Source: Bugula neritina
Lineage: Eukaryota > Animalia > Bryozoa
Direction: 5' to 3'
Length of the DNA: 64,000 nt
Assembly: GCA_964035545.1 (NCBI GenBank)
Contig: OZ037770.1
Location: 14,746,642 to 14,810,641 of the forward strand
The notes below the pieces were generated by a model that was not told the origin of the DNA, ran no database searches, and saw nothing but the letters and a program-made list of their open reading frames with translations. Of this stretch, positions 1 to 64,000 are shown in pieces (position 1 is the first letter of the stretch; every line of letters starts with the position of its first letter). The position numbers and the translations under genes are program-made.

Positions 1-329
1 ATATAGTATGATCTACAGTTTGCCAAAAGTTTTATGATGATTTTTCTCACGAGAAGTGTATTGAAGTTTTAATTAACAAAATAAGCCAACGAATCGAAAA
101 AAACCTTACCATGATTAAACAAATTTCACTGAAAGCTTGTTATAAAATATACCCTTTAAAGATTGTATTATAATATAAAGGTTATTTTGTGATTTCAATG
201 AGAATTGTACAATAAACTTCTAGTTGGAAATTGTCTCGCACAGCCATTTTTATCTTAGAGGAAAACTAACAAACATTTATTTTAATTACAATTTGCCAAA
301 AATTTAATTATTTTTATTGCATTTTGCAG

Positions 330-455
330 TCCACTATTAATAGACTTGAAGGAAAACATTACAGTAACTGTACAAATGATCTCTACACTCAAGATGACGT
401 TAGTCCTGGTCTCTACACTCAGCTGGTATAAGTATAATCTCAGGCTAAACTTTTA

Positions 456-496
<41 letters not shown>

Positions 497-2518
497 CGAA
501 AGAAATAGAAAATTTGCTACGTAGCCTGAGTTCTTTATTGAACATTTAGCAAGTTTTACTCACTTTAGGGGTGCTACAGAAGCTGCTTACAAAGACTCTC
601 CATAGAGAAATGTGGATGTGCAAACCTCCGCTATAGAATACCAGCTTCATCTGCTGCATGCTCAGATTTCACTACTGGTATGACAACTCCGAATGTATTA
701 GTTTAAATTATGACAAAGTCAATTTTAATTTAGTGTTAGATAAAACCGGCATACGGTTATAGTATGGTACTCTAAACAATTGTTAGCATGTTTATATTTG
801 ATTGCTGTAGATAAATACTCTACAATGTTTATCTTTTGATGTATAGTAATTATATAAAATTATTTCTCTGTCAACTTTATTTGGATTAGCGACTGTAATT
901 TAAAAGTTATAAAATGATCAAACTATTTGGTTAGTAAGAATTAACTAAATCATATAGTAATCTAACCAATAAACTTTAAGATTATTCTTAAAACACATTT
1001 TATCTAACAGATCGTATTTTTGCTATAGTTGGTAATTTTACTCAACAGGTTTAATAGTAATACCAGTTTCTTGTGGAATTTATTTACAGGAATTTGTGTT
1101 CGAGATGTAGAAATAAATATTGTGTATGAGAAGGACTGTGCTTGTCCCCCTCCTTGTAAAGAAGATGAATATCACTACACCATCTCTACCAGCGAATGGC
1201 CTTCAGTCAAGTATGGAGTGAGTCACCTTTAGGTTCTGCTACGGCGATTTGTCCACTGTTGAATTATACATTATTTCAAACATCACCCAGCCTGTTAACC
1301 TGTTAAAAACAAAGCAAAGTAATTTAAATTTGTCACAAAGCTTGTTTCCTTACCTTATAAATAATATTTACTTAGTTTATGAAAAGCATTGTCAAAGCAT
1401 GCAGCTACATGTAACTGTTGTATCTTTGTTTTAAAGTTACAATGAAATTAAATAATTCATGCAAATGTTTCTTTGAATAATATGCTTATTTGTTTTTTAA
1501 ATTTAAAAAACAGCCAAAAATTAGAAAAATGATGTTAGAAAGAAGCAAATCTCTCAACATTTCCTTTGCAAACACTTCAAGGTGAGACTGCATTACGTAA
1601 TAACTCTATTTACTAAAGAATTGTATATTCATTATAGTTGAGGTTAAAATACGACTTGCTCTTTAATAAAACATTGAAAGTTGTTTTATGAATTTGTGGA
1701 ACTTGATAACAGTACTAACACTCTCGGTAGGCATGTTGAATACACATGCTCATTGTGATAGAGTTGATTATTAAAAATTACTACACATGATAGCTAACTT
1801 GCCCCTTGAGTTATACCTTTATAAGCATGTCACACTTTGTACTTACCTTAATACAAATGTTAAATATACATTCTTTGTCTATGTAATTTGAAATTTCCAG
1901 AGTAAAATTTAGATTTACTTTATGATGTAAGAGAATATCCCATAGTTTGTATTACTTTTATTTAAAGTATAAAGGAAGAACTTACAAGCATAGATATATA
2001 CTTTGAAACTCTCAACTATCAAGTGTACACTGAACGGGCAAGCATGACCGTAAGTCTACCATAATTTTCTTTCTTAATGCGCTGCCAAAGCAATATTTTC
2101 ATGACAAGACACTAGGTAACTGCAAATGCTTGCTGATTTTCTTGCTGCATTTATACAAATTATTAAAAACTATTTAAATGATTTTTGTTTTTTCTTTTCA
2201 CTTTGGTTTGTACAACCAAAACACAAAGTAACTCAAAAATATACTCAAGTCTTTTTAAAGCTTTGTTATTGCAGTATTTTTATATTCATCTCAATAACTG
2301 AATAAGTTTATTGAAAGCTGGTTTACACTGTAGATTATGATATTCATAGCAGTAATGCTTATTTTTGTCTTCAGTTGGAAGATCTGATAGGTAGCATTGG
2401 CGGCCATCTTGGATTATGGATTGGAATGTCTGTGATATCTTTCATGGAGATATTCGAATTGATTGCTGGACTCTTTGCAGTCTGTGGGAAATACTTATAC
2501 AGAAAAAGACGCTCTTAA
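330..2518 (+). CDS. DEG/ENaC (amiloride-sensitive sodium channel family) subunit, 3' part. Exons 330-425, 569-677, 1090-1217, 1514-1581, 1968-2049, 2375-2518; 5' end lies outside the window
   Basis: Phase-consistent GT-AG splicing gives STINRLEGKHYSNCTND..YTQL/GCYRSCLQRLSIEKCGC.../CACPPPCKEDEYHYTISTSEWPS.../IDIYFETLNYQVYTERASMT/LEDLIGSIGGHLGLWIGMSVISFMEIFELIAG...RKRRS*. This contains the Cys-rich thumb, WPS motif, and TM2 with the G-x-S filter. Confidence 0.93.
460..493. repeat. (TA)n microsatellite
   Basis: Pure TA run in an intron. Confidence 0.95.
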
Positions 2519-3161
2519 TTTATTCTAATAATGAATTATAATGAACTTTTCTGATACTAGCTCCTTACAAGTGATTATTTTATAAAAGACAATCTTTTTG
2601 AGTTCTGGCAATCTCAATTATGTGAATATATTACTGTGAGTGAAAGACTATATTAAGAACAGCTAAATGTCTTCGTTGAGATATGACTATATCAAATATA
2701 GTTTATATTCTATGGCCAATTGTTTTTTAAATATATATTATAGCTAACAACTATTTATCTAATGATCAAAGTTAAACGTTTTATATGTTTAGTGGTTTGG
2801 ACTTTTATATAATATACTTTTAATCTCTAATAGTATGTCATATTGAGCAGTATTGCGAACTTGCTATCTTTTATTTCAAATGAAATATTTATAAACTTCT
2901 GTCAGCAAAAAACAATGATGATTGAAAACTATGAAAAATCTGATGCTCCTAAAAATCCCTAAATGCATATTCTCTAAAATTTCATTTAATAAATAAAACA
3001 ATGTTTTGTTCAATCCCTTGTGACTTATTTGGATGTATATTTTATGATTGATGCACTCAAACACATAAAGTTGTTGTGAAAGGAACCAACTACCATTTGA
3101 GAATAAGGATTCAAAGCTTTTACACATGTTTCTGTATCTCTTACATAAGTACAGCAACGCA

Positions 3162-3494
3162 ATGAGAGGTTCTGTTTACAAAGCAGTAACAATACTAGTT
3201 GTTCAGTTTATGTTTGTTTCTATGACAGAAATGTTTCAGCCGCGGTATAAGATTAAAGAGATTGAAGACCAAAGCCAGCCTCTTCCTGGACTCATACAAA
3301 CCAAACCAGGTAACTCAGTCTACGACTGAACAACTTTCAGAACTTTTTAAAAAATGTAGTGTTTTGAAACAATAAAAATGTCTGTAATAATTTTTTTAAA
3401 TTACTGTTTATCACCCAAAATTAAAAAAATGTGAAGAAGCGAATTTATTTTGAACATCTTTAGGATATTTCCGAATAAAGATTATATAAAACTG

Positions 3495-3591
<97 letters not shown>

Positions 3592-6006
3592 CAATGTGGT
3601 GATTTCTTTAATTGATGCATATATACAACAGCCCGCTCCATGGCAGATTGTGCGATACAATGTAGCCTTCACAGTGATGAATGCCAAGCAGGCATATTTG
3701 AGAGTTCCCACAAAGTTTGCACACTGTTAGAGAAAACTCTAAGTGAAGTTAAGGGTGCAGTAGCCAGCGGAACCATCTACTTTGAAGACTTCTTTTCTAT
3801 ACCTGGTAAGTCAATTCTAATTAATCAGTCTACATTATTTTATATAATGTTAATTTATTATGTTCTTACAAATATGTTTGAGTTAAAACTTTAACTACAG
3901 CAATCACATATTATAATAATAGGCAATGTTACCTATATTATGAAAAGCCTTTTATTAGCATTGATGATGATAAAAAATTGCTTTACATTTTGTAGATAAT
4001 TTTGTAAATAAGACTTTCACTGATGTTCTTGAATTTCAAAGTATGAAAACATACTCATACTGGCCTCTCTGCCTTGCTGCCTGTACAGCTGATAGTTTCT
4101 GTGCTGCGGCATCGTTTGACACAAACACACGAGCTTGTTACTTTTCTGTGGAGTCAAAAGTGTTGGTCTACTCGGAACCTAGTGATATTGGCAGACTGTG
4201 TTTTGTGAAGAAAGAGTATTTAAGCCAGCTCATGGTTTCTAACATTTCAACCAAACTAGCACGAGGTTAGCTTAAAACTCTCGTACCTAATTGAAAAATA
4301 TTTGCCCTCACTGGGAATCGAACCCGAGACCTCTGGCTTACAAGCAAGTGTGCTAACTATTACACCACAGGAACCACTGGGTAAACTCAACACTACATCC
4401 CACCCAGTTCTCTGAACTTCACTGGCCTCTTTACTGCTCTTTCAGTATTCAGGCTCAGTGTAGGGCCACACGACGCGTTTTATGTGAGCGTGACGTGCTA
4501 AAAATTCCATTAGAATACACGCTAGTGACCTGCCACACACAGTGCATGTGTTGCGAGTGCAAAAAATTATTAGCCAATGATGTTAGCGTTAAACTTTACT
4601 GCTAGCCTACAGATGTTTGTTTTTGAACTACGTCATCGGATTTGGATATTATAAAAGCGGAAATGCAAACTATATAAAACTGTTTTAACTCAGCTCGCTA
4701 GAAGTTAAATCATAAATTAAGATAAGAAAATGTGCTCGTTAATTATTACATGGTAATAAGCCAATTAGATCAAGCGTGTTGCACAAGCGTGTCGCACTTC
4801 TCGCTCAGCATGTTAGACGCTTTAAAATCCGCACCCAATGTCCAATTTTTGGGCTAAATGGGATTTCTCGCACGTCACACTCGTAAGACGCGTTGTGTGG
4901 CCCTACACTAAAAGCTGATATAACTTGCAAAATAGTTGTCCCTACTAGGAATTGCACCCGAGTCCTTTGGCTTGCAAGCAAGTGTGCTACCATTACACCA
5001 TGGAAGCCACTGGGTAAACTCGACACTACAGTAGTTTGTATATTCTATATTCAAATGGTCTTCAGTGTTCAGTGCTATAGTTAATAGTTAAGTAATTTTA
5101 TCTAGCTATAAATAGTGAAACATCTATAACAAAGTTTTGCTTCATCAGCTGTTGTACGTTTCCAGAACTTGTTCTGACAGAATACAAGTTTTATATTTTG
5201 TTTAAATTCTCAAGAAAATTAGGTCATTATTGTCGTCTTTGCGTGAAATAGTATTTAAACTTTCAATCTCTTTTCTTAAAGATGAAGCAACAACTAAATT
5301 AGTTTAGAGATGCAACACCTGCTGCAAAATATTTGCCCCCACAGGGATTCGAACCACAGGCGCGCAAGCTAATTACACCACAGGGGCTGCTGGGTTAACT
5401 CAACATTACACCTGAATTAGCTTTTGTTGTAAAAATGCTCTAAGTTAATTTGATGATTATTTTGTGCAGGAAAGCACATATCCATGTCTACTCAACATGG
5501 CCACACCTTCTCTCCGTATGATGCTATAGATGGAATCTATCTCCCCTCTCAACACCATGTAAATGAAGGCTTCAGCTTAGCTCTTACCCTGCGACAGCTG
5601 TCTCCATGGATTCAGGTAGATATGGAAAGCAGCCATCTTGTGTATGGTGTCAAGATTTGGTGGCGTTCCGAGAATAACCGTCCAAGTGAGTCGATGGTTT
5701 TGATTGTCACGCATTCTAACAAAAGCAGTAAATATTTATGTGTGCAAATTTTAAATCTAAAATAATTTTTAAACAGACGAGTATTTGAAACTGACTCATA
5801 CCAGAGTGACAGTTAACGAAATTGATGATAACTCATCAGAAGGTCAAATCTGCACCGACCTTTCGAGACCACCGTCGTCTAGCATCTTCTTTGTGACATG
5901 CCAGACTAGAATAAATGGAAGCTTTGTCAGAATAACAGGTGTTGAAATAAATGATAAACTTAAAATCTACGAGCTTGAAATTCATGGACTCGAGTTTAAA
6001 GATTAG
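3162..6006 (+). CDS. Secreted protein with two PAN/apple-like domains and a C-terminal F-type lectin (fucolectin/F5-8C-like) domain. Exons 3162-3309, 3632-3805, 3996-4265, 5470-5685, 5777-6006
   Basis: Hydrophobic leader [20 protein letters not shown]. Two PAN cysteine patterns (CAIQC..C....C; CLAAC..C....C..CF). Then [12 protein letters not shown]...AIDG...PWIQVDM...VKIWWR...C...C...GSFVRI...IYELEIHG, typical of F-type lectin domains. All four introns are phase 1. Confidence 0.8.
3497..3588. repeat. (TA)n microsatellite
   Basis: Pure TA run; source of the spurious IYIYIY ORFs. Confidence 0.95.
4302..4397 (-). mobile_element. tRNA-derived short interspersed repeat, copy 1
   Basis: Reverse complement reads TGTAGTGTTGAGTTTACCCAGT followed by a tRNA-like body with A box (TGGTGTAATAG) and B box (GGTTCGATTCC). 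Homologous to the copies at 4936, 5333, 11130 and 29145. Confidence 0.8.
4457..4909. mobile_element. MITE-like non-autonomous DNA transposon with ~50-bp terminal inverted repeats
   Basis: Left end AGTGTAGGGCCACACGACGCGTTTTATGTGAGCGTGACGTGCTAAAAATTCCATT matches the reverse complement of the right end, AGTGTAGGGCCACACAACGCGTCTTACGAGTGTGACGTGCGAGAAATCCCATT. Interior has no recognisable coding content. Confidence 0.8.
4936..5030 (-). mobile_element. tRNA-derived short interspersed repeat, copy 2
   Basis: Same leader and tRNA-like body as 4302-4397. Confidence 0.8.
5333..5410 (-). mobile_element. tRNA-derived short interspersed repeat, copy 3 (internally deleted)
   Basis: Leader (+ strand CTGGGTTAACTCAACATTACA) and B box GGTTCGAATCC are present; the anticodon arm is deleted. 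Confidence 0.7.
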
Positions 6007-7367
6007 AGTATATCGTCAGTAGAATTGAAATAATTATTATCAATTCTAAAAGAGCTATATAAATTAAACTCAACTATGTAATTCAAAGAAAAAGATATTC
6101 ATTAATTTTAGAATACATAATTGATAACTACGTTGAAGAATATCTTTTTATAATTATTATTATTTAATGATCATTTCATTAAATAATAATGGTCATATTA
6201 TTAATTTTTTTTTAAAGTATAATCAATGTTAGGTCATTCACATCACAGTTAAAAAATGCTAGTAAATTTATTATATATATTACCAATCAATACTGGTACA
6301 TATATTTACCTATATTGAAAGAAATTGCACAAATTATTTCATATGTATAGTTTGAGTAAATTATAGCTATTTTTCATATATTTTGATGAAATATGCGGCA
6401 CATTAAATATTGCATAACAACTGCACCAAGCCCAGCTGTACATTACATATAACATTAATAATATAATATATTTGTCATTCAGGTACATAATTAACTGTTT
6501 TGCTGCACAACTACTATTATAAGCGATGGCTGCTAAATTTAGTACTGCTATTTTAATTGTCTGCAAACGTTTTTCTATTGAAGCTATTCTTTCAATTGCA
6601 ATTTTTCTTACCAAACTGTTTGACCTTTAACAACAGAGTTTAGTTGTGTTGATGTGAAATGATAAAATACTAATAATATTATAGGTTTTTTAAATTACCA
6701 TATTTTTTATTTTGGCCATTACCTATATTAGAGTTTAAGTTATATTTCTACAGAAAAAAATGCTATTTAAACTGTCTGAAATATGAAATTAAGTTTTACT
6801 AAAATGAAATAAATGCTTTCATTAAATATCAAAGTCCAATTAACAATGGCAGCTAGTTTATGAGTAACCACCAATTTGAACCTTTTTCTTAAAATCTTTC
6901 ACTAATTGACTTATGCTAAACTAAGTGAAGTTTAAAATTGCCTAAATTAAATCTTTCTATAACCAAGTGCATGTTCAGGTAGATTTAATAAATTATAAAA
7001 TGACAATAAAAAATATAAAACTTTTTTGTGCAGAAATATACAATTTTACTGCATGCTTATAATCATTTACTAGGTATCGTGCTTATATAGGTGTTCATAC
7101 AAGTTTTAAAAGATTTTATTTGGATCAAGATGACGTGCTACATCCAAGTTTAATATCAGTTAAACGCAAAGGTTTTAAAATCTAAACTTAGCTTTTAGCT
7201 TCAGGCACCTCTTTGCAGATTTAAAATTAAAAATAATTAATTAACTTAAGCAGTTTCCCATTTGCTTTCTATATAGCTGCTTATACTTAATAGCAGAATT
7301 GTTCTTATTCTATTCAGGAGCTGTAATAAATGCTTCCATAAATCTTATGATCATTAATATTGCAATC

Positions 7368-7487
<120 letters not shown>

Positions 7488-7927
7488 TTATAATTGTATA
7501 ATATTATATAGATAATATATTATATACTTATGTAATATTATATAATCATTTAATATTAAATATATAAGAAGCTATTTATACTTCTTTAATCATAATCAAC
7601 TTTATTTCAACCTCAAAGCTACAATCAATAATTTTTACGATATTCTATAAGTTGATGAACATAATATCTATATATAAGAATATTTTTAATTTATTACATG
7701 TGTAGGAATTTTTTTTTAATATTATATAAAATGCTTCTGATACAATGGTAATTTTGTAACTGTGTTAATTGTAAAAGATACATAAGTTGTAATTACTGTT
7801 AGCCTGTATATAATTACTGACTTAAATATTATAAAAATATTTTTATTGTAACAACTAGTTTTGCATATGAGCTACAAATAAAATAAACTCTATTGTCTTT
7901 CTTCCTTTTACTAATAATATTGATGAA

Positions 7928-10900
7928 TCAAATAGCATATGATCTACAAGCTCCTCTCGTCCCTTGAGTAGGGGGTGTTCCATTTTTTGAGATCGCTCCC
8001 TTCATCAGCTGGGGAAGGTCCGATGAAAAGTATTTTTGGTGATCATGTAAAAAGCAATCTGGATGAACGCAAAACCCATCCTTTTCTAAGCAACCATTTT
8101 CAGCCTATAAAACAACAAAAATATTTGCAAATAAAACTAATGATATTGAATTGTACCAGTCATAGTAATTTCATATTTTCAGTAAATATGTGTATATATA
8201 TAAAAAAGAAATGCTGCACTTTGTTACAAAAGTATATATAAATAGGTCCTATTTGGGTTTAAAGTCGTGGCCTGCAATAAATGAGATGTAAAAATGTTTT
8301 TATTTTGTAAGCAAGTTTTATTACTATAATAAACATAGTAAATTTAATATCTTGCATAATTTTTTTGCAGTATCTATAATTGCCACTTATGGCTTTCTAT
8401 AGAAAATAGCATTAACCAGAAAGATGCACAAAGTTTCCTCACTTAGACCCTGTTTGCTTGAAAAATAGACTACGGTTCCTAACAAATAATAGTTTTTTTG
8501 AGTGACGGGTCGTTTACAAAATGCTCATGCAGTAACTTTATTTAAGCATGTTTCTCGGACTTCACCAGCTCTGCATATAACTAATTAAAGGTACTAAAGT
8601 ATAGCGCCCATGAGATTGACATGCTCATTAATATATGCAAGTATTTTTTATAAATTATGTATAAATTGCGTCTCTTAACATTACCATAATATATATGAAC
8701 ATAACAAAACTACATTTCTAACTATAATATAAACCAGAAAATTTACCTCATTTGACATGCATATCTTGTGAGCAGTTGCGGATGTCATAATACCAGATCC
8801 ACTGTAGTACACCTCTCTTCTGGTGTGATAACAAGAGTTAGGAAGGCTGATGAGAATAGTGCTTTTTAGTACTATCAGTGGTATAGGGTCATTCTTTCTC
8901 GTTATTCTCCAGCTGTTACCTAGCAACTGGTAAACAAGAAACCTTTACTAATGTTTTTTTCAAGATAAGCCACTCTAAGCTGTAACTATAAATCAATTAT
9001 TTTTAACTTCATAAGTTTTATTTTAGTGTATAATTGCATTATTTAGTAATGGTTCAAGGAAAAGCTCTGCAGTATAAGAATGGTTACGATGCTTTTGGCG
9101 TGGGGTGAATTTAAACTTATAAACACACAGAAATAAGCCTTTAACTAATGATTTCTTTCATATTTTCCCAGCTGTAAAAAATGACAGGAAAACTCCAAAA
9201 TATATTCAAGCTACTAGTTAGTGATAATGTTCTAGTGAAAGTGCTTTAAAAAGATTTATGAAAGCCTTGTGACTGTTTAATAGTGAAATACCTTAGGAAA
9301 CAATTAATATCTAAATAATAATAGATTACTTATTGAATATAATATAATTCCACCATCATCATTGTTTTACTGAATTGTGCTGCACAGCATGATGAAGAGG
9401 TTCTGTTGTCTCACACTTATATACTTACTCTCTTGACACTTGTATATATTACTTTAGTTTATAAAACTCTCAGCTTACCCTGTCATATCCATAAGCAAAG
9501 TCTTTATCCCCCACTCTGGGAGAACCAAAGGTGTAGACATGCAGCTTATCCGAGGAGACAACTCCATCTTTTACCAGATGAGCTGCACCTAGCTGTGCTT
9601 GAGCTCCTCCTAGGAATAATTGAAAAAAATAGGAGGTAGTCATTTTATTAACTCAAAAATGTTGGGCAATTTCTTATTTGTTTTGCACACTATGATGCTT
9701 TACAGACTTTAATTGCATTTATTTTAATAGATTTCAACATCATTGGATAATATTATTAAGAATACTTCTAACCTAAAGAGTGTCCAGTAACCATGACCTC
9801 TGCTGTAGGTTGAGCTGTAAGAAGTTCTTCTAGCAAAGACTTAACGCAAGGGTACAATGCGTCATGTGTTTTCTTGTTGTACTCCAAAATCTGAAAGCAT
9901 TATTAGATAATAGTATCAACAAAAATTTGGATAATAAATAATTAATTTAAATTGTTATAAGAATAAATTAGATAACAATTATTAATAAATAATCGCTCTA
10001 AATAGCCCTGTTTATGAGTTAAACATGTGATTGTTTTCAAGAAATATGCAAATTTTAACCTTTCCACCAGTTGGATCAAAGCTTTTTAAACCAGCAAAAC
10101 TTAGCACAAACTGCTCAGTTAGTTGGGCTGGTGAAGAGGTCCCCTCAAAAGCTATAATGATTCTGTCATCAGCCAGAGACTTGGCTATCACTGCTGAACA
10201 GAAGTCAAATTGGAAGATCCAATCACAGTCTACTGTTAAAAACTCCACAACCTATAATGATTGTATAAACACACATAGACTTTTAATGTTTATTTTAGAA
10301 CAGAATCTTATTAAGTCTTACAGTTATGTGCCTTTCAAAGTAGTGATATTACAACTAAATCGACTACAATAAAATAGAGATAAGAGTTTACAACAATAAC
10401 CAAATTTATGCACGCTTTATAGAGTTTAAAATAATATAAATCAAAATAAATAGTTAGAATATATAGCAAAATTTTAAACACAATTTATAGTGGCGATAAA
10501 TAGATGAATAATAATAAAAGAAATGATATCTACAACGTAAAGCCTCAAACTCAAAACATACACTAATAATTTAATTTGACAAGCACTAATTTTAGCACAC
10601 ATCATTGACTTTATTTTTTAGTATTAAAAATACAATACTTTTCACTCAAGAGTTACATTTTTAAAATAAAATACTTTTAAAAAGTATGATTATTTTTAAA
10701 TTTTAAATCTTGAGTGGAAATGATAAAAAACTACTGACAATAATTAGATTTGTTTAATTACTAAACTTGTTGAGAAGGAATTTAATTTAAAAACTCACAC
10801 CACAAGTTTACTAAGACAGTACCTGGTAGTTGCTCCCAAATTGTGCCGAGACTGCAGATTGGATAGATGCTTTGTCATATACTTTGGGATCCACATAAGA

Positions 10901-11405
10901 TAAAGATGACCACTTAGCAAGTTCTTCTGCCAGTGCTGGGTCAAAGGTCATTGGAGGGTCAGCAATACTAGAGCACTGAGCTGATGATTTTGCTAGCTGA
11001 CTTCCTTTACAATCAGTATCAGCTGAAACATTACTTGAATATCAAAAGAAGTCAAGTGAAAGAAACCAAATGCCCAAATTTTGCATACAGTTTGAAAAAC
11101 TTAAGTTTAAGTTAGAAGGTGTAAAATAATTGCCCCCACTGTGATTCGAACCACAGACATGCAAGCAGGCGTGCTAACCAATTACACCACGGAAATTACT
11201 GAGTTATCTCAACACTACAGAAAGGATGATGCTTACGGATTCCGCTAATATGACAGGAGTTAGTGAGGGGACACCACACGCAGCTCTTTTTAGTGAACAG
11301 AATCTTGATGCTGGAGCTAGAGCAAGTATCACAGTCTTGGTGCTGACTGCATGCTAGGGCAGCAGTCACTAAAGTCAACAGTATCACACTTTGCTTTGTA
11401 TCCAT
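7928..11405 (-). CDS. Secreted class-3 lipase with an N-terminal PSI-like Cys-rich domain. Exons 11405-11237, 11022-10823, 10251-10060, 9890-9773, 9609-9479, 8926-8747, 8104-7928
   Basis: Signal peptide MDTKQSVILLTLVTAALA; CSQHQDCDTC...CVWCPLTNSC...C (PSI pattern); IIIAFEGT; nucleophile elbow VTGHSLGG; YTFGSPRVGD; RKNDPIP (catalytic Asp); DHQKYF (catalytic His). All splice phases are consistent. Confidence 0.92.
11130..11219 (-). mobile_element. tRNA-derived short interspersed repeat, copy 4
   Basis: Reverse complement TGTAGTGTTGAGATAACTCAGT...TGGTGTAATTGGTTAGCACGCCTGCTTGCA...GGTTCGAATC; lies in lipase intron 1. Confidence 0.75.
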
Positions 11406-12554
11406 ACTTCTACCTTTAACTATAGTATAATGTATCTTATGAATGAAATGCAAACAATAGAACCTAAAGTTTGCAAAACACTTGCTACACAATTATTGAA
11501 AAAAAATTAAGCATGCAATTTGCTCATTTGAAAGGCTTTAGTTAAAAAATAAAATATATAAATATAAATATTGCATGAGGTTAGGAGCCTATATTGTATT
11601 GTCTACTTATAAATTTCTATAGCAAGTCTAATAATTAAAACAAATTTGTCATGCATAGAAACTTGTATAGTTAAATTTTAATTTTGAAAAATTTATAGGA
11701 ATTTACCTTAGTATATTGGAGAAAATTTCTACACTGTTTACTTCATGCATAAGTTGAATATGTGGAATATTTGAAAACAATGTTTTCTTTTATATACAAA
11801 AAGTAATAAAATCACAACGTCATAGACTTATGCATCATTACCTCACTGATTACCAAATGTTATTTAGATGTCACAATACGTTATTGCGTAATCTCAGCTA
11901 TAATATATAAAAGGGATGATTGCAAAACTTTTGCTTTTCGTATGTCAAGCTGCCCGTAAAAGATTTTTTAGTTGTGCCAACTGTTTCGTAATCAAGTAAA
12001 AGAGCATCAACACGTTGCAAACAGAAATTTGAGTGAAGTGTTGCATAATATAAACATGATGAGGTTATACTCACTGATGCATATATTATGATGTGCATAA
12101 TCATATTAGCAAAATACTCCATAAAATTTGGCACAAAGCAGTAGCAGCTGCTTCGATGCATCTTGTTGTATATTTGCTATTTATAAATTCTACTTTAGAA
12201 CTATATTGATATTACTGTTGATGTTACAAGAAAGACAACAATTAAAATTTGAATGAAAAAGTTGTTAGTGTATATATAGCTAGCTGTCTCTATGTATTCT
12301 CAAATGAATGGAAGTTTTCTTATTGATTCAACATGCTATGTACTGTGTTACTTTTTTGGAAGCGAAAGACTCATTTAAAGAGTCTTGTCTTGTTTTTTTT
12401 ACTAATTTTCCACTTTAGAAATTTTCAAATTTGGCCAACTCTTTTCATCATGTTGTTTTGAGTTACATTCTCTATCTTGTCTTTCTTACAAAGCTTGCAC
12501 TATTTTAATTATACAGTATTTAGATATAACAACTTGATGTATATAGCTTATGCT

Positions 12555-12750
12555 GTTATATTATATTCTATTATACTACATTATGTTATGTTACATTATA
12601 TTATATTATATTGTATTATATTGCATTATATTATATTCTATTATATTATATATTAATGTTTGATATTATATTATATTATTATATTATATTCTATTATATT
12701 TTATCATATTATATTACATATTATATTATGTCATGTTATATTATATTAAT
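12555..12750. repeat. Degenerate (TATTA)n low-complexity repeat
   Basis: Visible 5-bp periodicity. Confidence 0.8.
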
Positions 12751-15700
12751 ACTGCATATACCACTTGAATTAATTTGAGATGTACTTTAAAAGCATTTTA
12801 TATGGCACTTATATAAATTCAGATATTTAGTAATTATAAGTATTGCGATTGGCTTTAATAAGATTCTCTATATATGACAGTATTTAATTATACATGCATA
12901 GTAAGTAACTATGGCATTAAATTAGCAATTTAAACACGTCTATGCATGGTTGAGCTGAATTATAGTAGAATAAGTCTCTAAGCAAACTAAATTTGACTTA
13001 TTTTAGACAAAACTTGTAAAAAATTGCTGATTGTTTTTACCAAAGTATGAAATGAGATTATCATGGAAAGGCACCGAGAACTTCCAGTTTCTGTCACCAA
13101 ATTAGTTTCTTGTCAAATGTTTTGTTAACAGTTAACAGCACTGTAAAATATTGTTGCTTTAGATTAAACTAGTAAGAGAAGAGCAATTCACACAATCATT
13201 TGCGTCAACATAATAACAATGTTTTTATGCTCTGTTGGCTTTGTAAGATACTTCATGCTTATTAAGCAACTAGTCAAGCGTGAAGTATTTTTCAGATGAT
13301 TTTTATTGAATTTTCATTCAGTTGAAATGTTGAAACTTTGTTGAGTAATTTCAAACTGTTTGTATATTATTTGATGTCACTATACAGGAGAGCAATTAAA
13401 TTACATGCTTATGAAGTCAACATGACGTGTTTTGTCATGTCATATTTACATGTTGAAAAAAAACAACTTTTTGCATTTTAATTTATCCCTATTAATGATT
13501 TCAGCTAGACTTAAACATTTTTATTAAAGTATAACAATAATTAATCAAATACTTTAATTTTACTAGTCATCTGATCAAAGCATGACTAAGTAGTTTAGAC
13601 ATCATTTTTTTTAGTAGATTAATTGTGGAATTTTTCACTTCAGGATTTGATTGTTAGAAATATAAGTTATAAATATATGGAATAATTTGCACTGTCAGAG
13701 ATTTATTTTTTATTTTCAATTTACTTACTTAAACTAAAGATTTTGTTTCATTCATAATTCAAAGAAATAATTAAATCTTATAATTAATATAGTAAAAGAA
13801 ATTAGTTGTTTCTTATCTACCACAAGAATCTTTGGCTAAGCTTTTGTGATTATCATCTGTTCCAATTATAGAACCCATGCTATAGAGAATTTCTTTATTA
13901 ACTCAAGTGGTGTTTAAAATCTAGTATAAGATTTTAATGCCAATTCAAGACATTTTGGTTTGTCTAAACTTGCATATATTTTTAACTGTAAAAATCAAAA
14001 GTGAGTTATTTTATAATACAAGTCTGTAACTTGTCAAGAAGCGACTAGAAAAAACCCAAAATTGCAAGTTTTTTTTAATGACTGAGTGAGCTTTGTAGAT
14101 CTTTAAATTATGATTGTTTAAGTGAAGTTGAAAGTATTTATCACTTACAATAGGAGAACTAATCTAGCGAGTCTCACAAATGCTATTTCAAAGCTATTTC
14201 AGTTTTGAGATGTTATAGGTTCTGTCAGGTGAAACTTTTGCTAATTGCCAACTAGAATTCTGCAAGACTGCATTGTCTCCGCAATAAATTGTTGACTTTT
14301 TGATGACGGAATAAACATTTGAACCAGCTGCCAAAATTCTGTGTCACCTTGATCTTGCTAAGTCATGATAACAAAAAATATGGCTACTATAATCTTTCTG
14401 TGGAATCCTATATTTTAGTGACAAAAAATTTAGTCATAAATTAAATTGGTTTAGTTAAATTAAAAAAATCAGGCAATAACTTCTAAAAAATTTCATATTT
14501 TTTATGCAACTGCAATTTAGTCATTAATTCAGAGATATTTGATTTTTTTATTTTGATGACTTGCAAAGTTTCTGTTTTATTTTTAGTAATTCCAAAGCAT
14601 AGGAATTATCAACATTATAAATATTCAGGTATTTGCGCTGCTTAATCCATCAACATCTGTTTATTATACAAATTATATCATCATATGATCATATGCTATA
14701 TCCTATAAGATCACCACTACAGATCACTATTCTATCATATCATCTCATATCATACCATATACCATATAGTATATAGTATCATATATCATACTATTATTAT
14801 AATAACATTATATTATATTAATATTATAAGACTAATTGCTCTGCATACAATATATAATGTTTCAAGTTGACAAATACTTGGGCCGGTCTAGTGTTTTTGA
14901 GGTCAAAGTAGAACATTTTACCAAGGCATAGTTTATTTCTACTATAATTACTAACGAAATTAAGCTCGTATAGGTCAGTTTGACTAAACAATTGTACACA
15001 TATAAATGACATATCTATTCGTACAAGGCTTTGGTTTATCTTTTCTTATTTGTCTTTTTCAAAGTAGTGCAGTAATATAATTATAGCAATGCCAGATTTT
15101 TTCCTACTTATTGTGGGAGGTAAAACCAACTTCCCTAACATTATTTACGTAATCAAAGAAGTTGCATTTCTATTTATCAAGTTTCAGCAGAGAATTATCC
15201 CCCAACTTGTTTGCACTGTTTCTCTTTTTGTACAAGTTGCAAGTAAAATTGCTTCTGTCTGTTTCTCTCTGCTTATTCTCAAGACCTGGGTACCTGTACT
15301 TTTCAACTATGCTGCATTAGGTATACTTGGTTTTGCTGAGCATGCTTAAGTACTCTATCTAATAAAAACAAGTAAAATTATATCTAATTAAAGAATTTAT
15401 TACATACAAATAATGCGTGTGATAAAAATGACAGCACAGTACTATTACAATCGTTTTATAACTTTTTATAATATATATACACATACGGTAACACATATAC
15501 ACAATAAATCTTTCACAGCTTTATTATTTCTTTCCAAGATCTTCAAAACCATTTTTTTTAGAGATTCTATAATATGACAAAAATGATCTTCCCTTGGCTG
15601 TCAAACATTGTCTGCATATTACAAAGCATTAATGAACAAGTTTATATATCTGAAAGATTATTATATAATATATGGATCAAGATGCCACCACTAATTTCAT

Positions 15701-15899
15701 AGTTGAAAATGAGATGTTTGCTTTTGCGTTATAAATTGTCTTCTTTTTCTAATATTATAGTTAATGCTTTGCATTTATATAGATTGCATTAAACATATTA
15801 ATATGTCTACGCTCTAGTGTCTGTGTCATACAAGTTTTCAGTTTTGTAATCAATAAACTTATTTAAAATAATCTTGAATTTGCATTCAGTTTGCCGTCT

Positions 15900-16783
15900 C
15901 AAGTCATGGAGAAGCATTTTGTGTGACGGTACAACAGAGTTTTGTAATAATCCTGCCAGACTTACAACTTTCGTGTCTATCAACGTTTTTAGTATCATTG
16001 TCAACATTCTACATTTAATTGGATTAAAAACATTGGATAAGTCAAAGCAAACAGCGTACTTCTAGATATTGGTGAATATCGGAGTGTTGGACATAGCATC
16101 TAGTGTAGCCTATAGCCCAGCATTTAGTTGCATTGTGCTCAAACTGTTCCTTAACTTGCAATATATTCAATATCGCGTATTTCAAATAACAACTACAATC
16201 CTTGCTTTTAATTCAAAAGTGCTTCGAAATTCGTGCTTTGCTCTTAGCAGCTATGAGAAGTATATTTTCCTTTGTTAACCTTTCAAAGTCAGCTCTGATA
16301 AAATACTTGTATATTTAAATAATCTGGGTTACTATATAACAGCATAACAATGTCAGTAACCATAGCAATAAACACTCCGCCCTCTTGTATTAGTGACTTC
16401 GGAGCTATACCTACCCAAATTACTGTCGCAGAAAAGGTTTAATTCTTCTTAAATACCAACCTAACTTTTGCTATCTGCATGGTCTGTCTGTGTAAGTCAT
16501 GGAAGGAACTCAAAAGAATGCAGCGGGCAACACATTTGGAAATTCTGATGATGTTTTAATTAAGAGGTCATTGCAGTATATAATGCTTATTTGTGCAATG
16601 CTTTTCCTGTCATATGTACCAACATTTTTAGGGATAGTATTTGATATGATCATAGTCTCCTTAGCTTTTGCAATAAGATGGGTTGCATTTTTCTATCAAC
16701 CTATTTATGGAATTACAAATGTGATTGTATACATCTATATGTCCTCTGTATACCGTATTCATGCAAATAATCTGCCCCGGTGA
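15900..16783 (+). pseudogene. Intronless rhodopsin-like 7TM GPCR pseudogene
   Basis: Hydrophobic segments run across three consecutive ORFs: TM1 (FVSINVFSIIVNILHL), TM2 (ILVNIGVLDI), end of TM3 ALSSYEKYIFLC*PF (ERY..C.PF-like), TM6 (LFLSYVPTF) and TM7 (YGITNVIVYIYMSSVYR). In-frame stops at 16063-16065 and 16276-16278, plus a frameshift before 16499. Confidence 0.72.
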
Positions 16784-18843
16784 AAGAAACCAACAGCCGT
16801 TGCTCCTGGAAACAACATGGTTGACAGATGCAACAGTTAACTGCATGAGACTGCAATTAGACACTAGCTAACAATATTGCATAGACTTGGCTTTCTCATG
16901 CTGTAAAAGCAGTACAGCCAGTAAATAGATTGCCATGGAGCTTTATGTGTCATATTATATAACATACTGCTTACTCAAGTGTTTGAACTTCATGATTATA
17001 ATAGCTGGTGTAAATTATGTTTTAGATTCAATTATATTATAAATAAAAAATATAAAATTATAAATGGTATATTTATGCTTCTTTAAATATTGTGCAAAAT
17101 CATTTCAAATTAATAAAAAAGTCATATACATGTACACACATACATGGTGATGAAAGTTGACAGTTAACTTTCATTATACTGACAATTGGCACAAATTTGT
17201 CATGCTACAAAACAATTTTGTAGGTGCGGTTCATTTTAAACAAATGTAATAGTTGGTTTAACCTATAAATTATAGTATTCAGAGTATTGTAACTTAATGA
17301 CCAGTATGTTAATTATATATACTGTGTGTGGTGTAGGTGAATTTTGGAAAATATTTTATGCAATTTTTAATTCAACCAATTTCTATAATATTTTTTCTCG
17401 TTTTTGTGACTTTTAAAAGACGTTGTCTTATTTAATAAATTATGCACCTAATTTCGTTAACATTACAATAATGTGCCACAAAGAGACATTTGCACTTTTT
17501 AAGGATACATATAGAAAGAAATATTTGTCAATGTCACTCTGCATATCATGCTGCAGAAAATTTCAAACTGCACACTCAGTATAATTGCATTTAATACAAA
17601 GCAATAAAGTTATATATTAATATGCTCAAACCTTTGTCAGTTTACGAATTAATAAAGTAATAATACTGCAACGCCATGTTTGACTAAGGATAACTCTGAA
17701 AGCCATATTGGCTATAGCTATCACATGCTTTCAACAAAATAAGTTGAAATGCTTCTACATGAACAATATCTTCAACTAGCAGTCCTGAATAATAAGTTTT
17801 ATATATTCAGTCATTTCATTTAGTATACAATTAGAAAATACTATAAATGCACTACTTTACGCGACATAAACCATTAAATTTATGACATTTTTATTATAAA
17901 AGCAAATAAACTCAATAGATTTCTTTAAATCTTTTAGCATATTTTTTAGAAAAAAATTTCAATATTTTTCTAATCATTTGTAAGTAACATTAGAAAACAG
18001 TCAAAGTTACAATGCTGATAAGAAAAAGCGCTCAAGAGTTAATCATGCAGGTGCAAACTCTAATTTGGGCTGTGCTATTCTTATTTATTATTCAAGAAAA
18101 TTATTATATGCTAATTGAGTGAAAGAGCTAATGGGTTTGTAAAGTGAGTAAACATCATGTCTCTGTATGTAACATCACTCACTTTGAAGGCTGCCAATTA
18201 GTGTTGTGGGCTTGTGAAGCTACGTAATTTGGTGAAGGTTATAATTGATGTCTAACCCACAGCTTAGATAACACCCTCAAACATGTCATGTTTATGCAAA
18301 TGGCTTTGCAGGCTTAATTTTCTTCTTAATTTGAGTCTAACTCATTTAATTCTTTCACTCAAAAACAAAAGGTAGGTTGTGTTTTAAACTACTTCCGGTA
18401 AAATAATTTTTGAAAATGGATGGGTTGGACATGGAATAACAAAAGAAATTGTGGGGTTTAAAAGGTGTGGCAGTTAGAAGGTTTCATAAACTCGGGTAAA
18501 ATAAATAGTCACGAGGAATACTTCCTTTTTTCTAATGGCACCCACACCCCTGTTGGTTTTCTAAATTGCATTAGCACAATACAAGGTTAAATGACTCTAT
18601 TACCAATATGCAAATTTTGTTGTAATCTTGAAGGAACAGTCGCATTCAGGCGTGTCGTATGAAACCATTTTACATCGGAGACGTTGTCAAATAACCTCAG
18701 CTGTCTTTAGCCCAAACAAATGATGTCTTTAGTTTATTATTTGACGCAACTGTTTGAGTAATTATCTGAGTTTATGCCAACCAACTAATTTATTCTAAGC
18801 GAACACCCTTTGTTAAACAATTATATTAACTGCAGGCAGAGAG

Positions 18844-18853
18844 TATATATAAA
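18844..18853 (+). promoter_or_regulatory. Candidate TATA box for the orphan secreted-protein gene
   Basis: TATATATAAA about 90 nt upstream of ATG 18942; weak evidence in AT-rich DNA. Confidence 0.3.
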
Positions 18854-18941
18854 TGGAGTTTCCAGCTTCTTTCCAACATATCACTTCAAAACTGCATTGC
18901 ATACACAACACACCATCAGAGGCGCCAACTTATTAGAAACA

Positions 18942-19869
18942 ATGAAGATTTTACAGTACGCTATTTTCTTGGTAAGTTTTTCATATAGATACTATAATAT
19001 AGCATCAAAGTTACATGTATTAAAATTCCTTGTATTATTCACTGATAAAGCTAGACTGTTTGCGTGAATAAAATTCTATAAGCATACTTACTATAGAAAT
19101 ACTTGAAGATTGAATCTTGTTTCTAAAAGTGCAAATATATTTATTGAGTTTTCAATACTAATTCCATGTTATAGATTATTTCAATTACCATGTATATGTG
19201 TTTTCAGAATTTGCATGAAGCTATAAAATATTTTTGCAATGACATATCACCAAACAGTTCATTCCCTTTCAGGTTGTGTTAGTTTCGCTGTCTCGTGCGA
19301 TGCCAGTGGCCAATATCTTCAACTTACAAGCTAGAGGTATGTATGGATACTCTGAAAGCTCCAACTTGGGATTTTACAGTACATATGAATAGTTTCATGC
19401 ATATGCTTTTTGAGGAAAATACATTGTCACTTTCTTTACTAAATAAGCAAATAATAAATGCAATTACAGTTTTTTAATCAAATCAAATCAATATATCAGA
19501 GTTTTTATTTAAAACGGTAAATACATAGCCTGATTGAATATCAGCTCATTTCACTGATACACAAGAAAGGTAATGTTTGAAACAATTATATTATTTTACT
19601 TGTAATTAGACTAGAAAAGCTAATAGCCTGTTGTTTTTTCCAATGCAGCTGGCGTTGAAGTCATCAGATTTGGAGGCAGCAGTGGTTGTGACAGCAGCAG
19701 CGACAGTAGCAGCAGTAGAAGCTGTAGTGACAGCGCTGGCGTTGATATAGAGCAAGTAGAAGACCCCACAACTACAGCAATAACTGCTGCCGCTGTGACC
19801 ACAACTGTGGCAGCAGCTAATGCTGCTAGTTCTACTTTGTTTACCACAGTCCGTCACATTCATTCATGA
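18942..19869 (+). CDS. Small (104 aa) secreted Ser/Asp- and Thr/Ala-rich protein of unknown function. Exons 18942-18971, 19273-19336, 19649-19869
   Basis: Canonical splice sites join in phase to give MKILQYAIFLVVLVSLSRAMPVANIFNLQARAGVEVIRFGGSSGCDSSSDSSSSRSCSDSAGVDIEQVEDPTTTAITAAAVTTTVAAANAASSTLFTTVRHIHS*. A clear signal peptide is split over exons 1-2. Confidence 0.72.
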
Positions 19870-21017
19870 TAATCATTTCAATGTCAATTGATAGCTTTTT
19901 TAAATTTGTACTTTCTTTGTTATATTTTATGTTGTAATCATTAATGAACAGCATGTTTTATTATAGCTTTAGCATTTAGGCCAGTGGTATTTTATAAATT
20001 AATTGGTTATGGAAATTGTACAAGTTTTAAACAAGTAATTTATAGCAATATTTGCTTATTGTTAGCATGTACATTAAAAGAAAATAACAATAAAAACACA
20101 ATTTTCAAACAATCTCATTCTAAACCATTCTTAAGCTTTCTCTTGTTGCTAAGCAGCAAAGTAATTTATCAACATATTGGCAAATACAATTAAATTTGTG
20201 TTGTGCTTAATTTCCAAATAAAAACAAATTTTAAATAAAAGATGCATTGCTTATTTAATGCATAAACCAGAACAGAGTCAAATTAGCTACTATATTGGAA
20301 ATAATAACAACAGCTAAAAAGCATGAATTTCAAACACACGATAAACAGTGTAAAAAGTTACTGCAATGTTTCAAAAAGATTTTTAATCTTAATTTAAGAA
20401 TATGTTGAAAAAAACAAGCAATGGGGAGAGTTTTGCTGCAAGTTGGAAAATTTTAAATTTAACACTTGTGAAGTGATATATGTTGCATTATAACCTTTAT
20501 GAATCCGCTAGCACTGAGACTGCGACTATAGTTTTAGATCATTTTTATTTCAAGTTAAGTAATGCTATATTATATACACATGTGTAAATACATTTATTGT
20601 AATATTATGATCTGTTAAAAATTAAAAGCATAAAGGAATAAAACAATATTGAGAACCAGCAAACTTTTAGGTAATTCAACAAAAATATTTCAATCTTGCC
20701 GAGTCACATTAAACAAGAAAGCTGACTAAGTTCACAGTAATTCAAAAGAATACTTTGAAGGTCATCAAGAACCACAAATTATATATTCAAAAAAAAGAAA
20801 CTTGTAGAAATATCTCATTTCAGTATAAAAATAACAACATTTTATTCTATTTCCTGTTGACTTTTATACAGAATTTTATACTGCTAGTGCTTTCACAAAT
20901 TGTACAAAAATTAGATCTTTCTTGAAAATAATATCGCAATATATTCAGGGTAATACTTGTACAATTAAAACTAGTTAATTTGCGTTAAGATCTCAGACTA
21001 CATACTTGTTCTAGTTC

Positions 21018-24000
21018 TCAGACTATGTATTTGTTCCCTCCAACCATCACATTCGGCATGCTACCGTTACTAAACTTTACATCGGCTCGACGCTGCTCTT
21101 CGTCATCCAAGGAAGTTCGGGGGCGCGGCACAGGGGCCCTACCTGAAGTCGGCTTTTGTTGAGCGTAGTGGTTGTTATGGTGATACAAGAAATCTATATC
21201 GTGTGGAGACAACTTCTTAGTGTCGGGGGTTCCTGGAAGTGGTAGAGGCTGTTCGTAGCCTGTAAGTAGAGAAATTGTGTAATTTGAATAGTTGCGTAAT
21301 ATATTTATTTTATATTTATTTTATTTGAGTAATATACTTATTATGTTTATTATAGCTGAGCAATATATATTGATTTTACATAATTAGTGAGACACCAAAG
21401 CAAACATTAAATAGGAACATGATGCAACCTCTAAATTTCATTGCTAATTTACACTTTGAAAGACATAGACATATATACAGTGTATATCTAATGAACAGCG
21501 TGGAATACATGCTTACTATCAGGCAGGGAATCCTTGTCCACGTATTGTACGTTCACATCGCCATTAATGTATCTCTCATCAGCATGGTAGTTCTCGGGGA
21601 TTAACCTGGTCAAACTCCGAGCGTACGAGTATATAAACTCTACTGTAACACAATATATTACAATATTGATATTACGTAATTTATAGTACAATATTGATAT
21701 TACATAATTTATAGTCCAACAATTATAATGCTTGTAGTACAGTAGTTATATCACAATATCTGTATTACAATATTCATATTACAGTATGCATACTATAATA
21801 TTTATAGTACAATAGTTATATTACAATATTCATATTACAAAATCTGTATCACAATGTTTACATACAATGTACTTCATTGAAGTAGTTCACTGAGTTTAAA
21901 TAACAGGAATTATATTAGGAAAGTTTATAACTCAACAAAGAATTTCCTAGAAAAAAATATAAAGATTCATTTATAGTAAAATTAAAATATAAATTATTAT
22001 TTTCGTCAAAAATTGTAACTTTAGTATTTCTTGGCATCAGTTTTAAACCTTTCAACAGACGCCCTGACTGTAGTCTACTGCTAAATTTAAGGTAGCTACT
22101 ACAAACACTTTGCTTTTAGAGGGGCCTACGCTGCATACTATTTATTATTCATGCGTTATTCTTGTGTGTATGATGTGCTATTTATTTGTTTGTTATTCTA
22201 GAAGTTATTCTAGCTCGTACCGTCATTCGGGTTTTCCCCAAACTTGTACTCTCTTGCACTCAGCAAACAGCCTTCCAGCGTCTCCCTTATCTCAGAAAAG
22301 TTTGGTCGTTTCATTGGGTCAACATTCCAACACCTTTCTATATACCCGAACCTGAAATAAAGTTTTATATATAAAATTGGTAGTAAATAAACTCCTAATG
22401 CTAATATAAAAAGAATAATTTAAATATATTAGTAATATATAATACTAATAAGACATGATGTAATATGAATGAGTAAACAGGAAATGAGTAAACAGGAAGT
22501 AAAGAACATGAAATGAAGAACTTACAAGGCAGGTTCAGTGTTGACAGGTCTGCACAGTCTATAACCTTGCTGTAAGTGCTGTATAATCTCACTGTTGGCT
22601 ATTCCAGGGTATGGGTGACTACCACGAGTCAATAACTCCCACATCAGCACACCGAATGACCACTGCAACATGGAATAACATATGTAGGTGTATAAAATAT
22701 GTGTATTGAAAGCATATATAGGAGAAAAGTATTAATAATCATAATGCTGTCATAATAATATTATAATACTTATACTTATAACATATTACAGTATCATTTG
22801 GTCAAATGATAATATTTTTATTACTATAAAGTATAGTCACATTATAAATATTCAACAGAATAGTTTGCATTATTACTAACCACTTCAGTGGCAGAGTTGT
22901 AGAAGCCACTTGTGAGACACTCTAAGGCCATCCATTTGACAGGGCGGGGCTTACTCGTGTCATTCTCCCGGTAATAGCTGCCTTCATACACGTCTCTACT
23001 CAGCCCAAAGTCAGCGATCTTCACAAGAAATGTGTCATCAACTCTGCAAGCAAATATGGCAGCATTAGTAGTAACTAGGTCATGGTACATTAGCAGTAAC
23101 TAGGTCATGGTACATTAGCAGTAACTAGGTCATGGTACATTAGTAGTAACTAGGTCATGGTACATTAGTAGTAATTAGGTCATGGTACATTAGCAGTAAT
23201 TAGGTCATGGCAGCATTAGTAGTAACTAGGTCATGATACATCAGCACTACCTATTTTACGTACAGCAGATGTGAACAATTATTGTGAGCTATGATAATGG
23301 GTCAAATTGTATAAGTATTTAAAGTAATATTCATTTTTGAGCAATTACTTATGTATACTTTTAAACAAGAGAAGTTCATTATTCAAAAGAAAAATGCTGG
23401 AAAATAAAATTGCAAAAATACGAACTATATTTTAAATTATTGCACTTTAACTGCTTTTTCCATGCATTTTATTTTGCATAGTGATGATAATTAAATACAG
23501 AATGAGAAAAAAAAAGTAAATGAGAAAAAGTCACTCACAGACAATTTCTAACAGCTAGATCTCTATGCAGACACTTGTTATCAGTCAAGTATTCCATTCC
23601 CTTTGCCACTTGCATCCCGAAATGAACGAGATCTCCGTTTGTGAACAACTGAAAAAGGAAAAAAAAACTAATGATTATCAGAGCTTAAAAGGCAAGAAAG
23701 TGTAATCTAAGAGTTAGAGAGGCAAGAAAGTGTAATCTGAGTCATAACTAAAGAGGCAAGAAGGTGCAATCTAAGTCATATCAAATTAAAGTCGCCTACC
23801 ATTTCTGGTTTCCTGAGAAGAGAACCCAGATCCCCGAGCGCCATGTACGGCAGAACAACATTAGGTCTGTCTCCGATTCTCCAGCAGACACCCAGCGTCG
23901 CCAGGATGTTGGCGTGACTGAAGTCTTTCATGAAAATAGCTTCTTCCAGAAACTCTTGCAGCTGTTTCATATCGATATCTGCCGTTTCTACAAAGAAATC

Positions 24001-27000
24001 AAATTAATGTTACATGTAATGGCATTACATAGAGTTAGAACATTGCATTAGCATGTTGTATTATCTATTTAGAGTTTTCTTTTAGTTAAAATAATGACTA
24101 TATGCTTGACTTTAGCTTGTCGTCCATCTGATGCTTTTTCTTAGAACAACGTTTTCGTTATTGCTTTTGGAAGTGACCGAAAGAGGGCTTAACCAATAAA
24201 ACATTCTTACAATGACAATACCTATATTGAAGCACATTATATCACACATTTTTTATGCTTAGCACCATAGTAGCCTATATTGTAATCATACATCTATGGT
24301 AGAATTAATTTCAAGCTTTCCTGCAATTTCCTTTTTAATGAGCTAATTATCATCATAATTTACCTGCAATAGTAAAAGTTAGACTATGACTGGCCATTTA
24401 TAGAAATTTTTGTGACTTCTTGCAACCTTGTTTTTGCAAAAATTTGCTACATGCTGACTGATAAACTATTGTGCAAAAGCATCTTCACAAGATTAAATTA
24501 AATAGAAATACAAACCTTTTAGTGTTTTAACTGCAACCGTTTTGAGCACATTTCCTTTAAGTTGAAGTTGTCCAAGATAAACTTTACCAAAGTTACCTGC
24601 AACAATACACAGGGTGAAATTTATATACTATTTTGTGGTGTTAATATATTCTACCCACATAATTCAGAATATTTGATCTGTGCCATTTATAAAATAAAAC
24701 ATTAAAATTTATTTCAAACTTATACAACAGCTAAACTTGAAAAGCAACAACTGTAAAAAAAATTGAAAGATTAAAATAATTTGTCACGAGCAAATATTAG
24801 AGAATAGAAATAATAATTTAAAGCAATAATTCAATATATTATAATTTGTAGTTTATTATCATCATTCGACGAATGCATTCATATACATACATACAGCACT
24901 GGCGCACAAACACACATCCAGTTATGAAGAAAAAATAAATCTGCAATCATGAATTGACAAAATTATTACATTACTAACAAGTCATAACCATTATGCATCT
25001 TATTATAAGAAAAGAGATTAATTTGTAGCATATTTTTTGGATTAGCACATTGCAAATTTCATAGTTACACATCTAAATAAGAGCAGTAAACATCACCAAC
25101 CTCTACCAATCGGCTCGGATTTAGGATTGAAGCTAAGTTTGGAAGAATCAATGTAGATGTCATTGAGCTTTATTCTTAGTTCACACGGCAAGATCATCTC
25201 CAGACCTCCATTTCCATCATCTGTCAGAAGAAATATATTTTAAAAATATAATAACATAATATTATTATATAGTGTAATATAGCATAATAATTATATATTA
25301 ATATATAGCACAATGTAGCGCAGTATAGAAAACTATAATATTATAGCGCGGTATAGCGTAATATAATATTATAAAGGAATTTAATGATATTTAGTGTAAT
25401 AAGATGAAAAATAATATTGCCATATAGCATGAAAATGTAGAGTAATATAATACAGCATGATGGTACTATAATATTAATACAGCATTATGTAGAATAACAA
25501 ATTATTAAAATATACCATAACATGATATAATACATTACATACGTATCATTATGCTGTATATATATGGTATAACATGACACAATATGATAACATAACATAA
25601 TATATAATACAGGATAATATAAGAATATAGTATGATATGAAACAATAGTAAAGAGTCTTGAAGTTAAGATGGAAATATATTCTGTGTTTTTTATTATTTT
25701 TTAAAATAGACAACTTGATTATTATTTTTATCAGGAGAGAAAACTGACCAGTTTGAAAAAACACAGTTTGTACAACCTACAACATTTCAGAGCCATTACC
25801 AAAAGTTATGACGCTTGTCCAAAAATTTGCTCTTCATGAAAGCTTAAAAAAATTACATGCAATAATTTGTTCCAAAACTTTAAAAGCCAAATTACCTTCA
25901 TATCTAATTGGTAGTTGTGAAATCGGCGACCTTGGTTGCTTTCTCTTGTACAGGAGGTAAGCAAGAAGAGCTATGATGATGACAACAGCAGTCACTACCA
26001 CTGGCACTACTATATCAACTAACCCTGAAATCATATTCATTGGATATATGCATTCCATTTCGTTATATATAACGTGCATTAGACGAGCCAAATACAAAAC
26101 ATTGACTAATGTAAAATTAATACACAACAATACTTACAAATTAACAAATTTTAATTAAAATTACAATTCAACAAGAAGTCATAATAAAATACTATTATAA
26201 AATAAAAAAATGTGCCCAATTAAGGAGGTTGTAGTAAGTTTAGTAACTGGTGGAACTGAGGCTAAGTGCTAGACTGGTTTCCCATCAATTATGCAAGACT
26301 CAGCAAGAGTTGGAATTTAGATTTCATATCTATTTTAACATCATTAATACAATTCACACACAAATTAGTCTCCAATGAGTGCATACCTGTGGAAGTGGGA
26401 GGATCTTTAACAGGGCCAGCTGTGTGGCTGATGAAGAATTTAACTTCACCAATGGTGTAGTTTTTACCAGCAACCGAAACCTGTAAACATAATATTATAT
26501 AAATACATATACCACCGCTGCATTCATAAGAGCAATGCATGAAAATGAGGGTTTTTCAAGGGTGCAAAAAAAACTAAGACTAAATAACAAGCAATTACAA
26601 CTATCTTGCATCATAGAAAAGAGTTTGGGCTTAAAACTAACCAACAATAAAAAAATAGCATTTCAAACTCTGTAATTTCAACAAAATAAAAACTTTAACT
26701 TTTATCAGCTTGCAGGCATATATGAAAATAACTTTGTTTGCGACATCTTGATAGAAACTACTGTTACACCAGAAAAGGCAAAATTCTTCAAATACCGGAG
26801 TAAAAGTTATATTTCAGTTGCAGCTATAGCGATTACCTGTAAGTCAGCTATAAGGATTACCTGTAAGTCAGCATTGAGGATTAACTGTAAATCAGCAATG
26901 AGAATTACCTGTAAATCAGCTAGAAGGTTCGGAGTGTGGGCAGGTATGCTGATAGAGTACAGGGGAGGTTCACATACAACAGTAGCTTGGCTAATTCTTG

Positions 27001-30000
27001 TGACATCACAAAGCAGCTGAGCTCCACTTTCAACCAACTTCAGATACACTGTATAGTCGGATATCATCAAGGAAGTGTCCAAGTTAGATCCAGTTAGACC
27101 TATGGTTGTCTGGTTCCAAAGGTCAAACTTCTACAGATTGTTCAATATTAGTGTGAATTGAAAATTCAAAAATAATTTCAAAAGGACTTTTATGTAACTG
27201 AGTTAACTGCAAAGTGTTTAGACAGAATCAATTATCAACATAAATTTTTTTATGATTAGAACAGAAAAGTTGAGTTTGATAAATTAAATATTATAGAGTG
27301 AACCAGCCAAATGGCTTTAGTTAAAAATTATTTTTCAAATTGTAACTTTTAGAATTTTTCTGCCGTAACCTACTATAATTTGTTTGAAAGTGTCAAAAAT
27401 TGGCTCGGTTTCGGAAATAGTGAAGTCAAACTGACTCCCAATGTGAGCTTTTCCATCTAACAGCAGTGTGGCAGTCAAAGTGAGAAACTCAACTTCAGTG
27501 GTTACGCTTCTCTTAGCTGAAAGGTAAGATTACAATGTCAGCTGCAAAGCCAGTATTCAACATTTCAGAATCAATCATTGTACTTAAACTTAAAAGTTCA
27601 TAAATGATTTAAATGTGTTTATATGTCTGTCTACTGAAAATAAAATTATAAAACTTTCATTACTATTATTTTAGACTTTTGCCAATATTTTAAAAAAGCA
27701 AAAATAAAGCTTTGTAGCCAAAATTTTGGTGTATCTCAATATAGTAAGTTCCATTACAAAAATTTTTTGTGCAAAATTCGTCCATTAAACCTTTTGCTAA
27801 AACTCAACATGAAAGCATCATGTAAGCACGCAACGTTACCTTTTCCATCAAAGAACTCAGATAAATCTGGAGTCGTGCAAGACAGTGTTTTTCCAAATGT
27901 TCCAAGCTTGCAATTCTAAAATAAAGCACCATTTCATAAAGATCTATATAAAGTTACACCGAGCTTTAAAGAAGAAGTAAATAAATCCAAAACTGTGTAA
28001 TATAATTGCTAACCAGATTATAAATGAAAAGCATCATCAAATGTTCACTTATTAAAATGTTTCGAAGTCAGATTGCCAATTCTGGCTGCGTACATACCGG
28101 CAGCTCTAACTAGGGTTATAATAACTAAACTGAGTATCGTACCGTGACAGCTCTACCTAGGGTTATAATAACTAAACTGAGTATCGTACCGTGACAGCTC
28201 TACCTAGGGTTATAATAACTAAACTGAGTATCGTACCGTGACAGCTCTAACTAGGGTTATAATAACTAAACTGAGTATCGTACTGTTACAGCTCTAACTA
28301 GGGTTATAATAACTAAACTGAGTATCGTACTGTTACAGCTCTAACTAGGGTTATAATAACTAAACTGAGTATCGTACTGTTACAGCTCTAACTAGGGTTA
28401 TAATAACTAAACTGAGTATCGTACTGTTACAGCTCTAACTAGGGTTATAATAACTAAACTGAGTATCGTACCGTGACAGCTCTAACGCTAGTTGAGACGC
28501 TGCTGAACATCAGAGTGTGGTTGTACACTGAGTCAAAGTTATCTCCTCTGAAGAATATTTCAAGACCTCCTCTATACAAAAGTATGATAATTATCTAACT
28601 CGAACTTTTTTAAAAATTTTGTATTTTTATATTGTAAACAGGTTCAGCAGAATTTTTTTCAGAATTATAATTTAAAAAGTTATTAAAATATTATGAGAAA
28701 GTTTACAAATTATTACTTAAATATAAACTTGTGCAATCTTGGTATTTTGATGCATGCGGGTAGCACAAGAAAGAAATTGTATGGTAGCACACACTAGCAC
28801 ATGGCAACACATGCCAGCAGAATATGCTACTATATACATGCTCACAAATGCTAGTAAGATTGGCATGAGGTGTACCCTGGTTAGATTTCTTGTTTACCAT
28901 GACAAAACCAGTGTGTTGTAATACATTCCAAACCTAAGCAATCAGCATGTAATGACATACATGTTGCAGATCAACAGTTATTGTTTTGTATATCTAGGAA
29001 CTTAGATATATTTTTAGATAACATAAAAATATATTTTATGCAGTCAATCCTACTGCATTGCCATTAGTGTGTAGTTCATTCTGTAGCATATTTAACTTAC
29101 AACGTAAAAAAACAATATATAATTAAGAAAATGCACACTTTCATTGTAGTGTTGAGTTTACCTAATAGCCTCTGTGGTGTAAGGATTAGTGCGCCTGCTT
29201 GCAAGCCGGAGGTCCCGGGTTCGAATCCCGGCGGAGGCAAAATTTTCATATTTATTATTTGCAATAATAATTCAATCAATTACTTAGCAATTTTGACTAC
29301 CAAGAAATTAGACTAAAAAGTACCATTACTTAGCAATCATACTAAGTACCTGGTATTTGCACTAAATACCTGGAAATCGCACTGTTGCGATTGATAGAAC
29401 GGACTACTGGGTCTGGTAAATACTCGTAGCTTTTACTACTTGAATTTCCAAGCAGTACTTCCACATCAACTGCTCCAAGTCCACTTTGAGATTCAGGCAT
29501 GTGAAAAGTAATGGTCTGGGTTGATTCCCTAAAAGTAAAATTATGTCATTATTTATATACCAAACAAAATTATCATTTTCCTCTCTTTATAAATCTTATA
29601 TAACATTGTTTTATAAACACTTGAAAAGAAATTACCGAGTAAATTCTAAAACTTGTTCTTGGGCAACAAATATTTGAGGGTCCTCAGTAAATATTCCAGT
29701 CAGAGTTATGGTGGTACCTCCTGATCGTTGCCCCTTCTTAGGTTCTAGTTTCAATAATGCGGCTTCCTGCAAGGTAGAACAATATTCACGATAAATAGTT
29801 TTTCCTTTATAAATTGAAGCATTATCACATTGAAATTCTCAACTCATTACAAATCTCGCATCAGTGTCGAGACTTTGAGTGAGTGAGTAAGTGAGTGAGT
29901 GAGTGAGTGAGTGAGTGAGTGGGTGAGTAAGTAAGTGAATAAGTGAGTGAGTGAGTGAGTGAGTGAGTGAGTGAGTGAGTGAGTGAGTGAGTGAGTGAGT

Positions 30001-33000
30001 GAGTGAGTGAGTGAGTGAGTGAGTGAGTGAGTGAGTGAGTGAGTGAGTGAGTACTCACTTTGCAAACAGGCATAGGTTTATCCCAAACACCGTAAACTGT
30101 TCCATTATCAAACAGAGCTCGTACACACATCACAGTATCATAGCTGCTGTTGACACCGTAGCCGTTTTTACATCTGAACTTTATAGAGTCTTTGTTTATG
30201 TATTCATTCTTGTTTGGAGTGAAACTCAAGACATTATTAAGATCCTTAGCTTCAGGAGGGTAACACTTGGGTTGAGCTGTGAAGATAAAAAAGAATAAAA
30301 AACTGTTTTAAGAGTTATCTTCCACATATAAATCATGTCACAGCATGTCCAAGAAGAATACCGAGAAAAAGATGCTAATTTGTAAAAACAGCTCACAATT
30401 AAATATATTATCTGTTTGTCACAAAATTATCAATATAAATTTATTACAGACTATTTATAGCATAGGCTGGATTGTTAACATAATTATATTACAAGAAGTT
30501 GAGATTACATTACAAAACTTTAAATTTGATCTAGTAGTAAAAATAGTTCTCCTTTAATAAGAATAACATTTTATTATCATGCTTGATTTACTCAGCAAGC
30601 TAAATACAGTATTTCCCAAAAATAAGCTTTTGCCACCTATTCAACAAAACAATTCTTTTTAAATAAACGAATCGTCAATAAAACTAAACTATGTTGAGTG
30701 TTGTACTAACAATAAGTGAGTGTTAGAATGTGCCCAGCCCTGTTGGTTTCCGGCCCAGAAGAGTCTCCAATGTATATTACCCCGTCAATAACCTTGGCGG
30801 TGAGCGGAGAATTTACTTGGCACTTGTCCAACCCACCAGTTCTGAATTTAGGGTTGTTGGAATACTGACCTATAATTGGGAAGAGAATACAGGAAATGAT
30901 GCGTATATGTTGTTTTCCCATGACTTATTGCAGCACTTTTTATCACGCTTTGTTTTTTTCAGTATTAAACAAATTGTGAAATTCCATTTGCCATATAGTT
31001 TTGAAAGATATTTCTTGTAATTCAGTTGACCACTGACAATACAAAGCTTCAGTTCTAAGTTATTATAAAGTATAGCTAGAGTTGCTTACCCTCGCATATA
31101 GTAGAGACATCATTATCTTCAAGATTGACTATTCTCAAGGCATTCTTATAGTCACACACAAGTAATACTTGATCCTGTATTAACCAAACCATCCCAGTTG
31201 GTAGTTCTACAGAGATACAAATGCTCTCATTGGCTAAAGGGTTGTAAAAGTTAAATACCAATGCTCTCATTGGCTAAAGGGTTGTAAAAGTTAAATGCAA
31301 ATGCTCTCATTGGCTAAAGGGTTATAAAAGTTAAATACAAATGCTCTGTAGAGTTTCTGAGAGTTTCTTTTATGTCGTAAAAACCATCTGGTAAACTTTT
31401 AAATATATATAGTTAGTTGAATGGCAGGAAAACTAAATATACAAGAATAAATAATAAATAAAATAAATTTAAAAGATATAGAAATGGCAAAATTAAATTA
31501 AAGCAAAACAAATAATAAAAAATCTAGAACATGATTGAAAAATTATAGGAATAAAATTATAAAAAGAATAAATATAATATTGATATGATATTGTCATTGA
31601 TAATAATATTGAATATTCAATAAATAAATTATTGAATAAGTGTTGAATAATAATATACTGATGACTACAACTTACTGCCAAAGCGAGCTCTTAGCAATGG
31701 ACCATCAGCCACCTTTCTTGGAGTGCTACTGGGTATGTATTCGGTGCCTGCTACAAGTACCTTGGTCCAGTTGGCAGATCTTGTGTCAAACTTTGACACT
31801 CCTCCAGCATGGTTGACATACATGTACCTGTTCTGGCTGTCCATTAGAATGGTGTAGGCACCAGTGAAGAATTCCAGATCTTTATACATCAGGCTTATCA
31901 TATCTAAACATTGGTAGTAATAATAATCACCAAGTAAACTCCTTCATTATAGACAGTATTTAATTACATAATTATTTTTTCAGCTGATAGGTTTATTTAA
32001 AAAACTTTGTCTGGTGAAAGGTTTGGTTAGTTTGGTAGCTATGCTACTTGAGCTCAATAAATATATAATGAAATAGCTTTCTAATTACTCATGTAACACA
32101 TACTACATTTCCTTATATATGCCTTGTTATTTCAATTGCTGTGCTTAACTAAATACTTCTAGGCATGCAACAAAATGATTCAACAAATCAGTTTATAACC
32201 ACCATTTATTACAGCCCTGCCCCTTCTCATGCAAAAAAGAGGCAGCCTTACTAACTTTTATACACACAAACAATATAACAAAGTTTCTTACAAGCAAGCT
32301 ATGATTTATACTTGAAAAACATTTAGCCATAACTTTAGCGTTCCTTCAACTCATCTTGAAACGCATATTGCCTTTTGTCAGAAGAGTGCATCTAGGCCAA
32401 GACGATATAGTTAGACCACTGACCTGAAGTCAAGTTGTGCTTGAGTATGACTTTATCGAGTAAGTAGTAAAAGATATTCTCTTCTGGAATGTGAAGTAAC
32501 TTCAGAGGATGTGTAAGTTTGGCGTCTGCCGGGCTCACCGGATCAGAAACATATCCTTGTCTGCCACAATCACCCACAAATGTGGACACTTGTGGATACA
32601 AGCCACTGCGACGTTCAACTTTGCGGATGCAGTGATTGTTGAGATCGGCGATTATGATGTCGGAACCGTTGTTCATCTGCACGAGGTCTTGGACGATGTT
32701 GAAATAAGCGAGATACCCTGGCCCATCTCTAAATGCCGTTTCATTTTCTCTCCCTGTAGAAAAAATGTTTGAAATAACATACTGGGCCATAAGAAATTTA
32801 ATAAGAATTTCATAAATAGGTACATGAACATTACTGAACTTTTATATTATAAATACAAAAAGAATGAAGAAGATTGCACATATCAGTTGTTATCAGATCG
32901 ATTGAACTGAGCAATTATAAGCATTTTCATTTTGAAGTTCTTTGCCACCATCATATTTGGCATTGATTAACCGTCAATTTTCCTGAATGGTAAAATGTTA

Positions 33001-35562
33001 CATTTGACTCAGCACGCATATCTTTAGTACTTTAGTCTCTTGTAAATTACTGGATAGCTTCCAATGATGCATATTATCTTACTTTAGTAAAAATAACATA
33101 ATTATAGTCGTATATTATTATTACTTTTTGATTTCTTTGCCAAAGTAAGACAAGATAAGCACTCAATTTACTGCCAGCATATTTTTGTTCATTCATGTTA
33201 TATTGTCATCTTTCTAGCATTTTCTAATTGTTAAAACAAATTTTGGAATTATCTTATCCAAACCAATTTTTTGTCACTATGTAATGAGTTCTATATAAAG
33301 TTTATATAGAAATCTTATATATAAATGTACAACAGCTGTTTAGGATGTACCTTGTAACTTTTAAAAAAACACACTCAGGTAGTGTGAGATACAAAAATGA
33401 ATAGACTAAAATGCATTGTGTTAGATACCACTATCCTTGTTATAGTGAAATTTCACTAAATTTTTACTAAAATTTTAATAAAATTCCAAACTGTTTGAAA
33501 CATTTTAATTTTGAAAGATTACGCAACATTCTTGCTATTTCTTTTAACTCTGTGAAATAAATTGTGACTTATCTTATTTTAAACTAAAAATTATTATTTT
33601 TAAATAGGTTTAAAATGAGTTGAATTTGTTCAGCACATAGAAAACATGTATTTGGAGTTGTATTCATAGGCTATATATTAATGAGCTTTTAAAAGCGCAT
33701 GATTATCTAGCATGATTATCTAGCTATACGTTGATGGCCAAATTGCTATGTGCTTGAAACTGTATGCTTATAGTGATAAAAATAAACATTTAAATAATAT
33801 TTTTATATTTTCATCATGTCTTCAGATTATAACATTCTTTATGCGTCATATGATTAGTAAAATTCTTGCCAACAGTTCACTAGAAACAATATGTGAGTGA
33901 AAAAATGAAATAAATTATTGCATGCTAAACTAGGAAACTATTTTGGCACTAGTTGGCAGGTACTCTATGCAGAAGTGTGATGCAAGCTAAGATTTCCTTT
34001 AGCACATTTCAATTATACGTACTCATGAAATATTTGTTATCATTTTGTAAGAGGAATTACAATTAGGAAATTCACAAGGTATTGCTCAAAGTGCAACATG
34101 TTGATGTAAATTATAAGATGTATACAACACAATATTATCAGAATTAAATTGCATAAGACTATTGTTTACTTCTTGACACTTTAAAATTTTTTTTTTTTAA
34201 GTCTGCTTAATAATAAATCTCAATTTGAAATGAATAGAATTAACTTTGCAAATTAAACTAAAAGAAATAATAATCTAATACTCAAAGTTATTTGTTTGTG
34301 TTAAAAAATTTCAAACTCTTTAAGCAATGAAATAAAGGAAATGGGCAACATTTCTTCCTGCTCCGACCTCAAACATTTAGAGCAATATTTATGTTAGTCG
34401 GTCATCAGCACAAGCTTTTAGCATTAAAATAGTGAATCTACATGCATGAAATAGTTTGAGATTGCTTGCCGGCAATTATTGTAATTTTTACCTGCGAGTA
34501 TATCCACTCTAAGACCAGGAGATATGTGGGCTAGACTGTGCTGGTTTCCAACGAGAAATCCACCACTTTCCAGCTGATCTGGTTCGATATCCTCCACAGT
34601 TCTGAGGTTGTAGTTATCTAGCTTTAGCTCTTGTAATTCACCAAAAGATACAAGAGGCTTGGCACTGAAAACGTTCCAACGATTTCGTTATACAGATGTA
34701 GAATCTGGGCTTAACATAACTTAACTTGATTTCTCATTCAATATTAAATTATTCACAATTATTTTGGCTGTCAGCTAAATACAGCTTCAGAGTAGCATTG
34801 GTTTTGCAATAACATTTTTGCATAAGTGTGTCTTGAATTAATTTAGGATAAAGGCTCAGTTGTTGATGAAAGCCTCTATAGAACTGTTACAAATTATTAT
34901 CAGTGATTTTCAAGAAGTTAAATGACTGTTAACCAAACAGCTATAAGTCTAAAAGCTATGAATAAGCTTTGAATAGGTTATGAGTAAATGACACAATTAT
35001 AAAGAGCTATCTTCATGGAAACATAATGGAATAGGACTGACTATGTCTTTATACAGATCACTGCAGTTATTAATTTGCAATTAAACTGCATGTTGTAGAA
35101 TTTGAGCTATTAATGACAGGTCCATACTAGTAATACAGCTGTTCTCTTTGAAAGATGTAGGTTTCCCAATATTTCTAGCAAATATTTTCAATTCGAAAAG
35201 TTGTTTGTAAAATAAAGCAATCGTACCCAGCCTAAACAACAATAACTAGCAAAAATCTGCACCAATGCCCTTAACATGTACTTGCTAAAAAGTAAAGCTT
35301 TTTATTACAATTATTTACTAAAGCAGACAAACTACCTGTTTCAAAAACTTACAGAAAGTACTATGGAACATTTTCAATTTAACCCAATAGGAGTTACGAG
35401 TATGGGTACAACTATGATTTCTCATTAGCATGATGCACATTATACATTCACAGTGAAAGGGTGATAATACAATCCTAAAATACTTTACCTCTGGGTGCTC
35501 TGACATAGAGTGAAGTTGATGAAGACGCAGTATATAAAAATAGCCTTGCACAATTTCGCCAT
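21018..35562 (-). CDS. Receptor tyrosine kinase: signal peptide, NHL-repeat beta-propeller, Sushi/CCP, 3x IPT/TIG, TM, Met/RON-like kinase. 24 exons: 35562-35489, 34664-34492, 32753-32424, 31903-31676, 31206-31090, 30869-30711, 30276-30059, 29766-29636, 29528-29370, 28571-28472, 27915-27840, 27516-27374, 27130-26909, 26480-26387, 26024-25896, 25220-25101, 24596-24516, 23987-23800, 23648-23539, 23043-22881, 22662-22526, 22351-22221, 21642-21517, 21259-21018
   Basis: Leader [23 protein letters not shown]-like [14 protein letters not shown]...[14 protein letters not shown]...[20 protein letters not shown]: CYPP...FRCKNGY...C...[11 protein letters not shown]: [54 protein letters not shown]: [21 protein letters not shown]. 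Kinase: [80 protein letters not shown]. Confidence 0.9.
23063..23246. repeat. 25-bp tandem minisatellite (~7 copies) next to an RTK acceptor site
   Basis: Unit CATTAGYAGTAACTAGGTCATGGTA. Confidence 0.9.
26830..26921. repeat. 24-bp tandem repeat (~4 copies) duplicating an RTK splice donor
   Basis: Minus-strand unit is approximately GCTGAYTTACAG|GTAATCCTYAWW and translates in frame as ADLQVILI. Confidence 0.88.
28101..28486. repeat. 47-bp tandem minisatellite (~8 copies) spanning an RTK exon/intron donor junction
   Basis: Unit AGCTCTAACTAGGGTTATAATAACTAAACTGAGTATCGTACCGTGAC; the last unit overlaps the end of exon 28571-28472. Confidence 0.92.
29145..29245 (+). mobile_element. tRNA-derived short interspersed repeat, best-preserved copy (tRNA-like body 29168-29239)
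   Basis: Leader TGTAGTGTTGAGTTTACCTAATA; acceptor stem GCCTCTG/CGGAGGC; T arm CCGGG TTCGAAT CCCGG. D and anticodon arms are imperfect (TTGCAA loop). Followed by TTTT. Confidence 0.8.
29877..30052. repeat. (GAGT)n tetranucleotide microsatellite
   Basis: Long near-perfect run beside the donor of the Sushi exon; source of the THSL ORFs. Confidence 0.95.
31215..31347. repeat. 40-bp tandem repeat (~3.3 copies) next to an RTK acceptor site
   Basis: Unit ATACAAATGCTCTCATTGGCTAAAGGGTTGTAAAAGTTAA. Confidence 0.9.
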
Positions 35563-36966
35563 TAGATTAATAATCTCGTCTTAGGGATTAGTAACTAGGA
35601 GATCAGTTGGATTCACAGCCACCTGACACGATAATAATAATATTTTACTAATACGTAGTATAGTAGGCAATAACAATAACTAGAGTTTACTAACTATATA
35701 ACACGTAGTAGTAGTAGGCAATAACAACGTGCTTCTTTGCGAAGTAAACAGATATGAACTGTTTACTGTAAGTATAGTTGGTAGTAGCTAAGATATTACG
35801 AGTGAGTCACAGGGTCACTAGGTCATGTGACCTAACCACATTTTATAGCTGCCAACTGGTGTGAATTATACTCATAATTCACACTGTACGCTGTCAACTA
35901 TGACTTCACGCTGACAGTGATGAGTAATGAGTCTTCAGTTGCAGATCTAAGAGCCCTAGTTTTAGTAAAGAAGTTGTCATTTAGTGAAGTACAGCCATTA
36001 CACCCCAAACCCAAGTGTCAACTCATGCAAGGGCTATAAACTCAAAATACGTAACAAATCCATGAATCTAAGCAATTTCTTTGAGCTATACAGATGACTT
36101 TTGTAGATCTCAAGTTTTTGTGTAGCAAGTTACAAGATAGGTGCAGTAGTAGAGAAATTTGAAAAAGCCTGTGTTCTAGATGTGAAATATAGAAATGTGA
36201 GCCAAGTCTTCCTGAGGCTTTTGGCCCACACCCTAACCAAACACATGGCAATTACAAGACGCAAACTATTAAAGTTTTTTTTTTCAATGGCTGAAGCTAA
36301 ACAGCTGTTTGCGATTGAGTTGCAACTACTGCACATGTAGCCACTCACACTGTTTTGGTGTCATTTCATATATTGTGCAGGTTCTGTTTCTATTATAAAC
36401 AAATGAAATGCAGTAAACATTTATAACATTTAATAAAAAACAGACTTGAAGCATTAGTTGTATCTGTTTGAATGCTATCGTTAGATGTGTAAACATGGTG
36501 TAGTATGGGTTCATAACCTATTCATTTGATTTTGGAGGGTGGTACCTCATTCTATAGTATGACATTAACTAGCAGAGTGACAGTAGAACTTTTGCTAACC
36601 AAATTAAACTGCATTTCTGCATAATAAGGTTTACAATTAACAACTAACTGTTGGAAGACTTAGACTAACATGAACTATAAAAAATATTGCATAAGCATAA
36701 AGATGTGTACTGTCACTGTTTACTAACACTTTTCACTGTCAGTGTTTACTGTCACTGTTCACTGTCACTGTTTACTGTCACTGTTTACTATACTAGCACT
36801 AAATCTACCCATGCGAATATACATATATTGTTTCATTGTTTACTTCAAAACAGGCTATTCTATTACTTAAGAGGTCAGGTAAGTGATCAGTATGCATTTC
36901 ATCATTGTTAGATAATACCCTTGAAATGCTTTTGTATTCCTGTGAACACATACTATACTATAAACT

Positions 36967-37189
36967 ATAGAGTATAGAGTATAGAGTATAGAGTATGGAG
37001 TATATAAATTGCAGTGTATAAAGTGTTTAGAGTAACTGTAGAATATAGAGTATAGAGTATAGACTAGAAAGTATAGAGTGTTTAAAGTAACTGTAGAGTA
37101 TAGAGTATAGAGTATAGAGTATAGACTAGAAAGTATAGAGTGTTTAGAGTAACTGTAGAGTATAGAGTATAAAGTATAGAGTGTATAGA
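36967..37189. repeat. Degenerate (TATAGAG)n 7-bp repeat
   Basis: Visible 7-mer periodicity with higher-order duplication. Confidence 0.85.
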
Positions 37190-40073
37190 ATACACTTTGT
37201 CAGCTAGAGTCCTGATCAAATATTGCAAAAGAAGTTCAAAATTTTCATGAAGCTAGAATAAAGCACTTTGATTGCTTATCTTATAAAGGAGTACTATGTC
37301 TGTTACTGTTTTTGATTCACGTTCCCATATATGCCTTCTCTAAATTACCTCTTTGGTTACAAAGTTTTGCTTTGCACAGTAGAAATTGCAGCATGGCAAA
37401 CTTTAATACTTCTCCATTCATTGCAAAATTTATAAAATCCACTTAATAAATAGCAGCAAAGCCCAACATGCTATATATTTTAGCAAAATAGCAAAATTAA
37501 ATCCTAAAGTTATTGATAGCTTTAGCATTCTTCAAGTTTTCCAAAATCGTATGATGAAACTTTATATTATACAATACCATATATTATGATAATCTATTTT
37601 TATTATTAAAAATAAAACTTAAGCTTAAAGTTCAGTGAGCCCAATAGTTTTAAAAAAGCCTACAGCTAGTCAAAATTAGCAAAACTTACTTGTTCAAGTT
37701 GGTGTGAGTATTGAAGTTATTGAAGTTATTAAAGTAGAACACAATTTAAAAGGATACACAAATTAAACTCTACATAATCCACCTTACCAACCTGGTGTAC
37801 AAATACAGTCTGGTACAGTTTGAGTAGTGGCTGGCTGAACCTAATGGATGATGATTTCATTTTCACGCTTCATCAAGCAGGATTATTTTAGATGGCTTAC
37901 ATCACATGCATTGTGTTCTATAGCCTATGATTCCTACCCTATAATTTCAATATTTGTGGGGAGCTGGTGCAGCCTTCGCATTTGAAACAACTTAAGTTAC
38001 GTGAATATAATAAAGATAATAGAGTATTACCATTATTCTGCGACTACTTAAATGGAGGGATATTTTCATATACTAGAAAGTTGCTTGAATGGTGCAAATT
38101 ATAAATATTATTAAACCCTGTAGCTTCAAAGTAAGAAGCCCTTTTGGTTGGTTTTATTCAGCTATTCAACTATAAGATAAACATCGAGTATATAAGTCAT
38201 TTGTTCATGTCTCAAGTAAATATGAATAATTATATTTCAACACAAATAATTCAATATTTTTCATCAGAATATCATTGGAATATTAATTATATTGGAATAT
38301 TGTGAATTATTTGTTGTGATAAAAACCATGTATTAGGTTTTCTTAACTTCTTGTTAAAATTCGAGCCATGGCGTGTGACTGTATCACGTTATTTTGTTTG
38401 GGCCAATGAATTGTATTCCACCATAGCAAAATTGTATTCCATTTAAATTCCTTGAGCTAGTGGAGTTGTCATCTTCAGAAAGAGTTACTCTGATGTGTGA
38501 GCTCAGCTTCTAATACATGCAACATTTGCTCAAGAATTTTAGCTCCTCACATATTATGGGGAGGCAACTCATGAAACAGCCTAACTTAATTAAAACAGAC
38601 AGCACAATTTTAAACAATTATAAGAAACCTGTATTTGCTGCAATCTTATTATTTTTTTATTATGTCATCTATTGAGGAGTTCTAGTATATATAGTCAGAT
38701 AAGAGAGATTGTCTATTTTATATGTTTAGTCAAGCTTTCAAATTAGACTATATTGTATTAACATTAGCACTTGAAGTAAAAGTAAAAGTGAAACTTAAGA
38801 TATAATAAATTTTTTCTTCTCTCCACTCTGCCATATCAACTGTATACATGTATACACTGTGCATGCCGTAAATACTTTGCAAGAATCTACTTATACTGGC
38901 CTATATCATAATAATATATGTTGTAATAATATATATATTGAGAGTAATTTATAAGATGAAATCAAAGTGACAATTTTTCTTTTATACAAGGAAATGCAAT
39001 AGACTAGTTCTACTTGACAGTAGATCATTATAGGCTGGTTTTAAGGAAGTCCCAACCCCAATAATAGCAAATCAAATTGAGAAACTTGCAGAAATGTTCA
39101 GTGAATAAGGAAACGGTGAAAATTAATGATGGTGATTGTGTGAGGGAGTCATCAACAAGCTATGCGTGATTAATGGCAGGTCATACCCTATAATAACGAT
39201 CATGTAGCTGTGTTTGAACACTAAAAGACATCATAGACCATATATATAGTATAATATTTGTATTATTATAATTAACATTTACACAGCAGTGTCTGTTATG
39301 ATAATTAGCATTTTCCATTCAGTAGGTGAATTATATAATAACAATAATAGACTATGACAAAGTGAAATAGCTTAGTTCATTTGCAAAATATAGTAATGAA
39401 AAACATGGTCTGTAATTTTATTTTTGAGAAATTATATACAATGTTATAAGCTTATTTTGTGTCTTACAGCAAAAAACATATAACATATGTACTTAAAATA
39501 TGCAGGCACCATAAATATGATGCCTGCAGGCACATGTTAGGCAATATTTTATTGCATTGGTGATGTTTTTTGACAGCCTTATATCTAGTTGGCAGCTGTT
39601 TTTGCAATTTGAGTAATTCGAATAAAAAGGTAGAAGGTATGGGTACACTTGCTTGTATACAGTTATAGAAGTAGAGCATATGTAGGTATAATAAGTAATT
39701 GTTTTGACATGATATATTATAGTTATAGAACTATTAGAATGTGCTGGGTGTTATTTGTATAATATAATGAACAGCTATATAAATTAAGTCAGTTAGATGG
39801 TTTGCTAAAAGCCTAGATATGAAAAGGATACAAGTAAAGCATTCATTTAAGAGACTGTTCAGTACAACTTCAATAGAACAAAGGTTATTGCAACAAAAAT
39901 TAGCCTAAAGCGCCATCGTATTATCTATATAAAGTATATATATAGCTTGGGATGTGAAACTGCTATACTCTCTTAGGTGTTGGTACAGCAAATTCAAACA
40001 ATGTTTTAATTACAGGATGTTATTTAATCTGTATGAAAGTTTCAGTATCAAGAGAGACAACTTGAAAAGTATA

Positions 40074-40247
40074 TTATAACCATGCAGCAGCGAGAATATA
40101 TAATCTGAAAAATAAAAGTACAGTTGTTTAATTATTTTATTCTTACTTAATTACGTGTCTTGTAACTATCTGGAACATTTCTATAAGGAGAAATCATGAA
40201 GTATCACATGTTCCATTGCTTAGGGTACACCATTGTTATAGCTATAG

Positions 40248-40332
<85 letters not shown>

Positions 40333-43300
40333 GTTGGTATTCAAATATTGGCAATAACGCAATTTTAAAGTTTAGATATTATGCAACTGTTATTGTAAAA
40401 ATTATTGTGTTAAGCAATTTGCATTTTAAAGCTCTTTGGTATATAACTTCTCCTTTGCTTGTGATTTAGTTGCTTTCAGTTGAAATTTACCTTATCAATT
40501 GAACAACTGTAATTGGAATTGCAGTTGACAATCTAAATTGAAGCCCCAAAAATTATTAGGCAATAATTATTTCATCTTGTTATTAATCAATATACATGAT
40601 ACACTTGTACAAGGAAATATACTACACAGTAGCAACATTAACGTTTCATAGAAGTACTATAAATAGAACACGTAAAACATTCAGATGTAATTACTTTGCC
40701 ACACAAATAGTGCACAATATTCAATATGCAATTACATTTGATACAGTCGTTTACAATCACAAAGTCTGGGCCATTATAGTATACTATAATATAAAAATCA
40801 CTACCACACAGGAATAATCTCTCCATCAACGGGAGTAATCTCCCCATATACAGGAGTAATCTCCCCATATACGGGAATAATATCCTCATGAAAAGGAGTA
40901 GTCCCTCATGAAACACTGTTCAAGAGGCTCCTTAAGGCTTGTTGCACAACTATATTAGCTTGATGCTCCACAGTATAGTCACTGATTTCATAAGAAGTTG
41001 TCTTTTCTAACCTTTGACCTTCACTTTCAAGGGTTCTGTAATCATCGATATGGAAATGTTTAAGATCTTTATTCTACTTTTACCTAAACTATGTTTAAAT
41101 AAGATTAATTAGCTCCAAAACACCGCTGTTCTATAACGTACTATGTACTATGTATTGTCTAACTCTATAATGCCACATATGCTACTATTAACATTACCAA
41201 ATAAAATTATATATTCTTTCAACAAATTAAATATTTGAAAACTATAACTTATTAAACTCTCTTACCGGGAGATTGCTGAATCCACAACCCTTTGTGCAGG
41301 TTTGTGAGTTATCTCCTCTTCTTCAAGTCTTCTCAACACTTGCCGAAGACCTGCCTTTACATCCTCCAAGTTCCCTCCAGTGTTCGGCTCCGTTATGATG
41401 ATTTCAGGCTTCGTTTCCGCTTGGCATATCTTTGAGTTGTGTTCTCTTTCATCTAAGGCCGGCTTTTCATTTCCTGTTCCTGTTTCTTGCGTAGTCTCGG
41501 AGAGTGAAAGGTTTTGCTGACTTTCGGCTGCCTGGTGGTCGCTGCTTCCCATAGTCACTGAGTCATCTTCTACTGTGAGAGAACACAACTCTTAACTAGT
41601 ATAGTATACAAACTTGCATCAACTAAAAAGAAAACAACTCCTCAACATGTTCTGTTTACAAACCCATAAATACTGTATAATGTTAATGTGTCAATGTAAC
41701 ATAATAAAATAATGCTACTTTGTCATGAATGTTATGTAATGATGTCATTATGTTATTGCTTATGTTATTATTGTTATGTTATTACATAATGTTTATATCA
41801 CTGAGTTTTAAGCAGAACCATTCAAACTAGCTGAAACTATAGCATCAGAAGTATAATATTATAACATTCTGTACGCAATTGTTCACCTTTTCATAAATAA
41901 CAGCATCTTTTGGTTGAATCACTCATGCGTTGTTTATAGTCTTAAATCTAAAAACTAGAAAAAGCTTCTCTTAAACTTTACAAATCAAATTGTGCTTTTG
42001 GAATTTATTCTGCAAATGTATAAGTTACTGAGAGCATGAATAAACTTGCTTCTAAGTGCATGCAACTGCTGTCAAATATCAAGCTCTTACGCATGCTCAG
42101 TTTGCACTTCAAGCATCCAAAAACTATAATAACATTGTATAATATTATATAATAATATTACATTATAATTGTATATAAATTATTAAATGATAAAGCAAAT
42201 ATACTGTGAAAAAATATTAGCAAATAATATTGTGAACAATAAAAACTTTGTTTGGCCTTTAAACTAATTTAATAAAATATAACCTATAGCTGTGAACTCA
42301 TTTGGAAATCTGAACTTACGGCCATATTGCTTGTAGATTCGGCTCCTCCATTTCCTCCGAAGATACTCATGAAAGTTAGACCCGACTACCAGAGTATAGC
42401 TGGTAGCAGCAGCAGCCTATACAAACAACAAACTATATATTAGTTTGTTGTTCTGTATACTTATAAATATGGGAAAAGCTGACTGCCTCAGCCTCAAATA
42501 AGATTAGAAACATTACATAAGATTGCTATAAAATTATTTCTTATTGGATGCTATTACTAATTAGCTTTTAGCAAATAAATATTACTTTGATGGGATTTTA
42601 TATATTCTCCGCATATATAATATATTATAATGTATAATATATATAATATATTATCATATATCATAAAACAAAACAGATATATATTATTATAGCAAAATTA
42701 TGTCATAAATTTTCTACAATCAAATACAATTTTCAAAGTAATTTGGTGCTTCGATTGCAAAAAATATGATCCAATTTATTAACCTAAGTTTTTATATTAT
42801 AAACATTACTATATTGCAAACTTCGATTTATTTTCTATATATTGTAAATTGTAATAAAACCACATATTACCATATTAAACTGTAATTTGAATATGTAAAT
42901 AATTTTACTGCACTATAATATATTTGTTTTATTAAAATACAATTTTCAGGCTATAGTTTAGTAATTCCCACATGCTGTAAACTTTTACTATGCATGAGTG
43001 CCTGTGCACCATATTGAATGTTAGTCGAGTTGCTATAGAAACAGAAATGCTTCCACAAGCAACAATTTATCTTGATATAAAACTAGTTTAAAATTAAATT
43101 TATAATACAGATGTATAATGATATATTTTGGTCTTATATATTTCAAGAGCTGCGTCTATATAATAATACAAAATTCGTGAATAAAATTTTTGACAAATCA
43201 AAAATATAATTTGTATAACAAAACAGACAATTTATTTCTCTGTTTTTGATAGCAAGTATAGTTTTTTTTTATAGAAATAAAGTTTTTCATTAATAAATAC

Positions 43301-43370
43301 AACTCACCACAATCAGCCAGGTTTTCTTGCTCTGTAAAATTCCCCTGAGAGCTGGGCGCCAGCTCCACAT
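40074..43370 (-). CDS. Tentative ~165-aa single-pass membrane protein of unknown function. Exons 43370-43308, 42416-42320, 41572-41266, 40104-40074 (first and last boundaries uncertain)
   Basis: GC-richer exon-like blocks with canonical sites join in phase: MWSWRPALRGILQSKKTWLIV/AAAATSYTLVVGSNFHEYLRRKWRSRIYKQYG/LEDDSVTMG...LEDVKAGLRQVLRRLEEEE...AISR/LYILAAAWL*. Confidence 0.55.
40250..40330. repeat. (TA)n microsatellite
   Basis: Pure TA run. Confidence 0.95.
40811..40910. repeat. Degenerate ~21-bp tandem repeat
   Basis: Unit approximately GGAGTAATCTCCCCATATACA, 4-5 copies. Confidence 0.7.
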
Positions 43371-46300
43371 CTTTGCAACTAACAGCTGACCCACTTCAAC
43401 GCTTAGTTCCACCTAAACAGGAGGTATAATAAAACAAGTTTCTAGTCAATAAAACCTGCCAAAGGAAATTTCCCTTTCCTTCTGTTTTATGTCATTCTTT
43501 AGTATTTACAACAGAGACTGAATTACGTTGTTTATTCAAGTGGCGTTTGCTGTTTATTAGTATAAATTATAATTATGATTAATTGAGTTTTCAAATTAGA
43601 CTAATAATAACAGTGTATTTACAGCAGTTAACCTTTAGCAGTGAACAATTTACTGATTTAAACCTGGCTATATTAGTTTATGATCGTGATCCAAGGATTG
43701 ACCTTTGACCTCTATAATTATGACTCATTACAGAGTGTGTGTTTTCAACAGGAAGAGCTTTATATTGGAGCTTAATTTCCGCTACATGCAGCCTTATTAG
43801 ATACCCAACACTGCATGTTTAGATTCTATATATACTACAGCTGCTTAAAACCATTCACTATACAATAGTGGATAAAATTAGTTTATACAATTATTATTGT
43901 TTTAAACCAGGCTCTGACGCTTTGGAATGATTTAGCTGTGATTTGATAAAAGCTGTCGTTTAAAACACAAATTCTATCAGTTCAAAGGTTAATATTGAAA
44001 AATATTTAACTTCTTCGTAGATAATGCCTGCTTATTGCTGAGCCAATATCTTTCTAAATCTACTAATCAGCTTGAAAAGATATAACCAGCTATAAACACA
44101 TTTTTGCTAAACGGGTATCTGTCAACACCATATGTTTCACATAACACCATATACCTACTCAAAGTTAACTACGCTAAATTTTCAAAATAATAATTTGTAA
44201 ACTATGCCAGGCATGCAGTAAATAAACCTGGTGTTGGAAATTTGAAATTGATGACATCTGTTATAGGTACTTCTTTGTAAATTCAATTGATTTCATTAAA
44301 GAATTATTTATTTAGACTACTTGAGCAATAAGAAAAAGTTCTCCAACTATCAGTTGATTTGTACCTACTTAGTACTTACTGCGTGTGAGAAAGATAGACC
44401 TTCATCTAGCTCAGGGAAACTACTTCGAAGATGAATATTGCTCTCTAACTTAGCATAGAATAACAAGCTGGCCGCTGCTGTAACTATTTACTGGGTATTA
44501 GTAACTAATCTAACGTTGTAATAATAGCTAACTCTATACAACACAGCGTTATTATTACGCTTGTAACTGGTATATAACATTTTCCTCATTGGAAGTCAAT
44601 ATTATTCAGCATGTAGAAAATGTTTGAAGCTATATCATTACACACAGTGAATGTTATATTCATTTGATAAAAAGCAATCAGTGTTAGGAGATGCTGTCTA
44701 TAATTAGTCATGATAACGGCAGCAGCATATTATGCTGCCGCATCATTACAATAGCAACTGGTGAATTGACGAGGCTGTTGAAACTAGAAAATCAATACTG
44801 AAGTGATTGTACAGTAGTGTTACATTACATTATATTATAGCAATGTATAGCCTTGATATAGACTGTTTATATGCTACTCTATTTTATAGTAATAGTATAA
44901 AAAATATTATATGTTATAATATATAGTGATATAATATGTTAGTATGCTATAATTTGATATTGAAAATATATGCATTCCAGTATACCTATCATCACCTAAC
45001 ATAAAATATACTATATCATTTAATACTAAAGTAACGCAATGGTTATACGCGTACTATTATATATATAAGTATAATGTAGTATTCCGGGTTACAATATTCT
45101 CACCTATAATCTCCACTTTGTCCTGTGTGGGTATTGCAGGTAGGCTACATGTTACAATATAATAGTTATATAATATTATATGTGGCTATATATACTCTAT
45201 ACTCTATACATTATAATATGTTATATTACCACTAAAAAACATAATAAGCTACATTGGCTCATCAAAGTAAATATTATTTCATGGCGTCCATTAATTATTT
45301 TCACTATACACGTGTGTTACTGCTTCACAGAGCTAAATGAATATGCTTTTCTTATTGTTCTGCCTATATAAGAATATCTACTTAATCATATAAAGATTAA
45401 CTTGAATGTGGGAGCGGAATCTTCAAAAATTTTTGTTAGAATAAAGCTATTAGTGACACTGCAAGTTCACTATGTTTTTAAATAAATGAGCGTTATATAA
45501 TTGCAGACATGTATAATTCATTTATAATTGATTGCAATTTACATATCAAAGCTAAAGTTTTGTCAATTTTATTAGCATAAATAATTGTTTGAAATTTTAA
45601 AAAAAATTTTGCTTTTCTTCCTTTCTGTGTCAAAACTTTTAGCTCATGTATAAACAACAGCTAGAACCAGCTTGTGGCAAGTACACAACCATAGAATTAT
45701 CTCACCCACAATAAGCGTGGCTTGCTTTAAGTAAAGAGTTATCTATTCAAATTTGTACAATAACGAAAACTTTTAAAAAAAGTAAAAGTTTGAGTTTATA
45801 GTTACCCGTCATGTGATTTGGAAAACCCACAAAACACGAGCCATTTTGCTATTATTGCGGGCGTGTAAGTTTTACCCTCAACATTGCTTTTTTGTGTCCA
45901 TTAACCTTGCTAAAGGCACAAAAGGAAGTAGCAGCGCTATTGGTGATAGGAGTGTTTTCTTTGTACAAAAACTGAACTGGAATAACGAATTGTTACATTA
46001 GAAACTCATCCGTGTATAAGGTAGGTTGTATAACGCATTTTGATTTTCAGCGAATTTAAACTGTAATACTAATATCGCGACAGATTTTACTTTAGGATTT
46101 CATTAACACTGTAATATTATAGATTCACCGATAGTTCAAGTTGAACTTGAACTCGGATCAGACTCAGTTTCATCGATCTCACTCTGAGGCTGACAGTCAG
46201 AGTCACAGTGATACTGGTACTCTGACTCTTCGATTTAGAGTTAGTTATAGCAAATAACTAATAATAGTAATACCACTTCCAGTAGTACTAGTAGTAGACA

Positions 46301-46663
46301 GTAGCACTAGATCAAGATGTAGTGGCACTGTTAGGCTTACAGTTACAGTTCATCTTTTTACTTTTCATTCTGTGGCCTAATAAGTATTTTAGTTTTTATT
46401 TCGTGCATGCAAACTAGAATATTCACCAGCTAAGCACATCTTTCTTTCCTTTTTACATGTTTGAGTTGAAAGTTGAGTGTAATCTAAATCAATATGAATT
46501 TTATAACTACTTGAAAAAATAGTTGATGCGAAAAATAATTAATGCGTGTCAAGTGTTTATTTTAAAACTTGAATTTATTCCTGATTGTTAGAACATTGAT
46601 TTCACGTTTTCTATTTCTTGTGAATTGTTATTTTTTCAGAATTTTCTTACTTAAACTGTAAAG

Positions 46664-50372
<3,709 letters not shown>

Positions 50373-51326
50373 TATGCTCAACTTTCTGATTAGAGATCAT
50401 TGTGACTGTGTACCACTTCACTGCCATTTCAGTGACATCTTCAGTATAATAATCACTTTGTTTTTTCTTTCGAGATCTGTATCAAACAGCTGCACAGTGC
50501 ATTAACCACTCTGTTTCCATTGCATGTGATGTATTTTATTACTTATTGCACAGTAAACCATATTTTTGAATGTTTTTATTCAATAACTTGTTTTTGCAAA
50601 TCTTAATCTTCTGAATAATAAAACATTTTTATTCATTTTACTACTACTACTTTTTTCTGGTAAAAGTTATGTTGAGGGAAATTTGCATATTTGTAGGAAC
50701 CTACTGATTCGCAGTCTATGGTTATACATGAAACCAATAATCTATATTTGGTTGCATTTGCTGTGCTTTTACTCACTTCAACAAAACAGGGTAGTGACTT
50801 TCATCTGCATTATCAGTTCTTCTAAAATATAGTGAAAGTAACTTCCAGGTTAATCGAAAGTACATAACACCAAATATTAAAATATGATTAAAATAATTTA
50901 CTGGTAGATAAACAAAAATATCCAGTACTGTAGCACTTTCTCTGTCAATATGATGATGATGGGTTCTAGCTGTAGTAGGTCATTGGCTCTCATGTGAACA
51001 TCTTCCAAGTCCATTGAAAAACAACGCATCAAAGGCAGTAATCAATCGAGGAGAAAAATACAATAACTACAACTTTACAAATTCTCTTCTAGCTCAATAT
51101 TATTTATAAAAACTATTGCAGTAATTGAAACTGCCTTAGGAGTACACAAATACAGCCTGCTTTCTTTCCTATAATGGTAAAACAGTCCCATGCTTTTTAA
51201 CTACACTGAAACTTCCTTGTGTTAATTGAAAACAACAGAAATCATATACAGATAATACAAATATTAACAAGTATACAATCGAAATACGATTGGTTTGAGA
51301 CTGGGAGTTGCATTCTCATACACGAG

Positions 51327-52695
51327 TTAGATTTGTGACTTCAGATAGCAGTCTCTGATGCTACTAGTCTGGCCTGGTGATGCGTTGCTAAGCAACTGGC
51401 ATTTGTTAGGTGGACTCAGATAAATCCACAGCACTTCTGCTGTTTCACACAGAGTAAAGCACATTTTTCTGTGCTGATAGACAGATGCCCTTCTTTAAAC
51501 AGGAAGTCCCGATAACCAGAGAATTCATCACACGTTTTGACGATGACGAATCGGTAGTGGCCAGTTGACTCTGAGGTTTCTACACAGCCAACATCTGGTT
51601 TGTTTTCTTTACTATTCTCCGGAATCACTGGACCTGGGACTGTGGTCTCTTCCACTGTAATGTCACATGATGTATTGCAGCAATGTATTGAATATAGTAG
51701 AGAATTAAAACCTAGGGAGCAGCTGTGATCTAGGGGTTAGAGCGTTTGTCTAGTAAGCACAAAGCCATAGGTTCTAGCCTCCAAAAAGGCCATTGGTGAT
51801 GTTAGGAACAGCATCCAGTCATAATTGCTCCTGTGCCACATATGAATAAGCCTTTAGTTCAATTTAGCAAAAACCCCTTTCCATCAGGGAGTCTCGCAGG
51901 GATGGCGACTATAAACTAGCTTGAGAGAGTTTAGCATAGAGAGCTAAAGCCTGTTAAGAACTATATAATTCTATTATTAGAGAAAAATAATGTATAATGA
52001 GAAGTAGATATGTCACTTACCGTTGCTATCGGAGCAGAGAAAAGGTTTGGCACAGAAGAAGGACAACCCATTGTCCTGGTGAAAGTCTATCTCTCCTTTC
52101 TCACTGATAATAAGTCTCCACTGAGATCTTGTGTCACTATAGCTATGATCATGATCACTCAGCCCAGGGTGGTACGACTCCGATATTAAAGCATTGTTGT
52201 CTAGCCAACGGGCATGCTCGAACTCTCCTGATATGCCAATATGCACGGCCCTACATTTGCCTGTTTGAAAAAGCTCTTTATGATTTAGCAACTGGCAATA
52301 AAATAATATTTTCATTTCCATTTTGTTAATATCTTATTTTCATTATTTCTCTCTGAGAAAGACAAAATAAGTGATGCCTCATTAAATCAAATAACTACCA
52401 AAGATAATTTATTAGATTAGGATATATGCTGCAAAATTCTTAACTTACTGCATGCTTTTTTTATCCAGTCAAGTAAGAACGAAAGTGTTGAAGTTGATCG
52501 AATGGAAGCTAGCACAGCATTTCCTTTGGAGCAAGCAGTAGAAGCTGTAGCGAAGTACTCTCTTTCGTCGTGGTACTCATAACAGGTGCTGTTATGTTCC
52601 ACCCATCCTTCCAAGCAGCATGTCTTTGGAGAACCATGGCTCAAATCATTCAAAAAAAGAATGCCATAAAATATATTCAAATATAAAAATTTCAT
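51327..52695 (-). CDS. Secreted C-type-lectin-like + PAN/apple protein, with an apparent 1-bp frameshift near 51420. Exons 52695-52449, 52260-52021, 51654-51327
   Basis: Leader MKFLYLNIFYGILFL; CLEGWVEHNSTCYEY...FATASTACSKGNAVLASI; VHIGI...RWLD...FFC; EKCALLCVKQQKCCGF. The shifted frame continues LSPPNKCQLL...DCYLK, matching the paralogue at 53885. Confidence 0.8.
51715..51920 (+). mobile_element. Degenerate tRNA-headed SINE (second family)
   Basis: A-box-like TGATCTAGGGGTTAGAGCG and B-box-like GGTTCTAGCC, followed by a GC-richer body inside an AT-rich intron. Single copy in this window. Confidence 0.5.
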
Positions 52696-53824
52696 TCTTT
52701 TCAACTTTTTTAAGCAATGCTAAGAGTTTCTTCGTCCTATACAAGGTTTACACTGACAATATGAAAAATATTAATAAATGTCATCTATACTTGGACTAGA
52801 GAAAACAGATGTTTAATTACAGTTTTCAGTGTTGAAGTGTTATCAGAAAAGCTTTGATGAACCTGATTAAAAGCATTGCATTAGGGTTGGGCTACAAACA
52901 GTGATGATGTGATTGTAAATATATAATTAAAGTTTTATAACTATGATGAACAGTTTAAAGCTTGTTGATTGATTTTGAAGTTTTACTCAAAAGAAACTTT
53001 TAATAACGCTTTTGATGACTTCAAAATATTATGTTTTTAGCCGAGAGATTGAAACTGATTGAAATGAATTCAGGTTAGGACACGTCAGTAGAAATCAAAA
53101 CTATTGAAATAATGATTATTGTTATAAAGAACAGTTCTGATTGAGTAAGAGTTCTATTTGGGACGTGAAAATATTTGATGTAAAGGAACATTTATATAGT
53201 GCGGTACCTGTTTGGTTATATCTACAGTGAGTTTCCCAGTAACAGCAGAATTTCAAGAGTGAATTATTTAATATATATATTCAGATGCATGTTTTAAACA
53301 CATAAAGCATATACTGTGTTTTGAAGTTGTGTATTATCAAGCTTTGTATAAAATTAAGAAAAAGTTCTTTATTCTAAAGTCAATAGACAATAAAAATCTG
53401 GGACAGAGGCTGGTGTTATAACTCTTAAAATTTAGGAAAAAAACTTTAAAAAATTTGAAATATGAACTATAGTTTGTTGAATGAAGCATAAAATTTAGAA
53501 AGTGTGATTTGTTAGTATAAATATATTACTGCATCATATAACAGAAATGAAGGTGGAGAGGAAATTTGACACAGTAAACTGCAGCAGCTTATAATATATG
53601 GTGCGGTTGCATTTTCTAAAACGTAAATGGTCAGTTTATCAATATAACGATATATTACAAACTCTCATTATAGTATTATAATTATTTCATCATCGGCAAA
53701 ATATATAGGATATTAAAATATTAATTGTTTTTCTAACAATCATTAGATTTACTATTTGTCGTTTAATAAGTGAGAAGGAAATTGTGTTTTCACTGCTTTA
53801 TACTATACTTATAGTTCAGCTAAA

Positions 53825-53880
53825 CAGCAGCAGTAGCAGTAGCAGCAGTAACAGCAGCAGCAGCGGCAGTAGCAGAAGCA
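53825..53880. repeat. Imperfect (CAG)n immediately 5' of the ATG
   Basis: CAGCAGCAGTAGCAG... run. Confidence 0.8.
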
Positions 53881-53884
53881 TAAA

Positions 53885-56032
<2,148 letters not shown>

Positions 56033-56954
56033 TATTTCTGTGATTTGAATGTTTGGTGCGATATTCTGCAAAGGAAGTGCATAGTGATTTGATCAAACGA
56101 CTCCATTAATTAGCCAAGAAGCCGGAAATATTTCATTATATGTTTGAAATAAATACTTATAATTCATGTTTATCTAAATTATATAATAAATGTAGTAAAT
56201 TTATTTTATAGTTGATATTTTTCAGGTTTCACAGGCTCTTTCCAAGCTTTTGTTATGGTTTATAAACTGTTGTATTGTTTCGTAACATTTTGTTTAGAGT
56301 TCTTTTATTATAACATTATAATATATATAGTGTATGCAATCAATATTGTGTTGTATATGATTTGAAAAGTAAATTTATTTGCATTATAAATTGCTATATA
56401 TACTCATGAAAAAATGCATTATTATAGGAACATTTTGCAGCTTTAGTTTTTTAACAATATATTATTTTCTTTGAAGCAGTTTCAGGAATACATAGTTAGC
56501 TATTAAATATCATAGCTCGCAATGTATACAAAATGTTTTAAAGACTGTGAAATACCGCAGTTCAATTCAATAAACAAAGTAATATTTGATAATTTCGGGT
56601 TGTGAAACTTTAACCAGATCTACATTTTTGAGATGGTAATATATGTATTTTGACAAAATTAACTCAACTCACCATAACAATAAATAGCAATGCAAAATTT
56701 ATTTCTCTTGGATGGTACCAAGGTATTATATGCTTTCATAGTTGGAACCAAATAAGTTGAATGTTTCCAATAAAACTTACATAATTAAAATAATGAAATA
56801 AACCTGAAAGAAAATGTTTCTTTCAGTCAACTCTGAATTTTATCATTAGCCCTTTAAGATACAGCTGACTGCTGCAGAATGATATATGAAAAGATAAAAA
56901 TTTATTTATGTTATAGTAAATTTTATACACGTATACACTATACATATGGTGTCC

Positions 56955-57220
56955 GGTAAACATGGCACAGGTAATAATGGTGTCATTAATAATGGTACAA
57001 ATTATTAAGTAGGTAAAAATGTCACATTTTAAATATTAGGGTTTGAGGGGGGGGGGTTGGGCGTTTAGGATGGAGAGCTGAGGTTTGGAAATGGGGGTTT
57101 GAGTTTGGGGTTGGGGTTTTAAGTTTGAGGGTTTGGGGTTTGAGAAAATTTAACATCAGTGCGCCATTTTTTCCTACTTTTCCATTTGTGCCATTTTTAC
57201 TTGTGCTATTTTTACTTACA
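56955..57220. mobile_element. Foldback/MITE-like element with internally repetitive inverted termini and a G/T-rich core
   Basis: Left GGTAAACATGGCACAGGTAATAATGG..TACAAAT..AAGTAGGTAAAAATGTCAC resembles the reverse complement of the right end, AGTAAAAATAGCACAAGTAAAAATGGCACAAATGGAAAAGTAGGAAAAAATGGCGCAC. Core consists of GGGGTTTGAG-like units. Confidence 0.65.
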
Positions 57221-60200
57221 ATTATATACATATATGTAAGTTCTTGTTAATAAAGGAGTTTAAAGTAAAGTACAGGAGTTGTATTTCCTTCATCAAAAAT
57301 GCTCAAAAATTGATTTGTAATTAAAGTATGTAGACAAGATAGAGTGTTGTCCTGACAACAATGATAAATATAGCCTTAGTAACACATGCTCCAGTTTTCA
57401 CTGCAAAAAGTGGTGGTGGAAGAGAATTTGGTTTTATCCCAGATAGACGCTACTTTTTATTTGGGTACCTACACAACTGTTGTATTGATTGTTAAATAGC
57501 TGATATGCTTATAGCTATAATAACTAATTTGGGATGACACCGGGAAATCTTTCTAATTTATGCTTCTTTTGTGATAAAAACCCACAGTCAATGCCAGGAG
57601 AGGACAATCCTTAGAGCCTCTTGAATCTGTATTATAAAGAGACTGTATAATGTTCAACTTGTGGGTTTTGTTACAAATTCAACAATAACTATCCAAAATA
57701 ACTTGTAAGGTATCCAACAGATCATTACGCAATTAATCTATATAATGAGAGACATAATATAGTAGCTGAATAGCATATATTATATAACTAACTAGTTAAA
57801 CTAGTATAGTATAATATAGCAAGCATCTGCCCACCCCATGTATATGATTGTATGACCTTTCTAGCCTTGTAAACCATTATGTATAGGCTACTATATTGGT
57901 CTGGTGCTGAGTCTAAGACTTCTACCCCACCCTAACCTTAGGCATTCATGCAGCCTCAGAATCTGTCTAACTGTAAGTGGGAGGTTGAATCAATCATCAG
58001 AAAAGTATTATTATACATGTTTACATAACCAGCTGCATTATATTGATGTAAGTAGAATTCTTTCTCTACATAGCATGATTATTGATTATGGAAGCAGCAT
58101 AATTAAGTTACTGCAGGCAAGGAATATGCAATAGTCATTACATCATTAAGCTTTCACTGCTGTACTAGCAACGCTTAGAGTAATGCAGGAATTTTAATAA
58201 CATAAAGCATTAAATATGAATGAACTTGCTTAGCATTTATAATGGACTTCCAATCAGAAGCTCTTGGCATCTTTGGTGTACAAAGGTAAGTTTTTGGTGT
58301 GAGTGCAGCTTATATATAACATAAGTCGCGATGCATTTATCAAATGTACTGTCAAAAATCTGAAAGCTGCTGTTTGTAATATTAAATGCCATATCTTAGC
58401 TGGTGTTAACAGCCACTGAGCTGAAACTATAACCCATTGTTCAATGGATTATAGTTCAATGCTAACAGCTAAGATGCAAAAGGCGTTGGGTTGGTGTTTA
58501 TGTTTGAAGTTATAAGCTTTTCACCAGTTTGTGAGAAATGAGGCTATAAACGACTGCAAATACTGACATCCACAAGTTAGAGTCTCTAATTGTAACAAAA
58601 AAGCCTAACCAAGCTGCAGTTTTACTAGTTTGGTAGCTGCAACATATGTCCAGGCACCTGCTAACACTTGCCAGTGTTTGTCATGGTTGATTGCATTATG
58701 ATTAAAAATAAATCAACCATCCCATAAGTACCCGCATTTCATTGCTTTGTAAAATGACTATATATTGCAAATAACTGAACTCAAGAATACATTCTTCAGA
58801 TTGATTATATTTTAATATATAACTCTAGTGACTGCTTTGTATAGCAAGTAGGTTCAGGATGTGTATACTTTAAAACAGGACATGTGTCTAAATGAACCTT
58901 TGGTTATGACATGTCAACATTGCCCATAAGATAGATAGTTTCTGCATTTAAAATATGGCAGGTAGTAGCAGGTGGTTGGCTACTAGTTTACACTTCTTGG
59001 TAAATAGAAATATAATTATTTGTGTCTCTTGAAGCAAAGAGTTGATATATTGATTCAGTGAATTAGTTACTATGCTTGCACTGGACTTGGTCGTGTAGTT
59101 CTCATAAGTTAGAATAATCTAATAGTTACTATATAATTATAGCCTATATTATTATTAATTTATTAACATGCACCCATGTTAACTAGTAGATGCATGATAT
59201 AGTTGGTCAACTTAAAAAGCTAGCTATGAGTATATGTTAAAGGTATAGAAGTCAAAACTAAAACATTTTATTAAACCGTACCTTAAACTAAAAATGCCGA
59301 CTTAGGTAGAATTAAACCCAATATTTAAATGACTAAACTGTAATAAGTGTAATTTTTATTTCAATTTTTTTGTCTGACTTAAAACAAATAATCATACATG
59401 CAGTTTCTTTAAAATTCTACGTACATTTTATATACTTATCTCTCAACACCAAAATGTTTAATTACTTACTTTATTTTAAAGCTAATTATTTTTGAAAACA
59501 TTGAAAATATGTTTATGTATATTTTAAAACTTTGCTAGAATTATTGGTTACACTCAACACTATACCCATTGCTTTACTGAATTATACGCTTATAGGTGAA
59601 CTTAGAAATATAATTATAGGTTCCAATATTTTAAGCTAATTTTACCCAAGGGCTATAGAAAAACCCATTAGACATGCTTACATTTATACTCTGCATAGAC
59701 TCAATCTGTTGGGAAATGTTTATAAATAATTGAACTTTTGACACCAGGTTTAGTAAATAAGATTTGTAAACAGAGTAACTATTTGAATTTACTCCATTCA
59801 CTATACTCAGTTGAGTAGAAAGCAGCTACATGTAATTGGCTAGTTACCAGATGGTGCCATATCATGTTGAATAACTCATTGCATCATGACAGGCCTTAGA
59901 GGTCAATTGCTGCTTATACAAAGAGATCAATTGTGTGAGCTACAAAGCATAGAACTATCAGCTGTCTTGTCATCTGTGAAAATATTTAATTAACCCAAAA
60001 GTAATCCTGTATGCAAGCAGATGCCTATCCACACCCTAACACAATTAGTTACCTCGGCAACCATAGTCCATCAGTTCCACATAAAAATGATAATTTATAA
60101 CTTTAATATATTATGCATTAATTTATTTGCAAAATGCTTCCTTTCTTGTATCGCCATTTTAGGATGTATAATTAAAAGTTGGCTTAAAACATTTTTCTGT

Positions 60201-61484
60201 GCTCAAAGAATGAGTATGTTTCCAGTTCTTCAAGAATAGTTGCTGGTTTTTAATGCCCTCCCCTACCAAAGCTGTCTGATCTTCCAATAGTTGCTGTTTG
60301 CTACAGAACTCCTTAGATAATGATTTTATGGCGTGCATTAACCTTTGGATCCTTTTAACTCATGCTGGGATTGCTGGACTTTAAGTGATGCCCTGGGTAG
60401 TTTTAATCGAATTATCAATATCATCTACTGAATCTTGTGACCGGGAGGGCAATAAGGTCATGTGATGAGTCAATGTCCTGGTAAATAGGACTTTTTTTGC
60501 AAAAATTTCCATTTAATGGGTTGTTTGTGCAACAATGCTGCCTAAACGAAAGACAAGAGCATTTAGAAGGTGCTTTCGTTTAGAAGTTGTGTTTCGTGAG
60601 AAAGCCTAGTCAAAGAGAACTTAGTCTGGTAAGACTTTAGAGTGCTGCATGTATAATATCTTGATAGGTGAAGAATCCTTGCTAATCATTATGTAAAAAT
60701 TTAAAGCTATCTGTAAGCTTTGGGTGACCATTGATTAATACGTATAGCATACTTCAATGTAATATTGCTTTGATACATTGTGTGGCACTAGTTGTTGATC
60801 CCCTTATGAATGATCTATCATGCGCACATCAGGCACGGCAAACGTGATCTTTAACCTTTAGTCTATAGTTGTCTAGTGTGTTTGCTATTTATAGCAACCA
60901 CTGGCTATAGAATGTCATTAAAACCGCAGAAATATAATATTTCTATCTGCAGTGCTTGCAAAAGCTAGTCCCTGGCTGTTGAATTGATTAATTTTATGCC
61001 TTTAGTGTCAATAAATCACGAGGTTGCCAAGGAATGTCTAATTAGGAATGAGGTTGGAAATCCTCTAGAACTAAAACAATCATGGAGTTGTTTTCTTTGC
61101 AGTTTACAACAACCATTCCTATGTCCTATAAAACATTATTTTCCGTAACGATTAACCAATCAGATACGTAGTACATTCTCCCAAAGTCTCTATTGCGCTG
61201 TTGATGGTTGTATTAAGTCATCGACCCGTAATTTGTAACTTCGTGTTCACTGTGGATTTTGGTGCATATAAGTATGCTTGTGCAGGGCCACATGGATGTA
61301 TTGAGGATTGACTGGAAACATATTAATATTTAAATGCTATTCGTATTGGCATTGTCATTTTTATTTTGAACTTTGTACCAAATACACATGTTCACGAAGA
61401 CTAAACCACCAGCAACATTAACGAGGCTTTCTCCTGCATTATCTTACTAGACTCTAATTTCAGCAAGGCATAAGCCTAAGGCAA

Positions 61485-61645
61485 GTATTACTATTAGTAT
61501 TGCTACTATAACTATAACTATTACTATTAGTATTACTATTACTATTACTATTAGTATTACTATTACTATTAGTATTGGTATTACTATTACTATTACTATT
61601 AGTAGATTTAAAATTACTATTAGAGTATTACTATTAGTATTAGTA
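61485..61645. repeat. Degenerate (TATTAC/TATTAG)n repeat
   Basis: 3/6-bp periodicity. Confidence 0.85.
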
Positions 61646-63453
61646 TCAGTATAAGTATGACATTGACAATCACTATGACTGAGTATGACTATAAAATTGA
61701 ATATCCAGAAACTTTAACCTGTGTAGTGTGTAACAGTGACTCAAATTGCAAGACTAAGTCAAAGTGTAACAATACCTCATCATTATGATTATCATCATCA
61801 TCATGACGTTGATCAGCTCGCCATCACACTCACAGTCACTGCACTTCTATGTATTTTCATTTTAAATTTAAACATTTAATTGTTTAATTATTCAACTTGT
61901 ACTTGTGGCTACTACTATTAACTTCACTATAATTCAATATCTATTAATAACTATAGCATTAGCTGTTCATTATAATTAATTATACCTTTAAGTATAGCTA
62001 GTAATTATATTTATTGATATATCAGTTTTGATAAAGTTGAATTTTTTCTTCGCACAATACAGCTAAGATATGATTGTCAACTAACTTGACCTTGAAACCT
62101 CTTCCTGAAACTATTTGGAGGTGTACATTGTCTTCATGACCCATAGGCTGATTAAATCAACACAGTCGTTGTTATCACACTAATAGGCTCGTGATAAACT
62201 CCCAGACAGCGTGTTGTCGAGTCTAGCTGATAATAGATAACATATTTAATAACAAAGTGCTTGTGGTAGATGAAGACTAGTAGTTTCCACTTTTACTTAG
62301 TTATATACTTTATGTCTGTCTAAGAAAATTATCTCCAATAAAATTTATAGTTACTGGTAATGTTTTAGTTATGTTTATTTCTTAGACTAAAAATAGTTCA
62401 CAAAAATACTAGATTTCTTGTTAAAATACACACGTAATAAATATATATTGCATTGCAAGCTGAATTCTGATAAGAAGATATAAGAGTGACTATGGCTATT
62501 GGAAATGTATTTATTTTTGTTTCTGCTGGATGCTAGGTAGTTCCTTTATATTCATGTTCCTTTACAATTTGCGTTGGTGCATCATGCAATGTTTACCGCT
62601 TTGTCCATTAGATTGCGTAGCTATGCCCACTTCTATTCAGCAATACAAAGCAGTTGTCTTTGATAGAATCTTTGGTAATACGTTGCAACATTATAGCTCA
62701 GCATAGTGTGAGCTTATTTCTCCAATATCCAGTTTAGTTTGATGTTTACAAAGTTTTCTATAAAGCTTCATGTAGGCTGATTTTTCATTTTTGTTGAAAA
62801 ATTGGTTTACAATGATGTTCTAGAAAGACCTAATCATAATAGTAAGATTAACAATTTCTTTACACATAGTTAATGCTTTTGGTAATACTGTATTGATAGT
62901 TGATTTTCAACATTATCGAAATTGAAGAAAGGAAATTCAATATTGATTAAAGTGAAGTGCTAAGTACATATTTGGTTGCCTAGCAACTGCCCTGGGGCTC
63001 TGTTTATATGTATATGGTGTATGGGTTTTTTATGTTATTGTTAGCACAGGTCTAGGGTATTGTTTCTCTGTTTTGCCAAATAATTATGATTATACAGACC
63101 AGTATAATGGCCTTGAAAGTATAACCTTTCAGTCTGCTTTGTTATATAATGTGCCCTTCAACACAGGGTAGTAGTTTATTCAATCTCTGGCTTTGAAACT
63201 AAACCCTTTTTCGTACTGAAACTAATTGGGTCAGTTTACAAAATTTAGTACACACTCAAAACCTTCAGTATTTATTGCTATTTTTCAGAATTTAGCTGCC
63301 AATGTATATGGTTTTTGCTCTAAAGTCTAAACTAATGAAAGTTTAGAAAATACAACTAAATAATGGAGGCTATTTTTAATTTGCTTGATTTCCTATGTTT
63401 CTCCCAATTGTTTAGTTAATTTGAATTAATCTGTAGACTAGAAACCACTCAAT

Positions 63454-63633
63454 ATGAAGATAGACGTAATTTGCGGTGCTAAGATGAGTGACGACGAGGA
63501 GTACGATAAAGCAGCCAATGAGGCGATAGATACTGAGATTATAGCCTATCAGGATGAGGTGGTGACTCACTCAGTTCTAAGTGGGATGAACACCCTCCGT
63601 CAGGCCGGGCAGCTATGTGACTGTGTCCTAAGG
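63454..63633 (+). CDS. First coding exon of a BTB/POZ (probably BTB-BACK-Kelch) protein; continues beyond the window
   Basis: YQDEVVTHSVLSGMNTLRQAGQLCDCVLR matches the L..LN.LR..G.LCDV.L start of Kelch-like BTB domains. Donor GTACTT follows 63633. The start could be 63454 or 63484. Confidence 0.8.
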
Positions 63634-64000
63634 GTACTTATCCTACTATATCCTGTTACATAGATGCAACATTCCTTGGTGTTTGCGTAAATATTCATAG
63701 TTATCACAGCATGCCTAACAAACCTTTTCAGTGATGTGTGCTAAAAGGTTTTTTGATATTATAGGCTTCAGTCACTCTGTAGGCTCAAATGAGTTGAACT
63801 TAGGGTTACTGTGAATATAGGCGTGTAATGAGAGATTTGATCTACATGTTGACCCACTCCTAGATAAAAGCTCTGCTTCCATACATATTACTTGTGAAGT
63901 AGCATTGACAAGTACCCTCTTTGTCACGTGATATATCGTAGTACTAACTACTAGCATTAAAATTCTCTAATGAGTCGATGGCTATCAGCATTGCAAGCTG

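Follow-up and report, generated by a model that had tools for sequence, protein, structure and literature searches.

The locus described here lies in a window of 64,000 nucleotides, the whole stretch of Bugula neritina DNA that was analysed, and raises the question of whether a Met/RON-type receptor tyrosine kinase (RTK) can carry a head other than the Sema-PSI head of its family, as a sequence-only reading of the same DNA had proposed. Joining 24 exons with AG/GT ends in a splice model gives 3651 nt and one 1216-aa frame, the sole stop of which is its last codon, at 21018; the proposed set of phase-consistent exons thus holds together as a single open frame (Table 1). The encoded protein comprises, in order, a putative signal peptide, a six-bladed NHL propeller, one Sushi domain, three IPT domains, a transmembrane (TM) helix, a tyrosine kinase and a tail, and the domain set listed earlier (NHL, one CCP, three IPT, TM and kinase) is recovered by Pfam matches, TIG stretches, a hydropathy peak and a fold model. 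The joined 1216-aa model was used for the frame check and for motif numbering, and homology and fold searches were run exon by exon or via the database proteins P0151 and P0153. A 4-base tandem repeat is present within intron 7 (29876-30052).

Table 1. Features of the receptor gene, with positions in the window.
Feature	Position	Strand
Coding region of the type I receptor tyrosine kinase (24 exons, 1216 aa)	21018..35562	(-)
Exon 1: start codon plus hydrophobic leader (putative signal peptide)	35489..35562	(-)
Exon 2: first blade of NHL propeller	34492..34664	(-)
Exon 3: NHL blades 2-3, clearest NHL repeat	32424..32753	(-)
Exon 4: NHL blades 3-4	31676..31903	(-)
Exon 5: NHL blade 5	31090..31206	(-)
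Exon 6: NHL blade 6	30711..30869	(-)
Exon 7: Sushi/CCP, 4 Cys (365, 396, 411, 432), phase 1-0	30059..30276	(-)
Intron 7, phase 0: boundary of new head and Met/plexin-type stalk	29767..30058	(-)
Exons 8-14: stalk of three IPT/TIG domains that align to MET IPT2-4	26387..29766	(-)
Exon 15: TM helix with basic stop-transfer residues	25896..26024	(-)
Exons 16-22: tyrosine kinase with preceding juxtamembrane segment	22221..25220	(-)
Exons 23-24: C-terminal tail	21018..21642	(-)

Splicing of the 5' part of the gene is documented by run X1, a set of RNA-like contigs from a sibling lineage that was compared over exons 1-7. Depth falls on exons only, with joints at introns 2-6 and an additional loose end that coincides with the end of exon 1, and of 38 variant sites in the RNA, 36 agree with the ortholog. 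A second B. neritina assembly carries exons 1-16 collinearly, with about 82% DNA identity overall. The gene is under purifying selection, with dN/dS values of 0.02-0.23 against this assembly across exons 1-16 (0.02 for the TM and juxtamembrane exons). Intron 7, where head meets stalk, is just 292 bp long with a strong donor, and exon 8 lacks a leader, which argues against two adjacent genes, one for a secreted NHL-Sushi protein, the other for a headless IPT-TM-kinase. Such a pair would be compatible with the phase 1 of all propeller exon junctions, with the stop that read-through of intron 7 meets after the repeat, and with the source of the exon 7-8 joint in RNA, which comes from a kinase-less paralog only and not from the window gene itself. 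However, the linkage and phases recur in two C3 paralogs that are about 40% identical in the head, and the junction is spanned both by that paralog RNA and by NCBI models (KAF6021773.1, joining exons 5-16, and KAF6032475.1, joining exons 2-15 of a paralog). We regard the two-gene arrangement as very improbable.

The identity of the head was addressed by profile and fold searches. The Sushi domain in exon 7 is over the Pfam cut-off (E 2e-7); NHL is a weak match in exon 3 (E 0.013) and passes the cut-off (20.9 vs 20 bits) in a database protein, the 84% identical head of a paralog. A search of representative sequences with exon 3 was dominated by long multi-repeat NHL proteins. The AlphaFold model of the head (pTM 0.75), which is biased toward the NHL fold because its alignment was built from NHL proteins, has six blades; its closest folds are SOQ1 and NHLRC2 (Z 26-27), followed by teneurin NHL, and Sema is absent from the top 50. 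An independent Atlas model matches NHL clusters only. Sema also gave no match on the exons, on the paralog and ortholog proteins or at the window locus, and PSI gave none at the window locus, where Sushi follows the propeller instead. As modelled, the head is therefore a six-bladed NHL propeller and not a Sema, in line with the fold that had been anticipated. Differences from the kinase-less paralogs cluster in the top-face loops of this propeller (26-31% vs 6-14% in the bottom loops, p 0.048 to <0.001), although the top loops are longer and faster drift alone may account for their differences. A comparison of sibling lineages gave no sign of a hypervariable head (dN/dS 0.14; top loops not enriched, p 0.19).

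Below the head, TIG matches in exons 8 and 13 were weak in exon-wise Pfam searches, and three TIG stretches are found in the database proteins of the ortholog and of a paralog. A structure model of the stalk was unusable (pLDDT 31). The stalk aligns to MET 659-870, corresponding to IPT2-4, and the head-stalk junction maps to MET residue ~656, so that Sema, PSI and IPT1 have all been replaced. The earlier notion of a propeller swap thus needs enlarging: Sema and PSI are gone and NHL and Sushi are present, but IPT1 was lost too. As to exon shuffling, the Sushi exon is phase 1-0, so the junction has the look of a 5' block attached at an old phase-0 intron and not of an inserted symmetrical exon. 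The basic processing site (KAKR, aa 588-591, spanning exons 11/12) lies in the stalk and not in the head, unlike in Met/RON. By score, the stalk favours plexin-A2 (7e-8) over MET (8e-5), which speaks for derivation of the chassis not from Met proper but from a TAM/Ryk-side kinase or from a Met-LP receptor, a type with a full plexin ectodomain that has been reported in Lophotrochozoa (PMC6374515).

Matches of individual kinase exons bear on the same choice. The tyrosine kinase, which follows a TM hydropathy peak at ~aa 743-765, is over the Pfam cut-off in exons 18-21. Exon 18 favours MET (50.6 bits) over MER (43-47), AXL (40) and RON (38); in this exon the proposed kinship with Met/RON leans to MET, and RON is not especially close. 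Exons 20 and 21 do not single out MET, as exon 20 ties MET, MER and DDR1 and the highest scores of exon 21 are with EGFR, AXL and LCK, and exon 19 is uninformative. The G-loop (823), VAVK (845), HRD (942) and DFG (962) motifs were located, as were those previously read as typical of Met/RON, namely MKDF (871), LPYMxxGDL (897), the activation-loop YxxxYY (Y970/Y974/Y975) and PVKWMALE (985). The YxxxYY tyrosine pattern also occurs in TAM and insulin-receptor kinases, and the RPV ahead of KWMALE is reminiscent of Ryk. On the other hand, the exon sizes of 81/188/110/163/137 and 131/159/100/76+143, and the intron phases with them, appear to parallel human MET exons 16-20 and 8-11, and TAM and Ryk are not known to have an IPT stalk. 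In alignments, exon starts map to MET ~656, ~1113 and ~1212. Best matches and motifs suggest a Met affinity for the kinase, and an origin from Met-LP or from the TAM/Ryk side, though possible, is the less likely one.

Whether this kinase signals is a related question. The G-loop, beta3 Lys, helix C Glu, HRD, DFG and YxxxYY are all intact in the window gene. The subdomain IX Asp (DVWSFG) is replaced by Glu in all three kinases (the window gene, at Glu1004, and the two C3 paralogs), the C3 paralog at 6.25 Mb has lost the activation-loop tyrosine pair and kinase-less copies persist, as might be expected of a weak or catalytically impaired kinase acting as a scaffold or co-receptor for a retained Met. 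The Asp to Glu change is conservative, however, and with the low dN/dS of the TM and juxtamembrane exons we find impairment improbable. The tail contains YxN (1119), YxxP (1138) and YxxQ (1168) motifs, is proline-rich in places and has a hydrophobic C-terminus. MET has a tandem C-terminal docking site (Y1349/Y1356) and a juxtamembrane DYR Cbl site, whereas in the window gene the tandem YVxV pair is absent from the tail and DYR from exons 15-16.

The receptor belongs to a family. The two C3 paralogs repeat the NHL-Sushi-IPT-kinase layout, with equal intron phases at the exons tested, and two close paralogs end after the TM, giving three kinase-bearing genes of the intron-rich type, two kinase-less genes and one without IPTs. 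Judged by its matches, a PSI-IPT-kinase locus of the PSI-type Met probably survives elsewhere in the genome, at C4, in addition to the NHL-headed family; this locus and the kinase loci at C5 and C3 23.6 Mb are known from match positions alone. A Sema match at C3 22.58 Mb was considered as Met and rejected, as it reads as a secreted-type semaphorin. Kringle matches in the genome were few (at least three were counted) and isolated, with no HGF-like array among them. The same NHL exon occurs in many copies in marine metagenome contigs of another animal, which would suit an older lophotrochozoan family already present, unnamed, in domain-architecture databases; protein searches, moreover, were of low sensitivity, since not even the paralogs with 40% identity were recovered at full length. 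Metagenome scans returned no matches with P0153 and weak partial NHL matches only with the exon 3 alignment. Our literature search found no paper describing an NHL-Sushi-IPT-kinase layout, consistent with the claim that it lies outside the standard RTK classes, and the NCBI names are PLXNB1 for the ortholog fragment and Sushi-domain protein for a paralog. An older, already catalogued family is on these grounds unlikely.

Taken together, these observations make it quite likely that the locus is one expressed gene for a Met-family-derived RTK in which a signal peptide-NHL-Sushi block took the place of Sema-PSI-IPT1, and that the chimera was later duplicated. The replacement point would be the phase-0 intron before IPT2. 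Having no Sema, the protein falls outside Met membership, yet it probably works like Met, with a putative new ligand. We infer that the top face of the propeller binds a macromolecular partner, most likely, by a modest preference, a cell-surface or secreted protein, with a glycan or microbial surface as the weaker candidate. Sushi would space the propeller from the IPT stalk below it. Ligand binding would dimerise the receptor, whereupon Y974/Y975 and, after them, the tail tyrosines would be trans-phosphorylated and may recruit adaptors of the Grb2 (YxN), Crk/Nck (YxxP) and STAT (YxxQ) types. The copies that lack a kinase could be decoys or co-receptors of altered specificity.

A natural receptor in which the Met stalk and kinase sit below a propeller of another kind shows the modularity of the Met chassis, and it offers a direct test of whether an IPT stalk can activate a kinase whatever the head. 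It also provides a defined, expressed receptor family for studies of cell recognition in a colonial animal, with an architecture that automatic annotation hides by filing the ortholog as PLXNB1. More speculatively, the Met stalk-plus-kinase may be a reusable bryozoan chassis that draws heads from more than 80 NHL propeller genes, with signalling and kinase-less versions paired and modules still exchanged, and could serve recognition of colony self/non-self, symbionts or settlement surfaces, not growth-factor sensing.

Among known receptors, the closest likeness is to Met/RON, in the IPT stalk, single TM, Met-like N-lobe motifs and YxxxYY loop. Relative to human MET and annelid and mollusc Met (PMC6374515), the window gene lacks Sema, PSI and IPT1, has NHL and Sushi there, carries three IPT domains and not four, and differs in the docking, Cbl and subdomain IX positions noted above. 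In the published Met/Met-LP survey, all forms covered bear Sema (PMC6374515). Met-LP, found in Lophotrochozoa, likewise joins a Met-like kinase to an IPT stalk of plexin type and shows prior recombination of the stalk-kinase chassis (PMC6374515), but it retains the whole plexin ectodomain, Sema included, whereas the ectodomain here, of ~740 aa, has neither Sema nor PSI. The NHL propellers of SOQ1, NHLRC2 and teneurins have a six-bladed fold in common with the head (Z 21-27), but are only 12-19% identical to it and are not fused to a kinase. In teneurins, an extracellular NHL serves cell-surface recognition. Venus kinase receptors (VKR) and Hydra Sweet Tooth (PMC2680970) are also invertebrate RTKs in which a known kinase has been combined with an unrelated sensor. 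Their heads are a Venus flytrap and a C-type lectin, respectively, as opposed to NHL, the VKR kinase is insulin-receptor-like, and descriptions of the two include neither an IPT stalk nor NHL. With such odd-headed receptors already known, the present one is a moderate surprise.

The gene encodes a type I receptor, is conserved and spliced, and joins an NHL-Sushi head to a stalk of Met/plexin type and to a kinase in which the catalytic motifs are present. Rebuilding it from splice signals gave 24 exons with AG/GT ends throughout, which join into 3651 nt encoding 1216 amino acids in a single frame with a sole, terminal stop, as the sequence-only reading had proposed in claiming 24 phase-consistent exons. 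When searched exon by exon, Pfam assigns exon 7 to Sushi (E 2e-7) and exons 18-21, above cut-off, to the tyrosine kinase family, along with weak matches to NHL in exon 3 and to TIG in exons 8 and 13; amino acids ~743-765 form a hydrophobic segment. Similarity and structure searches were based on single exons and on two database proteins. KAF6032475.1 (764 aa, Bugula neritina), which has no kinase, clusters with a relative of exon 3 and matches exons 2-15 at 60-89%, and KAF6021773.1, annotated as PLXNB1, shows 81-100% identity to exons 5-16.

An AlphaFold model of KAF6032475.1 residues 1-410 (pTM 0.75) contains six four-stranded blades across ~23-336, the input alignment being composed of NHL proteins and hence biased toward that fold. 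In fold comparisons the model comes closest to SOQ1 and NHLRC2, both through their NHL propellers (Z 26-27, E ~1e-11), followed by teneurin NHL domains, and Sema is absent from both top-50 match lists. An ESM Atlas model built without that alignment matched NHL clusters only (TM 0.65-0.72), and a plain sequence search of the PDB returned NHLRC2 and SOQ1. The predicted six-bladed NHL-type propeller without Sema was recovered, and the proposed combination of NHL head, one CCP/Sushi domain and kinase is borne out.

Because exons 1-16 are collinear on the contig encoding KAF6021773.1, which stops directly past exon 16, this protein is the ortholog from a sibling lineage (a second B. neritina assembly), at ~82% DNA identity. 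Comparing the two gives dN/dS values of 0.14 over the propeller, 0.16 over the Sushi domain and 0.23 over the IPTs, with 0.02 over the exons that encode the TM and juxtamembrane parts. Coverage by sequencing run X1, taken as RNA by guess, is confined to exons, with joints at introns 2, 3, 4, 5 and 6 and a loose end coinciding with the end of exon 1; its variants are the ortholog's letters at 36/38 sites, many found in the ortholog alone. Leader, propeller and Sushi are therefore spliced together in this gene. Intron 7, at the Sushi-IPT junction, contains a repeat. One contig crosses the exon 7-8 joint with the letters of the kinase-less paralog; in the window gene, this junction rests on the NCBI model, a short strong-donor intron and paralogy. 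The gene is real and is expressed through exon 7 at least.

Features in the window and elsewhere in the B. neritina genome (C, genome sequences; L035, a retrieved DNA piece)
Feature	Location	Strand	Description
Receptor gene	window 35562-21018	minus	24 exons
tRNA-like element	window 29168-29239	plus	intron 9; defective anticodon; probably SINE or tRNA pseudogene
PAN/apple-like and F5/8 discoidin-like exons	window 3640-5765	plus	by sequence reading
Cathepsin L-like cysteine protease gene	window 46664-49909	plus	by motifs in ORF list
Two divergent genes	window 51400-56050		C-type-lectin-like exons; plus-strand gene with 18-bp Thr-rich repeat and C-terminal PAN/apple-like module (by sequence reading)
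Kinase-bearing paralog	C3 24.32-24.33 Mb	plus	exons for NHL, Sushi, IPT and kinase, ordered as in the window gene
Kinase-bearing paralog	C3 6.25-6.26 Mb	minus	same exons and order; at 6.2497-6.2498 Mb activation-loop tyrosine pair lost, HRD and DFG kept
Kinase-less paralog	C6 6.34-6.36 Mb		matches exons 1-15
Kinase-less paralog	C6 5.73-5.75 Mb		matches exons 1-15
Sixth gene	C6 14.63 Mb (14.629-14.634)		NHL, Sushi, TM-like exon; without IPT
Probable conventional Met or Met-LP	C4 9.481-9.488 Mb	minus	PSI, TIG, TIG, Met-like kinase exons
Further Met-like kinases	C3 23.58-23.71 Mb		at least four, clustered
Semaphorin	L035 1726-5637	plus	Sema-PSI-Ig, no visible TM; mostly two long open frames

The two kinase-bearing paralogs share ~40% identity with the window gene across the head and, for the most part, 55-80% across core kinase exons. 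Intron phases agree among all three wherever exons were tested, the phase 1-0 Sushi exon among them. In both kinase-less C6 paralogs, homology ends directly past the TM exon, with no kinase within ~18 kb; when their ectodomains are compared with that of the window gene, dN/dS is ~0.25-0.4. Across 356 bp, the Sushi exon of the sixth gene and its flanks are 92% identical to exon 7, compared with 51-64% for the NHL exons of that gene, which suggests a recent exchange of the Sushi exon by exon-level conversion.

Elsewhere in the genome, an exon-wise scan found the C4 exons in order within 7 kb and detected no Sema there; judged by hit positions, a conventional Met or Met-LP has probably been retained at this locus. 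Upstream of each clustered C3 kinase, on the same strand, lie one or two NHL propellers encoded in long single frames. More than 80 NHL matches, mostly open frames of ~290-390 aa with clusters on C2, C7 and C8 (e.g. the retrieved pieces L007-L016), represent a large propeller gene expansion and a plausible donor pool for heads; kringle matches number, as a lower bound, three, all isolated. Outside Bugula, homologs of NHL exon 3 with equal exon limits occur in marine ENA metagenome contigs (L059, L060, L061), in many paralogous versions from a low-GC animal, on contigs too short for linkage.

Alignments of the stalk cover plexin-A2 924-1075 (E 7e-8) and MET 659-870 (E 8e-5). Since exon 8 thereby corresponds to MET from residue ~656 on, where IPT2 begins, Sema, PSI and IPT1 are all missing; the proposed Met-type stalk stands, but the loss goes beyond the Sema-PSI replacement first suggested to take IPT1 as well. 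The kinase had been called Met/RON-like; exon 18 is nearest MET (50.6 bits), with RON (38) falling below MER (43-47) and AXL (40). MET, MER and DDR1 tie for exon 20, and exons 19 and 21 do not separate the candidate families. Exon sizes and phases of stalk and kinase appear to parallel those of human MET. The G-loop, beta3 Lys, helix C Glu, HRD and DFG are intact, as is the anticipated Y-xxx-YY pattern (Y970/Y974/Y975); this kinase and those of the two C3 paralogs have Glu at the position of the subdomain IX Asp.

Sequence divergence from the kinase-less paralogs lies mostly in top-face loops (26-31%, versus 6-14% in bottom loops), although loops of greater length also drift faster and the comparison is between three paralogs that are not independent. 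The top face may bind a macromolecule, a ligand that would drive dimerisation and phosphorylation of the activation loop and tail; by analogy with other RTKs, the phosphorylated receptor would recruit SH2 adaptors, and kinase-less copies could tune or divert the signal. A proprotein convertase may cut the stalk at its KAKR site. The head is conserved rather than hypervariable between sibling lineages, and a stable partner therefore fits better than an arms race.

Met and Met-LP have been described in annelids and molluscs, where they were identified via their Sema domains (PMC6374515), and there is precedent for invertebrate RTKs carrying borrowed heads (PMC2680970). The literature searched, with subscription journals mostly outside its scope, yielded no description of NHL combined with a receptor tyrosine kinase or with bryozoans; the layout is apparently undescribed, in line with the suggestion that it lies outside the standard RTK classes. 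The gene departs from Met in Sema, PSI and IPT number, and where MET has a tandem docking site in its tail, this tail has YxN, YxxP and YxxQ instead. Judged by stalk and kinase, it would nevertheless work like Met, and it is apparently a Met-type receptor kinase in a previously undescribed form.
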